From: Gammaproteobacteria bacterium
GTDB lineage: Bacteria; Pseudomonadota; Gammaproteobacteria; Tenderiales; Tenderiaceae
DNA length: 64,000 nucleotides
Reading direction: 5' to 3'
NCBI GenBank assembly: GCA_021731365.1
Contig: JAKFXL010000017.1
Coordinates: 41,755 to 105,754 of the forward strand
The notes beneath the pieces are model-generated. The model ran no database searches and was not told the origin of the DNA. It saw only the letters and a program-made list of their open reading frames with translations. How positions within the stretch are numbered: position 1 is the stretch's first letter; the number at the start of each line of letters is the position of its first letter. The position numbers were made by a program, and so were the translations under genes. This document shows, one piece after another, positions 1 to 64,000 of the stretch.

Positions 1-126
1 GTTTTCCAGGGGGGTGATGGTGGTCTTCCCCGCTTTGCGACGGACAACCGTGAGGGTGGCGGTCTGGCGGTCACCGGCGTAATAGGCCAACGCAAAATCG
101 ATATTTTTGTTTTCTGGTACGCTCAT
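1..126 (-). CDS. hypothetical small protein, truncated by the window edge (N-terminus MSVPENKNIDFALAYYAGDRQTATLTVVRRKAGKTTITPLEN...)
   Basis: Open frame on the minus strand with ATG at 126..124 preceded by AGGAAG; runs off the window start. Co-oriented immediately downstream of the 103-aa ORF and tae4. No family recognised. Confidence 0.3.
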   Translation of the reverse strand, partial: MSVPENKNIDFALAYYAGDRQTATLTVVRRKAGKTTITPLEN

Positions 127-175
127 CTTCCTGCCTCTGATCTGTAAAACACGTGTGAATAGGGTTGTAATGGGG

Positions 176-487
176 CTATTCTGCCGTCGTTACAACCTCT
201 TGTATGAGGACCCAGGGGGCGACCACAACGGTCCAGAAGTCCGGCTGGCGTTCAACCCAGTCTCGGGCATCGTCGAGGGTTGGGTGGCCAATTTGCCCCG
301 CTTCCATCCATGTTGCCACGGCGGGTTTATCATCTTGAATGATCTGTGTGGCGGCTTCAATCAAGTCTAAATTGGTGGCGACCTTGATGACGACACCCCG
401 TGCGAAGTGGCGCTCCAGTTCAGGCCACGCCAGTCGTGCGGTCTCAGCATTGAGGCGGATACGCAGTGTTTCTTTTGATTCATCCAT
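176..487 (-). CDS. hypothetical 103-aa acidic cytoplasmic protein (possible orphan immunity or antitoxin-like)
   Basis: Six-frame ORF with native-like GC and protein-like composition and no signal peptide. Lies directly downstream of tae4 on the same strand, 49 bp before the next small ORF. Confidence 0.4.
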   Translation of the reverse strand: MDESKETLRIRLNAETARLAWPELERHFARGVVIKVATNLDLIEAATQIIQDDKPAVATWMEAGQIGHPTLDDARDWVERQPDFWTVVVAPWVLIQEVVTTAE

Positions 488-586
488 GGTGATCTACGCT
501 CTGTTGAATAGTCTGCAGGTCGATATATCGCCACAAACGAGCGTTGCGGAGATTTGTCCGAGTGGATTTGTATTGTTAGCCATTTT

Positions 587-1090
587 TTATGTCAACGGCC
601 AAAACCATATTTCCTTGGATGAAAAATAACATGCAGAGTTACAGACCTGTACAGCATTGGACGTTTCTATCAAGTCAATGTGACCACCACCATAACCTGT
701 TACCTTCCAGAATAAGACCACACCTTTTTTTCCACTCAGTCGTACAACGGCATTACTAGGACTGATCAGTTCTGGTCTCCCAAACAATTGTGGCTTTGCT
801 AGCTGATCAGCCAAAAGTTTTGCACCCGGCTCAATCATTCTTCCTTTATTTGGTCCATCTTTAATTTTTAACCGGCCAGAAAAGTTCATGCCAGACTTTG
901 TTAGGGCAAGACTCATTCTGACTGCGCAGGTGTTTACATAACCCGGGTTTTGCTTTTTCAACTCTTCAATATCATATCCGATTAGCTTATATATCTCTTC
1001 ACCGCTCATGAAGTTTGAATTGTGTTTGTTTGATGAATAGTGATTAGCTTTAAGCGCCATAAAGGGAGGTTTCACTTGATACTCCTGCAT
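587..1090 (-). CDS. tae4: Type VI secretion amidase effector Tae4 family (peptidoglycan DL-endopeptidase)
   Basis: 167 aa. NTCAVRMSLALTKSG aligns with the catalytic-Cys block NACPIRMSYVLN of Salmonella Tae4 as recalled from memory. KKGVVLFWKVTGYGGGHIDLIETS aligns with the His block KKGIIVVKGHGWSNARGHVTLWNGS. Length matches. The gene sits in an AT-rich islet, unlike the flanking genes. Confidence 0.75.
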   Translation of the reverse strand: MQEYQVKPPFMALKANHYSSNKHNSNFMSGEEIYKLIGYDIEELKKQNPGYVNTCAVRMSLALTKSGMNFSGRLKIKDGPNKGRMIEPGAKLLADQLAKPQLFGRPELISPSNAVVRLSGKKGVVLFWKVTGYGGGHIDLIETSNAVQVCNSACYFSSKEIWFWPLT

Positions 1091-1494
1091 GGAAATTGTT
1101 TTCGGAGGATTTTTTTAATTACAGTTGCTGCTCGCTCATTAAGCTGATTATCTGTAAGTTTTCTAAATTCTACAAAAATTGTTTCGTCAATAGTTATGGT
1201 TTTATATGTTTTATAGTCACACCACTCATTTCCTTCTGTTGCATCAAGAACCCCTAGCAAATAAAGCTCTGCGTATCTTCTTTCTTCTACAGAGCCACTC
1301 ATTGAAGTATTAAAATAATCTCTTGCTGTGAGATTTGTATTTTCAATAATGATACTTTGGGTTGAATGCAAGGGCTTCGTAAAATTCGCACTGTAAGTAT
1401 TAGCGTACGATACGGTAATAACAAACACTCCAAACACAATAAATGATGCTTTTTTTATAATGCTCGGTAGTAAATCAATAATGAATTTTGACAT
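1072..1494 (-). CDS. putative Tai4/Rap1a-like periplasmic immunity protein for Tae4
   Basis: 140 aa from internal ATG at 1494 with GGAGG RBS (the track ORF extends further upstream to 1683). N-terminal hydrophobic signal/anchor MSKFIIDLLPSIIKKASFIVFGVFVITV. Motifs YAELYLLGVLDATEGNEWC and a C-terminal FPC, reminiscent of the Rap1a/Tai4 family as recalled from memory. AT-rich like tae4 and overlaps the tae4 start by 19 nt. Confidence 0.5.
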   Translation of the reverse strand: MSKFIIDLLPSIIKKASFIVFGVFVITVSYANTYSANFTKPLHSTQSIIIENTNLTARDYFNTSMSGSVEERRYAELYLLGVLDATEGNEWCDYKTYKTITIDETIFVEFRKLTDNQLNERAATVIKKILRKQFPCRSIK

Positions 1495-1568
1495 AAAACC
1501 TCCGCGGTTAAAATTTATTGGGATGGCTAACGCGCTAATGGTGCGGTATCCCGGCCCACAGGTTGTGA

Positions 1569-2387
1569 TTACGGGTTGTTCTGACTCATAAGTAGAGAGG
1601 CGCGATCGGCGGCCTGATTCAGGGCCGAGATCATGGCGTTCCCCAGTAGCTGCACGCCCCAGCGGTAGCTGCTGCTTTCGCACTGTTTGATGTGGGTCTC
1701 CAACTCCTGGTCTGAGAGGTTGCGGAAGGTGTAGAGGTAGGTCAGCTGGGTGCCCTCCCTGTACGCACCATTGAACGAGTCGCGCACCTCTTTCACCATC
1801 TTATCCATCTCGCTGCTGCCTACCCGCATATCCTCCTCCATCACGGGATTGATGGCAGTGAACACCGCCTTAAAAAAGGCCGCCTGCATATCCACGCCAA
1901 AGTCGGTGATGCGGGTTGCTTTGTCGAGCCGTGCGATCTGTTTCAGTCGCGCCGCTGATGCCGGTTTGGTTTTGAGTGTCGCTGCAAAGGCGTTGAAGTC
2001 ATCGCGGCTTTCCGGTGCGTTACTGGTGCGTTCCAGTTCGGCAATCTTTTTTGAAAGTGGTGACCGTAGCTGTTTTAGATAGGCGGCTCCCTGCTTGGGG
2101 TCGTAATGGGCCTGGATCAGCGCCAGTACATCTTTGCGAACAGCGGCGCTGGCAAAGGCCTGGTTGAAGGCTTGGCTCAAGGCCGAGTTGACCTTTGGCT
2201 CCAGCGCACCACTGCTCTGTTTCAGGGTGTTGTGGGCAAACTGTGGCACATGCTCCACCAATTTATCAAACCCGGTTTCGGTCATGATGGCGTTGATTTC
2301 ACTGCTACGTTCAGCAGCCTGGGCCAGTGACAGGGAGGCGAGGCAGAGCAGTAGGGCGGTCTGGATCAGGGTTCTTGCTTTAATCAT
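1569..2387 (-). CDS. secreted/periplasmic protein of unknown function (DUF2059-like internal repeats)
   Basis: 272 aa with a clear Sec signal peptide (LLLCLASLSLAQAAE). Helical, K/A/Q-rich, with two similar halves. Native GC. Confidence 0.45.
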   Translation of the reverse strand: MIKARTLIQTALLLCLASLSLAQAAERSSEINAIMTETGFDKLVEHVPQFAHNTLKQSSGALEPKVNSALSQAFNQAFASAAVRKDVLALIQAHYDPKQGAAYLKQLRSPLSKKIAELERTSNAPESRDDFNAFAATLKTKPASAARLKQIARLDKATRITDFGVDMQAAFFKAVFTAINPVMEEDMRVGSSEMDKMVKEVRDSFNGAYREGTQLTYLYTFRNLSDQELETHIKQCESSSYRWGVQLLGNAMISALNQAADRASLLMSQNNP

Positions 2388-2449
2388 GGTTAACCATCTG
2401 TTGTGTGGGTTGAAGGGGCGGACGCTCAGGTCCGCCGTAGGGGTTGTTA

Positions 2450-3727
2450 TCAGGCACCGTGGAATTCAGGTTTGTCCCAGAAGGCAAAGCTGAACTCTTC
2501 GATGCTCTCTTTGCAAAGGGTGATGGTTTCCATCACTTCATGGCTATCGCCGTCAATCACCGCCAGCGTGCCCTGGGTCAGGTTGGGGATGAGGATGATC
2601 GGTGACGCCTGCTGCTGTTGCAGGAAGGCGATGGGGCGACGACCGGCGGCACACGGCTCCAGCTTGATCTCATGGATCAGGGTCAGTGCAGGCAGCTTGG
2701 TGCTGTCATAAACCTGGACGATATCGTTGTGCAGGTTCTCCAGCTGAACCCCCTTGCCGGTAGAGGCACCGGTGACATAAAGACGATCACCCGTGAGGTT
2801 GAAGCGGTAGACGCTAGGGTAGAAGTCCTGGATGTCGAGGGCGGTACTGAGTTCGGTCTTGGTGACATCCAGGACACTCAAGCGGCCGATGACATGGTCA
2901 GGGTCTGCCTTGCGGTCTGCCCCCTTGCCAATCAAAAACTTACCACAACGGCTCAGGAGCAGATTACTGCTGAGTGGCATGGGTACAGTGCGCTCCACCT
3001 CGAAGGTCAGCGGATCAATCACCGCTACGCTGTTATAGCCGTTGTTGAGGTTGTAAACCTTGCCAGTGACCGGCGAGAACTCCATGCCATGGGGGAAGGC
3101 GTTGTTGGGTACACCCGCAGCCCCCTCTTTTTCAAAACGGGGATCAAATAGATTAATGGTGGTAATCACCTTAAGGAAGGTGATGGCATCGCTGGGGTCA
3201 TTGCCGACAATCGATAGGGTGCCATCCTCCAGATTGCTGATAAAGGCGCGGTGTGGAATCTGGCTATTGCCGGGAGTAGGGCGGGTAAAGGCAGAGACGT
3301 GGTGACCACGTCCGACCAACAGCGTCTCCAGTACCTCACCAGTGCCATTGGTCTTGGAGGCGACAGTCACCGTCGCGCCATTGTCACCACAGTTCAGGGT
3401 ATCGTTGCCATTCTCATCACCGTCGTTGCTGTACCAGAGACGCACTGAGCCGGGATCGCGGTAGGCGTAGTTAAAGCGGCAGTCGCTCTCTACCTGTTTG
3501 CTGGCGGTGACTGTTTTGGTCACAGGGTCCAGAATCAGGGCGCAACCCTCTGAATTGACACCAAGAAAGACCGAACGGCGGTTAAAATCACCGCCCTTGG
3601 CTGGGGCGCTGGCAAGGGTGGTGACACTGCTTTTGCCGCCTTGACGCTGCACAATCACAACCGCACCAGTGTGGTTGCCATAATCCAGATGGCAGGCGAT
3701 GTTCCAGTCGATGGCCGATGTATCCAT
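2450..3727 (-). CDS. beta-propeller repeat protein (YVTN/NHL-like), no signal peptide
   Basis: 425 aa with repeated Gly/Asp-rich ~40-residue blades (e.g. GKVYNLNNGYNSVAVID, GDRLYVTGASTGKGVQ). Head of a minus-strand gene string leading to tae4. Confidence 0.45.
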   Translation of the reverse strand: MDTSAIDWNIACHLDYGNHTGAVVIVQRQGGKSSVTTLASAPAKGGDFNRRSVFLGVNSEGCALILDPVTKTVTASKQVESDCRFNYAYRDPGSVRLWYSNDGDENGNDTLNCGDNGATVTVASKTNGTGEVLETLLVGRGHHVSAFTRPTPGNSQIPHRAFISNLEDGTLSIVGNDPSDAITFLKVITTINLFDPRFEKEGAAGVPNNAFPHGMEFSPVTGKVYNLNNGYNSVAVIDPLTFEVERTVPMPLSSNLLLSRCGKFLIGKGADRKADPDHVIGRLSVLDVTKTELSTALDIQDFYPSVYRFNLTGDRLYVTGASTGKGVQLENLHNDIVQVYDSTKLPALTLIHEIKLEPCAAGRRPIAFLQQQQASPIILIPNLTQGTLAVIDGDSHEVMETITLCKESIEEFSFAFWDKPEFHGA

Positions 3728-3849
3728 GGTTGATCTTATCCTTCAGAAGCGGGCTAAAAGTGGCTTTATGATAGCAAGGTTTGGCGTGGCTATCTTCAAA
3801 TAGTCTATAGTCCCTATGCTATTGGTGATACCCAAATGTGAAGTGCAGG

Positions 3850-4485
3850 GGATTGTTGAAATTTAACCAGGACGTGTGAAAGACCATGCAAAAAGCGGAA
3901 CCCCAACCAGCGAAAGTACAAAACCAACCGGCCTCCCAGCAGAGGGGCGGCGGGGTGGCCGACTCCCCACAGGCTGAACAGATCGCGCAACTTGAGGCGA
4001 TGGTTGCAGCCAGTTCACATCAGGCAGCGTTGCAGAAGATGGCGGACGGGATGCATAACAGCCTGCGCCAACGGACGGCGCAAAACTTTTTAGAAGGCAT
4101 CAACAACTCCCCGAAGATGGTGGCGCAACGCATGCGGCATGAGCAGATGTTCGGTGTGGCGCAGCTGGAGAAACAGGCCGAGGCCAAACCCAACAATACG
4201 GGGCTGCCGGATAACCTCAAATCCGGCATCGAGAACCTCTCCGGGATGTCGATGGACAACGTCAAGGTTCACTACAACTCGGACCAGCCCGCGCAACTCA
4301 ACGCCCTGGCCTACGCGCAAGGCAGTGACATCCACCTCGCGCCGGGGCAGGAGCAGCATCTGCCGCATGAGGCGTGGCATGTCGTCCAGCAGGCGCAGGG
4401 TCGGGTGCAGCCGACGATGCAGATGAAGGAAGGTATGCTGGTCAATGATGACAAGGGGCTGGAGCATGAGGCGGATGTGATGGGG
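3850..4485 (+). repeat. direct repeat copy 1: shared promoter-proximal plus 5' coding module of the DUF4157 paralogs
   Basis: Essentially 100% identical to 5702..6337 over ~600 nt of coding sequence plus ~36 nt upstream with a few mismatches. Identity ends abruptly after ...GATGTGATGGGGGC. Confidence 0.85.
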
Positions 4486-5619
4486 GCGAGGGCGTTGGAA
4501 TCTGCCGCGCAGCGGGTGACAAAATCGCCCGCTGAGATTGATGTTGCAGCCGGGCCTGTGATGCAGCGCTATGTGGAGGTCGGGGGCGGGGTGAGTCTTT
4601 CGGAGAACAGTGTTTTTGCCGTGAGAGGCGAGGGCAAGGGCAACGAACTGTTTGTGAAAGCGGGTACGCCATTGCCGGCATTCCAGCATGTTGCGTTGCA
4701 GGAAGGCGGCGACACGCTAAAGGTGTCCGGCGTCACGCTTGTCAAGGTGGATGCAGAGTATGAGAACGAAGACGAGTTAGCAAAGATGTATTGCGGAAAG
4801 TTTTCCGAGATGGTGACCGGGGTTAAGGAAAGCGAGGAAAATGAGACGGCGACGTCCGGTAGAAGTCTCTATGTAGATAGCCTATACGATCTTGAAGGCG
4901 ACTATGATGGGGCGTGGCAGAATCACTTCGCGCCGGTGGTTGTCGCCGATGGGTCTGATCGCGGCACCTTGGAGACGGCGGTCGGCATAGACTATATCTG
5001 GCACGGGATTTACGGCAAGAGTCGCGGGCAATCGTTCCGATATAAGACCGCCGTGGCGGATGTGGCGCTTCAACTCAGTCGTCAACGTGTGAGTCCGGAA
5101 CAGGCGCGTGAGGTGTTGGGTTATCTCGCACTCTACGTCAAGGATGGCATTCCAGATAAAGAGTCGATAACGCCACAAATTCTGGATGAGGTGCTGAAGA
5201 TTGAGACGGCGCTGAAAAGTCTTGTCGAGATAGGGTTCAAGGAACCCAAAACAACGGAACTGGGGTCAGCCAAGGAGGCGCGTGAAAAGAGAGAGGGGGA
5301 GGAGCGCAAGAAGCGCTATCTGGGTATCGTGGATGACATTAGCCAAGGCAAGCCCGGCTGGGAAGATCAAGTGAAGCAAGTGCACAAGTACACGATGCGC
5401 GCTCTGATCAGTGAGGCCCTCACGGCGAAGGATTTGACTGAGGATCAGGTGCTCAGGTTGCAGCAGGCCATGGGCATGGTTCAGGAGTCAATGTCGAACT
5501 CTAGTATAAGTTCGCGTCCGGAAAGTTCAGGTCTCTCAGGCCTGCAGGTTCTTGGCGGTCTGTCCATTTTGGCGATTGTAGGGGGGCTCTTGTACTACGC
5601 GAAATATAAGAGGAGCTAA
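3886..5619 (+). CDS. DUF4157 (zincin-like HExxH, eCIS-cargo-associated) domain protein with divergent C-terminal domain and C-terminal TM anchor
   Basis: 577 aa. Residues ~100-170 give LPDNLKSGIENLSGMSMDNVKVHYNSD...GSDIHLAPGQEQHLPHEAWHVVQQ, matching the DUF4157 consensus (FGxDFSxVRVHTD...GxDIxFAPGQY...HELTHVVQQ). Followed by LEHEADVMG. C-terminus GLQVLGGLSILAIVGGLLYYAKYKRS is a transmembrane helix. First in-frame ATG after a TGA. Confidence 0.7.
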   Translation: MQKAEPQPAKVQNQPASQQRGGGVADSPQAEQIAQLEAMVAASSHQAALQKMADGMHNSLRQRTAQNFLEGINNSPKMVAQRMRHEQMFGVAQLEKQAEAKPNNTGLPDNLKSGIENLSGMSMDNVKVHYNSDQPAQLNALAYAQGSDIHLAPGQEQHLPHEAWHVVQQAQGRVQPTMQMKEGMLVNDDKGLEHEADVMGARALESAAQRVTKSPAEIDVAAGPVMQRYVEVGGGVSLSENSVFAVRGEGKGNELFVKAGTPLPAFQHVALQEGGDTLKVSGVTLVKVDAEYENEDELAKMYCGKFSEMVTGVKESEENETATSGRSLYVDSLYDLEGDYDGAWQNHFAPVVVADGSDRGTLETAVGIDYIWHGIYGKSRGQSFRYKTAVADVALQLSRQRVSPEQAREVLGYLALYVKDGIPDKESITPQILDEVLKIETALKSLVEIGFKEPKTTELGSAKEAREKREGEERKKRYLGIVDDISQGKPGWEDQVKQVHKYTMRALISEALTAKDLTEDQVLRLQQAMGMVQESMSNSSISSRPESSGLSGLQVLGGLSILAIVGGLLYYAKYKRS

Positions 5620-5701
5620 GATGCTGGGCTGGAGTTGATTTTTGTCTGTCATAAATTCCCGCAAGGTAGTCCAGTGGCATGTACAGGGCAGCTGCTTAAA
5701 G

Positions 5702-6337
5702 GATTATTGAAATTTAATAAGGACGTGTGAAAAAGCCATGCAAAAAGCGGAACCCCAACCAGCGAAAGTACAAAACCAACCGGCCTCCCAGCAGAGGGGC
5801 GGCGGGGTGGCCGACTCCCCACAGGCTGAACAGATCGCGCAACTTGAGGCGATGGTTGCAGCCAGTTCACATCAGGCAGCGTTGCAGAAGATGGCGGACG
5901 GGATGCATAACAGCCTGCGCCAACGGACGGCGCAAAACTTTTTAGAAGGCATCAACAACTCCCCGAAGATGGTGGCGCAACGCATGCGGCATGAGCAGAT
6001 GTTCGGTGTGGCGCAGCTGGAGAAACAGGCCGAGGCCAAACCCAACAATACGGGGCTGCCGGATAACCTCAAATCCGGCATCGAGAACCTCTCCGGGATG
6101 TCGATGGACAACGTCAAGGTTCACTACAACTCGGACCAGCCCGCGCAACTCAACGCCCTGGCCTACGCGCAAGGCAGTGACATCCACCTCGCGCCGGGGC
6201 AGGAGCAGCATCTGCCGCATGAGGCGTGGCATGTCGTCCAGCAGGCGCAGGGTCGGGTGCAGCCGACGATGCAGATGAAGGAAGGTATGCTGGTCAATGA
6301 TGACAAGGGGCTGGAGCATGAGGCGGATGTGATGGGG
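5702..6337 (+). repeat. direct repeat copy 2 of the DUF4157 5' module
   Basis: See copy 1. The offset between copies is 1852 bp. Confidence 0.85.
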
Positions 6338-15280: not shown

Positions 15281-17187
15281 AGATCGCTTTCGATCCCCTC
15301 CAGCTCCTCACTGGCTTCAAGCCAGTCGCCCTCCACCTGATCAAGTGTTTGGGTGGTCTGAATCTGCTGCGCCAATAGCTCTTTGAGTTTGAGCTTGTGG
15401 GCCTCGCCGTAGATGGCAGGGTCGGCCAGCTGCGATTCAATGGCATCTTTTTGGGTCTGCAACTTCTCCATCTGCTGCTCCAGTTTTTTCACCTTGTCGC
15501 GCAGTGGTTTCAGTTGTAAGCGGCGCTCCGCCTCTAGCCGTTTTTTATCTTTGCGGGCGGCGCTGCTGTTGTCGCCAACACTTTTATCTTCCGCGGGGCT
15601 GGTGCGGTTGGCACCGGTGATGAGCTGGCGATAATCATCGAGGTCGCCGTCGTACTCCTGCACCGCGCCATCCTTCACCAGCAGTAGCGTGTCGCAGACG
15701 TTGCGCAGCAGGTGGCGGTCGTGGGAGATAACCACCAGTGCGCCTTTGTAATCTTGCAGCGCCATGCCGAGCGCTTCACGCATCTCCAGGTCAAGATGGT
15801 TGGTCGGTTCATCGAGCAGCAGCAGATTGGGGCGTTGATAGACCAACAGCGCCAGCGCCAGCCGCGCCTTTTCGCCGCCAGAAAACGGCGCAATAGGCGT
15901 GGTGGCCATGTCGCCATTAAAGGCAAAACCACCGATGAAGCTGCGTAGATCCGCGTCGGTGGCTCGCCCTCCTATAGAAGCGTCTAGCCGCAGCAGATGC
16001 TGCATCGCACTCGCCTCGGGGTCGAGCTGCTCTAGTTGGTGCTGAGCAAAGTAACCGAGCTTCAGATCCTGGGCGCTGTTGAATTCACCACTGAGTGGTT
16101 GGAGCTTGCCGGAGAGCAGTTTGATCAGCGTGGATTTACCCGCGCCGTTGGCGCCGAGCAGGCCGATGCGGTCGCCGCTGCTGATGTGCAGTTTGACGTT
16201 GCTGAGGATCGGCTTGTCGCCGTAACCAATGTTCACCTTGTTCAGTTGCAGCAGTTGGCTGGGCAGTTTTTCCGGGTCACGAAAACTGAAATTAAACGGG
16301 GAGTCGGCGTGCGCGGCAGCGATCAACTCCATACGTTCCAGCGCTTTGATGCGGCTCTGTGCCTGACGCGCCTTGGTGGCCTGGGCGCGAAAACGGTTGA
16401 TGTAACTTTGGATGTGGGCCACTTCGCGTTGCTGGCGTTGATAGGCTGACTGCTGCTGCGCCAGCTTTTCGGCACGGCGTCGCTCAAAGGCGGTGTAGTT
16501 ACCGGTATACATTTCGATCGCCTGCTGTTCGATGTGGGCGATGTGGGTGGTGACGTCGTCAAGAAAATCGCGGTCATGGGAGATCAGCAGCAGCGTGCCG
16601 GGATAACTGGTGAGCCACTGTTGCAGCCAGATCACCGCGTCGAGATCAAGGTGGTTGGTTGGCTCATCGAGCAGCAGCAGTTCCGAACGGCACATCAGCG
16701 CCTGGGCCAGATTAAGGCGCATGCGCCAGCCGCCGGAAAAGCTGCTCACCGGCAACTCCTCCTGCCCCGGCAAAAAGGCCAGACCGCTCAGCAGCTGTGC
16801 CGCCCGGTTGCGCGCCGTGTAACCACCGATGTTCTCCAGCTGCACATGCAGCAGCGCCTGACGGTTGCCGTCGTCATCATGCTCTGCCTGCGCCAGCGCC
16901 GCCTCCACATTGCGCAGCTCCTCATCACCGTCGATCACGTAATCGAGCGCGGATTTGCTCAGCGCCGGGGTCTCCTGCGCCACATGGGCGATGGCCAGAT
17001 TGGGTGGCATCTCAAAGTCGCCGGTGTCGGCGTGCAGCTCTCCGCGCAGCAGCGCAAACAGGCTCGACTTGCCGCAACCATTGACGCCCGTGATACCTAC
17101 CTTCTCACCGCGATGGATGGTGAAGGTGGCGTCCTGAAAGAGAACGCGGCTACCGCGTCGCAGAGTGCATTGTTTGAAGTTCAGCAT
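15277..17187 (-). CDS. ABC-F family ATPase (tandem ABC domains plus C-terminal coiled coil; Uup/YheS-like)
   Basis: 636 aa from Met MLNFKQCTLRR (the upstream in-frame extension to 17310 runs through a REP and is unlikely). Two Walker A motifs (GVNGCGKSS; GANGAGKST), signature LSGGWRMR/FSGGEKAR, and a C-terminal coiled coil. Confidence 0.9.
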   Translation of the reverse strand: MLNFKQCTLRRGSRVLFQDATFTIHRGEKVGITGVNGCGKSSLFALLRGELHADTGDFEMPPNLAIAHVAQETPALSKSALDYVIDGDEELRNVEAALAQAEHDDDGNRQALLHVQLENIGGYTARNRAAQLLSGLAFLPGQEELPVSSFSGGWRMRLNLAQALMCRSELLLLDEPTNHLDLDAVIWLQQWLTSYPGTLLLISHDRDFLDDVTTHIAHIEQQAIEMYTGNYTAFERRRAEKLAQQQSAYQRQQREVAHIQSYINRFRAQATKARQAQSRIKALERMELIAAAHADSPFNFSFRDPEKLPSQLLQLNKVNIGYGDKPILSNVKLHISSGDRIGLLGANGAGKSTLIKLLSGKLQPLSGEFNSAQDLKLGYFAQHQLEQLDPEASAMQHLLRLDASIGGRATDADLRSFIGGFAFNGDMATTPIAPFSGGEKARLALALLVYQRPNLLLLDEPTNHLDLEMREALGMALQDYKGALVVISHDRHLLRNVCDTLLLVKDGAVQEYDGDLDDYRQLITGANRTSPAEDKSVGDNSSAARKDKKRLEAERRLQLKPLRDKVKKLEQQMEKLQTQKDAIESQLADPAIYGEAHKLKLKELLAQQIQTTQTLDQVEGDWLEASEELEGIESDL

Positions 17188-17242
17188 GGGCGCGGAGTTT
17201 ACCACGAAGCTGCTGGCAGGTGACTCCTCTGGAACCCAGTCT

Positions 17243-17920
17243 GTAGGGTGCGCTATGCGCACGCGGGCCAAACCTATACCATTCCACCATGTCTTACTAT
17301 CGCCGCCCACAAACTCCGGGAGCCACCTGGTTCTTCACGGTCAATACCTACCGCCGTCAACCAATTCTTACCCATCCGGATGTAATCACCGCCCTGCGTG
17401 CCGCGATGCAAAATGTCGGTTATCAACACCCCTTCAAAATCGACGCAATGGTGATTCTGCCGGACCATCTACACATCATCTGGACCTTGCCGCCCGGTGA
17501 TACAAACTTCGCCATTCGCTGGAGTCTGATCAAACGACAGGTTTCACAAGCATCACGGCACCTGGTCGGTCAGACGCAAAGCGCCTCAAGGACAAAACGG
17601 CGTGAGATCGATTTTTGGCAAAGACGCTACTGGGAACACCAGATACGCAATGATGCCGATTTCAGTCGCCATGTGGATTACATCCATTACAACCCGGTCA
17701 AACACGGTCACGTTGAACGGCTGATGGATTGGCCCTATTCAACATTTCATCGTTACGTTCGGTTGGGGGTATACCCCGCCGACTGGGCAGGCGGGGGTGT
17801 TGACGCGTTGGTGGATGATCTCGGTGAGTGAATAGATGTTCGAGGTTAGTTTCAGATCGTAGGGTGCGCTGTGCGCACGCGTTTTACCTCCGCAGTCCGC
17901 GTGCGCATGGCGCACCCTAC
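17243..17920 (+). mobile_element. REP-RAYT-REP unit (REP-associated tyrosine transposase flanked by REP palindromes)
   Basis: REP at 17243-17266. RAYT CDS at 17289-17831. REP at 17858-17880 plus an inverted REP at 17899-17920. Confidence 0.8.
17289..17831 (+). CDS. REP-associated tyrosine transposase (IS200/IS605 Y1 TnpA_REP family)
   Basis: 180 aa. HUH motif LPDHLHIIW and catalytic-Tyr region HVDYIHYNPVKHG. Flanked by REPs. Confidence 0.85.
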   Translation: MSYYRRPQTPGATWFFTVNTYRRQPILTHPDVITALRAAMQNVGYQHPFKIDAMVILPDHLHIIWTLPPGDTNFAIRWSLIKRQVSQASRHLVGQTQSASRTKRREIDFWQRRYWEHQIRNDADFSRHVDYIHYNPVKHGHVERLMDWPYSTFHRYVRLGVYPADWAGGGVDALVDDLGE

Positions 17921-17924
17921 AGGG

Positions 17925-17989
17925 CTGAAAGAGAACGCGGCTACCGCGTCTGAGAGTGCTTCAGCATGGGCGCGGAGTTTACCACGAAG
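17925..17989 (-). repeat. duplicated remnant of the ABC-F gene 5' end (copy of 17134..17209)
   Basis: 65 of 76 nt identical. One point difference plus a 12-nt deletion. Includes the ABC-F start codon and first codons. Confidence 0.75.
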
Positions 17990-18200
17990 GCATTGGGGTT
18001 GGCCTGCTTGGAATGGTTGGTGTCTCCGGTGGCGGTTTTTCTCGTTATTTCATTAAAGGGCATGACGCGGGTGACAGAGTATACTTTTGACTCTGGTCTG
18101 ATTTGATGGGGCAGATGATCCAAATGTGCAGGGAGGGATCTCCTTTTGGTGGTGTGCTACAGCAAGGTTTATGAAAGGCCACAGGTCTGAGGGGATTGAA

Positions 18201-19103
18201 ATGGAATTCGAGGAAGTGATTATCAGAGTCTCTTTTCTGGTTGCGCTCTCGCTGTTCGGATATGTGGTGGGGAAACGGCTGGCACTTAACCCTAAAGACA
18301 TTTCATCACTGCTGATCTACTTCATCTCCCCAACAGTGATTTTTATCGCAGTCCTTCAAGCACCCGAAGATGGCCATTACTTTAAGTTCTTTTTGGCAGC
18401 GTATGTGGTGTGTTGCTTTATGTCGGGATTGGCCCTGTGGGTGGGGCGGTTGATCTGGAAAGATAGCCATGCATTTCTATTTGCGTTTTCTGGAGGGACG
18501 GCCAATACCGGCTATTTTGGTCTGCCCATGGCAATTGGGTTGTTTGATAGTGCAGGGGCAGCCATTGCTGTTTTTATTATTCTGGGGGCTAGTCTATATG
18601 AGTTTACAGTGGGCTATTTTCTGGTGTCGCGGGGGAGTGGCACTATAAAAAGCAGTCTTCTGAAAATAGCGAAATTGCCTATTATTTATGCGTTTCTTTT
18701 AGCGGTTATGGTGAGGGCGACAGGAGTAACAATTGATGAAATAGTGGTATCAGGGTTGGAAAATTTTAAGGGGGCGTATACCGTTTTAGGCATGATGGTG
18801 ATAGGCATTACATTGAGTAAGATGCAAACATTTGAGTTTGATGTGAAATATATAACCTATTCAATGTTGTGGAAGTTTCTTGCCTGGCCTGTGATGGGGT
18901 TGATGTTGATAGCTTTTTATCCAGGGGGGATGAGCTCGGTGGAAAAATCTGTGGTTTTGTTGATGTGTTCAGTCCCGATGGCAAGCAATGTGGTGGTTAT
19001 CGCAAATGAGTTGGATGTGCATCCGGAAAAGGCCGCAACGGCGGTGATGATAAGTACTGTTCTGGCGATTATTAGTGTTCCAGTGGCGATTGGGTTTTTA
19101 TAA
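18201..19103 (+). CDS. AEC (auxin-efflux-carrier/malate permease-like) family transporter
   Basis: ~300 aa polytopic membrane protein starting MEFEEVIIRVSFLVALSLFGYVVG with GAGGGG RBS. Lower GC than neighbours. The track ORF begins at 18126, but Met26 with RBS is preferred. Confidence 0.75.
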   Translation: MEFEEVIIRVSFLVALSLFGYVVGKRLALNPKDISSLLIYFISPTVIFIAVLQAPEDGHYFKFFLAAYVVCCFMSGLALWVGRLIWKDSHAFLFAFSGGTANTGYFGLPMAIGLFDSAGAAIAVFIILGASLYEFTVGYFLVSRGSGTIKSSLLKIAKLPIIYAFLLAVMVRATGVTIDEIVVSGLENFKGAYTVLGMMVIGITLSKMQTFEFDVKYITYSMLWKFLAWPVMGLMLIAFYPGGMSSVEKSVVLLMCSVPMASNVVVIANELDVHPEKAATAVMISTVLAIISVPVAIGFL

Positions 19104-19132
19104 GCTGAGGTGTTTGGCGTTGTGAATTTCAG

Positions 19133-20521
19133 TCACTTCGCCGGCGGCAACCCCTTCTCTGCATTAAGAATCCCTTTCGGGTCAAACTGCTGTCTGATTC
19201 TGTGCATCAGGTCGAGGGTGGTGGCGTCGATCTCCCAACTGATAAAGTCGCGTTTCTCCAGCCCCACGCCGTGTTCACCCGAGAGGGTGCCGTTGAGTTT
19301 TAAGACTAATCTGAAGAGATCCCCCAGACAGTGCTCGGCGCGCTGCATCTGCTCGGCATCGTCCGGGTTTACCAGCAGGTTGACGTGGATGTTGCCGTTG
19401 CCGGCGTGGCCGAAGTTGACGATGGTGATGTTGTGCTGCTGGGCCAGCTGTTCCAGTCCGTTGATGAGGGCGGGCAGTTCGGAGACAGGTACCACCACAT
19501 CTTCGTTGATCTTTTTGGGGGCGACGTTACGCAGGGCGGGGGAGAGTGCCTTGCGTGTCTCCCAGAGCCGCGCCACCTCCTCTTTGGTATTGGCCAGGGT
19601 GATGCTGAGCAGGCCATCGTTGCGCGCGGCCTCGGCAACCCGCGTTACTGCGTCATCAAGCCCGGCGCTGGGGCCATCCACCTCGATCATCAGCATCGCC
19701 CCGGCCCCTTGCGGTAGATTTGCCTTTGAGTAGCTGCGGATCATCTCGATGGCCTGGCCATCGATGTACTCCAGGGCGCAGGGGGTGACAGGTTGCGCCA
19801 TGATGCTGGAGACGGCGGCGGCGGCGCTGTTGATGTCGCGATAGACCGCTTGCAGGGTGCGTTTGGCCTCGGGCAGCGGGGTGAGCTTAAGGGTTGCTTC
19901 GGTAATGACGGCGAGTGTGCCTTCGGAGCCGACCAACAGTCGGGTCAAATCGTAACCGACCACGCCTTTGGTGGTGTAGACGCCGGTACGGATTTCGCGG
20001 CCATCACCGGTGACGGCGCGCAGGCCGAGCACGTTGTCGCGGGTGGTGCCGTATTTGACGGCGCGTGGGCCGGCGGAGTTGTAGGCAAGGTTGCCACCGA
20101 CGCTGCAGAAGGCGGCGCTGGTGGGGTCTGGCCCCCAGAAGAAGCCGTGCTGGGCGGCGGCATCCTGGACCTGCTGGTTGGTGACGCCTGGCTCGACCAC
20201 CATGACGCGGTTGGCCGGATCGATCTTGATTATGCGATTGAGCCGCTCCAGCGATAGCACCACACCGCCGTGGATGGGCACGGTGGCACCGGTAGTGCCG
20301 GTACCACGGCCACGGGGGGTGAGTGGGATGGTCAGTGCGTGACAGAGCTGGACGATGCCAACGACCTGTTGATGGGTGGTGGGCAGGACTACTGCTTCGG
20401 GCTGGGCGTGGCGGCGGCTGTTGTCGTAGCCGTAGGGCCAACAGTCGCTGGCAGCGGTGAGCAGCTGATCTGGTTCAACCAGCGTGGCCAGACGGGCAAT
20501 AGTGTCAGCCGCCAGCGCCAT
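19133..20521 (-). CDS. FAD-linked oxidase (GlcD/D-lactate dehydrogenase family)
   Basis: 462 aa. FAD-binding PCMH domain (…VVLPTTHQQVVGIVQLC…RGRGTG…) and C-terminal FAD-oxidase domain (…GTLSGEHGVGLEKR…). Confidence 0.85.
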   Translation of the reverse strand: MALAADTIARLATLVEPDQLLTAASDCWPYGYDNSRRHAQPEAVVLPTTHQQVVGIVQLCHALTIPLTPRGRGTGTTGATVPIHGGVVLSLERLNRIIKIDPANRVMVVEPGVTNQQVQDAAAQHGFFWGPDPTSAAFCSVGGNLAYNSAGPRAVKYGTTRDNVLGLRAVTGDGREIRTGVYTTKGVVGYDLTRLLVGSEGTLAVITEATLKLTPLPEAKRTLQAVYRDINSAAAAVSSIMAQPVTPCALEYIDGQAIEMIRSYSKANLPQGAGAMLMIEVDGPSAGLDDAVTRVAEAARNDGLLSITLANTKEEVARLWETRKALSPALRNVAPKKINEDVVVPVSELPALINGLEQLAQQHNITIVNFGHAGNGNIHVNLLVNPDDAEQMQRAEHCLGDLFRLVLKLNGTLSGEHGVGLEKRDFISWEIDATTLDLMHRIRQQFDPKGILNAEKGLPPAK

Positions 20522-20523
20522 GG

Positions 20524-22093
<1,570 letters not shown>

Positions 22094-22097
<4 letters not shown>

Positions 22098-23956
22098 TGT
22101 ACGCCTCCTGTGGCGTTGGTGTTCTCGTCCAGCATGACCGGTTTGCCATTGCGAAAACGGGCCCACTGTAGCTGACGATGGATGCGGTTGGAGGCGTCCC
22201 GATAGAGATTGCCACTTTCGCCACTCAGCCCGGTTTGAGGGGTGTTGCCAAGGGTGTTGAATTGCTCCGTCAGGCTGTAGGCGTCAATGCCCATGGCGTA
22301 GAGTCGCTTGAAGGGGGCGGCGCTGCCGTGCCAGAGGCTGGTGAAATCTGCCCAGCTGGGGGAGTGTCCCTCGCCATTGGTGAGTGTCCAGGGCATATCA
22401 CAAAAGAGAATGCCATCCAGATCGCGGTCCTGGCTGGCATTGACCTCCCCGCCAAAGGTGTGGGAGGTGCTGTAGATGGGCAGGTCGCCGGCGTAGAAAA
22501 ATTTCAGCTGGGCACGGATCTGGCGGGCCTGGTTGGGAAAGGCGGCAACAAAGACAAAGTCGGGTTTTTTTGCATCGTTAGCACGACCGTTGCTGACCGC
22601 AAGCATGCTTTTGATGGGGGCGGAGAAGTCGTATTGGCTGGCATCATAACGCTGCACCTTGAGCTGCCCGCCGCCCAGCTGCCACCATTTTTGCCCAAAG
22701 ATGGTGGCGATACGGTCACCCCATTCACCGGTGGGGATCATCGCCAGGGCGTTGATATGGCCATCCTGACGGGCACGTTCGGCCACCTGGCTCGCCTCAT
22801 CTTCCGGCAGCAGGCCATACTGGTAGAGGTTTTTGACCGCCACTTTATCGTCGTTGAGATAGTTGAGCGCCAGGGTAGGCACAGCGGGCTGGCCGCTGCT
22901 GTTGATCTGTTCTAACAGGGGTTTGTGCAGTGGCCCAACGATGAAATCCGCACCGTCTGTCAGCGCCTGACGATAGCTCGCCATGCCGGTATTAATATCA
23001 TCGGTGGTATCGTAAACACGAATAGTGGGGCTGTAATCACTGCTGCGTCGGGCGTAGTGGGCGGCCAGAAAACCGTCCCGCACAGCCACGGCCTGATTGC
23101 TGAAACTACCACTGAGTGGTAGCAGCAGGGCGATGTTGTCGGGCAGTTTGGCAATGGCCTCTTTGCTGGCGCTCTGCACCCCTGTGATCAGGGTTTCACT
23201 GGCGGGGTGGCGGGGGTAGCGGCTGCGCCACTCGGAGAGTCGCTGGTTGAGTTGCCGGGGTTGGCTGGCGGCTGTTTTGGCCAGTACGGCCAGCTCAACC
23301 CAACCACTGAAGATGTCGGGGGGTGGCTGTTTACGCAGATTACGTAATGTATTCTCCTGGTATTGGTTGAGCGCGGTCCAGATCTGCAGCTGGCTTTTAC
23401 GGATGGCGGCTTCATCGTGTAAAAACTTGTTCAACGCGACCCAGGCACGGGCTGCTTCGAGGGGGTTGCCGGTCAATGTGTTGGCATCGCCCATCAGCGT
23501 ATACCACTCCTGCTGAAGGTCGGCAGGCGGGGTAATATTGGTCGTGAGCTGCAGCTGCTCCAGGGCTATTCTGGGCTGTCTTTCACTCATGGCAATACGG
23601 GCCTGGATGAGCCGCAGACGCAGATTCTGGTCGGTGGTCAGCTGTTTGCTGTCGAGGGTGGCGATGACGGTTTTGGCGCGGTCGCCATTGTCGCTGCGGC
23701 TCAGCAGGTTGGCCGCCTCCAGCAGATGTCCTTCGCGTGCCGGACTCTGATTACGCAGTGCCAGCTGCTGGTAAGTTTGTGCAGCCCCTAGCAGATTGCC
23801 ACGCCCCTCCAGGGCTTTTGCCTGGGCATAGAGATCGGTGGCGTTGAGCTGGCTGATATCCTTTTCCGGCATATTGCCGCAACCGGCAAACAGGATCAGC
23901 AGAAGTGCCAGTAGCTGGCGGCTGGCAGGGGTACGGGTCATTGGTCTTGTTATCAT
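22094..23956 (-). CDS. lpoA: penicillin-binding protein activator LpoA
   Basis: 620 aa. Lipoprotein signal (LLILFAGCG), N-terminal TPR-like region and C-terminal periplasmic-binding-protein-like domain. Conserved position divergent from rsmI. Confidence 0.85.
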
Positions 23957-24061
23957 GGAGTTATAATACAGTGAACATTGGCGGCGTAAATGCCGGAACG
24001 CGGCAGTATAGCATTTGGCATAATAGCCCGCTCCCCGACTCGAAACCCACAGGATAGCAGC

Positions 24062-24928
24062 ATGGTGCAGTACGGAACACTATATATAGTAGCCACCCCC
24101 ATCGGCAATCTGGGCGACATGACGGCTCGTGCGGTTGTGGTGCTGCAGCAGGTGGCGCTGATCGCCGCTGAAGATACCCGCCACAGCGGCCCGCTGTTAC
24201 AGCACTTTGGCATTACCACCCCCTGCATCGCCTGCCATGACCATAACGAACGTGAGATTGCCGCTGGATTGGTGGCGCGGATCGTGGCGGGTGAATCGAT
24301 AGCGCTGATCAGTGATGCGGGCACGCCACTCATCAGCGACCCCGGCTACCACTTGGTTCGCACAGCCCGCGAGGCGGGTGTATCAGTTGTGCCCGTGCCG
24401 GGGGCCAGCGCCTTAATTGCCGCCCTCTCTGTGTCCGGATTGCCATCAGACCGGTTCAGCTTTGAAGGGTTTCTACCCGCCAAATCTTCTGCTCGGCGGC
24501 AGCGGTTGCAGGCACTGGTCGCTGAGAGTGGCACCCTGATTTTTTATGAATCGACCCACCGCATCGAAGAGTCTCTGGCCGATATGGTGGGTGTTTTTGG
24601 TGCGGATCGTTACGCCGTTATTGCCCGGGAGATCACCAAACGGTTTGAAACCATACACGGCGACACCCTGGAAAACCTTGTCGCTTGGGTCGCCGCAGAC
24701 CCCAACCAGTGCAAGGGTGAGTTTGTGGTGATGGTGCACGGTGCAGCAGCGGTCGAAACCAGGGTGGTGGATGCCGACACCGAGCGGGTATTACGGATAC
24801 TGCTGGAAGAGCTGCCGGTCAAACAGGCCGCCGCCCTGGCGGCCAAAATCACTGGCGCAAAGAAAAATGCGCTGTATCAATTTGCCTTGGCGGCGGCGGG
24901 GCAGGCAGAGGGCAAGGCAGTTGATTAA
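24062..24928 (+). CDS. rsmI: 16S rRNA (cytidine1402-2'-O)-methyltransferase RsmI
   Basis: Start at [21 protein letters not shown]. Tetrapyrrole-methylase fold motifs. Upstream of rnpB-mraZ as in Pseudomonas-type genomes. Confidence 0.9.
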
Positions 24929-25024
24929 GGGCGATGAGTGTGGTTAATCTGTTGTGCTGGGTGTGGTGTGGTCCTGGGGAGGGTATCAATAACTGATATT
25001 TTTAAGGGGTATTAGGGAGGGTAT

Positions 25025-26098
25025 ATGAAAAATAATAATGTACGTTATGTGGGGTTTGCGCGGCTGGTTGCGGTGACGCTGGTGGGGATCTCGGCTGTGT
25101 TGGTTAACGCCACAGCCTTGGCGGAGGCGGTAAAACCCAAGGTGGAGGACTATCTGACGCCGAACCGTGAGGATCTGGATCTGTTTGCCCGACCGGCGGA
25201 GGTGCCGCAGGGTAAAAACAACCTCAGTACACCGGCGCGTATTGCGCTTGGTAAACAGCTGTTTTTTGATCCACGTCTGTCAGGGTCTAACTTTATCAGC
25301 TGTGCGACGTGCCACAACCCGGCGCTGGGGTGGTCTGATGGTCAGAAAACGGCGGTGGGGCACGGCATGCAGGCACTAGGGCGTGCCACCCCCACTATAT
25401 TAAATACGGCGTATCAACGTGCCCAGTTCTGGGATGGCCGTGCCAGTACTCTGGAGGAGCAGGCGTTGGGGCCGATTGTGGCGGCAGGTGAGATGAATCA
25501 GCCGCTGGATGAGTTGATTGTTAAGCTGAAGGCGATTCCGGGGTACGTGGAGCTGTTTGCGGCGGCCTATCCCGGCGAGGGCATTGTGGCGGAGACAATT
25601 GCCAAGGCAATTGCTGCCTTTGAGCGTACCGTAATCGCCAGTGAGTCCGACTTTGATCGCTGGCTGGCGGGCAAAAATGCCATGAGCAAAGAGGCGCTGT
25701 GGGGGTTTGTTGTTTTTAAGGGCAAGGGCAACTGTACCGCCTGCCATACAGGCCATAACTTTGCGGATGATAAATTTCATAATATCGGCCTGAAGGAGGT
25801 TGATAATCCGGGGCGCTATGCAATTGAGGCAAAAGAGGCGTTGAAGGGGGCGTTTAAAACCCCCACCCTGCGTGACATAGCCCTGACCGCGCCCTATATG
25901 CATAACGGTGCGTATGCGACCTTGGAGGAGGTGGTTGAGCACTATGATGCCGGTGGTTTTAAAAATGGCGGCGCACCAAGCGAGGATATGAAGCGGTTAA
26001 ATCTCTCCAAGGAGGATAAAAAGGCGTTGGTGGCGTTTATGAAGGCGCTCACAGGGGATCCGGTGGAGGTGACTCTGCCAAGATTGCCGGTTAAATAG
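25025..26098 (+). CDS. di-haem cytochrome c peroxidase (CCP/MauG family)
   Basis: 357 aa with signal peptide. Two CxxCH motifs (CATCH; CTACH) and MHNG. GGGAGGG RBS. Confidence 0.85.
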   Translation: MKNNNVRYVGFARLVAVTLVGISAVLVNATALAEAVKPKVEDYLTPNREDLDLFARPAEVPQGKNNLSTPARIALGKQLFFDPRLSGSNFISCATCHNPALGWSDGQKTAVGHGMQALGRATPTILNTAYQRAQFWDGRASTLEEQALGPIVAAGEMNQPLDELIVKLKAIPGYVELFAAAYPGEGIVAETIAKAIAAFERTVIASESDFDRWLAGKNAMSKEALWGFVVFKGKGNCTACHTGHNFADDKFHNIGLKEVDNPGRYAIEAKEALKGAFKTPTLRDIALTAPYMHNGAYATLEEVVEHYDAGGFKNGGAPSEDMKRLNLSKEDKKALVAFMKALTGDPVEVTLPRLPVK

Positions 26099-26202
26099 TG
26101 TGTAGATGTTAGTCGCCGCGAGAGGGCGGAAGGTTGGGGTGCTTTGCCTGGACGGCCTAAAATATAGACTGGTGCCAGGCCGTTTGTGGGGTATACTCCG
26201 CG

Positions 26203-26565
26203 CCGGAGTTGGCTAAGCAACCGCGGTGTGCCAGATTTAGGTCTGGTGCATGGAGGAAAGTCCGGGCTCCACAGGGCAGGGTGCCAGGTAACGCCTGGGA
26301 GGCGTGAGTCTACGGAAAGTGCAACAGAAAATAAACCGCCTACGTCTCTTTCGGGAGGCCGGTAAGGTTGAAATGGTGCGGTAAGAGCGCACCGCGTCGG
26401 TGGCAACATTCGACGGCTAGGTAAACCCCACCCGGAGCAAGGCCAAATAGGGGAACAATGGCGCTGCCCGCGCTGTTCCCGGGTAGGCTGCTTGAGGTGT
26501 ATGGTGACATACACCCCAGATGAATGGTTGCTCTTGACAGAACCCGGCTTATCGGCCGACTCCTT
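26203..26565 (+). ncRNA. rnpB: RNase P RNA (bacterial type A)
   Basis: Universally conserved blocks are present: GGAGGAAAGTCCGGGCTCCACAGGGCAGGGTGCCAGGTAACGCCTGGG, GTGCAACAGAAAA, AAGGTTGAAATGGTGCGGTAAGAGCGCACC, CAAGGCCAAATAGGGGAA and ACAGAACCCGGCTTATCGG. P1 pairing is CCGGAGTTGGC / GCCGACTCC. TATACT -10 box at 26193. Followed by a terminator. Confidence 0.85.
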
Positions 26566-26578
26566 TTTAAATTTTGAT

Positions 26579-26624
26579 GGCCTTCGTGATCCGTTGTTGG
26601 GGTGACGAAGGCTTTCTTCTTTTG
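26579..26624 (+). terminator. rho-independent terminator of rnpB
   Basis: Stem GGCCTTCGT…ACGAAGGC followed by TTTCTTCTTTT. Confidence 0.6.
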
Positions 26625-26829
26625 CAATCTCTGAAAAAATACCCCTCCAAGTTAAAGTGAAATATGAGGTCGAGTGGACAACTGCATGATTTCACTTCTG
26701 TATTAAAAAAGGTAAATTTTTCAACCTCTCCCCACCTCGTCGTAAATTCGCTAAGTTACTGTAGTAAAAGAAAGAATTCCATTTCAGAAGCTCGATTTCA
26801 CTTGACATCAGGGGGTGATAATTCCTATA

Positions 26830-26871
26830 GTGGTAAAGATGTGGGGAAAAGTGGTCGATAGTGGTTCGTGG
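26830..26871 (+). promoter_or_regulatory. putative MraZ operator: GTGG(N) direct repeats with ~10-bp periodicity in the mra promoter
   Basis: GTGG at 26830, 26841, 26851 and 26861 (with a further copy at 26868). Lies 30-70 bp upstream of the mraZ ATG. A TTGACA-like hexamer at 26802. Confidence 0.5.
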
Positions 26872-26897
26872 AATACGTTAAGGGGTGGATGGATTAG

Positions 26898-27353
26898 ATG
26901 TTTCGGGGTGTAAGTGCGATCAATGTAGATGCAAAGGGCCGCATGGCAATGCCGGCCAAGTATCGCGATCGCCTTCAGGAATGTTGTGCCAGCCGTTTGG
27001 TGTTGACCGTTGACCTTGACCGCTGCCTGCTGCTCTTCCCTGAGCCGGACTGGGATCAGTTTGAACGTAAGTTGATGCAGCTGCCCACGCTTAATCCCCG
27101 CACCCGCCGCCTGCAGCGCCTCTTTTTGGGCCACGCGGCGGAGTGTGAGATCGATAATCAGGGGCGCATTTTGCTGCCGCAGCTGCTGCGTGAATATGCC
27201 GGGCTGGATAAACATGTGGTGCTGGTGGGGCAGGGGGCCAAGTTTGAGTTGTGGGATGAGGCGAGCTGGAATACGAGCCGTGAGACTTGGTTGGCTGAAG
27301 AGTCGGCCTCAACAGATGCATTGCCAGTTGAATTGGAAACATTGTCATTTTGA
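26898..27353 (+). CDS. mraZ: transcriptional regulator MraZ
   Basis: [24 protein letters not shown]… Two MraZ/SpoVT-AbrB repeats. First gene of the dcw cluster. Confidence 0.95.
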
Positions 27354-28291
27354 ATAATATGGATGGTGAATTTGTTCATCGCCCGGTACTGCTGGAGGAG
27401 GCCTTGGTGGCGCTCGATCTCAAGCCCGATGGGATGTATGTGGATGCTACGTTTGGTCGTGGCGGCCATGCGGCGGCCATTTTGCAGCGTCTCGGGCCAC
27501 AGGGGCGGTTGCTGGCCATCGACAAAGATCCGGACGCCATAGCGGCTGCCCGCGACCGCTTTGCTGACGAGCCACGTTTCTCCATTTTTCACGGCAGTTT
27601 TGCCGAGCTTGGTGCGGCCGTTGATGCGGCGGGTGTGCGTGGCCAGGTAGATGGTCTGCTGTTGGATTTAGGTGTCTCTTCACCGCAGCTGGATGATGCC
27701 AGCCGTGGGTTTAGTTTTATGCGTGATGGTCCCCTTGATATGCGCATGGATGTGAGTCGTGGCCTGTCGGCAGCGCAGTGGCTGGCGCAGGCGGGTGAGG
27801 GTGAAATTTCCCGTGTTTTAAAGGAGTTGGGCGAAGAGCGGTTTGCTAAACGTATCGCCCGTGCCATCGTCACCACCCGCCAGGAGAATCCCATTGAGAC
27901 GACTCGCCAATTGGCGAAGTTGGTGACTGAGGCGATTCCGCGCTGGGAGCCGGACAAAAACCCGGCGACCCGCAGCTTCCAGGCGATCCGTATCTTTATC
28001 AACCGCGAGCTGGACGATATTCGCGACTGTATGGATCAGGTGGTGGAGGTGTTGGCAGTGGGTGGTCGGCTGGCGGTGATCAGCTTCCATTCGCTGGAGG
28101 ACCGGATTGTTAAACGTTTCATGCGTGATGAAGCGCGGGGTGATGATTTTCCTGTGGGTCTGCCAGTGACGGTGGATCAGTTGCAGCCTACCTTGCGTGT
28201 GGTGGGTAGAGCAGTCAAGCCGACGCCGGGTGAGGTGGATGAAAATCCACGGGCGCGCAGTGCTGTGTTGCGTATTGCGGAGAAGATGTGA
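27350..28291 (+). CDS. rsmH: 16S rRNA (cytosine1402-N4)-methyltransferase RsmH
   Basis: [13 protein letters not shown]…GGHA… SAM-dependent methyltransferase motifs. Overlaps the mraZ stop. Confidence 0.95.
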
Positions 28292-28602
28292 GCGCATATC
28301 CGGCAGCGGTTAAAAAGAGTCAGCAGGTTTGGTACGGCAGTGGCGTGACGGTGCTGCTGTTGTTGGGGTGTGCGGTAATGGCATCGGCGCTGGCGGTGGT
28401 CTACTCCAAATATCAGAGCCGTACGCTGTTTGTTGAGTTGCAGGCGCTGAACAAGGCGCGTGATGCCATGGATATCGAGTGGGGACAGTTGCAGTTGGAG
28501 CAGAGCACCTGGACAGATAATGGCCGTATCGAAGGGATTGCCCGGAGCCATCTGGGTATGTTGGTGCCTGAGACAAACCAGATTGTGGTGGTGCGGCCAT
28601 GA
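28288..28602 (+). CDS. ftsL: cell division protein FtsL
   Basis: 104 aa, single TM plus coiled coil, between rsmH and ftsI. Overlapping stop/start. Confidence 0.8.
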
Positions 28603-30356
28603 GTACTCCCGTGCGGTCGGAGGCCTGGCGGCGCTGGTTTATCCTGGGGCTGCTGGTCTGTGGTGCGGTGGGTCTGGTATGGCGTTCTGTCTATCTGCAA
28701 TGGGTGAATCAGGATTTTTTGCAAAATCAAGGCGATGCGCGTCATCTGCGGGTCGTGGAGCTGGCGGCAAATCGCGGCGTGATCATGGATCGCAACAATG
28801 AACCGCTGGCCATCAGTACGCCGGTGGATTCGGTGTGGGTCAATCCCAAGCTCTTTCTGGCCAGCGCAGGCAGCAGTGATGTGGCGCTCCTGGCCAAGTC
28901 CCTGGAGATGAAGCCGGAGGAGTTGAGCCAGAAGATTGGCCTGCGTGCTGACCGCGAGTTTGTCTATGTGAAACGTCGTGTTGCGCCTGAGCTGGCGGAG
29001 CGGGTTGCGCGCCTTGGCCTGGCGGGTGTCTCGTTACAGCGTGAGTATCGCCGTTACTACCCGATGGCCGAAGTGGCAGGCCATGTGGTTGGTTTTACCA
29101 GTGTGGATGACGAGGGGCAGGAGGGTATTGAGCTGGCCTTTGATGAGCAGCTGCGTGGCACGCGTGGTGCCAAACGGGTGCTGCGTGACAGTCTGGGCAA
29201 TGTGGTTGAGACGGTGGAGAGTATCTCTGAACCGCAGCCAGGCCAGGACTTGGTATTGAGTATCGATCGTCGTATCCAGTATCTGGCCTACCGCGAACTG
29301 AAGGCGGCGGTACAGACCCATCGTGCCAAGTCGGCCTCAGCGGTGATTCTGGATGTGCAGACTGGCGAGGTGCTGGCCATGGTCAATCAACCCAGTTTTA
29401 ACCCCAATAACCGTGCCAGTTACGATACCAGCCATAACCGCAATCGTGCCGTGACCGATCTGTTTGAGCCGGGCTCCACTATTAAGTCGTTCACCGTGGC
29501 GGCGGCGCTGGAGGCGGGTAAAATTACGCCAAGCACTGTTATTGATACCGCCCCCGGCTATATGCGGGTGGGGCGCAATACGATTCGTGATGCGGTGAAC
29601 TACGGCACTATTGATATCTCTACCGTTTTGCAGAAATCGAGCAATATCGGTGCCTCCAAAATTGCCTTTGAGATTACCCCGGAACAGCTCTGGAAAACCT
29701 TCAGCAATGTCGGTTTTGGGGTGGCCAGTGGTAGCCGTTTTCCCGGTGAGGCGAGTGGTGTGATTGGTGATTACTGGCGCTGGAAGCAGATCCAGCAGGC
29801 CAGCCACTCCTATGGATATGGCATGTCAGTGACGGCGTTGCAGCTGGCGCGGGCGTATGGTGTGTTGGCGGCGGATGGGGTATTACGCCCCGTTTCGTTT
29901 GTCAAAGTGGATGAGGCCCCGGTAGGGCAGCAGGTGATGCCGGCCGCAGTGGCGCGTGAAGTGCGCACGATGCTGGAGAGTGTTGTGGCCGATGCCGGAA
30001 CCGGTAAACGTGCACGGGTGACCGGATACCATGTGGCAGGCAAGACCGGCACCATTCACCGCAGTATTAGTGGTGGTTATGCCGATGACCGTTTCAGCGC
30101 GCTGTTTGCCGGTATTGCGCCCGCCACCAAACCGCGTCTGGCGATGGTGGTGGTGGTGCATGAACCGACGGGTAATGAGTACCACGGTGGCAGTGTTGCA
30201 GCGCCAGTATTTGCCAGGGTGATGAGCGGTGCGTTACGGCTGCTGAACGTCGCCCCCGATGATCTGCAGAGCATGAAGGTGCATCAGGCAGCGCTGCCGG
30301 ACGGGGCGGCTGGTGCAGGTCGTCTGGTGCGGACCTCTGCCGGAGGGGCGCAGTGA
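28599..30356 (+). CDS. ftsI: peptidoglycan D,D-transpeptidase FtsI (PBP3)
   Basis: 585 aa. SxxK (STIK), SSN and KTGT motifs. Conserved dcw position. Confidence 0.95.
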   Translation: MSTPVRSEAWRRWFILGLLVCGAVGLVWRSVYLQWVNQDFLQNQGDARHLRVVELAANRGVIMDRNNEPLAISTPVDSVWVNPKLFLASAGSSDVALLAKSLEMKPEELSQKIGLRADREFVYVKRRVAPELAERVARLGLAGVSLQREYRRYYPMAEVAGHVVGFTSVDDEGQEGIELAFDEQLRGTRGAKRVLRDSLGNVVETVESISEPQPGQDLVLSIDRRIQYLAYRELKAAVQTHRAKSASAVILDVQTGEVLAMVNQPSFNPNNRASYDTSHNRNRAVTDLFEPGSTIKSFTVAAALEAGKITPSTVIDTAPGYMRVGRNTIRDAVNYGTIDISTVLQKSSNIGASKIAFEITPEQLWKTFSNVGFGVASGSRFPGEASGVIGDYWRWKQIQQASHSYGYGMSVTALQLARAYGVLAADGVLRPVSFVKVDEAPVGQQVMPAAVAREVRTMLESVVADAGTGKRARVTGYHVAGKTGTIHRSISGGYADDRFSALFAGIAPATKPRLAMVVVVHEPTGNEYHGGSVAAPVFARVMSGALRLLNVAPDDLQSMKVHQAALPDGAAGAGRLVRTSAGGAQ

Positions 30357-31828
30357 TGGTCGCGCCGCTGAGCACTCTGTTGCAGGGGTTGGTGGATGGT
30401 TCCGTGCCGGATCTGCAGGTGAGTGGATTGAGTCTTGATAGTCGTTGTGTTAATCGTGGCGACCTGTTTATGGCCCTGCCGGGCAGCCGCGCCCAGGGCC
30501 ACACCTTTGTGGCTGCCGCCGTGGCGGCGGGTGCGGTGGCGGTACTGTTTGATAAAAGTGTCGGGGCGGTGGATGGCGGCGGTGTGCCGGCTATTGCTGT
30601 GGTCGATCTGGCCCATAAGGCGGGTGCAGTGGCGGAGCGTTTTTATGACCACCCCTCAGTCGCACTGTTGATGGTGGGGGTGACCGGTACCAACGGCAAA
30701 ACGTCATGCAGCCACTTCATCGCCCAGGCCCTGGATGGCCAGCCCACAGCGAGCGCCGTGGTGGGCACACTGGGCAACGGCCCGGTGGGTCAGCTGGATG
30801 TGGCAACCCATACCACGCCCGATGCCCTGAGCCTGCACGCCATGCTGCGTGGCTTTGTGGACCGGGGGATCGGCCAGGTGGCGATGGAAGTCTCTTCCCA
30901 CGGCCTCGACCAGGGGCGTGTCAGTGGTATTCATTTTGACGTCGCGGTATTCACCAATCTGAGCCGTGATCACCTCGACTACCACGGTGATATGGAGAGT
31001 TATGGCCGTGCCAAGGCGCGGCTCTTTGCCATGGCCGGTCTGCGTCATGGGGTGATCAACGGTGATGACCGGTTTGGCCAGCAGCTGTTGGCGCAGTTGC
31101 CCGCCACAGTAGCGGGGGTGGCCTACACCTTGGGGCAGGCCCACTTCGAAGTTCCCACAGTACGTGGCCGGTTATTGAGCATCGGCCGTGACGGTTTACA
31201 GCTGGCGGTGGATAGCCCCTGGGGCAACGGTCAGTTCACCAGCCCGTTGCTGGGCCGTTTTAACGCCAGCAATCTGCTGGCGGTCTTGGCAACGCTGCTG
31301 GTCACAGGCATGCCTTTTGAAACGGCGCTGAAACGGCTCGAAACCTTGCAGACCGTGCCTGGGCGGATGGAGCGTTTTGGTGCCGCCGGGCAGCCGCTGG
31401 TGGTGGTTGATTATGCCCACACCCCGGACGCCCTGGAGCAGGTGCTGCTCACACTGCGTGAACATTGTGACGGCCAGCTCTGGTGCCTGTTTGGCTGCGG
31501 CGGTGATCGTGACCAAGGTAAGCGGCCGCTGATGGGGGCGATTGCTGAACGGCTAGCCGACCATCTGGTGGTGACTGATGACAACCCCCGTTATGAAGAT
31601 GGGCAACAGATTATCAGTGAAATCCTGGCAGGCATGGCATCGCCACACAATGTAGTGGTAATACGTGCCCGTGACGCAGCCATCCGCCATGCCATCAAAC
31701 AGGCAGGCGGTTCTGATGTGGTGCTGATTGCCGGTAAAGGACACGAGGAGTATCAGCTGGAGGGGGGTAACAGACGTCCCTTCAGTGATCGGGCGCAGGT
31801 TGAGGCAGTATTGAGGGCAGCCGCATGA
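30353..31828 (+). CDS. murE: UDP-N-acetylmuramoyl-L-alanyl-D-glutamate--2,6-diaminopimelate ligase MurE
   Basis: Mur ligase, GVTGTNGKTS P-loop. Conserved position. Confidence 0.95.
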   Translation: MMVAPLSTLLQGLVDGSVPDLQVSGLSLDSRCVNRGDLFMALPGSRAQGHTFVAAAVAAGAVAVLFDKSVGAVDGGGVPAIAVVDLAHKAGAVAERFYDHPSVALLMVGVTGTNGKTSCSHFIAQALDGQPTASAVVGTLGNGPVGQLDVATHTTPDALSLHAMLRGFVDRGIGQVAMEVSSHGLDQGRVSGIHFDVAVFTNLSRDHLDYHGDMESYGRAKARLFAMAGLRHGVINGDDRFGQQLLAQLPATVAGVAYTLGQAHFEVPTVRGRLLSIGRDGLQLAVDSPWGNGQFTSPLLGRFNASNLLAVLATLLVTGMPFETALKRLETLQTVPGRMERFGAAGQPLVVVDYAHTPDALEQVLLTLREHCDGQLWCLFGCGGDRDQGKRPLMGAIAERLADHLVVTDDNPRYEDGQQIISEILAGMASPHNVVVIRARDAAIRHAIKQAGGSDVVLIAGKGHEEYQLEGGNRRPFSDRAQVEAVLRAAA

Positions 31829-33261
31829 CAACAATGATGAATCTGCAGCAGTTGGTGACCGCGCTGGCGGTCAGTGATGCAGCACAGGGTGTGGGGGATA
31901 TGGAGGCGGTGTTTTCGGCCGTCTCGACCGATACCCGCAAGATTAAAACCGGCGATCTGTTTGTGGCGCTGCGTGGCCCCAACTTTGATGGCCATCAATT
32001 TGTAGCCCAGGCCCGTGCCAGTGGTGCAGTGGCGGCGATTGTTGACCATCCGCTCGATGATGCGCTGCCTCAGGTGGTGGTTACCGATACCCGGCTGGCG
32101 CTGGGTCGTCTGGGGGCCTATTGGCGTCGCCGGTTCACACCCACCGTGGTGGGGGTGACAGGTAGCAACGGAAAAACTACAGTTAAAGAGATGCTGGCTT
32201 CAATCCTTACTGCAACTATGGAGCAGTCTGGAACACACCCGGGAACGGTGCTGGCCACGGATGGCAACTTGAACAACGATATCGGCGTACCGCTGATGCT
32301 GTTGCGGTTAAATCCCCAACAACACGGTTGCGCTGTGATTGAGATGGGTGCCAACCATCCCGGTGAAATCGAATACCTGAGTGCCTTGGTGCAGCCTGAT
32401 GTGGCGCTGATCACCAATGCCGGTTCCGCCCATATTGAGGGGTTTGGTGGCACGGTAGAGCACGTAGCCCGCGCCAAGGGCGAGATTTGGATGGGGTTGA
32501 AGGAGTCTGGCACCGCAGTCATTAATGCCGACGATACCTATGCGGACTACTGGCGCGAGCTGGTGGGTGAGCGTCCTACCTTCACCTTTGGCATGGCACC
32601 GGGGTCTGATGTTGCCCTGGGTGATGGTGGGGTGCAGTGGACACTGGAACACGGCTGTTTCAAAAGCCACTTTGTGATCCAGACCGGCCATGGCAGTGTC
32701 GAAATCTCCATGTCCCTGGCGGGACGCCACAATGTGATGAATGCCCTGGCAGCCACGGCGGCCGCATTGGCCGCGGGTGCAACGCTAACCGCTGTGCAGA
32801 GTGGTTTGAATGCCATGCGCCCGGTGAAGGGGCGTCTGCAGCCGAAGGTGGCGCTGGCTGGACAGCTGCTGATTGATGACAGTTACAACGCCAATCCACA
32901 GTCGATGAACGCGGCGGTGGATGTGCTGGTGCAGTCTCCCGGTCAAACCATGTTAGTGATGGGGGATATGGGCGAGCTGGGTGAACAGGCCCCTTTATTG
33001 CACCATCAGGTGGGCGCACGGGCGCAGCAGCTAGGGGTAACACGGCTGCTGGCGACGGGGCCACTCTGCCGTGAAGCGGTGCGGGGTTTTGGTTCGGCAG
33101 CGTTGTGGTTTGAGACCCAGGGTGAGCTGATTGCCGGGCTGAGTGCCCTGTTGATGCAGGATGAGTATCGTCATGCCGCCGTGCTGGTGAAGGGATCACG
33201 CAGCGCGGTTATGGAGCGGGTGGTTGAGGCGGTGCAGCTGCAAGGGGGGCGTCCATGCTGA
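31825..33261 (+). CDS. murF: UDP-N-acetylmuramoyl-tripeptide--D-alanyl-D-alanine ligase MurF
   Basis: Mur ligase, [10 protein letters not shown]. Conserved position. Confidence 0.95.
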
Positions 33262-34337
33262 TCTGGCTGGCTGATTACCTGTCGCAGTACCACACCGGTT
33301 TCCGGGTGGTGAACTACATCACCTTCCGCGCCATCATCGCGATATTGACGGCGCTGCTGCTCTGTTTCCTGGTGGGCCCGGCGATGATCCGTAAGCTCAG
33401 TTTCTATAAAGTCGGCCAGCAGATTCGTGAGCTGGGGCCGCAGAGCCACTTCAGTAAGGCCGGCACCCCAACCATGGGCGGTGCGTTGATCCTGGTCTCC
33501 ATCGCTATTAGCACCCTGTTGTGGGGTGATCTGCACAACCGTTACGTCTGGGTGGTGCTGCTGGTGACGCTGCTGTTTGGCGGCATCGGTTTTTATGATG
33601 ATTATAAAAAGATGGTGCTCAGGGACTCACGGGGCATCTCTGCCAAGGCCAAGTATTTCTGGCAGTCACTGTTTGGACTGGCGGCGGCGGTCTATCTCTA
33701 TACCACGGCGACCATCCCTGCTGAAACTGAGTTGCTGATCCCCTTTATCAAACATACCGCGATCAGTCTGGGGGCCATGTATATCGTGCTCACCTACTTT
33801 GTGGTGGTGGGTACCAGCAACGCGGTCAATCTCACCGATGGTCTGGATGGCCTGGCGATTATGCCAACGGTGATGGTGGCCGGGGCGCTGGGGATCTTTG
33901 CCTACGTCACCGGTCATGTCCAGTTTGCCGCCTATCTGGGTATTCCTTATATAGAAGGTGTGGGTGAGGTGGCGATATTTTGCGCCACTATTGTTGGCGC
34001 TGGCCTGGGGTTTCTCTGGTTCAACACCTATCCGGCCCAGGTCTTTATGGGCGATGTGGGTGCGCTGGCGCTGGGTGCGGCACTGGGCATCGTTGCCGTG
34101 GTGGTGCGCCAGGAGCTGGTGTTACTGATCATGGGTGGCGTGTTTGTGATGGAGACGGTCTCGGTGATGTTGCAGGTGATCTCTTTCAAACTCACCGGCA
34201 AACGCATCTTCCGCATGGCACCGATCCACCACCATTTTGAACTCAAGGGTTGGCCCGAGCCACGGGTCATTGTCCGTTTCTGGATCATCACCGTCATTCT
34301 GGTGTTGATCGGCCTCGCTTCACTGAAGCTGCGTTAG
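33255..34337 (+). CDS. mraY: phospho-N-acetylmuramoyl-pentapeptide transferase MraY
   Basis: 360 aa polytopic membrane protein. [13 protein letters not shown] motif. Confidence 0.95.
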
Positions 34338-34344
34338 GGCGGAG

Positions 34345-35724
34345 ATGACGATGACACCAGCAGTGATGGATAACAGGGTAGCAGCGGCGCAGGGTAAAAC
34401 TGTGGTGGTGGGTCTGGGCAAGACTGGACTCTCCTGTGCCCGTTATCTGCGTCAGCAAGGTGTGGATGTGGTGGTGGTGGATAGCCGCGCCGAGCCGCCA
34501 GGGCTGGAAGTTTTGCAGCAGGAGCTGCCCGAGGTGCCGGTCTTTCTCGGTCCGTTTGATGGCCGCATGTTAAGTCAGGCGGCGCTGCTGGTGGTGAGTC
34601 CCGGCGTGGCGCTGGAGCAACATGCCATTGCTGAGGCAGTGGCCAACGGTGTGGCGGCCATCGGTGATATTGAGCTGTTTGCCCAGCAGGCCAACGCGCC
34701 GGTAGTGGCGATCACCGGATCCAACGGTAAGAGCACTGTCACCACGCTGGTCTACGAGATGGCCCGCACCGCCGGACTGGATGTGCGGGTCGGTGGCAAT
34801 CTTGGCACCCCGGCGCTGGAGCTGCTGGATGAGCAGGAGCCTGATCTGTATGTGCTGGAACTCTCCAGCTTTCAGCTGGAGACAACTTCGTCACTCAAGT
34901 TGGCCGCAGCAACGGTCTTAAATATCAGCCAGGACCATCTTGATCGGTACCGTGATATGCAGGCCTATATCAACGCCAAACGCCGAATCTTTTTGGGTGC
35001 TGAGGTCTGGTTGATCAATGTAGACGACCCCATGGTGAACCACTGGTGTCAGCCCGATAGCCGTTGCCTCCGCTTTGGTCTGGGGACCCCGGCCACCCGT
35101 TTCGATTTTGGCGTGCGTGAGGCGCAGGGCAGACGTTGGTTGGCCCGTGGCGATGAGCTGTTGATGCCTGTGACTGAATTGAAGGTGGCGGGTATGCACA
35201 ATGTAGCCAACGCACTGGCCGCCTTGGCGCTGGGCGATGCGGTAGGCCTGCCCATGGCGGCCATGTGTGAAACGTTGCGCCAGTTTCCTGGCTTGGCCCA
35301 CCGCTGTCAGTGGGTGGCGGAAGAGGGGGGCGTGGCCTGGTTCAATGACTCCAAGGCCACCAATGTGGGGGCTGCTGTGGCGGCCATTACTGGCATGGCG
35401 GATGGCTCAGGTAAGGTGGTATTGATTGCCGGTGGAGAAGGCAAGGGACAGGATTTTTCGCCCCTGCGGCCCGCCATGGCGGCTAAAGGTCGGGCGGTCA
35501 TTTTGATCGGCCGCGACGCCTCGCTGATCAAAACAGCGTTGGGTGATGTGGTGAGAACGGTCTTTGCTGCCAACCTCGGGGATGCAGTGAGCCAGGCGCG
35601 GGCGTTGGCCCAGCCCGGTGATGCGGTGTTGTTGGCCCCCGCCTGTGCCAGCTTTGACATGTTTAGCGGTTATGAAGATCGTGGTGAGCAGTTTGTGGAG
35701 ACGGTTGTGAGGGCGTTGCAATGA
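34345..35724 (+). CDS. murD: UDP-N-acetylmuramoylalanine--D-glutamate ligase MurD
   Basis: Mur ligase, GSNGKST. Conserved position. Confidence 0.95.
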   Translation: MTMTPAVMDNRVAAAQGKTVVVGLGKTGLSCARYLRQQGVDVVVVDSRAEPPGLEVLQQELPEVPVFLGPFDGRMLSQAALLVVSPGVALEQHAIAEAVANGVAAIGDIELFAQQANAPVVAITGSNGKSTVTTLVYEMARTAGLDVRVGGNLGTPALELLDEQEPDLYVLELSSFQLETTSSLKLAAATVLNISQDHLDRYRDMQAYINAKRRIFLGAEVWLINVDDPMVNHWCQPDSRCLRFGLGTPATRFDFGVREAQGRRWLARGDELLMPVTELKVAGMHNVANALAALALGDAVGLPMAAMCETLRQFPGLAHRCQWVAEEGGVAWFNDSKATNVGAAVAAITGMADGSGKVVLIAGGEGKGQDFSPLRPAMAAKGRAVILIGRDASLIKTALGDVVRTVFAANLGDAVSQARALAQPGDAVLLAPACASFDMFSGYEDRGEQFVETVVRALQ

Positions 35725-36965
35725 GCGTTGCAGCGGCACTGATGGCGAAGTTACCCCTGTTGGGCGGGCGCAAACTGCTGCTGCAGCCCAATAATAAGAT
35801 GATGGATCTCTGGCTGGTATCGGCGTTAATCCTGCTGCTGGCCATCGGGTTGGTGATGGTCAGCTCGGCGTCACTGCATATCTCTGAGCGTACCTTTAAC
35901 CAGCCCTGGTACTACACCATCCGTCAGGCTGCGTTTATGGTGATTGGATTGGTGGCGGCGCTAATTGTGCTGCGTATCCCGCTGGTCGTCTGGGAACGGC
36001 TGGGACCGATGCTGCTGATCTGCGGCATGGTGTTACTGGTGATGGTGCTGATCCCGGGGGTGGGGCGCAAGATCAATGGCGCGGCGCGCTGGCTCAACCT
36101 TGGCATCTTCAATCTTCAGGTCTCTGAATTGATTAAGCTGTTTGTGGTGATCTATATGGCCGGTTATCTGGTACGCCGCGGTGATGAGATACGCAATACT
36201 GTAAGAGGATTTCTAAAACCCATGGGTGTTTTGGCTGTAGTGGCGGTGCTGTTGCTGCTGGAACCTGACTTTGGTGCCACTTCAGTGATATTGATGACCG
36301 CGATGGGCATGCTCTTTATTGGTGGTGTGCGGCTCTGGCAGTTTGGGGTGTTGATTGCGGCAGTGGCCTCGGCAATGGCGGCGCTGGCGATTACCTCTCC
36401 CTACCGTATGCAGCGCCTGACCACCTTTCTTGACCCCTGGGCCGACCCGTGGGCCAGTGGTTTTCAGCTCACACAGGCGCTGATTGCCATTGGTCGTGGC
36501 GAGATCTGGGGTGTGGGGCTGGGCAGTGGCGTGCAGAAGCTCTTCTATCTGCCTGAGGCCCACACTGACTTTCTTTTCTCGGTGATGGCGGAGGAGTTTG
36601 GCCTGCTGGGGTCGGTGGTGGTGATCGGCCTGTTTGTCACACTGGTGGTGCGCGCCTTTGTGATTGGCAGCCGTGCTGAAAAGCTGGGTGCCCATTTTAG
36701 TGGCTATGTGGCCTATGGCTTGGGGTTGTGGCTGGGGTTGCAGGCGTTTATCAACATTGGCGTCAACATGGGGGTATTGCCAACCAAGGGGTTAACCCTG
36801 CCACTGATGAGTTATGGCGGCAGCAGTATTATCGTCACCTGCATGGCCGCAGCGCTGCTGTTGCGTATTGATCATGAGGTGCGGTTGATCAGCCGTCAAC
36901 CGGCCAAACATGACCATAAACCGGCACCACGCCGGGATGAGCTGAAATTGCGGGTGCGCACATGA
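35721..36965 (+). CDS. ftsW: peptidoglycan glycosyltransferase FtsW (SEDS family)
   Basis: 414 aa polytopic SEDS protein between murD and murG. Confidence 0.95.
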   Translation: MSVAAALMAKLPLLGGRKLLLQPNNKMMDLWLVSALILLLAIGLVMVSSASLHISERTFNQPWYYTIRQAAFMVIGLVAALIVLRIPLVVWERLGPMLLICGMVLLVMVLIPGVGRKINGAARWLNLGIFNLQVSELIKLFVVIYMAGYLVRRGDEIRNTVRGFLKPMGVLAVVAVLLLLEPDFGATSVILMTAMGMLFIGGVRLWQFGVLIAAVASAMAALAITSPYRMQRLTTFLDPWADPWASGFQLTQALIAIGRGEIWGVGLGSGVQKLFYLPEAHTDFLFSVMAEEFGLLGSVVVIGLFVTLVVRAFVIGSRAEKLGAHFSGYVAYGLGLWLGLQAFINIGVNMGVLPTKGLTLPLMSYGGSSIIVTCMAAALLLRIDHEVRLISRQPAKHDHKPAPRRDELKLRVRT

Positions 36966-38065
36966 CCGCCGTGGTGATGATTATGGCGGGTGGCACCGGT
37001 GGCCATGTTTTTCCGGCGTTGGCAGTGGCTGACGAGTTGCGTGCCCGTGGCATTGAGGTCTTTTGGCTCGGTACCCGCCACGGCCTGGAGGCCGAGCTGG
37101 TGCCTAAGGCAGGCATCGATATTGAGTGGATCTCTATTTCAGGGTTGCGCGGTAAAGGGTTGGTGGGTTGGTTGTTGGCGCCGTTGCGGTTGAGCAAGGC
37201 GTTGTTCCAGTCGTTGGAGGTGATTATGCGTCGACGTCCCATGGCAGTACTGGGGATGGGTGGTTTTGTGGCTGGCCCGGGTGGTTTGATGACCTGGCTG
37301 CTGCGCAAGCCACTGGTGATTCATGAGCAGAACGCGGTGGCAGGGTTGACCAATAAACTGCTGGCGCGGGTTGCCGGACGGGTGATTGAGGCCTTTCCCG
37401 GTACCTTTGCCCATAATCGTAACGCGCTGGCCATCGGTAATCCGGTGCGTGCCAGCATCGCTGCGCTACCCATGCCGGATGAGCGTATGGCGGGCCGTGA
37501 AGGGCCGTTGCGCCTGTTGGTGGTGGGCGGCAGTCTCGGCGCCAAGGCGCTGAATGAGACGGTACCGGCGGCGCTGGCCCTGCTCAGTAGTCAGCTGGCT
37601 GAATCAGAACGTCCCGAGGTGTGGCACCAGACAGGTGCCCGCAACCTTGAAGATGCCCGTTTACATTACAACAACAGCCAGGTGAGCGGCCGGGTGGATG
37701 CGTTTATCGACGACATGGCCGAGGCCTATGGCTGGGCCGATCTGGTGCTCTGCCGTGCCGGGGCGTTAACCGTCTCTGAGCTGGCCGCCGCCGGTGTCGC
37801 CTCGCTGCTGGTGCCGTTCCCTTATGCGGTGGACGATCACCAGACCGCCAACGCCCACTATCTGGTGGATAGTGGCGCGGCACTGTTGCTGCCGCAATTT
37901 GAACTGGATGCCCAGCGTCTCAGCGAAACAGTGCTGCGTTTTAGTCGTGATTGCCAGACGGGTCGTACCGAGTTGCGCGCCATGGCCAACAAGGCGCGTG
38001 CCAAGGCGATGGTTGATGCAGCACGGCAGGTGGCAGATATCTGCGAGGAGGCCACTTATGGCTAA
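36962..38065 (+). CDS. murG: UDP-GlcNAc--undecaprenyl-PP-MurNAc-pentapeptide GlcNAc transferase MurG
   Basis: [17 protein letters not shown]-terminus, GT28 family. Confidence 0.95.
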
Positions 38066-39470
38066 TGCGGGTTCGATGCGTCGTATCAAACGGCTGCACT
38101 TTGTGGGTATCGGTGGCGCCGGGATGGGCGGTATTGCCGAGGTACTGCACACCCTCGGTTATGTGGTGAGTGGTTCCGACCTGGGTCAGAACGCGATGAC
38201 CAAGCGGCTGATAGGGTTGGGTATCACCGTGTTCAAGGGGCATGACGCCGCCAATATCGAAGGGTGTGATGCGCTGGTGATCTCATCCGCAGTGGATTAC
38301 AGCAATCCTGAAGTGGCGCTGGCGCATGAACGGCGGATTCCGATTGTGCCACGGGCCGAGATGCTGGCGGAGCTGATGCGTTTTCGTTACGGCATCGCCA
38401 TTGCCGGTACCCATGGCAAGACCACAACTACCAGTCTGGTAGCCAGTATCCTGGCCGAAGGTGGGCTGGATCCTACTTTTGTCATTGGCGGTAAGCTCAA
38501 CAGCGCCGGTACCAATGCCCGTCTCGGCAGCGGCAAATATCTGGTGGCCGAGGCCGATGAGAGCGACGCCTCATTCCTCTATCTACAGCCGATGATTGCG
38601 GTGGTCACCAATGTTGATGTTGACCACATGGCGACCTATGGCGGTGACTACAACAAACTGCGTCAAACCTTCATTGAGTTTTTGCACCATCTCCCTTTTT
38701 ATGGTCTGGCGGTGATGTGTCTCGAAGATTCAGGTGTGCGTGAAGTGATGGCGGAGTGCACGCGGCCGATGGTCACCTACGGTTTTGGTGAGGATGCCGA
38801 TCTGCGCGCCATCAATGTCAGCCAGAGTGCCAATACCACTCACTTTACGGTCTGCCGTGCCGGACATGCGGATATCGATGTGCTGCTTAATATGGGTGGC
38901 CGCCACAACGTCTTGAATGCCCTTGCCGCCATTGCCATCGCCCATGAGTTGGGCGTGGATGATGCCGCCATCGCCCGCGCCTTGTCGGGCTTTGAAGGTA
39001 TCGGTCGGCGCTTCCAGATGAATGGTGAGGTTGTCACGGCCAAAGGCGCGGTGATGTTGGTTGATGATTACGGCCATCACCCGCGTGAAATATCGGCGGT
39101 GGTGGCAGCGATCAGAGATGGCTGGCCGGAACGTCGTCTGGTCGTGGCCTTTCAGCCGCACCGCTACAGCCGCACTCGTGATCTGTTTGATGATTTTGCC
39201 ATGGTGCTGTCGACGGTGGATGCGCTGGTGCTGCTGGAGGTTTACGGTGCCGGTGAGGCAGCAATTGCCGGTGCCGATGGCCGCAGTCTGGCGCGGGCGA
39301 TTCGTGCCCGTGGTCTGGTCGACCCGGTCTTCATCGAATCCGCAGATGATTTGGCGGATGCGTTGAAGGGTGTGATTCAGGATGGCGACATCGTGCTTAC
39401 GCTGGGTGCCGGCACGATTGGTGTCGCCGCTGCTGAGTTGCCACAGCAGTTGCAGGCGGGTGAGCAATGA
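38058..39470 (+). CDS. murC: UDP-N-acetylmuramate--L-alanine ligase MurC
   Basis: Start [30 protein letters not shown] at 38058, overlapping the murG stop (ATGGCTAATG). The upstream in-frame extension in the ORF track is spurious. GTHGKTTT P-loop. Confidence 0.95.
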
Positions 39471-40366
39471 TGACGGCGCAACAGTCCACACTGCGCGGCC
39501 GATTGAAGTTGAACGAGCCAATGGCGCGCCATACCAGCTGGCGTGTCGGTGGAGTGGCCGAACGTTATTACGAACCGACCGGCCTTGATGATCTGGCGCA
39601 GTTTCTGGAGACGGCAGTTGATGAGTCTGAGCCGCTCTTGTGGGTCGGTCTGGGCAGTAATCTGCTGGTGCGGGATGGTGGTGTGCGCGGCACGGTGATT
39701 ATGACGGCGGGACTGTTGAATGAGATGTCACTGATTGAGACTGGCGTGGTGCGCATCGAGGCCGGTGTCTCCTGCGCCAAGGCGGCACGTTTTGCTGCAC
39801 GTCAGGGGCTGGTGGGTGCGGAGTTTCTGGCAGGCATCCCCGGCACCATGGGCGGTGCACTGGCAATGAATGCCGGGGCCTTTGGTGATGAGACCTGGTC
39901 CCATGTGGTTGCGGTGGAGAGTATCGACCGTCAGGGTCGTCGTCATCTGCGCCAGCCCAATGAATATGAAGTGAGTTATCGCCATGTATCTAGTCCGGCC
40001 AATGAGTGGTTTGTGGCGGTACATCTGACGTTGAAATCAGGCGACGCGATGGCGGCGACGGCACGTATTAAAGAGTTGCTGGATCGGCGTAACGCCAGCC
40101 AGCCGATTGGTCAGCCCAGTTGTGGTTCGGTATTTCGTAATCCGCCGGGTGATTTTTCTGGCCGTTTGATCGAGGCGTCTGGTTTGAAGGGGCGCTGTAT
40201 CGGTGGTGCCTGCATCTCTGAAAAACACGCCAACTTCATCATCAACAGTGGCAACGCCACGGCGGCGGAGATTGAGGCGCTGATCGCACTGGTAATAACA
40301 ACGGTAGCGCAGCAGCATGGTGTCGGCTTGATACCTGAAGTGCATATTGTGGGAGAGAAGCGTTAA
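39467..40366 (+). CDS. murB: UDP-N-acetylenolpyruvoylglucosamine reductase MurB
   Basis: 299 aa FAD-binding PCMH domain. Located inside the dcw cluster between murC and ddl. Confidence 0.9.
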
Positions 40367-40368
40367 TC

Positions 40369-41319
40369 ATGGCTGGCCAGACGACAAAGGTCACAAGTGC
40401 AAATGAGTTTGGCAAGGTTGCTGTGCTGATGGGTGGCACAGCAGCGGAGCGTGAAGTTTCACTGCGCAGCGGTGCGGCGGTGCTGGCAGCGTTGCAGTCT
40501 CAGGGTGTGGATGCCCACGGCATCGATTTTGTGGGGGGTGAAAGCCTGGTTCAGCTGCAGCAGGGCGGTTTTGATCGAGCCTTTATCGCCGTGCATGGCC
40601 GGGGGGGTGAAGATGGCCAGCTGCAAGGTGCGTTGCAGATTATCGGTCTGCCCTATACCGGTAGCGGCGTATTGGGTTCAGCGCTTGGCATGGACAAACT
40701 GCGCTGCAAACAGCTGTGGCAGGGGGCTGGTCTGCCAACGCCAAAATTTTTACATGTGACAGAACAGAATGATTTTGATGAGGTGGTGCGGGAACTTGGG
40801 CTGCCGTTGATGGTCAAGCCTGCCCATGAAGGCTCCAGTATTGGCATGAGTAAGGTGACCGATGCTGCACAGCTTGCCTATGCGGTGCAACAGGCCGCCG
40901 GTTGTGATGATGTGGTTCTGGTTGAGCGCTGGATAACCGGACGTGAATATACGGTGGCCGTGCTCAACAATGTGGCGCTGCCCGCGATCCGTCTGGAGAC
41001 GCCGCACGATTTTTATGATTACGAAGCCAAATATAAATCCAACGATACTCACTACCACTGTCCTTGTGGGTTAGAGCCTGTCGCCGAGGCACGTCTACAG
41101 AAGTTGGCAGTGGACGCCTTTATGTTGGCCGGCACCAGCGGTTGGGGACGGATTGATGTGATGGAGGATCAGACCGGTAATTTCTGGTTGCTTGAGGTCA
41201 ATACCGTGCCCGGCATGACGGATCATAGTCTGGTGCCAATGGCGGCCAAGGCTGCTGGGGTCAGTTTTGAATCGTTGGTCTGGCAGGTATTGGAAACCAG
41301 CTTCGAGGAGCGGTATTGA
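40369..41319 (+). CDS. ddl: D-alanine--D-alanine ligase
   Basis: 316 aa ATP-grasp. KVAVLMGGTAAEREVSLRSG start and ATP-grasp motifs. Confidence 0.95.
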   Translation: MAGQTTKVTSANEFGKVAVLMGGTAAEREVSLRSGAAVLAALQSQGVDAHGIDFVGGESLVQLQQGGFDRAFIAVHGRGGEDGQLQGALQIIGLPYTGSGVLGSALGMDKLRCKQLWQGAGLPTPKFLHVTEQNDFDEVVRELGLPLMVKPAHEGSSIGMSKVTDAAQLAYAVQQAAGCDDVVLVERWITGREYTVAVLNNVALPAIRLETPHDFYDYEAKYKSNDTHYHCPCGLEPVAEARLQKLAVDAFMLAGTSGWGRIDVMEDQTGNFWLLEVNTVPGMTDHSLVPMAAKAAGVSFESLVWQVLETSFEERY

Positions 41320-42107
41320 TGCAGTTGCCCTGGCAGCAGAAGAAGAAAAAGAGCAATCAGCGCAACGTCCCGCAGAGCGGGTCGCGCTGGCCGGGGCCTG
41401 CTCTGTTGCAGATGAATTGGCAACGGTTGGGCATGAATCTTCTGGCCTTGGCGGTATTGGCCGGTGTGGCGGCGGGCTGGCTGACACTGATGAAGCCGAC
41501 CACGCTGCCCATGAAGCAGCTGCAAGTCGAAGCACCGTTTGTGCACGTCACACGTGATGAACTCTATCAGGTGATGAAACCCGTAGCTAAAGGTGGGTTT
41601 TTTAATGTGGATGTGGATGCGGTGACTGAGGCGGTTGAGTCGTTACCGTGGGTCAGCAGTGTATCGGTACAACGGGTTTGGCCAGATGCCCTGCACGTGG
41701 CGGTACGGGAACAGACGGCACTGGCGCGTTGGCATAACCATTCGCTGGTGAGTGAACAGGGAGAAATTTTTACACCGGCAGCAGATACCATTCCCGCTGG
41801 ACTGGTGGAGCTGCAGGGGCCTGATAGCACCGTGGTTCATGTGGCTGAATTGTTCAGGGTATTCAGAGAGATATTGCAGCCAGCGCAGCTGGAGATGAAA
41901 CGTCTGGTCTTGTCGCCACGCCGCGCCTGGACACTGGAGTTAAGTAACGGTGAGGTGGTGTTGCTGGGGCGTGAAGTAGTGCAGCAGCGGCTGGAGCGCT
42001 TTGTACAGTTCTACCCACAGATAGAGGGGGAACCAGCGGCGTTGCAGCAGGTAGATATGCGTTATCCCAACGGTTTTGCAATTCAGTGGCAAAAGCCACA
42101 AGCGTAA
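41316..42107 (+). CDS. ftsQ: cell division protein FtsQ
   Basis: 263 aa, single TM plus POTRA. Conserved position. Confidence 0.85.
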   Translation: MMQLPWQQKKKKSNQRNVPQSGSRWPGPALLQMNWQRLGMNLLALAVLAGVAAGWLTLMKPTTLPMKQLQVEAPFVHVTRDELYQVMKPVAKGGFFNVDVDAVTEAVESLPWVSSVSVQRVWPDALHVAVREQTALARWHNHSLVSEQGEIFTPAADTIPAGLVELQGPDSTVVHVAELFRVFREILQPAQLEMKRLVLSPRRAWTLELSNGEVVLLGREVVQQRLERFVQFYPQIEGEPAALQQVDMRYPNGFAIQWQKPQA

Positions 42108-42140
42108 GCGCGGTTTTAATTTTTTGGAGTATGGGTTCGG

Positions 42141-43376
42141 ATGTCAAAAAAGATTGATAAGAATCTGATTGTTGGATTGGATATTGGTACCTCCAAGGTG
42201 ATCGCCATTGTTGCCGAGGTATCGTCCGACGGCGCGCTGGAGATTATCGGTATCGGCTCGCACCCTTCACGTGGTTTGAAAAAAGGTGTGGTGGTGAATA
42301 TCGAGTCCACCGTTCAGTCCATTCAACGCGCTGTGGAAGAGGCGGAGCTGATGGCAGGTTGCCAGATTCACTCGGTCTATGCCGGGATAGCGGGCAGCCA
42401 TATTCGCAGCCTCAATTCACACGGGATTGTTGCCATACGCGAGAGCGAAGTGACCGCCAGCGATGTCGATCGGGTGATTGATGCGGCGCGGGCGGTGGCG
42501 ATTCCTGCGGATCAGAAGATCCTCCATATCCTGCCGCAGGAGTTCATCATCGACAAACAAGAGGGGATTCGTGAGCCGATTGGTATGTCAGGCGTCCGCC
42601 TTGAGGCCAAGGTACACATGGTGACTGGCGCTGTGAGTGCCGCACAGAATATCGTCAAGTGTGTGCGGCGCTGTGGTCTGGAGGTGGATGACATCATTCT
42701 GGAGCAGCTGGCCTCCAGTTATGCGGTGCTCTCTGATGATGAAAAAGAGCTGGGTGTCTGTCTGGTGGATATTGGTGGCGGCACCACCGACATTGCCATC
42801 TTCACTGAAGGGGCGATTCGCCACACCGCTGTGATCCCGATCGCTGGTGATCAGGTAACCAATGACATTGCCGTGGCATTGCGGACGCCGACCCAGTTTG
42901 CAGAAGAGATCAAGATCAAATACGCCTGCGCCCTGACACAGCTGGCCAGCCCGGAAGAGACTATCGAGGTACCTGGAGTGGGTGATCGTCCCTCCCGACG
43001 GTTGGCGCGGCAGACCTTGGCCGAAGTGGTGGAGCCACGGTATGACGAGCTGTTGACCCTGATTCAGGCCGAGCTGCGGCGCAGTGGTTTTGAAGACCTG
43101 ATTGCAGCTGGGGTAGTACTGACCGGCGGCAGCTCCAAGATGGAAGGTGTTATTGAACTGGCAGAAGAGATATTTCATATGCCGGTGCGGTTAGGTGTTC
43201 CCCAGCATGTGGTTGGCTTGGCAGACGTGGTGCGGAACCCTATTTATGCGACGGGTGTTGGGTTGCTGCTGTTTGGCAGCCAACATCGCTTTGACCGCGG
43301 TGGAGAGCTGGTGACGGGGTCGGGCAGTAAGGGTGTATGGGAACGAATGAAGGTTTGGTTTAAGGGTAATTTTTAG
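42141..43376 (+). CDS. ftsA: cell division protein FtsA
   Basis: 411 aa actin-like ATPase (LIVGLDIGTSKV…). Confidence 0.95.
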   Translation: MSKKIDKNLIVGLDIGTSKVIAIVAEVSSDGALEIIGIGSHPSRGLKKGVVVNIESTVQSIQRAVEEAELMAGCQIHSVYAGIAGSHIRSLNSHGIVAIRESEVTASDVDRVIDAARAVAIPADQKILHILPQEFIIDKQEGIREPIGMSGVRLEAKVHMVTGAVSAAQNIVKCVRRCGLEVDDIILEQLASSYAVLSDDEKELGVCLVDIGGGTTDIAIFTEGAIRHTAVIPIAGDQVTNDIAVALRTPTQFAEEIKIKYACALTQLASPEETIEVPGVGDRPSRRLARQTLAEVVEPRYDELLTLIQAELRRSGFEDLIAAGVVLTGGSSKMEGVIELAEEIFHMPVRLGVPQHVVGLADVVRNPIYATGVGLLLFGSQHRFDRGGELVTGSGSKGVWERMKVWFKGNF

Positions 43377-43429
43377 GTAGTTGGGCTGTTGGAAAACTTT
43401 TGGGCACGTTGGCATAGGAGAATTGAATT

Positions 43430-44599
43430 ATGTTTGAACTAATGGATACTTACTCACAAAACGCAGTAATCAAAGTGATTGGTGTGGGTGGCGGTGGTGG
43501 TAATGCGGTTGAGCACATGGTCGCCGCCGAGATTGAAGGGGTTGATTTTATTGCTGCAAATACCGACGCACAGGCGCTGAAAAAATCAACCGCCAAGACC
43601 GTGCTGCAGTTGGGTGCGGGTGTCACAAAAGGGTTGGGCGCAGGTGCCAATCCTGAAATCGGACGTAAATCGGCACTGGAAGATCGTGAGCGCATCATGG
43701 ATCTGATCGAAGGCAGTGACATGCTCTTCATTACCGCCGGAATGGGTGGCGGTACCGGCACCGGGGCTGCGCCAATCGTAGCCCAGATCGCCAAAGAGAT
43801 GGGGATTTTGACCGTGGCCGTGGTGACACGCCCCTTCCCGTTTGAAGGTAAAAAACGTAACGCCGTGGCTGATGCGGGTATTAAAGAGCTGGCGCAGTAT
43901 GTGGACTCGCTGATCACCATCCCTAACGAGAAACTGCTCTACGTACTGGGCAAGGATGTCACGCTGTTGCGGGCGTTTGCCTCAGCTAACGACGTGCTGT
44001 TAGGCGCAGTGCAAGGGATTGCTGAATTGATCACCCGTCCTGGGCTGATTAACGTCGACTTTGCAGACGTACGTACCGTGATGTCCGAAATGGGCATGGC
44101 GATGATGGGATCTGGCAAGGCCTCTGGTGAGGACCGTGCCCGTATAGCGGCGGAGAGTGCCATCGCCAGCCCGCTGCTGGAAGATATCGACCTGGCTGGG
44201 GCCAGAGGGATACTGGTCAATGTGACCGCCGGTTTTGACCTCTCAATCGGAGAGTTTGAGGAGGTGGGTAACATCGTCAAGGAGTTTGCCTCTGAAGATG
44301 CCACCGTGGTTGTAGGAACCACCATCGACGAAAACATGGTTGATGAGCTGCGTGTTACTGTTGTGGCAACAGGTCTTGGGCAGGGTAAGGCCGTTGAGAC
44401 TGAAAAACCGGTCAAGCTTGTCTACCAGAGCGTTCGTGAAGAGCGTAAGGTCAGCACCGGTGAGCCACGTTACGAAGATTACGAGCGCCCAGCGGTCATG
44501 CGCGCCCAATCGGTAGCCGCAACCAAGGTGGCGACAGCGGAAGATACCAGCCTTGATTACCTGGACATTCCCGCGTTCCTGCGTCGCCAGGCCGACTGA
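43430..44599 (+). CDS. ftsZ: cell division GTPase FtsZ
   Basis: 389 aa. GGGTGTG tubulin signature. Conserved C-terminal peptide DYLDIPAFLRRQAD. Confidence 0.97.
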   Translation: MFELMDTYSQNAVIKVIGVGGGGGNAVEHMVAAEIEGVDFIAANTDAQALKKSTAKTVLQLGAGVTKGLGAGANPEIGRKSALEDRERIMDLIEGSDMLFITAGMGGGTGTGAAPIVAQIAKEMGILTVAVVTRPFPFEGKKRNAVADAGIKELAQYVDSLITIPNEKLLYVLGKDVTLLRAFASANDVLLGAVQGIAELITRPGLINVDFADVRTVMSEMGMAMMGSGKASGEDRARIAAESAIASPLLEDIDLAGARGILVNVTAGFDLSIGEFEEVGNIVKEFASEDATVVVGTTIDENMVDELRVTVVATGLGQGKAVETEKPVKLVYQSVREERKVSTGEPRYEDYERPAVMRAQSVAATKVATAEDTSLDYLDIPAFLRRQAD

Positions 44600-44691
44600 T
44601 CCCCAGCTGTTTTCAGCGCGCTGGTGCCCCTTTGCCCGAGGCAGGCACCTGCGCGGATCACTGCTAAACATGTTATCCTATGTCAGTTATT

Positions 44692-44727
44692 GCCGGAGGC
44701 GTGAGTGTCTCCGGCCGTTTTCTTTCG
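44692..44727 (+). terminator. stem-loop plus T-tract between ftsZ and lpxC (partial terminator/attenuator)
   Basis: GCCGGAG…CTCCGGC followed by CGTTTTCTTTC. Confidence 0.45.
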
Positions 44728-44760
44728 GACAGACTGTGGTAACTGGAACGGGTCGCTAAA

Positions 44761-45672
44761 ATGATTAAACAACGTACGCTGAAAAATGTCATCCGGGCGA
44801 CAGGCGTTGGTTTGCACACTGGGGAAAAGATCTATCTGACCCTGCGTCCAGCCGCCATTGATGCTGGTATTATTTTTCGACGTGTCGATCTGGACCCTGT
44901 TGTAGAGATTCAGGCCCGCGCAGAAAATGTCGGCGATACCCGCCTCTCCACAACCTTGATGAAAGGCGACGTACGTATCTCCACCGTTGAACACCTCCTG
45001 TCGGCGATGGCCGGCCTTGGCATTGATAACGCTTATATAGAGCTGAGCGCAGCTGAGGTGCCCATTATGGACGGCAGTGCCGGCCCCTTTGTTTTTCTGC
45101 TGCAGTCAGCAGGGATTCATGAGCAGGATGCCCCGAAGCGGTTTATACGTATCAAACAGCCAATTGTTGTGAACGATGGCGACAAATGGGCCCGTTTTGA
45201 CCCGTTTGAAGGTTTTAAAGTCTCATTTTCCATCGATTTTGATCACCCCGCCTTTAAAGACCGTGCCAAAGAGGCAACGATCGATTTTTCAACCACCTCC
45301 TTTGTTAAAGAGATAAGCCGCGCCCGGACGTTTGGCTTTATGAAAGATATAGAAGCCCTGCGGGCAAAAAACCTGGCATTAGGTGGCAGCATGGAAAATG
45401 CGGTTGTGGTGGACGATTATCGTGTGCTTAATGATGATGGTCTGCGTTATGAAGATGAGTTTGTAAAACATAAGGTGCTGGACGCCATTGGTGACCTATA
45501 TCTATTGGGTCGCAGTCTCATTGGTGCCTTTAGTGGTCATAAGTCCGGACACTCCTTGAACAACCAGTTATTGCGTGCGTTGGTGGCGAATGAAGCGGCA
45601 TGGGAGCTGGTGACGTTTGAGAAAGATGAGCTGGCACCGATATCATTTATGCAGCCGATGGCCGTTGGTTAG
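44761..45672 (+). CDS. lpxC: UDP-3-O-acyl-N-acetylglucosamine deacetylase LpxC
   Basis: 303 aa, [31 protein letters not shown]… Classic LpxC. Confidence 0.97.
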
Positions 45673-45719
45673 TTAGTCTGTTTGATAGTTTTTTGGTGCG
45701 TTGTGTAACTAAGTCACTT

Positions 45720-46157
45720 TCAGCCCTGCTTTGAGCTGTTTTTTGCAAGGCGCAACAGTGCCAGCTTCAATTTTGGATCGCTGGTCACGTCTGCCAGATT
45801 ATTCAGTAGGTTAGATGTGCCTTCTGACATCTTTGGGCGTGCCCGTGCGGCCGTTTGAGGGGTTGCCTGTGGGGGTTGAATCTTGACCGTGAGCGCCTGA
45901 ATTTGAAAATGGTGTAAACCTTTTAAGATGCTGGGGGTCTGAAGGCGGAGCCGGGTGGCCCAGGCCGCGGACTCTACCAGCAGCGTTAATGTCTGGTTGG
46001 ATATGCCGGCAGCAGTGCAATGCAGTGATAATGGCAGGGGCAGCAGGTATGCAAGTTGAGCATTCAGCTGTCTAAGCTTTTGAGTTTGTTGTAATAGCTC
46101 CTGCATTCCGGGATTTTTTGAGCCAAGTATCTGTTTTAGGGATTTTGGGGCTTTCAA
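45720..46157 (-). CDS. DUF721 domain protein (DciA-like), conserved lpxC-secA intergenic gene
   Basis: 145 aa basic protein on the opposite strand between lpxC and the M23 peptidase gene. Same context as in Pseudomonas-type genomes. Confidence 0.55.
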   Translation of the reverse strand: MKAPKSLKQILGSKNPGMQELLQQTQKLRQLNAQLAYLLPLPLSLHCTAAGISNQTLTLLVESAAWATRLRLQTPSILKGLHHFQIQALTVKIQPPQATPQTAARARPKMSEGTSNLLNNLADVTSDPKLKLALLRLAKNSSKQG

Positions 46158-46188
46158 TGCCTGCTTCCTTTAGCTAAAAGGTACTAAG

Positions 46189-47154
46189 GTGTTTTTGGAT
46201 GGATTTAATTGTAGACTGGTACCCATGAGTTTAATTTTACTACCAAATGATTCAAAAGGAACGGTGCGTCGTATCAGCAGCCGTGTTGTGGCGTGGACGT
46301 TACTGGTGGTTGGGCTGGTGGTGCCTGGCACAGCGCTGGTGGTTGGTTACAATATAGGCGTATCGGATGTCGACGCACAGAAAAAGACACTGACGTCCGA
46401 TTTGAAGGTGGAGCTTGGCGCTCAGCGCGAAGAGCTTGAGGTGGCCCGTCAGGGAGCACAGGAAAACATCAATGCACTGACCAAACGGGTGGCTGAGTTA
46501 CAGTCGCGGGTGGTCAGGCTGGATGCCCTGGGGGAGCGGTTAACCGACATGGCCAGCCTCGACAAAGGTGAGTTTAACTTCGAGAGCGCCCCAGCATTGG
46601 GCGGCCCCAACGACTCATCGCTGTTGATTGCGGACAGCGCGGCAGGTGATCTTCTGGCCTCCTTTGACAATTTGAGTCGCGATCTGGATGACCGTGAGCA
46701 GAAACTGGGAGTGCTTGAGTCGTTGTTGATGACCCGTAATCTCCAGAGTCAGGTCCATCCTGACGGTTTTCCGGTGGAAAAGGGTTGGCTTTCATCGTAC
46801 TTTGGCGCCCGTTCTGACCCCTTTACCGGTCGCCGCGCCCATCATGACGGTATTGATATTGCGGGCAAGCTGGGTTCTAACATTCTGGCTATTGCCAGTG
46901 GGGTTGTTACCCAGTCAGGTGACCACCCAGGTTACGGTAATCTGGTGGAGGTCAGCCACGGCAACGGTTATGTGACCCGTTACGGTCATAATCAGAAAAA
47001 CCTGGTACAGATTGGCGATACTGTTAAAAAGGGGCAGGTATTGGCGTTGATGGGTACGAGTGGTCGTTCCACCGGGCCGCACCTCCATCTTGAGGTTCAC
47101 CGTGATGGTCGTGTTGTCAATCCAATCAAATATGTACGTGCTGCTGCCCCCTGA
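46189..47154 (+). CDS. M23 family metallopeptidase with N-terminal TM segment and coiled coil (EnvC/NlpD-like)
   Basis: LytM motifs HDGIDIAG…, GNLVEVSHGNGYVTRYGH, GRSTGPHLHLEV. The true start may be the internal Met at 46225. Confidence 0.85.
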   Translation: MFLDGFNCRLVPMSLILLPNDSKGTVRRISSRVVAWTLLVVGLVVPGTALVVGYNIGVSDVDAQKKTLTSDLKVELGAQREELEVARQGAQENINALTKRVAELQSRVVRLDALGERLTDMASLDKGEFNFESAPALGGPNDSSLLIADSAAGDLLASFDNLSRDLDDREQKLGVLESLLMTRNLQSQVHPDGFPVEKGWLSSYFGARSDPFTGRRAHHDGIDIAGKLGSNILAIASGVVTQSGDHPGYGNLVEVSHGNGYVTRYGHNQKNLVQIGDTVKKGQVLALMGTSGRSTGPHLHLEVHRDGRVVNPIKYVRAAAP

Positions 47155-47160
47155 GTAACT

Positions 47161-47200
47161 GGATTGGCTGATCAGCCAATCCATCTTTAGTTTTCTAATT
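47161..47200 (+). terminator. rho-independent terminator after the M23 peptidase gene
   Basis: Perfect palindrome GGATTGGCTGATCAGCCAATCC followed by ATCTTTAGTTTTCT. Confidence 0.6.
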
Positions 47201-47272
47201 CTCTCGTTTGTTTTATGATCACTGCCTCGTATGTGCAAAGCACGTGATTATTCCAATAAAATCTAGGGCCTC

Positions 47273-49966
47273 ATGGTTACCAATATATTCAGTAAAGTAT
47301 TTGGCAGTCGCAATGATCGGCAGCTAAAACGGATGCGAAAAGTTGTCGCGCAGATCAATGCTCTGGAAGAGTCCATGGTGGCGCTGAGCGATGAGCAACT
47401 TAAGGCGAAGACTACAGAGTTTCAGCAGCGGGTTGCTGCTGGTACGACGCTTGATAGCTTGCTGCCGGAGGCATTTGCGGTGGTGCGTGAGGCCGGTAAG
47501 CGGGTTCTGGGGATGCGCCACTATGATGTGCAGATGATCGGCGCCATGGTTATGCATGACGGAAAGATTGCTGAAATGCGCACTGGTGAGGGGAAAACAC
47601 TGGTGGCGACGTTGGCGGCGTATCTGAATGCGCTCTCCGGTAAAGGTGTGCACGTTGTTACGGTGAATGACTATCTGGCGCAACGTGATGCGACGTGGAT
47701 GGCGCGTCTGCATGAGTACCTGGGTTTGACGGTGGGGGTGGTCCTGTCTGGTCAGGACACGTTGGCGAAACGTGCCGCGTATGCTTGTGATATCACCTAC
47801 GGGACCAACAATGAGTTTGGTTTTGATTATCTGCGCGACAACATGGCGTTTCGGCTTGATGATAAAGCGCAGCGCGAACTTAATTTTGCGATTATCGATG
47901 AGGTTGACTCAATTCTGATCGATGAGGCCCGTACGCCGCTGATTATCTCCGGACCGACAGATAATAACTCTGATGTTTATACCCGGATGAATGTCCTGAT
48001 TCCGCGTCTGACACGACAGGAGGAGGAGGATGGCCCGGGGGATTACAACGTTGACGAAAAGTCCAAACAGGTGTTTTTGAGTGAGAGTGGCCACCAGAAT
48101 GTTGAAGATATGCTGGTTGAGGTGGGATTGTTACAGGAGGGTGATAGTCTCTACGACGCCGCAAACATCAGTCTTATGCACCATGTTAACGCTGCCTTGA
48201 GGGCTCATGCCCTATTCCATAATGATATTGATTACATCGTTCAGAACGGCACCATTGTGATTGTGGATGAATTTACTGGCCGCACCATGCCAGGGCGGCG
48301 CTGGTCTGATGGCCTGCATCAGGCTATCGAAGCCAAGGAAGGGGTTGAGATTCAGAACGAAAATCAGACATTGGCTTCTATTACCTTTCAAAACTATTTC
48401 CGTCTCTACAACAAGTTGTCTGGCATGACTGGTACTGCGGATACCGAGGCCTATGAATTTCAAGAGATTTACGGGCTGGAGGTAATGGTTATTCCAACCA
48501 ACAAACCAACCGTTCGTAAGGATATGGGCGACCTTGTCTATCTTAATCAGCAGGATAAATTTAACGCCATCCTTGAAGATATCAAGGGGTGTAATGAGCG
48601 TGGCCAGCCGGTACTGGTGGGCACAACCTCTATCGAAGTCTCAGAGACCCTTTCAGCGCTGCTGAAAAAATCAGGCATCAAACATGAAGTGCTGAATGCC
48701 AAACAGCATGAGCGTGAGGCGGATATCGTTGCGCAGGCGGGCAGTTCCAAGAGCGTGACTATTGCCACCAACATGGCGGGGCGTGGTACCGATATTGTGC
48801 TGGGTGGCAGCCTTGACGCGATGCTGGAGAGTGTGGATCCAACCGATGAGGTGGCCGTGCAGCGGGTTCGCAGTGAGTGGCAGCAGCGCCATGATCAGGT
48901 GTTGAGCGAGGGGGGGCTACACATTATCGGGACTGAGCGGCACGAGTCCCGTCGTGTTGATAATCAGTTGCGTGGCCGTTCAGGGCGTCAAGGTGACCCT
49001 GGTTCAACCCGTTTCTACCTCTCGCTTGAGGATAGTCTGATGCGTATCTTTGCCTCAGACCGTGTTGCCGGGCTGATGCAAAAGTTGGGTATGGAAGAGG
49101 GTGAGGCGATTGAGCACCCCTGGGTCAGCAAGGCGATTGAAAATGCCCAGCGCAAGGTTGAAGGGCACAATTTTGATATTCGCAAACAGCTGCTTGAATA
49201 CGATGATGTCGCCAATGATCAACGCAAGGTGATCTACGAACAGCGCAATGAGTTGATGGCACGGGACGACATCTCTGACACCATTGCAAACATCCGGGCA
49301 GATGTAGTGAGTGGCGTGGTGGATACCTTCATTCCGCCTAACAGTCTTGAAGAGCAGTGGGACGTGGCAGGGCTTGAGGAGGCACTGCTGCGTGAGTTTG
49401 GTGACAAACTGCCGGTGCAGCAGTGGCTTGATAGTGATGATAGCCTGCATGAAGAGACATTGCGCCAGCGTATTCCGGCTGAACTGGATGCCAGCTACGC
49501 CGCCAAAGAGTCGATGGCCGGTGCTTCGGTGTTGCGCCATTTTGAGAAGGCCGTCATGTTGCAGGTCCTGGATACGCAATGGAAGGATCATCTCTCAGCG
49601 ATGGATCATCTGCGTCAAGGCATCCACCTGCGGGGTTATGCACAGAAAAATCCCAAGCAGGAGTATAAACGTGAGGCATTTGAGATGTTCTCCGCGTTGC
49701 TTGATCGCATCAAACATGAAGTGATTGGCATTATCTCAAGGGTACAGGTGCAAGGAGAGGCGGATGTTGAGGCGATAGAAGAGCAGCGCCGCGCCCAGGG
49801 TGAGATGCAGTATCAGCATCCAAATGCTTCGGCAACTGAAAGTGAGACACCAGAAGGTGAGCAGCAGGCCCCGTTTGTGCGTGATGGCACCAAGGTGGGG
49901 CGTAATGATCCTTGCCCATGTGGTTCAGGCAAAAAATATAAACAGTGTCACGGTAAGTTGAGTTAA
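47273..49966 (+). CDS. secA: preprotein translocase ATPase SecA
   Basis: 897 aa. [21 protein letters not shown] start, DEAD-like motor. C-terminal zinc finger [14 protein letters not shown]. Confidence 0.97.
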
Positions 49967-49968
49967 TC

Positions 49969-51186
49969 ATGGTAGTTGGAAACGTAGAGTTACCTTTAAT
50001 GCCCGCAGTGGCGGGTATACGTTGGGGCGGTGCGGCGGCGGGGATTAAACGTCCGGGTCGCAAGGATGTGGCGGTGATGGAGATCGCTGCAGGATCGAGT
50101 GTTGCAGCCGTCTATACACTCAACGCCTTCTGTGCGGCCCCGGTTGTTGTCGCCAAACGCCACGGTGCTGTAACCGCGCCACGTTATCTGCTGATCAACA
50201 GCGGTAACGCTAATGCGGGAACCGGTGAGCCAGGCATGCGCGCCGCTGAGGCGAGCTGTGCTGCCGTTGCCGCCGTCATGGGCTGCAAGGCTGAAGAGGT
50301 GCTGCCTTTCTCCACCGGTGTGATTGGCGAGCTGTTACCCGTGGCCAAGATCGAAGCAGTGCTGCCGCAGGCAAGAGAGTCGCTGACCGCTGATGGCTGG
50401 GCCGATGCTGCCCGCAGCATCATGACTACCGACACCGTGCCAAAAGGGGCAACACGCCAGATTGTGGTGCAGGGCAAAACCATCACCATCAACGGTATCT
50501 CCAAAGGGTCGGGCATGATTTGCCCCAACATGGCCACCATGCTTGGCTATGTCGCCACCGATGCCGGTGTTGATCAAGCGCTGCTGCAACAGCTGATGAC
50601 ACAGGCAGCCAACCGCTCCTTCAACTGCATCACCGTCGATGGTGATACCTCCACCAACGACGCCTGTGTGCTGGTCGCCACGAACAAGGCAGGCGTCAGC
50701 TTTAACTCCGCAAGTGATGTAGGTTATGCCGAATTTGCCGCCGCTGTGATTGAGGTGTGTCAGGTGCTGGCACAAGCGATCATTCGTGATGGCGAAGGTG
50801 CTACCAAATACATCACCGTTGATGTACGTGGTGGTGTCAACGAGGCCGAGTGCCGTCAGGTCGCTTACACCATCGCCCACTCGCCACTGGTCAAAACCGC
50901 CTTTTTTGCCTCAGACCCCAACTGGGGGCGCATCCTCGCCGCCGTTGGCCGTGCCGGAGTCGAAGGGTTGGATGTCAGCAAGATCGATATCTACCTAGAG
51001 GATGTCAGCATCGTCCGTGGCGGTGGCCGTGATCCTGGCTACACCGAAGAGGCGGGGCAGAAGGTGATGAAAGAGGCCGAGATCACTATTTGTGTAGAGC
51101 TGGCCCGTGGTGGTGCTGAGGCGCAGATCTGGACCACTGATTTTTCTTATGATTACGTCAAGATTAATGCGGAGTATCGTAGCTGA
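49969..51186 (+). CDS. argJ: bifunctional glutamate N-acetyltransferase/amino-acid acetyltransferase ArgJ
   Basis: 405 aa. Autoproteolytic ATML motif (PNMATMLGYVATDA). Confidence 0.92.
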   Translation: MVVGNVELPLMPAVAGIRWGGAAAGIKRPGRKDVAVMEIAAGSSVAAVYTLNAFCAAPVVVAKRHGAVTAPRYLLINSGNANAGTGEPGMRAAEASCAAVAAVMGCKAEEVLPFSTGVIGELLPVAKIEAVLPQARESLTADGWADAARSIMTTDTVPKGATRQIVVQGKTITINGISKGSGMICPNMATMLGYVATDAGVDQALLQQLMTQAANRSFNCITVDGDTSTNDACVLVATNKAGVSFNSASDVGYAEFAAAVIEVCQVLAQAIIRDGEGATKYITVDVRGGVNEAECRQVAYTIAHSPLVKTAFFASDPNWGRILAAVGRAGVEGLDVSKIDIYLEDVSIVRGGGRDPGYTEEAGQKVMKEAEITICVELARGGAEAQIWTTDFSYDYVKINAEYRS

Positions 51187-51792
51187 ATGCCGTTGTGCTG
51201 AGTTGATGGGGTGTAGTGTTTTATGTCGAAGTGGCAAGAGGCGGGGGGGTTGTTGTCGTAGTCAACGTGGAGGCTGAGTAGTAAATAGTTGGTAGGACTA
51301 TCTTTTTATGCTTCTCTCTCGCACCAGTATTCTTCTATTTCTCATCTATTGATGGCCAACTATTGGCGATGATAGCGCTCATCGTTACTATTCCATTTTG
51401 GCCGTTAACTCGCCATACCAATACAAGCCACTGCCGGAGTTTTTACAACCTACTTTACTGTATGGACGATGGCCTTTTTTCAGGCTTGGTGCGCCGCTGT
51501 TTTTCTACGTAAATGTGCGATAAAGAAAGGTATGGAAGTACGCGCTGAATTGCTGGGGATGATTAAACGTTCTGGTGTGATGTTGTTAATGGCGTTTATT
51601 GTAGTTGTCAGTGTTGCTATTTTTATTAAAATTATTTATTAATCAATCAATTGGTTGTTAATAGTTTTGTTGCTGTTATTTCCCATTTAGATTCAGCCAT
51701 TGGTCAAATTTGAAAGCACATCGTCTTAATATGATGGTGGTTAACGTGTGTTTGAGGACGGTACGGATAGAAGGTTATAGGCGGCCTACCCC

Positions 51793-52233
51793 ATGATAAA
51801 AGCGCTAATCGTAGGTGCTGCTGCGGTGTCTCTCAGCATGTTTTTGTTTGCTGGTTGTTCAGTGCGGAGTCATGAGCTTACACCGCAGCAATTTTGGACT
51901 GAGTTTAGCCAGGCAGTTTTGATTCAGGATAATCAGAAGCTGATAGATTTGGTGCAGTTTCCATTGGAGGTTTTGGGTGTTGATGATAGTCAACCTCCAG
52001 AACAATACAACAAGGCGCAGTTTGAAGCGGTGTTCAAAAAGATAGTGGAACAACCAGTTTTCACTTTTGCGGGGGATGGTGTGGTTACACGCACAACAAG
52101 AGATATTATTCAGGAGACTTCGGTGATTACGCAGGAGCACTTCATGACCAAGGAGGCTTTCCGGGTGGATCAACTGGTATTTGAGTTGAAAGACAAGCAG
52201 TGGAGATTGGTTCGAGCCTATTTGGAGGAGTAA
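51793..52233 (+). CDS. hypothetical lipoprotein
   Basis: 146 aa with lipobox LFAGC. Low GC. Preceded by a ~600-bp AT-rich non-coding region. Followed by a strong terminator. Confidence 0.55.
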   Translation: MIKALIVGAAAVSLSMFLFAGCSVRSHELTPQQFWTEFSQAVLIQDNQKLIDLVQFPLEVLGVDDSQPPEQYNKAQFEAVFKKIVEQPVFTFAGDGVVTRTTRDIIQETSVITQEHFMTKEAFRVDQLVFELKDKQWRLVRAYLEE

Positions 52234-52270
52234 CATACAATGCAGTGGCTGTACGTGGCGCTAACCAACA

Positions 52271-52297
52271 AAAAACCCGCCGAAGCGGGTTTTTTTA
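52271..52297. terminator. bidirectional rho-independent terminator (lipoprotein gene / rpmG)
   Basis: AAAAACCCGCCGAAGCGGGTTTTTTT; A-tract and T-tract on both sides. Confidence 0.8.
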
Positions 52298-52319
52298 TCA
52301 GATCCAGTGTAAGCAGTGC

Positions 52320-52487
52320 TTACTTGATCTTGGCTTCCTTGTAAGGAACGTGTTTGCGAACGACGGGATCAAACTTACTCATCTCCATCTTCTCAGGCAT
52401 GGTGCGTTTGTTTTTGTCAGTGGTGTAGAAATGGCCGGTACCGGCGGTGGACACCAATTTAATCTTTTCACGTGCACTTTTGGCCAT
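52320..52487 (-). CDS. rpmG: 50S ribosomal protein L33
   Basis: Hand-translated 55 aa [55 protein letters not shown]. Below the ORF-track length cutoff. Confidence 0.9.
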
Positions 52488-52489
52488 GA

Positions 52490-52732
52490 TTAACCCCTAA
52501 TCTTTTCGCCGCGGGCGCGGAGTTCAGACAGAACGACGTCAATGCCGCGTTTGTCGATGATGCGCATACCCTTTGAAGAGACGCGCAGTGAAATAAAGCG
52601 CTTTTCGCCTTCAACCCAGAAACGATGGGAGTGCAGATTTGGCAGAAAGCGGCGCTTGGTTTTGTTGTTGGCGTGGGAAACTGAGTTTCCGACCATAGGG
52701 CCTTTGCCCGTCACCTGACATACTCTCGACAT
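52490..52732 (-). CDS. rpmB: 50S ribosomal protein L28
   Basis: [34 protein letters not shown]… Classic L28. Confidence 0.95.
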
Positions 52733-52882
52733 GAGTTTTGCTCCAAATAATTCTTTTTTGCCATAGCCAAAATGGCAGAGAGGCGAAATTCTATAGATTT
52801 AGCTACTGGGTTTCAAGTATTAGTTTGGGTTTTGTTGGTATTTGTCCTACGGGTGTGTCCAAGTGGTTGATTACCTAAGGGC

Positions 52883-53557
52883 TCATAGCGCGCCCCGTTC
52901 GGCCAGTGATACCTGCTCGCCATCGCCGATGATGATGTGGTCGAGTACACGCACGCCGATGAGTGACAGGGCTGACTTGAGCTGTTGAGTGATCTGGTGG
53001 TCGGCCTGGCTCGGCTCGGCGAAGCCTGAGGGGTGGTTGTGGGCGAATATGACGGCGGCGGCGTTGTGGTGCAGTGCCCGTTTGACAACCTCCCGTGGGT
53101 AGACGCTGGCGCTGTCGAGTGTGCCAAAGAACAGCTCTTCGAAGCGAATGACGCGGTTGCGGTTGTCGAGGAAGAGGCAGGCGAATACTTCATGTTGATG
53201 GTCACGCAGACGCAGGCTGAGATAGTGGCGGGTCTCGGCGGGGTTGGTCAGCGGCGCGCCGCGTTTCAAGCGTTCGCCGCTATGACGGCGTCCCATTTCG
53301 AGCACGGCCTGGAGCTGTGCAAATTTAGCGCTGCCTAGGCCTTTGCTGCTGCAGAACTGTTGTTGGCTTGCATCAAGTAGGGCGCGCAGGCTGCCGTGCT
53401 CTTCAAGCAGGTCGCGGGCGAGGTCAACGGCGGTTTTGCCGATGATGCCCGTTCGCAGAAAAATTGCCAGAAGTTCGGCGTCAGAGAGGGCCGCGGCCCC
53501 TTTTTGCAGTAGTTTTTCACGGGGACGTTCGTCGGCGGGCCAGTCGGTGATTGCCAT
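52883..53557 (-). CDS. radC: RadC-family JAB/MPN domain protein (UPF0758)
   Basis: 224 aa. HhH N-terminus and JAMM motif HNHPSG. Confidence 0.9.
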
Positions 53558-53625
53558 GCTTTTTTCTCGCGGCTAATTAAGTATTTAAGTATTATGGTGG
53601 TTTCGATTTGTTCTTATAGAATGGT

Positions 53626-54882
53626 ATGGTAGCGCCCCTTGATGGGCAGCGCTATTGGGAGAGTGGATTGTTTTCAGGTCTGACATTATCCGGGCGTCGT
53701 GTGCTGGTGGGGGTAAGCGGCGGCATTGCTGCCTATAAATCTGCTGAGCTGGTCCGCCGTCTGCGCCAGGCGGGTGCTGAGGTGCGGGTGGTGATGACAA
53801 CGGGCGCTCAGGCGTTTATCACGCCACTGACCATGCAAGCGCTCTCAGGGCATCCGGTGCATAGTGAACTGTTGGACAGCCGTGTTGAGGCGGCGATGGG
53901 GCATATTGAGCTGGCGCGCTGGGCGGATGCGATTCTGGTTGCTCCAGCGAGTGCAAATTTGATGGCCCGTCTTGCCCATGGTCTGGCGGATGATCTGTTG
54001 ACAACCCTGTGTCTTGCCAGTGAGGCACCGCTGTTTTTGGCCCCGGCGATGAACCGTGTGATGTGGATGCACCCTGCGACCCAGGCCAATAGTGAGCTGT
54101 TGCGCCAGCGTTCAGTGAGGTTGCTCGGACCTGCTGCGGGTGAGCAGGCCTGTGGTGAGGTGGGGGCGGGGCGAATGTTGGAGCCGGATGAGCTGGTGGC
54201 GGAGTTGTTGCGTTACTGGCAGCAGGGACCGTTGTCTGGGGTGTCGCTGCTGGTGACGGCGGGTCCCACTCGTGAACCGATTGATCCTGTTCGTTATATC
54301 AGCAACCGCAGCTCCGGCAAGATGGGGTATGCAGTGGCTGAGGCGGCGTTGCGGGCCGGTGCGACGGTGACGCTGGTATCTGGCCCTACGGCGCTGCCAC
54401 GGCCGCCAGGGGTGGCGCTGGTGGCCGTGGAGAGTGCCGCTGAGATGGCGGTGGCGGTGCAGGCCAGGATATCTCAGTGCGATATTTTTATTGCGGTGGC
54501 GGCGGTGGCGGATTATCGCCCGAGTGTGGTGGTACCCCAGAAGATGAAAAAGAGTGCCCCTGAGCTGAGTCTGGCGCTGGAGCGTACTGAGGATATTTTG
54601 GCGATGGCGGCGGGTGGTACAGACGCCCCTTTCTGTGTGGGTTTTGCCGCCGAGACTGAAGATCTTGAGGGGTATGCCCGTGATAAGTTGGCGCGTAAGG
54701 GGTTGGATATGATTGCCGCTAATCTGGTGGGTCAAGGTGTTGGGTTTGAGTCTGATGTTAACTGCCTGACGCTGTTCTGGGCCGATGGGCAGTATGAAAT
54801 TAAACGGGCGACTAAAGCTGTGGTTGCCCGCGAGCTGATCGAGATAATCGCTGAGAGATACCATGCAAAAAATTCAGGTTAA
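53626..54882 (+). CDS. coaBC: bifunctional phosphopantothenoylcysteine decarboxylase/synthetase CoaBC
   Basis: Flavoprotein domain ([11 protein letters not shown]) plus DFP/CTP-dependent ligase domain. The exact start is uncertain and may lie downstream at a non-ATG codon. Confidence 0.9.
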
Positions 54883-55318
54883 GGTGTTGGACCCCCGTAT
54901 TGGCAATGAAATTGCGTTGCCGAGTTATGCCACCGAGGGTTCAGCGGGTATGGATTTACGGGCCTGTGTGGATGGGCCGCTGGTGCTGAATCCCGGCGAA
55001 ACCACATTAATTCCTACAGGAATGGCTATTTATGTCGCTGATCCTGGTTTGGCAGCAGTATTGTTGCCAAGATCCGGGCTGGGCCATAAACATGGGATTG
55101 TGCTGGGCAATCTGGTGGGGCTGATTGATTCTGACTATCAGGGGCAGCTGTTTGTTTCGTGCTGGAATCGTGGTCAGCAGAGTTTTACGATTAATGTGGG
55201 CGAACGTATTGCACAGATGGTGGTGGTGCCGGTAGTGCAGGTCGAGCTTGAGGTGGTTGATGAGTTCACCGCCAGTGATCGTGGTGAAGGTGGTTTTGGT
55301 CATACAGGTAGACACTAG
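54863..55318 (+). CDS. dut: dUTP diphosphatase
   Basis: 151 aa, [34 protein letters not shown]… Classic Dut. Confidence 0.95.
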
Positions 55319-55340
55319 CCTATTTGGGCAGAGGCAGGCG

Positions 55341-57926
55341 ATGTTGGGTAACAACGAAAAAATGCTGAACACCACGCCAAAGCGGCGGTTTGATTCGCTG
55401 GTGTTGTTGATGGGTCAGGTTTACGTTGGTGTGACGTTACTGGTCATCTGTTTTGCGTTGTTGGGGTATTTTGTGGTGGAGCGTCTGGCCGCTGATGCTT
55501 CTCACCATCAGGGTGGCGAGGCACATAAACTGTTGCTTCAGCAGGTACAGCAGCGGCTGGATGACTATATCCGCCCGGTGTCGATAGTGACGGCTGATCC
55601 GCGTTTGTATGACCTGTTTAATACCCCGGATGCGCTGCCTCAGCGGCAGCAGGAGTTGGTGGCTATGACGGGTGCTACATCCGTTATGTTGGTTCAGGCA
55701 GGGGAGGAGAAAGGGCTGCTGGGGGATCATCCACGCCTGAGTTATGCCGAACTGGATCTGTTTTATGCAGCTCAGCACTCACAGGCCACCAAGGTTGAGT
55801 TTCATGAGTTGAGTCCAGGCAAGTCGCATATTGATGTTGTGCGGGCGGTGGTGCGGCAGGATGTGGTGCTGGGTACGGTGGTGGTGGGGTATATGCTGGC
55901 CCGTTACGACAGTGCGGCCTTTTTTGGCGGATTGCAGACGCTTTTCCCCTCCATGGATCGTATTGAGTTGAGCCAAACCTTGAGTGATGGTGGGACACAA
56001 CTCTTTGTCGGGTGGGGCGATGTGGCGCTAAAGGCGCAGACTACAGCCTATTCGGGGGCGATAAAAAACAGTAGCTGGCAGTTGAGTTACTGGCAGACAC
56101 CTCGCAACTGGCAGGTGCAGGGTATCAGCTGGCGGGTTATCTATTGGGTATTGAGCTGTGGGGTGCTGGTAGTGGTGGCTCTGGCGATGGCGGTGTTGTG
56201 GCGGCTGCTGGATAAAAAGACCCGTGCCAGTGCCAATAAGATATATGAATACGTTTGGGATCGACTGAATGGCCACTGGATGGGCAAATGTTACGAATCT
56301 GAGCTTTCTGAGGTGCAGTCAACCTTGAACCGCCTGCAAAACCTGAGTTGGTCAACCATGGCCGGCGGTGGTGGGGCATCATCTATGTCGAATGATCTGG
56401 CAACAGGGTTGACTGATGAGTCTGTTGATTCAAATGCCGAAACAGCAATCTCTTTTACTGATCTGCTGTATCAGACTGACAGGGTGGTTGAAGTTGAAGA
56501 GGTGGATGAGATAGTGCTCTCCAGTCTGGAAAAAAATGCGACAAACCCAGCTGTTCCTGCTTCGATATTTCGTGCTTACGATATTCGTGGTGTGGTGGAC
56601 CAGACCCTGACGGCGGATATTGTCTACGACATTGGCCGCGCCTTTGGCAGTGAAGCCAAGGATAAGGGGGCGCAGACGATTGTGGTGGGACGTGATGGCC
56701 GCACCTCCAGCCTGGCGCTATCCAAGGCGTTGATCGAGGGGTTGTGCGACTCTGGCCGTGATGTGATCGATATTGGCCAAGTGCCCACGCCGGTGCTCTA
56801 TTTTGCTACCCACTATCTTAGTGCCCGCTCTGGCGTGATGGTCACAGGTAGCCATAACCCCACTGAGTACAATGGGCTCAAGCTGGTATTGCAAGGTGAG
56901 ACGCTTGCCGAAGAGGGGGTACAGAAGCTCTACCACCGGATTGTGAATGGTGACTATGTTGACTCAGTCTCCTGTGGTTCTGTGAGTCAGCAGTCACTGT
57001 CGGCAGATTACATGGCCCGTGTTGCCGGTGATGTGAATCTGGTGCGTGAGTTGAAGGTAGTGGTTGATTGTGGCAACGGCGTGGCTGGGGATGTTGCACC
57101 ACAGCTATTGCGTGTGCTGGGGTGTGATGTGATCGAGCTTCACTGTGAGGTGGACGGTACGTTTCCCCATCATCACCCTGATCCCAGTCAGCCGGAAAAT
57201 TTACAGGACCTGATTGCCGCAGTGAAGCGTCATGATGCAGATATTGGTATTGCCTTTGATGGTGACGGTGACCGGCTGGGTGTTGTCGATAGTGGTGGCA
57301 AAATAATCTGGGCGGATCGTCAAATGATGCTGTTTGCCATCAACATGCTTGAAGAGCAGGCTGGCGGCGTGATCATCTATGATGTCAAATGCAGCCGTGA
57401 CCTGCGCCGGGTGATAGAGCAACACGGTGGCCAGGCGTTAATGTGGAAGAGTGGGCATTCGTTGCTGAGGGCCAAGTTGAAGGAGACCAGTGCACTGTTG
57501 GCAGGGGAGTTGAGTGGCCACTTCTTCCTGAATGACCGCTGGTATGGTTTTGATGATGCACTCTATGCCATGGCGCGACTGTTAGAGATTGTCGCCAAGG
57601 ACCGTCGTCCATCTGCGGAGCTCTTTAAGCAGCTACCGGAATCAATCAGCACCCCTGAGATGCGCGTTACGCTGGCAGAAGGGGTGCCCTTTACGTTGAT
57701 GGAACGGTTCAAGTCACAGGTACAGTTTGCGGGTGCCCAACTGATTACGCTGGATGGTATACGGGCAGAGTTTGAAGATGGCTGGGGCTTGGTGCGCGCC
57801 TCCAATACCACGCCTGACTTGAGTTTCCGTTTTGAAGCGGAGAGTGCCGAGGCACTGCAACGGATTCAGACGATATTTCGTGTGGCCTTACTGGCCATTG
57901 AGCCGGGATTAAAATTACCCTTTTGA
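55341..57926 (+). CDS. algC: long-form phosphomannomutase/phosphoglucomutase (AlgC-like) with ~400-aa N-terminal membrane-associated extension
   Basis: C-terminal ~460 aa are alpha-D-phosphohexomutase (TGSHNP active-site serine loop, GELSGH, …GDGDRLG…). The N-terminal region has two predicted TM helices. Start at 55341 (GAGG RBS) directly after dut. The track ORF from 55248 overlaps dut and is rejected. Conserved radC-coaBC-dut-algC-argB context. Confidence 0.8.
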   Translation: MLGNNEKMLNTTPKRRFDSLVLLMGQVYVGVTLLVICFALLGYFVVERLAADASHHQGGEAHKLLLQQVQQRLDDYIRPVSIVTADPRLYDLFNTPDALPQRQQELVAMTGATSVMLVQAGEEKGLLGDHPRLSYAELDLFYAAQHSQATKVEFHELSPGKSHIDVVRAVVRQDVVLGTVVVGYMLARYDSAAFFGGLQTLFPSMDRIELSQTLSDGGTQLFVGWGDVALKAQTTAYSGAIKNSSWQLSYWQTPRNWQVQGISWRVIYWVLSCGVLVVVALAMAVLWRLLDKKTRASANKIYEYVWDRLNGHWMGKCYESELSEVQSTLNRLQNLSWSTMAGGGGASSMSNDLATGLTDESVDSNAETAISFTDLLYQTDRVVEVEEVDEIVLSSLEKNATNPAVPASIFRAYDIRGVVDQTLTADIVYDIGRAFGSEAKDKGAQTIVVGRDGRTSSLALSKALIEGLCDSGRDVIDIGQVPTPVLYFATHYLSARSGVMVTGSHNPTEYNGLKLVLQGETLAEEGVQKLYHRIVNGDYVDSVSCGSVSQQSLSADYMARVAGDVNLVRELKVVVDCGNGVAGDVAPQLLRVLGCDVIELHCEVDGTFPHHHPDPSQPENLQDLIAAVKRHDADIGIAFDGDGDRLGVVDSGGKIIWADRQMMLFAINMLEEQAGGVIIYDVKCSRDLRRVIEQHGGQALMWKSGHSLLRAKLKETSALLAGELSGHFFLNDRWYGFDDALYAMARLLEIVAKDRRPSAELFKQLPESISTPEMRVTLAEGVPFTLMERFKSQVQFAGAQLITLDGIRAEFEDGWGLVRASNTTPDLSFRFEAESAEALQRIQTIFRVALLAIEPGLKLPF

Positions 57927-57930
57927 TTAA

Positions 57931-58842
<912 letters not shown>

Positions 58843-59002
58843 TAGGAGTCTTAAAAGCTCAATAATAACGTTCAGACCCCCCCCCATCGGTGACTCGATA
58901 GACTCACCAATGGGGTGTCAGTAGATGAAGTGCCCTGTATCTCCTTTGATGGCTTGTAGCGCGGATGGAGTTAACCAGTGGCTTATGGTCGCGGTGCTAA
59001 TC

Positions 59003-59644
59003 TTATTTAGGTGCCAGGTTTCTTTCCATCGCCTGTGAGATCTGTTTATAACGTTCCAGATCATCAGCAAACTGTTTTTGGGTGTCCAGCAGTAGTTGCT
59101 GTTGCTGTTTAATCCCCTCTTCGTAAGCGGTGATCTTCTTTTTGGTGGTATTGATGTTGGCTACCAGTGTTTCAGGGATAGGGGTGTTCTGTTTTTCATA
59201 GTCACTAGCCTCGCGGGCCTGCTCGCGGAACTGGCGCTCCAGCAGTGTGAGACTCTCATGGCGTAAGTTGATACCATTTTTTATCTCGGTGAGTTTGCGT
59301 TTGAGTGCGGCGCTGATCTCGTCGGCGTTGGAGTAGATGGTGAGCAGCCGTTTATCGCGCGCGAGTTGTGCCTTTGCTTCGGCATCCATCACTTTGTCTG
59401 CAGGATCATCTTTTTGTGCGCCGATGGTGGTGATGGTCATCCCCTGCTGGTTGATGACACGGTAACCATTCTGCACATACTCGGGTGGGACACGGTCGGT
59501 GTAGTGAACATTGCCCTTTTTGTCGACCCAGCGAAAGAGATCGGCAGCAAAACCGGTGGGGGCGATGGCCATCAGTAAGGCCAGTGAGATCGATCTTTGC
59601 AATAAGCGGGAGACGTTGACTGCTGTGCCGTGCGGATACACCAT
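59003..59644 (-). CDS. periplasmic DUF4124-like protein with coiled coil
   Basis: 213 aa with signal peptide (…LALLMAIAPTGFAAD). N-terminal …WVDKKGNVHYTDRVP… block, then a long coiled coil. Confidence 0.55.
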   Translation of the reverse strand: MVYPHGTAVNVSRLLQRSISLALLMAIAPTGFAADLFRWVDKKGNVHYTDRVPPEYVQNGYRVINQQGMTITTIGAQKDDPADKVMDAEAKAQLARDKRLLTIYSNADEISAALKRKLTEIKNGINLRHESLTLLERQFREQAREASDYEKQNTPIPETLVANINTTKKKITAYEEGIKQQQQLLLDTQKQFADDLERYKQISQAMERNLAPK

Positions 59645-60288
59645 TATTTTATCCCGTACTGTTCGCGATAGTGGTTGATGCGTGTGTGGTCGTCCAGCTG
59701 CTCTGGACGCTCTTGCAGGTAGTTGATCAGGTCGTCAAGTGTGACGATGCTGCTGACCTGAAGCCCAAACTGCTGTTCGACCTCCTGAATGGCAGAGGTT
59801 GCCCCTTGGCCACGTTCCTGACGATCAAGGGCGATGGCGACGCCGGCGGTAGTCGCCCCTGCCGCTTCAATCATCTGAATGGATTCACGCACAGAGGTCC
59901 CGGCGGAGATGACATCATCGATAATTAATACCCGGCCAGCCAGTGGTGCACCAACGATGGTGCCACCTTCACCATGGTCTTTGGCCTCTTTGCGATTAAA
60001 GGCATAGGGCAGATCGCGTCCATGGTGATCTGCCAGTGCAATAGCGGTGCTGGTTGCCAGCGGAATCCCTTTATAGGCGGGACCGAAGATCATGTCGTAG
60101 CCGATGCCCGAGTTCTCGATGGCAGCTGCATAGTAGCGCCCCAGTCTGGCAATAGACGTGCCGCTGTTAAAGAGTCCGCTGTTGAAAAAATAGGGGCTGA
60201 TGCGGCCCGATTTAAGGGTGAATTCACCAAAGCGAAGGACGTTGGTGGCGATGACAAAGTCAATAAATTCACGTTGATAAGGCTTCAT
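59644..60288 (-). CDS. pyrE: orotate phosphoribosyltransferase
   Basis: 214 aa. PRPP-binding motif [13 protein letters not shown]. Confidence 0.95.
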
Positions 60289-60397
60289 AAAAGGCGTTCC
60301 GTCACAAATTTTAGTTAGCCTGACATTCTACGCGTAGCCACCAGAGATGGCTAATGTATCGGGGGATTTGGCAGGGTTTTGTACAGGCACCTGCTGT

Positions 60398-62386
60398 TTA
60401 TCCACTGGCGGTTTGTCTGACGGGCAATGGTGAATGGTTATCGGCGTTGTGTATCTGTTGGTACATCTTTTCAAGGGTCTCCAGTTGTACCTCCAGTGCT
60501 TTGTGCTGGCCTCTCAGCTCTGAAGTTTTTGAAGCCAGATTCTCCTTGGACTCGTTAATTTTATAGAGTGTTTCCATGTGTTGTTCAAGCATCTGCTTGT
60601 GGCTGGTGACATGTTTGGCCAGTGGCACCATAACATCTTTGAACCACGTTTCGGCCTCCTGGTTGACCTGGAAGAAGACATCACGGGCGTGGCTCACCAG
60701 GGAGATGAAGAATTTTTTGATGACAAAATTCTGCTCGGTCATGGTGGTGACAGGGCTACTGCGGTACTCCTCTGCCTGGGCATGGAGGGCAGTCATTTCG
60801 GCCTCATATTTGTCGGTGGAGAAGGGCTTGGGGTGGAGTGCGGCAAGCTCGTTCTCTTTTTCAAATTTTTGATAGATGCTGACAATCTGCTGGTGTGTCT
60901 CATCTGCATGGCGTGTGGCCACCTGCAAGGTGTCGCGGATGCCATCAAAGATTGTTTTCATGCCGGTTTTAAGACCGCCAGTGGTCCAGCTGTCTGACAT
61001 TTGCTTACGTGCTGTATTGGTCAGGTGGTCAAACTTTTTCAGGCTTAGCTCATCCAGCAGCAGTTTGGCTTGCTGGTTGAGGGTGCGACGGCTCGACTGG
61101 AAATACTCCATGTTGGTATTGTAGACGGCCTGTTTTTCACGCGCTTTTCGCATTAGGTGTTGGATCAGGGTGGTATTTTTGCCACTGATTGAGACCAGAT
61201 CCTGGTGTTGGTCGGCGATCTGTTTTAACCGGGCAGCAATGCTGTCGCGGTTGGTTTTGATCAATGCCCCGACCTCATTGGCAATGTTGTTGCGAATGAT
61301 GCCCTGTTTGGCAGGAATGATCTCTTGTGCAAGATAGTTTTCCAGCGCCAACAGGCGACTGCTTGCGAGTAGCTGGTCGTTCTCTTTGGTTTTGGCCAGC
61401 AACGCTTTTTGGGCCGACACCGGAAAGACGTTGCCAATGTTGATGCCGAGGGCGTTGGCCACTTCGCGCTGTTGTGTGCTGATGCTATTTTCGATCTCTT
61501 CCGGGGTCTTCATCTCGTCCCAGAGGGTATCTATTTTGTTGAGTGCAACCACCAGACCTTTTTCGCTGCCACGGAACTCTCTGATGTGGTACTCCCAGAC
61601 ATCCAGGTCACTGCGTGTGACGCCAGTATCGGCGGCCAGCACAAAGAGCACAGCGTGGGCGTTGGGCAACATATTGAGTGTCAGTTCGGGTTCCGTACCC
61701 AGGGCATTGAGTCCGGGTGTATCAAGTATCGCCAGACCCTGTTGTAACAGAGGGTGGGGGAAGCTGATCATTGCGTGACGCCACAGCGGAACTTCAATTT
61801 CAGTGGGGGGTGGGGCATCGCTTTTACGCCGTCTGGGGGCTTCGTTGATATCGTATAACCCGAGATCGGCGGCGAGCTGCAGTGGCACCATTTTGGTTTT
61901 GATCACCTCTTTTAGCGCCTCCACCATCTGGTCTGGTGAGTTGACGTCAAGGGAGATGGTTTGCCACTGCTCTTTCTCCTTTTTCAGTTCAGAGATGCTT
62001 TTGTCGCTGAGGCGTGTCTCAATCGGCAGCATACGGATGTAAGCGGACTCCTCTTCGTGATCATAGAAGAGCTCGGTGGGACACATGGTGGTGCGGCCTG
62101 CCTCGGAGGGTAATAGGCGACGTTTGTAGTCAGAGAAAAAGATAGAGTTGATTAACTCTGTTTTGCCGCGAGAAAACTCAGCCACAAAGGCGATGGTAAG
62201 GTGATCTGATTTGAGCGATTCGATCACATCAAACAGCCGTACATCGATCTCGGGACTGCCTAATTGTTGGCTCTCCAGCCAGTGGTGATAGTCCTGAATC
62301 ACCTGGATGAGTTCCGCCTTCCAGCGATCAAACGCCCTCATCTGCTGTTTGAAAATATCTTCCTCCATAGCTCCTGCTCTTTCCAT
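60398..62386 (-). CDS. dynamin-family large GTPase (bacterial dynamin-like protein, LeoA/CrfC-like)
   Basis: 662 aa. G1 AFVAEFSRGKTELINSI, G3 DTPGLNA, G4 NKID, followed by a long helical stalk region. Confidence 0.75.
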   Translation of the reverse strand: MERAGAMEEDIFKQQMRAFDRWKAELIQVIQDYHHWLESQQLGSPEIDVRLFDVIESLKSDHLTIAFVAEFSRGKTELINSIFFSDYKRRLLPSEAGRTTMCPTELFYDHEEESAYIRMLPIETRLSDKSISELKKEKEQWQTISLDVNSPDQMVEALKEVIKTKMVPLQLAADLGLYDINEAPRRRKSDAPPPTEIEVPLWRHAMISFPHPLLQQGLAILDTPGLNALGTEPELTLNMLPNAHAVLFVLAADTGVTRSDLDVWEYHIREFRGSEKGLVVALNKIDTLWDEMKTPEEIENSISTQQREVANALGINIGNVFPVSAQKALLAKTKENDQLLASSRLLALENYLAQEIIPAKQGIIRNNIANEVGALIKTNRDSIAARLKQIADQHQDLVSISGKNTTLIQHLMRKAREKQAVYNTNMEYFQSSRRTLNQQAKLLLDELSLKKFDHLTNTARKQMSDSWTTGGLKTGMKTIFDGIRDTLQVATRHADETHQQIVSIYQKFEKENELAALHPKPFSTDKYEAEMTALHAQAEEYRSSPVTTMTEQNFVIKKFFISLVSHARDVFFQVNQEAETWFKDVMVPLAKHVTSHKQMLEQHMETLYKINESKENLASKTSELRGQHKALEVQLETLEKMYQQIHNADNHSPLPVRQTASG

Positions 62387-62602
62387 GGTTATCTGGCTGT
62401 AATAAATTGGCAGCGGCGGTCAGCCGTGCGGCCCGTAATACCTGAGCGTCACTCCCTTATCGGACGCAGTAACGAGGGTCTTTAGCGGAATCTAACGGGC
62501 GGGTTTGTGTGGTAGTGGCGGCGCGACAAACGGCGATGTTTGCCAGCCTTCGCAGTGATAAGTGGCACCATCAAGTGCCACTTATTACTGTTTACGTCGA
62601 CG

Positions 62603-63175
62603 TTACGCCAGACTGCCACCAAGATTAATGATGGGACTAACGACCAGGATTTTAATCAGGCCGATGGCCAGAAAGATAAGTATTGGTGAGAAGTCTATGC
62701 CTGACATAGTCGGCAGAATACGGCGGGCAGGTCGCATAACCGGTTCATTCAAGGCGTAAAGCAGCGATATGAGTGGATTGTTACCGCCCTGGCCGACCCA
62801 GCTCAGTACAATCTGAATCAGGATCGAGATCATGTAGAAGTTCAGGAGCATGGCGATCAGCTCACCCAGTGACATCACCGCCAAACCGGCAAATGATAGA
62901 GACATCCCTGCACTTAAGGCCAGCAAAAAGAGCTTTAACATCTGTAGCGCCAGTAGCAGCACGACCGCCGCCATATCGATGCCCATGAATCCAGGAATGA
63001 TACGGCGTAGCGGTTTGAGCGGAGGGTTGGTGGCCTTGACGATGAATTGGCAGACCGGGTTGTAAAAATTGGCACGCACCAGCTGCAATAGCAGCCGTAC
63101 CAGAACCAGCATCATATAGATGCCAAACACCGTTTCGATCACAAAGGCCGCGGCAGAGGAGAGGTAAGGGCTCAT
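62603..63175 (-). CDS. yggT: YggT family membrane protein
   Basis: Start at MSPYLSSAAAFVIETVFGIYMMLVLVRLL. Two YGGT repeats. Immediately downstream of proC. Confidence 0.85.
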   Translation of the reverse strand: MSPYLSSAAAFVIETVFGIYMMLVLVRLLLQLVRANFYNPVCQFIVKATNPPLKPLRRIIPGFMGIDMAAVVLLLALQMLKLFLLALSAGMSLSFAGLAVMSLGELIAMLLNFYMISILIQIVLSWVGQGGNNPLISLLYALNEPVMRPARRILPTMSGIDFSPILIFLAIGLIKILVVSPIINLGGSLA

Positions 63176-63179
63176 CGTA

Positions 63180-64000
63180 CTATTGCGCCCCCAGTTCCTG
63201 TGCCAGCTCATCAGAACGGTTGGCAGCGGCGCTAAGCGCCTTGGCGACCAGCGCCCGCAAGCCATTATTTTCAAAGGTCAGGATGGCCTGCTCTGTTGTA
63301 CCGCCGGGGGAAGTCACCCGACGACGCAGGGTGGCACAGTTTTCAGGACTTTCCAGTGCCATCTTGGTGGCCCCAAAGGCGGTTTGTAACGCCAGCAGCC
63401 GGGCTGTTTCATCGGCCAGGCCGAGATCGCGGGCCGCCTCCTCCATCGCCTCGATAAAGAGAAAAAAGTATGCCGGACCACTGCCGGAGAGGGCGGTGAC
63501 TGCCCGCATCAGCGCCTCGTCCTCTATCCACAGCGCCAAACCAACGGCCCGGAGGATGGTTTCGGCGTTGTTGCGTTGTGCGTTGGATACCCGGCTGTTG
63601 GCAAAAAGGGCGGTAGCGCCGGTCTTGATGAGTGACGGGGTATTGGGCATGGCACGAACGATGGCCACATCACCCCCCAGCCAGCGGTTGATGTCCAGCT
63701 CACGGATCCCCGCAGCGATGGAAACCACCAGAGGCCGCTTCTGTTGAACAGTGTCACGCAACTCCTGGCAGACCGTCTGCATCACCTGTGGCTTGACCGC
63801 CAGAATGACAATGTCGCTATTCTCGGCCGCCTCAATGTTAGAGGCAGTGGCATGCAGATGAAACTGTTGCTCCAGCAGCAGGCGTTGATCATCGTTACGA
63901 TCAGAGATCCAGATCGTGGCCGGGTCGCGGCCATCGGCAATCAGGCCGCTGATCAGACTGCGCGCCATATTGCCGGCACCGATAAAGCTGATGTTAGGAG
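63180..64000 (-). CDS. proC: pyrroline-5-carboxylate reductase (N-terminus beyond window end)
   Basis: The frame continues upstream of the track's Met through …NISFIGAGNMARSLISGL… (Rossmann GxGxxG) to the window edge. The rest is colinear with ProC. Confidence 0.9.
   Translation of the reverse strand, partial: PNISFIGAGNMARSLISGLIADGRDPATIWISDRNDDQRLLLEQQFHLHATASNIEAAENSDIVILAVKPQVMQTVCQELRDTVQQKRPLVVSIAAGIRELDINRWLGGDVAIVRAMPNTPSLIKTGATALFANSRVSNAQRNNAETILRAVGLALWIEDEALMRAVTALSGSGPAYFFLFIEAMEEAARDLGLADETARLLALQTAFGATKMALESPENCATLRRRVTSPGGTTEQAILTFENNGLRALVAKALSAAANRSDELAQELGAQ

Follow-up and report, generated by a model that had tools for sequence, protein, structure and literature searches.

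What a T6SS effector and its immunity protein are doing among housekeeping genes, and by which route they came to lie there, is the question raised by an AT-rich islet on a Candidatus Tenderia-like gammaproteobacterial chromosome. The islet lies near one end of the window, i.e., the whole stretch of 64,000 nucleotides that was analysed. A first-pass annotation had proposed an orphan Tae4 amidase effector with a putative periplasmic immunity gene upstream, acquired horizontally. The reading that we favor, with a probability of about 0.8, is that the islet (approximately positions 556-1531) represents an integron cassette with two genes and apparently no promoter, which was fixed outside an integron. 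It draws on data presented below, namely the family membership and catalytic residues of the pair, its base composition, the boxes at its ends, the setting of a homologous pair in an integron and the missing attC hairpin.

The effector gene and its product

Both predicted open reading frames exist on the minus strand, at 587..1090 for the effector (167 aa from an ATG) and at 1072..1494 for the upstream gene (140 aa). The motifs quoted for them were found as described: NTCAVRMSLAL and GGHIDLIETS for the effector, and YAELYLLGVLDATEGNEWC...FPC for the upstream product. The coding features of the islet are as follows.

587..1075, minus strand: effector gene, predicted Ssp1-like Tae4 peptidoglycan DL-endopeptidase, 162 aa from GTG 1075 (alternative ATG 1090, giving 167 aa)
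1082..1086, minus strand: Shine-Dalgarno sequence AGGAG, 6 nt upstream of the effector GTG and within the end of the immunity gene (read from the sequence)
1072..1494, minus strand: immunity gene of the Rap1a/Tai4a type, 140 aa (PF18602; PDB 3ZFI/4BI8, E 8e-21)
1499..1503, minus strand: Shine-Dalgarno sequence GGAGG, 4 nt upstream of the immunity ATG (read from the sequence)

The effector is indeed a member of the Tae4 amidase family, with a PF14113 score of 63.2 bits (cut-off 27) and a match in the Pfam scan that spans profile positions 1-125 of 125. A PDB sequence search identified Ssp1 (4BI3) as a full-length homologue, matching residues 7-166 at E 8e-55, and AtTae4 (6IJF) at E 3.6e-30. These sequence matches to solved structures were taken as decisive. 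In the alignment with Ssp1, the effector residues Asn53, Cys55, Tyr133, His137, Asp139 and Cys150/Cys154 (167-aa numbering) correspond to Asn48, Cys50, Tyr129, His133, Asp135 and Cys146/Cys150, respectively, the Ssp1 residues named in PMC3852654. All are conserved; the catalytic Cys-His dyad of the NlpC/P60-CHAP type, the Asp that completes the triad in Ssp1 and the disulfide pair are intact.

The 167-aa product of the first-pass annotation can be read from ATG 1090, but the likelier start is GTG 1075, giving 162 aa. Nearly all of the 410 homologues are 162 aa long, and AGGAG precedes GTG 1075 at a spacing of 6 nt, while no Shine-Dalgarno sequence accompanies ATG 1090. Public assemblies, too, call the 162-aa protein from the GTG, and this form is on record, while an exact search with the 167-aa product gave no match. 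The effector thus most likely starts at GTG 1075, and its overlap with the immunity gene is probably the 4-nt GTGA rather than 19 nt.

No Sec signal was seen at the N-terminus of the effector (maximum 12-aa hydropathy of 0.31 in the first 40 residues, by a heuristic), and the protein has a pI of 9.5. It would be made without a signal peptide, and a T6SS would deliver it to the periplasm of Gram-negative neighbours, where it would cut the gamma-D-Glu-mDAP bond of the peptidoglycan stem peptides. This enzymatic activity is predicted from homology to the Serratia Ssp1-Rap1a and Agrobacterium Tae4-Tai4 systems. Comparison with a 93%-identical copy from a Tenderia MAG gave a dN/dS of 0.33 for the effector gene and of 0.22 for the immunity gene, which, on few substitutions, indicates that both are under purifying selection.

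The immunity gene and its product

The proposal of a Rap1a-like, putatively periplasmic immunity protein was borne out by the searches, with a PF18602 score of 45.5 bits (cut-off 27.7) and a match to Rap1a (3ZFI) at E 8e-21 over residues 48-138. The Ssp1 and Rap1a matches of the two proteins are the partners of one solved complex, 4BI8. The earlier label "Tai4/Rap1a-like" holds for the Rap1a/Tai4a kind but not for canonical Tai4. A Pfam scan at E up to 1 gave Rap1a alone, and the PDB search returned Rap1a and the Rap1a-like Agrobacterium Tai4 (6IJF_A, E 1e-6) only, with no EcTai4, StTai4 or Rap2a. The Rap1a and Tai4/Rap2a kinds are structurally unrelated (Srikannathasan et al., PMC3852654).

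The N-terminus of the immunity protein resembles a Sec signal peptide, as judged by eye and by hydropathy. It has a K-rich and unusually long n-region, a hydrophobic core that spans aa 16-29, with a hydropathy of 2.69 for aa 18-29, and S-Y-A before Asn32. A periplasmic location is predicted. The conserved Cys92 and Cys136 are kept, and Lys98 occupies in the alignment the position of Gln84, the active-site plug of Rap1a. Once secreted, the immunity protein would bind the effector, block its active site and shield sister cells. The immunity stop and the effector GTG overlap in GTGA at 1072-1075, and this stop/start overlap, with AGGAG inside the end of the immunity gene, suggests translational coupling of the effector to the immunity gene.

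Comparison with known effector-immunity pairs

Both partners are homologous to Ssp1-Rap1a of Serratia marcescens Db10 (Tae4-Tai4a subgroup; 4BI3, 3ZFI, 4BI8), at E 8e-55 and 8e-21. The two systems share the Cys-His-Asp triad, the Asn, the Tyr and the disulfide pair of the effector, an immunity gene that comes first and an immunity protein that keeps the conserved Cys pair and has a putative export signal at its N-terminus. They differ in location, the Serratia pair lying inside a T6SS cluster next to hcp and the window pair among housekeeping genes with integron core boxes around it. The immunity protein is also longer in the window (140 aa vs. 127 in Serratia), with a longer N-terminal region. 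Moreover, the contacts of Rap1a are changed (Gln84 to Lys98, Ser81 to Lys and Gln82 to Thr), so cross-immunity with Serratia is not expected.

Tae4-Tai4 of Agrobacterium tumefaciens (6IJF) belongs to the same subgroup but is more distant, as the E-values of its effector (3.6e-30) and immunity protein (1e-6) indicate. Its genes belong to the hcp operon of a T6SS cluster. The canonical Tae4-Tai4 pairs of Enterobacter cloacae and Salmonella Typhimurium (4HFK and relatives) fall in the same Pfam Tae4 family and have the bond specificity that is predicted for the window effector. The window effector matches the canonical Tae4 group (4HFK) only marginally, however (E 0.0077), and canonical Tai4 is of the Rap2a-like kind, structurally unrelated to the immunity protein of the window (PMC3852654). 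The pair itself is an ordinary member of a well-studied, structurally solved family, to which it adds a new host from an uncultivated electroautotroph lineage.

Gene order

The first-pass annotation regarded the immunity-then-effector arrangement as a reversal of the order that it gave as canonical for tae4-tai4 pairs, effector then immunity. For the Ssp1/Rap1a subgroup, this notion was not upheld, as immunity-first is the norm. This order was found in 12/12 independent genome lineages that keep both genes; lineage L011, with a truncated effector and no Rap1a match, stands outside this count. It was also found in 73/80 metagenomic loci and in T6SS-embedded copies such as L024. The Serratia locus tags likewise place rap1a (SMA2260) before ssp1 (SMA2261) (PMC3533786).

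Composition and transcriptional setting

The AT-richness of the islet is real, with 37% GC against 56% for the window. The effector gene has 40.7% GC (GC3 38.7%) and the immunity gene 33.1% (GC3 26.2%), while the neighbouring genes have 56-59% (GC3 60-72%). At 37.1% GC, 587-1494 is the lowest of all the 908-bp stretches in the 64 kb (mean 55.6%, sd 4.2%). In every lineage examined, the GC content of the cassette was 10-19 points under that of the host. Horizontal acquisition, as first proposed from composition, is supported by an AT-rich islet that has integron-cassette ends.

The pair is isolated among housekeeping genes, and the islet adjoins co-directional upstream genes encoding 425 aa and 272 aa. 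A simple consensus match predicted no sigma-70-like promoter on the minus strand between 300 and 2600, and no intrinsic terminator was predicted on that strand. The orphan insertions were co-directional with the upstream gene in all five independent cases with gene calls. Co-transcription of the pair with the upstream genes would fit this arrangement.

The ends of the islet

Three further features, all on the minus strand, delimit the islet.

556..574, minus strand: remnant of an attC 5'-half, spacer AATACAAAT followed by L''-like CCACTCGGAC (compared with the L007, L013 and L008 flanks)
575..581, minus strand: R''-type inverse core box GGCTAAC, 5 nt past the effector stop
1525..1531, minus strand: R'-type core box GTTAGCC, 37 nt upstream of the immunity ATG; 5' cassette boundary at G↓TTAGCC

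The 64 kb contain just four occurrences of GTTAGCC/GGCTAAC, of which two bracket the cassette in inverted orientation. The GGCTAAC box sits in a 16-nt junction, TAAAAAATGGCTAACA (574-589), that is the same as the start of the attC following the homologous pair of an integron, L008 (see below). At the other end, similarity to the L008 and L025 copies starts exactly at GTTAGCC, with unrelated sequence before it. The stretch that is similar between the window and L008 runs from CGTTAGCCA, the R' box, to TAAAAAATGGCTAACA, the R'' box. The sixth base of the GTTAGCC of the window is a C, one off the G↓TTRRRY consensus, and the same is true in the L008 integron. An exact GTTAGCC was found within 100 nt upstream in 5/11 independent lineages (binomial P 2.8e-9).

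The integron signature of the window consists of these two 7-nt boxes and the short adjoining similarity. The remnant at 556..574 has no L'/R' partner and forms no significant hairpin. Indeed, no attC hairpin was detectable in the window by DNA folding (z -0.7 to -1.3), an attC covariance model run with filters off gave no match, no other attC was found in the window, and the 64 kb contain no IntI homologue (best tblastn E 0.97). With its attC hairpin lost, the window copy is by its sequence a cassette derivative and not a functional cassette, hence our term fossil cassette. Integron-cassette ends explain the AT-richness of the islet, its compactness, the apparent lack of a promoter of its own and its orphan location.

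Homologous pairs in integrons

In the MAG Gammaproteobacteria bacterium Ga0074134 (L008/L028), a Rap1a-Tae4 pair was found in a sedentary chromosomal integron. Its integrase scores 486.7 bits with TIGR02249 (cut-off 265), and intI is divergent from an array of at least six attC-separated cassettes, of which the pair is the fifth. It is flanked by complete attC sites and lies 3.2 kb from intI. Its identity to the window pair is 67% by tblastn and 69% by alignment, and the two share the same 5' end (GTTAGCCA.C.CAATAAA) and the identical 16-nt 3' junction. The L008/L028 pair, with complete attC sites on both sides, is mobile, while the window pair sits immobilised among housekeeping genes.

Four L008 sites were used to build an attC covariance model, which is narrow as it represents a single integron; it recovered two held-out L008 sites at 35.3 and 27.7 bits. 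In the other lineages it gave weak or no matches; L048, for example, scored 24.1 bits with default filters but gave no match with filters off. The automatic hairpin finder was too strict, missing a known L008 site, and explicit DNA folds were used instead. These revealed complete attC hairpins after the effector gene in L048 (z -5.7), L040 (z -5.2) and L042 (z -4.4). A further integron integrase (470 bits) was found in L039, only 13 nt away from the pair, which is on the 3' side of intI, a non-canonical array position.

Of 32 de-duplicated orphan entries (31 independent lineages), five have the cassette enclosed by a perfect complementary R'/R'' pair, compared with 0/12 T6SS-embedded copies and 0.2% of shuffled flanks. 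The other 27 entries show no perfect box pair. A regular-expression scan for RYYYAAC...GTTRRRY pairs gave mostly noise outside L008 and was dropped.

Link to a T6SS

The first-pass annotation saw no T6SS structural gene in the window, and both Pfam scans of 46 large ORFs and six-frame tblastn with TssA/B/C, Hcp, TssE/F/G and ClpV probes agree. T6SS-embedded relatives of the pair, at 53-66% identity, do exist. For example, in a full T6SS cluster (L024) a pair of 65% identity is flanked by Hcp and TssE, and T6SS core genes are at most 4 kb away in 33/80 metagenomic loci. The 10-kb flanks of three Tenderia-clade copies showed no T6SS gene. The part of the Ca. T. electrophaga gene table that was available, about 44% of the genes, holds no "type VI", Hcp, VgrG, baseplate or contractile entry, a weak negative that concerns a different species. 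A literature search found no paper linking Tenderia with a T6SS. Ca. Thiosymbion oneisti has an orphan copy of the pair, and a figure legend in PMC8269255 lists a T6SS for it; an orphan location therefore does not imply the absence of a T6SS. The Ca. Thiosymbion copy lies within a ribosomal-protein operon. For the organism of the window, we infer T6SS delivery by analogy with the characterised systems.

Arrival and maintenance of the pair

From the ends of the islet, we propose that the pair left an array like that of L008 as a cassette cut out by an integron integrase, and that the cassette was then integrated at a G↓TT site of the genome, downstream of the expressed genes for 425 aa and 272 aa. 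Later, the attC hairpin would for the most part have been lost, immobilising the cassette, which would then have been inherited vertically within the Tenderia clade. Loot et al. (10.1101/2022.09.11.507474) described the insertion of cassettes by IntI at genomic GWT sites and their expression there behind a resident promoter, and suggested that attC sites are easily deleted via replication slippage. In Ca. T. electrophaga, the corresponding 424-aa and 271-aa neighbours are present and transcribed (Table S3, PMC5371394), and in the available part of the gene table no cassette follows them. In the same part, however, the cold-shock gene points the other way and DUF2288 lies with its neighbours at another place, pointing to a larger rearrangement, and this genome was rejected as a clean empty site. 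No clean empty site was found.

An integrase need not have been involved in the last step. The islet could be an ordinary orphan T6SS effector-immunity module that arrived by generic horizontal transfer (transformation with homologous or illegitimate recombination), in which case the boxes would be inherited untranslated sequence with no bearing on insertion. Orphan effector-immunity pairs are common, most orphan entries (27/32) have no perfect box pair, the window has neither attC hairpin nor integrase, and Kirchberger et al. (PMC5361080) favor homologous recombination for effector-immunity exchange in Vibrio. Yet such transfer leaves aside that similarity to two independent copies, L008 and L025, starts exactly at GTTAGCC and stops at the R'' box, that the same boxes are attC cores in L008, and that a complementary box pair is expected by chance at only 0.2%. 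We consider generic transfer unlikely, and even then the unit would still be of cassette descent, with the last insertion step alone differing. Integrase-mediated insertion of a cassette remains our preferred account of its arrival.

A host without a T6SS might keep the cassette for immunity alone, against Ssp1-type attacks by neighbours, the effector being a decaying hitch-hiker, or the pair might be a selfish, addiction-like module. Integron cassettes are sampled whatever machinery the host has, orphan Rap-type immunity genes are known (PMC3852654), and no T6SS gene was seen in the window, the three Tenderia-clade flanks or the available 44% or so of Ca. T. electrophaga genes. Moreover, in L012 a frameshifted effector lies beside an intact immunity gene, and the effector of L011 is truncated. 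The effector of the window, in contrast, is intact, keeps every catalytic residue, has a dN/dS of 0.33 and appears to be translationally coupled to the immunity gene. The view of this genome is of 64 kb only, and Ca. Thiosymbion oneisti combines an orphan copy with a T6SS, as listed in the figure legend of PMC8269255. Maintenance for immunity alone is thus conceivable, at perhaps one chance in a few, but we find it the less convincing explanation. Delivery by another route, by an extracellular contractile injection system, vesicles or lysis, is very improbable. Two tandem genes with Pfam eCIS_core (DUF4157) domains do lie 2.4 kb away (3886-5619 and 5738-7969), but genes for a sheath, tube or baseplate are absent from the window. 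The DUF4157 genes vary between strains and are missing at the corresponding position in the part of the Ca. T. electrophaga table available, the cassette is present in many genomes without DUF4157 neighbours, and all characterised members of the family (Ssp1, AtTae4) are T6SS substrates.

Integron cassettes as possible vehicles

The fixed cassette resembles the SALINs, or attC × attG insertions, of Loot et al. (10.1101/2022.09.11.507474) in being an apparently promoterless unit of ~0.95 kb with a G↓TTRRRY start and an RYYYAAC box after it, co-directional behind resident expressed genes and with no integrase nearby. A SALIN is defined by a detectable attC, however, and the window keeps the R'' and an L''-like remnant only; with the hairpin gone, standard tools would not call it a SALIN. 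For a two-gene T6SS effector-immunity module as cargo of integron cassettes outside integrons, no description was found in the searchable literature. Kirchberger et al. (2017) pointed out a resemblance to integrons, stating at the same time that evidence for the involvement of an integrase was lacking (PMC5361080).

The vehicle is what matters more widely. The same pair was seen in L008 as a genuine cassette with attC sites around it, in an integron that is complete, and other lineages have it as cassettes with different attC families. The window adds a decayed cassette behind expressed housekeeping genes, the end-state that Loot et al. suggested for cassettes inserted in genomes. It has, in our view, a somewhat better than even chance of being true that T6SS effector-immunity modules circulate between bacteria as integron cassettes, with integrases moving the Ssp1/Rap1a pair across arrays of different attC families and also dropping it at genomic GWT sites, where loss of attC then fixes it as an "orphan". 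If so, the spread of small orphan effector-immunity pairs without mobility genes would have a concrete, testable mechanism, one that would account even for the copy in the ribosomal-protein operon of Ca. Thiosymbion, and the cargo of integrons would extend to interbacterial weapons. In a stronger form, T6SS-less hosts such as Tenderia would keep such cassettes for immunity alone. For annotators, fossil cassettes that keep just the 7-nt core boxes would escape standard integron tools.

Other landmarks in the window

A plasmid origin was rejected, as a blastn search of PLSDB gave no match, and no tRNA was found as a landmark for an island. An 11-nt perfect inverted repeat (585-595 / 1488-1498), which spans the effector stop and the immunity start, was rejected as a boundary element of general use, since its conservation is confined to the Tenderia lineage and independent insertions lack it. 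Finally, the only Rfam match in the window is an RNase P RNA at 26.2 kb.

Protein identity and gene arrangement

Both co-directional ORFs proposed by the first-pass annotation are present on the minus strand:

587..1090, minus strand, effector ORF, 167 aa counted from the ATG
1072..1494, minus strand, immunity ORF, 140 aa, with GGAGG 5′ of the ATG

A longer ORF with a GTG start (1072..1683) was rejected, as it over-extends into the neighbouring gene. The proposed families were recovered with Pfam: Tae4 for the effector (PF14113, 63.2 bits, cut-off 27) and Rap1a for the immunity protein (PF18602, 45.5 bits, cut-off 27.7). The effector gave full-length alignments to Ssp1 of Serratia marcescens (4BI3, E 8e-55) and to Agrobacterium Tae4 (6IJF, E 3.6e-30), while the match to the canonical Enterobacter Tae4 was marginal (4HFK, E 0.0077). 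The immunity protein matched Rap1a (3ZFI/4BI8, E 8e-21) and Agrobacterium Tai4 (E 1e-6). Ssp1-like effectors are always paired with Rap1a-type ("Tai4a") immunity proteins, whose structure is unrelated to that of canonical Tai4 (Srikannathasan et al., PMC3852654), and by sequence the window pair falls exactly into the Ssp1/Rap1a grouping defined there. The family was known beforehand and structurally solved; the window pair adds a member.

All the Ssp1 residues named in that study are kept: Cys50, His133, Asp135, Asn48, Tyr129 and the Cys146-Cys150 disulfide are matched by Cys55, His137, Asp139, Asn53, Tyr133 and Cys150/Cys154 of the effector (167-aa numbering), and the catalytic and structural residues do not vary across independent homologues. 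The effector is basic (pI 9.5) and a hydropathy scan found no hydrophobic N-terminus, as described for Ssp1 and Ssp2. In the immunity protein, an N-terminal segment is hydrophobic (12-aa hydropathy 2.69), S-Y-A precedes Asn32 and the conserved Cys pair (Cys92, Cys136) is present; its Lys98 occupies the position of the Rap1a active-site plug, Gln84. By analogy with characterised homologues, the effector would be exported by a T6SS and act as a D-Glu-mDAP endopeptidase in the target periplasm, and a periplasmic immunity dimer would neutralise it.

The effector most likely starts at GTG 1075 rather than at ATG 1090, giving 162 aa. AGGAG precedes the GTG with a 6-nt spacer, the ATG has no Shine-Dalgarno, nearly all of 410 homologues are 162 aa long, and public assemblies call this form. 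On this start evidence the immunity and effector genes therefore probably overlap by GTGA, a predicted translational-coupling arrangement. The reading of immunity-then-effector as a reversed order has to be abandoned: such an order is the rule in the Ssp1/Rap1a subgroup. It is found in every independent genome lineage keeping both genes, at 73/80 metagenomic loci and in T6SS-cluster copies (for example, ...Hcp, TagJ, ..., Rap1a, Tae4, TssE, TssF, TssG, ClpV at locus L024), and the Serratia locus tags run from SMA2260 (rap1a) to SMA2261 (ssp1).

The islet is of foreign composition, more strikingly AT-rich than first claimed: 587-1494 is the 908-bp stretch with the lowest GC in all 64 kb (37.1% vs a mean of 55.6%, sd 4.2%). 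GC is 40.7% in the effector gene (GC3 38.7%), 33.1% in the immunity gene (GC3 26.2%) and 56-59% in five flanking genes (GC3 60-72%).

Integron boundaries of the pair

In 5/11 independent lineages (P 2.8e-9), the immunity ATG is preceded at a distance of 34-62 nt by an exact GTTAGCC. In the window, its complement GGCTAAC lies 5 nt past the effector stop, and two of the four GTTAGCC/GGCTAAC 7-mers in the 64 kb bracket the islet, inverted. These are cassette boundary boxes, because a complete integron, L008 (MAG Ga0074134; L028 is the same element), shows the same boxes as attC cores. Its integron integrase (TIGR02249, 486.7 bits, cut-off 265) lies beside recG, divergent from the cassette array, and each cassette is followed by an attC of the form R″(GGCTAAC/CTCTAAC)-CTCAAGGGGAC...GCCCCTTAG-R′(GTTAGCC), with two extrahelical bases and one compensatory A-T to G-C change. 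A covariance model from four L008 sites recovered both held-out sites (35.3 and 27.7 bits). The fifth L008 cassette is a Rap1a-Tae4 pair, 67-69% identical to that of the window. Similarity between the two starts at CGTTAGCCA and stops at an identical 16-mer, TAAAAAATGGCTAACA; judged by sequence, these breakpoints are the R′ and R″ cores. The resemblance of L025 (85% identical, other context) to the window also begins at GTTAGCCAT.

A perfect complementary R′/R″ pair surrounds the cassette in 5/32 de-duplicated orphan entries (31 independent lineages, since the window and locus L002 share one insertion). By comparison, none of 12 T6SS-embedded copies and 0.2% of shuffled flanks have such a pair. 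Four core sequences occur among the five orphan entries with the pair: GTTAGCC, GTTAGCT, GTTAGCA and GTTAGCG. Moreover, complete attC hairpins lie 3′ of the effector in L048, L040 and L042 (DNA-fold z -5.7, -5.2 and -4.4). A Tara Oceans scaffold (L039, 3078-7702) carries another genuine integron integrase (470 bits), located 13 nt past the effector stop; it is convergent with the pair and so on the non-canonical side. Upstream of that pair is a YoeB toxin gene, and beyond the integrase an IS91 transposase and a Xer-like recombinase together suggest a rearranged integron.

In the window itself, only an L″-like remnant, CCACTCGGAC, is left 3′ of R″. The L′/R′ half and a significant fold are absent (z -0.7 to -1.3), and the attC covariance model gave no match with filters off. 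The attC hairpin has been lost, and for these reasons we read the window copy as a fossil cassette, predicted to be non-functional, that would escape a SALIN call (a cassette with a detectable attC, inserted outside an integron). IntI inserts cassettes at genomic 5′-GWT-3′ sites, genome-inserted cassettes are expressed given a resident upstream promoter, and cassette "domestication" has been suggested because replication slippage easily deletes attC hairpins (Loot et al., 10.1101/2022.09.11.507474). The window copy matches this route, and its ends suggest that an integrase brought it in. Around the islet, a consensus scan of the minus strand predicted no sigma-70-like promoter, and no terminator was predicted there either, consistent with read-through from the upstream 425-aa and 272-aa genes.

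Taken separately, orphan effector-immunity modules and integron cassettes inserted into genomes are already known. In the accessible part of the literature we found no account of integron cassettes carrying a T6SS effector-immunity pair, and Kirchberger et al. (PMC5361080) report no evidence of an integrase role in effector-immunity insertion.

Copies at other sites and delivery

Other lineages carry the Rap1a-Tae4 pair (0.87-0.92 kb) in unrelated genomic contexts:

between pfkB-like and uvrD genes
flanked by mnmA and an HD-domain gene
Thauera, beside an Rhs toxin gene
Azonexus, beside a beta-lactamase gene
Ca. Thiosymbion oneisti (L015/L016; ~9630-10489 in L015), within the ribosomal-protein operon and co-directional with it, rpsM and rpsK being the neighbours

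The pair is co-directional with the upstream gene at all unrelated sites examined, and its GC is 10-19 points under that of the host in each lineage examined. The rpsM/rpsK location is odd for foreign genes and would ensure high expression of a promoterless cassette. Homologous pairs are found in integrons in some cases and with T6SS genes in others, the latter at 33/80 metagenomic loci; relatives of at least 60% identity are nearly all orphan, and the 52-58% group is mostly T6SS-embedded. In Thauera butanivorans (L018, 10672-15454), the pair lies directly 5′ of a gene for a DUF6531-RHS-phospholipase A2 toxin, with a small ORF behind it; together they make up a small antibacterial-toxin cluster apart from T6SS genes.

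As first noted, the window holds no T6SS structural genes; Pfam scans and six-frame tblastn (T6SS core and IntI probes) found no T6SS, eCIS or integrase genes in the 64 kb. An orphan location is compatible with delivery in trans, because Ca. Thiosymbion oneisti has an orphan copy and a T6SS is listed in a figure legend of PMC8269255. For Tenderia, the literature and ~44% of the Ca. T. electrophaga gene table were weakly negative for a T6SS. An immunity-only or relic role of the cassette is a live alternative, favoured by a locus (L012, ~10016-10499) where an intact immunity gene adjoins an effector that seems frameshifted (tblastn gives two overlapping segments that differ in frame). At L011 (10001-10354) the effector is truncated to residues 50-167, with no Rap1a match; both loci are possible examples of effector decay.

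Host clade and neighbourhood

The nearest copies are in GCA_947085515.1 (99% identical) and the MAG Candidatus Tenderia sp. VAR_39_metabat_422 (93%). Both share with the window the order 425-aa gene, 272-aa gene, Rap1a, Tae4, DUF2288. Flanking genes have ~96% nucleotide identity. dN/dS, from few substitutions, is 0.22 for the immunity gene, 0.33 for the effector and 0.04-0.08 for the neighbours. Synteny, flank identity and dN/dS together argue that the fossil cassette is inherited vertically in the Tenderia clade and still under purifying selection, the latter from few substitutions. In Ca. T. electrophaga, 424-aa and 271-aa homologues, both transcribed, adjoin rnd; a cold-shock gene follows the 271-aa gene after 48 bp, so there is no cassette there, and the region is also rearranged.

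The 272-aa product (1569-2387, minus strand) is secreted and matched no family, and the 425-aa product (2450-3727, minus strand) is beta-propeller-like. A Tenderiales preprint (10.1101/2022.05.06.490989) describes an adjacent, conserved, Tenderiales-specific orthogroup pair, one protein with LVIVD repeats and one with a signal peptide; these may be the same two genes, but the accessions quoted in the preprint point to a different Ca. T. electrophaga region.

What lies between rnd and the 425-aa gene is strain-variable: one 330-aa DUF4157 gene in the Tenderia MAG, an IS110 transposase in GCA_947085515.1 and nothing in Ca. T. electrophaga. In the window, tandem genes of 577 aa (3886-5619, plus strand) and 743 aa (5738-7969, plus strand) have a common 209-aa N-terminus (99% identical, 206/209 residues) with a Pfam eCIS_core/DUF4157 domain and HEAWH motif. 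Their C-termini are unrelated, a polymorphic-toxin-like architecture, and neither gene is followed by an obvious immunity ORF.

The remaining window is housekeeping (rnd, MCP, SulP, dcw cluster, lpxC, secA, argJ and others). Two further low-GC patches (45-48% vs 56%) lie at ~18000-19000, overlapping a Mem_trans (AEC-family) transporter gene, and at ~51200-52900, with no ORF of at least 150 aa. Finally, a bacterial RNase P RNA class A was mapped to 26205-26567 on the plus strand (Rfam RF00010, 342 bits).

What the first reader, a model, noticed from the sequence alone, without database searches (positions are those of the whole stretch)
4486..5619. Unique C-terminal region of DUF4157 paralog 1 ends in a transmembrane anchor and carries a possible Cys/His pair
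After the shared module the protein continues with ~370 unique residues. These contain conserved-looking Cys and His contexts (…AKMYCGKFSEMV… and …IDYIWHGIYGKSRG…) that could form a Cys-His catalytic pair of a papain/transglutaminase/CHAP-like fold. The protein ends in a hydrophobic helix followed by basic residues (LSILAIVGGLLYYAKYKRS), typical of a tail-anchored membrane protein. A zincin-like domain fused to a putative effector domain with a C-terminal membrane anchor is an unusual arrangement. It suggests the protein is targeted to a membrane, host or bacterial, after delivery.
Basis: inference. Interest (0 to 1): 0.5.

Follow-up and report, generated by a model that had tools for sequence, protein, structure and literature searches.

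The report
Tail-anchored new toxin-like domain on DUF4157
The C-terminal two thirds of this gene is a rare, unnamed protein domain with an invariant cysteine, histidine and three acidic residues, followed by a conserved membrane-spanning tail; it sits behind a module that marks cargo of phage-tail-like injection systems, so it is most likely an injected enzyme that ends up anchored in a membrane.

Summary
The sequence features are real. Window 3886-5619(+) encodes a 577-aa protein. Its first 200 codons are 100% identical at DNA level to the next gene (5738-7969) and carry PF13699 (DUF4157, now named 'eCIS_core').

Residues 224-400 form a small uncharacterised family: 41 cluster representatives among 1.84 billion, with no Pfam, NCBIfam or PDB sequence match.

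- Cys303 is the only cysteine in the protein and is invariant (47/47).
- The conserved histidine is His347 (47/47). Asp355, Asp358 and Glu363 are also invariant.

The C-terminal helix is membrane-like, not amphipathic, and recurs in 18 homologues.

A zincin-like module fused to an effector domain is the published norm for DUF4157 proteins, not unusual. One family member lies inside a contractile-injection gene cluster; most loci, including this one, are orphans.

Verdict: a new toxin-like domain family with a tail anchor. The chemistry and delivery route are inferred.

The parts
3886..5619 (+). Gene for paralogue 1 (577 aa): hydrophilic N-terminus, DUF4157, new Cys/His core, helical region, tail anchor
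   Evidence: ORF list. An identical protein is in the public collection as P0001.
3886..4487 (+). 602-nt block 100% identical to 5738-6339 (codons 1-200 of both paralogues). The cassette boundary is at codon 201.
   Evidence: Base-by-base comparison. The roughly 45 nt upstream regions are also similar.
3886..4200 (+). N-terminal region aa 1-105: Gln/Ala-rich, hydrophilic, no signal peptide. Candidate loading sequence.
   Evidence: Kyte-Doolittle sum of the first 35 aa is -41.4; composition. Matches the hydrophilic, disordered N-termini reported for eCIS cargo.
4204..4401 (+). PF13699 eCIS_core (DUF4157) domain, aa 107-172, with an intact HEAWH motif at nt 4366-4380
   Evidence: Pfam E 8.4e-09, 35.9 bits against a cut-off of 22. 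Motif position.
4555..5085 (+). Core domain of a new family, aa 224-400: a six-stranded beta N-terminal part, a helix starting at Cys303, four strands and two helices
   Evidence: Family found. Alignment A3. AlphaFold2 pLDDT 90.7, pTM 0.88. No Pfam, NCBIfam or PDB sequence hit.
4792..4794 (+). Cys303 codon: the only Cys in the protein, invariant, at the N-terminus of helix 80-88 of the model
   Evidence: 47/47 conserved; secondary structure.
4924..4926 (+). His347 codon: invariant His at the start of a beta strand (motif W-x-N-H-[YF]-A)
   Evidence: 47/47 conserved; secondary structure.
4948..4974 (+). Invariant acidic cluster D355, D358, E363 (D-G-x-D-R-x-T-[LF]-E), spanning the hairpin that follows the His strand
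   Evidence: 47/47 conserved for each residue.
5002..5004 (+). Not conserved.
   Evidence: His in 2/47 members; Phe in 26/47 and Val in 12/47.
5086..5481 (+). Helical region aa 401-532, including a charged linker at aa 446-470 and a confidently modelled helical bundle at aa ~472-532
   Evidence: First model: blocks 250-310 have pLDDT 84-89 and are all helical. Conserved in the close subfamily.
5482..5529 (+). Ser-rich linker, aa 533-548
   Evidence: Sequence; low pLDDT.
5530..5601 (+). Predicted transmembrane helix, aa 549-572 (GLSGLQVLGGLSILAIVGGLLYYA), Gly-rich and moderately hydrophobic
   Evidence: Kyte-Doolittle 1.84, hydrophobic moment 0.25. Simple Hessa-scale sum +2.5 kcal/mol. An equivalent segment is present in 18 homologues.
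5602..5619 (+). Basic C-terminal tail KYKRS (net +3) and the stop codon
5738..7969 (+). Paralogue 2 (743 aa): the same N-terminus and DUF4157, but a different 543-aa C-terminal region that lacks this core and lacks a TM helix

Best explanation
Paralogue 1 is a modular cargo/effector protein of the DUF4157 ('eCIS_core') class.

- A hydrophilic, disordered N-terminus and the DUF4157 module form the delivery part. This part is shared base-for-base with the neighbouring gene.
- Residues 224-400 are the payload: a previously undescribed domain family.
- The invariant residues are Cys303 (at a helix N-terminus), His347 (at a strand start) and Asp355/Asp358/Glu363. They most likely form the active site of a thiol-dependent hydrolase or transferase.
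- A helical spacer follows, then a moderately hydrophobic C-terminal transmembrane helix with a basic tail. This makes it a tail-anchored protein.

The anchor is the last thing to leave the ribosome. The protein can therefore stay soluble and be loaded in the producer, and insert post-translationally into a membrane of the recipient cell, holding the enzyme at that membrane.

Shown: the architecture, the residue conservation, the confident fold, the DUF4157 association, and one relative inside a contractile-injection gene cluster.

Inferred: catalysis, the substrate, delivery, and which membrane is targeted.
For: Family and invariant residues:
- 41 representatives in 1.84 billion proteins, with further members.
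- C303, H347, D355, D358 and E363 are each 47/47 conserved. C303 is the sole Cys in the protein.

Fold: pLDDT 90.7, pTM 0.88, with Cys at the first residue of helix 80-88 and His at the start of strand 123-132.

Effector logic:
- PF13699 is present in both paralogues and in cis in many family members of divergent DUF4157 types.
- It is found in trans two genes upstream of P0045, and as a weak DUF4157-like ORF immediately upstream in L019/L020.
- P0028 is encoded inside a cluster with gp25, VgrG/Phage_GPD, CIS_tube, T4_gp19, a PAAR-like DUF4280 and Tail_P2_I.
- The core is joined to alternative N-terminal leaders at a conserved (V/I)QRY junction, and all N-termini are hydrophilic without signal peptides.
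- A 602-nt identical N-terminal block with a sharp switch at codon 201 indicates polymorphic-toxin cassette behaviour.
- The relative's locus has a different, decayed second cassette.

Literature:
- DUF4157 marks eCIS-associated toxins. AlgoCIS Cgo1/Cgo2 share a loading N-terminus plus DUF4157 and differ in the C-terminal domain.
- Tail-anchored T4SS effectors with positive C-tails go to the mitochondrial outer membrane (PMC12313075).

Tail anchor.
Against: - No contractile-injection or T6SS structural gene is present in the 64-kb window.
- Only 1 of about 12 distinct family loci lies in such a cluster; the rest are orphans among housekeeping genes.
- No fold or profile link to any known thiol enzyme reaches significance.
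- I could not obtain model coordinates, so the Cys-His distance is untested.
- A His plus three acidic residues could equally form a metal site.
- Flanking charges around the TM helix are not uniform across the family: some members have the basic residues upstream.
- No toxicity or immunity gene is evident.
Confidence: 0.55

Rival explanations
1. Resident membrane protein of the producer. The tail anchors a cytoplasmic DUF4157 zincin plus Cys/His domain to the bacterium's own inner membrane, as a membrane-proximal protease or regulator, or as a lysis or firing accessory of a CIS. It is not injected.
For: - There are no CIS genes in the window, and most family loci are orphans.
- Several members have Arg/Lys clusters on the N-terminal side of the TM helix, the normal N-in topology in bacteria.
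- Membrane accessory proteins of CIS exist, for example CisA (PMC12237407).
Against: - Two tandem genes have identical N-termini but unrelated C-terminal regions. Only one of them has the anchor.
- Subfamilies ii and iii carry the same core without any TM helix.
- The window protein and its closest relatives have the positive charges on the far side of the helix (net +2 to +3). This disfavours N-in/C-out insertion in a bacterial inner membrane.
- The helix is only marginally hydrophobic.
Confidence: 0.2
2. T6SS-delivered antibacterial cell-wall amidase of the CHAP/NlpC-P60 (papain-like) superfamily.
For: - A Tae4/Rap1a-type T6SS effector-immunity pair lies 2.2 kb upstream.
- The three best Foldseek PDB hits are the CHAP endolysin Ly7917, and several weak BFVD hits are endolysins.
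- The Cys-helix / His-strand / acidic-strand order and the H-x16-E spacing resemble the CHAP domain of LysK, where the spacing is H117-x17-E134.
Against: - hhalign probability is 0.5% against CHAP and 0.2% against Tae4.
- There is no adjacent immunity gene and no PAAR, VgrG or adaptor gene.
- A cytoplasm-side tail anchor is odd for a periplasm-acting amidase.
- The Tae4 pair has a very different GC content (0.40 against 0.55), so it was acquired independently.
Confidence: 0.1
3. The conserved His/Asp/Asp/Glu (with or without Cys) form a metal-binding site. The domain would then be a metal-dependent hydrolase such as a nuclease or phosphoesterase, or a non-enzymatic metal-stabilised binding module, and not a thiol enzyme.
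For: - Four invariant metal-type ligands lie within 17 residues (H347-x7-D-x2-D-x4-E). Two Asp flank a tight hairpin turn.
- No papain-like fold match was found.
Against: - A sole, invariant Cys placed exactly at a helix N-terminus is the hallmark of nucleophilic cysteines.
- There is no match to any metallo-hydrolase or nuclease fold either.
Confidence: 0.12
4. The C-terminus is a cleavable sorting signal of the sortase, exosortase or rhombosortase type (motif, then TM helix, then basic cluster), rather than a permanent anchor.
For: - The layout is tripartite: a Ser/Gly-rich linker, a GG pair invariant among the five close homologues, a hydrophobic helix and basic residues.
- The tail of relative P0009 scores above the NCBIfam LPXTG_anchor cut-off (18.7 against 15.9 bits).
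Against: - The window tail matches no sorting-signal model above cut-off. There is no GlyGly-CTERM or PEP-CTERM hit, and the best is 11.9 bits against a cut-off of 21.35.
- The protein has no N-terminal signal peptide, so it cannot reach the N-out topology these systems need.
- The GG pair is not conserved in more distant members.
Confidence: 0.03

Closest known systems
eCIS-associated toxins with N-terminal DUF4157 (EATs), e.g. AlgoCIS cargo Cgo1/Cgo2 and EAT14 (PMC8213781, PMC11297309, bioRxiv 10.64898/2026.05.27.728243)
   Same: - The order of parts is the same: hydrophilic, disordered N-terminus, then PF13699 with HExxH, then a variable C-terminal domain.
- Two cargo genes share the N-terminal part and differ in the C-terminal domain.
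- No immunity gene is obvious.
- One family member is encoded in a CIS cluster.
   Different: - No eCIS operon lies within 64 kb here.
- The C-terminal domain belongs to no described toxin family.
- It carries a C-terminal transmembrane anchor, which the eCIS papers read here do not mention (no occurrence of 'transmembrane' in PMC11297309).
CHAP / NlpC-P60 papain-like amidases (e.g. LysK CHAP 4csh, Ly7917 5d74, Tae4)
   Same: - Nucleophile-type Cys at a helix N-terminus.
- His at the start of a following beta strand, with an acidic residue 16 residues later on the next strand.
- They are the best, though weak, Foldseek hits.
   Different: - An extra six-stranded N-terminal beta part.
- An invariant D-G-x-D hairpin that is not a CHAP feature.
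PLAAT/HRASLS phospholipase A/acyltransferases: eukaryotic LRAT-type NlpC/P60 thiol hydrolases with a C-terminal TM domain (PMC9338259, PMC10102619)
   Same: The functional layout is the same: a small Cys/His enzyme domain held on a membrane by a C-terminal TM helix. For PLAAT3 this lets the enzyme attack organelle membranes.
   Different: - PLAATs are circularly permuted (His before Cys) and match the LRAT/NlpC-P60 models, whereas this domain matches neither.
- This is an analogy of design only. The substrate here is unknown.
Tail-anchored or TM-containing injected effectors of T3SS/T4SS (Legionella LpPIP, PMC12313075; Krampen et al., PMC6110835)
   Same: [quoted passage not shown]
- Moderate hydrophobicity, a net positive C-tail and no signal peptide.
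   Different: - The delivery machinery differs.
- No experimental localisation exists here.
- The charge pattern is not uniform across this family.

Membership tests
PF13699 eCIS_core / DUF4157-type eCIS-associated toxin (EAT) | PF13699 domain with an HExxH motif near the N-terminus | tested here: met
   35.9 bits against a cut-off of 22, aa 107-172; HEAWH at aa 161-165.
PF13699 eCIS_core / DUF4157-type eCIS-associated toxin (EAT) | Hydrophilic, disordered N-terminal leader without a Sec signal peptide | tested here: met
   Kyte-Doolittle sum of the first 35 aa is -41.4 (published Pdp1 value -36.9); Gln/Ala-rich. Disorder was not run with a dedicated predictor.
PF13699 eCIS_core / DUF4157-type eCIS-associated toxin (EAT) | Encoded within about 10 genes of an eCIS operon (true for 88% of known EATs) | tested here: not met
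   No sheath, tube, baseplate or spike gene in the 64-kb window. The sequence upstream of window position 1 and the rest of the genome could not be examined. One relative (P0028) is in a CIS cluster.
PF13699 eCIS_core / DUF4157-type eCIS-associated toxin (EAT) | Loaded into CIS particles and toxic to a target cell | not testable with these tools
   Needs particle proteomics and expression assays.
Papain-like thiol hydrolases (CHAP, NlpC/P60, transglutaminase-like) | Conserved Cys at a helix N-terminus and conserved His on a following beta strand | tested here: met
   C303 and H347 are 47/47 conserved. Model: helix 80-88 starts at the Cys and strand 123-132 starts at the His.
Papain-like thiol hydrolases (CHAP, NlpC/P60, transglutaminase-like) | Significant match to a family sequence model or profile | tested here: not met
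   Pfam with every one of the 34 members: none. PDB hmmsearch: none. hhalign against CHAP 0.5% and against Tae4 0.2%.
Papain-like thiol hydrolases (CHAP, NlpC/P60, transglutaminase-like) | Significant structural superposition on the papain-like core | tested here: inconclusive
   [not shown]
Papain-like thiol hydrolases (CHAP, NlpC/P60, transglutaminase-like) | Cys and His side chains adjacent in three dimensions | not testable with these tools
Tail-anchored membrane protein | Single hydrophobic helix within about 30 residues of the C-terminus, no other TM segment, no signal peptide | tested here: met
   The only Kyte-Doolittle windows above 1.6 start at aa 549-555, and 5 residues follow the helix. 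The N-terminus is hydrophilic.
Tail-anchored membrane protein | Helix is membrane-spanning rather than amphipathic, and conserved | tested here: met
   Hydrophobic moment 0.25 against mean hydrophobicity 1.55. 18 homologues have an equivalent tail. It is marginal on a simple Hessa-scale sum (+2.5 kcal/mol).
Tail-anchored membrane protein | Actual post-translational membrane insertion | not testable with these tools
   Needs fractionation or microscopy.
C-terminal protein-sorting signals (GlyGly-CTERM, PEP-CTERM, LPXTG) | Match to a sorting-signal model, plus an N-terminal signal peptide | tested here: not met
   The window tail has only sub-threshold hits, 11.9 bits against a cut-off of 21.35. 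There is no signal peptide.
Polymorphic-toxin style cassette locus | Conserved N-terminal delivery module with a sharp junction to unrelated C-terminal domains | tested here: met
   602 nt are identical, then divergence begins at codon 201. The relative's locus has a different, decayed second cassette. No immunity gene was identified.

The most novel reading that the evidence does not exclude
The core is a thiol enzyme with a fold unlike any solved structure. It is delivered by a contractile injection system into eukaryotic cells. There, its moderately hydrophobic tail anchor with a positively charged C-tail (the signature of mitochondrial outer-membrane or peroxisomal tail-anchored proteins) places it on an organelle membrane. 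Once anchored it modifies membrane lipids or membrane-proximal proteins, as a bacterial, independently evolved counterpart of the PLAAT design.
Probability: 0.12. Interest if true: 0.75.

Novelty: new variant of a known kind. Interest (0 to 1): 0.5.

Why it matters
Most predicted DUF4157 toxins (983 of 1130 in PMC11297309) have C-terminal regions with no annotated domain.

This work defines one such region as a discrete, confidently foldable family. It has a precise set of invariant residues to mutate (C303, H347, D355, D358, E363). It also has a conserved tail anchor, which the eCIS cargo papers consulted here do not mention.

If the domain is catalytic, it adds a new enzyme fold to the toxin repertoire. 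It would also be a compact, membrane-self-targeting payload of interest for engineered injection systems.

If the anchor acts in the producer instead, that would bear on how DUF4157 proteins work in genomes where they are not next to a CIS operon.

Tried and rejected
Searches that found nothing:
- Direct Pfam, NCBIfam and PDB sequence searches of the C-terminal region.
- Profile against PDB sequences. The only hits were chance matches of the charged helical part to LIN9.
- Per-member Pfam scan of 34 family members.

Structure and fold:
- The first AlphaFold run, with 5 sequences, failed on the core (pLDDT below 50 for residues 71-177). It succeeded only after the exhaustive search supplied 34 sequences.
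- Model coordinates are not exposed, so catalytic geometry could not be measured.
- I considered a PD-(D/E)xK nuclease reading of D...D...E-x-A and rejected it: there is no ExK motif and no fold hit.

Profile comparisons: hhalign of the family against a small CHAP alignment built from PDB hits, and against the window's own Tae4, were both negative.

Sorting-signal reading of the tail: tested against NCBIfam and not supported for the window protein.

Genomic context:
- Search for CIS genes around family members by Pfam and by blastp with the L013 CIS proteins found only L013 positive.
A narrower alignment returned only 4 loci.
- The promoter/terminator scan was uninformative.
- The look-up of encoding contigs had no record for the window protein itself.
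Full report
**1. What is at the coordinates**

Window 3886..5619(+) is a 577-aa ORF, and 5738..7969(+) is a 743-aa ORF. Both contain PF13699 at aa 107-172. This family was formerly DUF4157 and is now called 'eCIS core domain'. It carries an intact HEAWH motif.

The two genes are 100% identical at DNA level for 602 nt. The first difference is at codon 201, which is exactly where the finding begins. About 45 nt upstream of each start codon are also similar.

**2. The C-terminal region is a member of a small family**

It has no Pfam, NCBIfam or PDB sequence match.

- A word-indexed search of 5.8 billion clusters found only four relatives at 48-56% identity.
- An exhaustive HMMER profile search of 1.84 billion representatives found 41 proteins at E<=1e-3, of which 33 were at E<=1e-10.
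- A second indexed search added a few more.

The common unit is aa ~224-400 of the window protein. Three subfamilies are visible:

- (i) core, helical region and C-terminal hydrophobic tail. The window protein belongs here.
- (ii) core plus a roughly 90-aa soluble C-terminal extension.
- (iii) a long N-terminal extension, with the conserved part starting just before the Cys.

**3. Conserved residues**

These counts come from a 34-sequence alignment with mean column identity 37%, and from all 47 sequences that align to the profile.

- Invariant: C303, G325, W344, H347, D355, D358, E363, Y376, G377, F384 and T388.
- C303 is the only cysteine in the whole 577-aa protein.
Otherwise it is F 26, V 12, A 4, W, Y, I.

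The signature is (M/F)-C-G-x-F ... G-R-S-L-Y ... W-x-N-H-[YF]-A-x-V-x3-D-G-x-D-R-x-T-[LF]-E-[TS]-A ... W-[FV]-G-[IM]-Y-G ... G-Q-[ST]-F-x-Y-K-T.

**4. Fold**

With five sequences AlphaFold2 failed on the core: overall mean pLDDT was 52.9, and residues 71-177 were below 50. With 34 sequences the model of aa 224-427 is confident, at pLDDT 90.7 and pTM 0.88.

In fragment numbering (add 223 for protein numbering):

- Six strands at 7-69.
- Short helix 72-77.
- Helix 80-88, beginning at Cys80 (C303).
- Strand 104-108.
- Strand 123-132, with His124 (H347) as its second residue.
- Strand 135-142, containing Glu140 (E363). Asp132 (D355) and Asp135 (D358) flank the hairpin turn between this strand and the previous one.
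- Strand 145-153.
- Two helices.

A nucleophile-type Cys at a helix N-terminus followed by a His on a strand is the local arrangement of papain-like thiol hydrolases. This point rests on established knowledge of the CHAP and NlpC/P60 families.

The global comparison does not confirm membership:

- Foldseek against the PDB gives no E<=1e-3. Its three best hits are all the CHAP endolysin Ly7917, at E 0.34-0.67 and TM about 0.2.
- BFVD gives only scattered weak endolysin/CHAP hits.
- hhalign of the family against a CHAP alignment built from real PDB sequences gives 0.5% probability. Against the window's own Tae4 it gives 0.2%.

The AlphaFold-database libraries were unavailable and coordinates are not exposed, so the Cys-His distance could not be measured.

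Conclusion: a well-defined domain whose fold has no significant match among solved structures. A thiol active site is likely. A metal site formed by His/Asp/Asp/Glu is a real alternative.

**5. The tail**

The only strongly hydrophobic stretch of the protein is aa 549-572.

- The best 19-aa Kyte-Doolittle mean is 1.84.
- The hydrophobic moment is 0.25, against a mean hydrophobicity of 1.55. The segment is therefore not amphipathic.
- Five residues, KYKRS, follow it.

Eighteen family members end in an equivalent segment. On a simple Hessa-scale sum the window helix is marginal at +2.5 kcal/mol; the family ranges from -3.8 to +2.75. In the window protein and its four closest relatives the net positive charge (+2 to +3) lies after the helix. 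In some distant members it lies before the helix.

There is no signal peptide, so the layout is that of a tail-anchored protein.

I also tested a reading as a cleavable sorting signal (motif, TM helix, basic cluster). No NCBIfam sorting-signal model reaches its cut-off on the window tail, although the tail of relative P0009 passes LPXTG_anchor. Combined with the missing signal peptide, I reject this reading.

**6. Context and delivery**

The window is ordinary chromosome: the cell-division and cell-wall (dcw) gene cluster, secA, argJ, RNase D and so on. It contains no sheath, tube, baseplate or spike genes.

A Tae4 / Rap1a-like T6SS effector-immunity pair lies at 587..1683(-). Its GC content is 0.40, against about 0.56 around it, so it is a separate acquisition.

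The nearest genome is a Candidatus Tenderia MAG:

- 92% protein identity over the query region, and 77-82% DNA identity with syntenic flanks.
- There the orthologue has an extra G in a G-run between DUF4157 and the core. This could be a frameshift or an assembly error.
- The second cassette is a pseudogene with a different C-terminal region.
- The locus is therefore variable between conserved flanks.

Across the family:

- DUF4157 is fused in cis in many members, including divergent DUF4157 types.
- It is encoded two genes upstream of P0045.
- A weak DUF4157-like ORF lies immediately upstream in L019/L020.
- It is present as a second, tandem gene in L001.
- P0028 lies inside a contractile-injection cluster with gp25, Phage_GPD/base_V, CIS_tube, T4_gp19, DUF4280 and Tail_P2_I.
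- The other loci examined are orphans among housekeeping genes, without obvious immunity genes.

Members without DUF4157 have short hydrophilic leaders, often basic and aromatic. These leaders join the core at the same (V/I)QRY junction.

Published work fits this picture:

- DUF4157 is highly specific to eCIS loci and marks their toxins, with the toxin domain C-terminal (PMC8213781; PMC11297309).
- The two AlgoCIS cargo proteins have the same three-part design. Both have a predicted disordered N-terminal domain that is required for loading, followed by DUF4157, and they differ in the C-terminal domain. DUF4157 itself is dispensable for loading (bioRxiv 10.64898/2026.05.27.728243).

'Zincin plus effector' is therefore the norm, not an oddity.

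**7. Mechanism proposed**

The N-terminus, with or without DUF4157, directs the protein to an injection machine. The core is the enzymatic payload, and the tail anchors it to a membrane after delivery.

Placing the only hydrophobic helix at the extreme C-terminus, and keeping it marginally hydrophobic, would avoid co-translational capture by the producer's membrane-targeting system. This principle has been shown for T3SS and T4SS effectors with transmembrane segments (PMC6110835). Tail-anchored Legionella effectors with positive C-tails localise to the mitochondrial outer membrane (PMC12313075).

An analogy of design is the eukaryotic PLAAT enzymes. They are small Cys/His thiol hydrolases with a C-terminal TM domain that attack organelle membranes (PMC9338259). 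This is an analogy only; no homology was detected.

Delivery, catalysis, substrate and target membrane are all inferred.

**8. Verdict**

The Cys and the tail are real and conserved; the His is the wrong residue.
- The object is a new C-terminal domain family of the known DUF4157-effector kind, unusual in carrying a conserved tail anchor and in lacking any recognisable fold relative.
- It is moderately interesting. Unknown C-terminal regions are the rule among DUF4157 proteins, but this one is now sharply defined and directly testable.

Noticed in passing
window 587..1090 (-) and 1072..1683 (-): A T6SS amidase effector Tae4 (PF14113, E 3e-17) with an overlapping Rap1a-like immunity gene (PF18602). 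GC content is 0.40 against about 0.56 in neighbouring genes, so it is probably a horizontally acquired effector-immunity pair.
   Followed up: partly
window 5738..7969 (+), especially 6340..7969: Paralogue 2 has the identical N-terminus and DUF4157 but a different 543-aa C-terminal region. That region has no Pfam match, no TM helix and none of the Cys/His core. It is a second uncharacterised payload.
   Followed up: partly
window 3886-4487 vs 5738-6339 (and ~45 nt upstream of each): The two blocks are 100% identical over 602 nt and end sharply at codon 201. This suggests recent duplication or gene conversion that swaps C-terminal cassettes behind a fixed delivery module.
   Followed up: yes
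L008 4237-7040 (Candidatus Tenderia sp. MAG JAYUTP010000276.1): The syntenic locus differs in two ways. The orthologue has one extra G in a G-run between DUF4157 and the core, which is either a frameshift or an assembly error. The second cassette is decayed: two in-frame stops, no DUF4157 and a different C-terminal region.
   Followed up: partly
L013 1-21008 (metagenome scaffold, P0028 at 10001-11008): A family member without DUF4157 sits on the opposite strand in the middle of a contractile-injection gene cluster (gp25, VgrG-like, CIS_tube, T4_gp19, DUF4280, Tail_P2_I). A WD40/beta-propeller gene and a CHASE2 gene lie at the cluster's ends.
   Followed up: partly
L011/L012 11138-17182 vs window 19133-24928: Family member P0051 lies directly beside the same housekeeping block (FAD-linked oxidase, BON, SIS, LppC, RsmI) that is found about 14 kb downstream of the window genes. 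This may be a recurrent insertion neighbourhood or simply shared ancestry.
   Followed up: no
P0032 (838 aa) and P0034 (763 aa), subfamily iii: These relatives carry long Ser/Pro-rich C-terminal extensions and a further terminal domain ending in GHFD/GHFE. They may be two-payload proteins.
   Followed up: no
window 2450..3727 (-) and L008 2789..4066 (-): A 425-aa protein with only a weak beta-propeller repeat signal (TIGR02276, below cut-off) is conserved immediately upstream and divergently oriented in both genomes. Its function is unknown.
   Followed up: no
family-wide, e.g. window aa 226-229 (nt 4561-4572): A (V/I)-Q-R-Y motif directly precedes the core in nearly all members, whether the N-terminal part is a short leader or a DUF4157 module. 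It may be a processing or junction site.
   Followed up: partly
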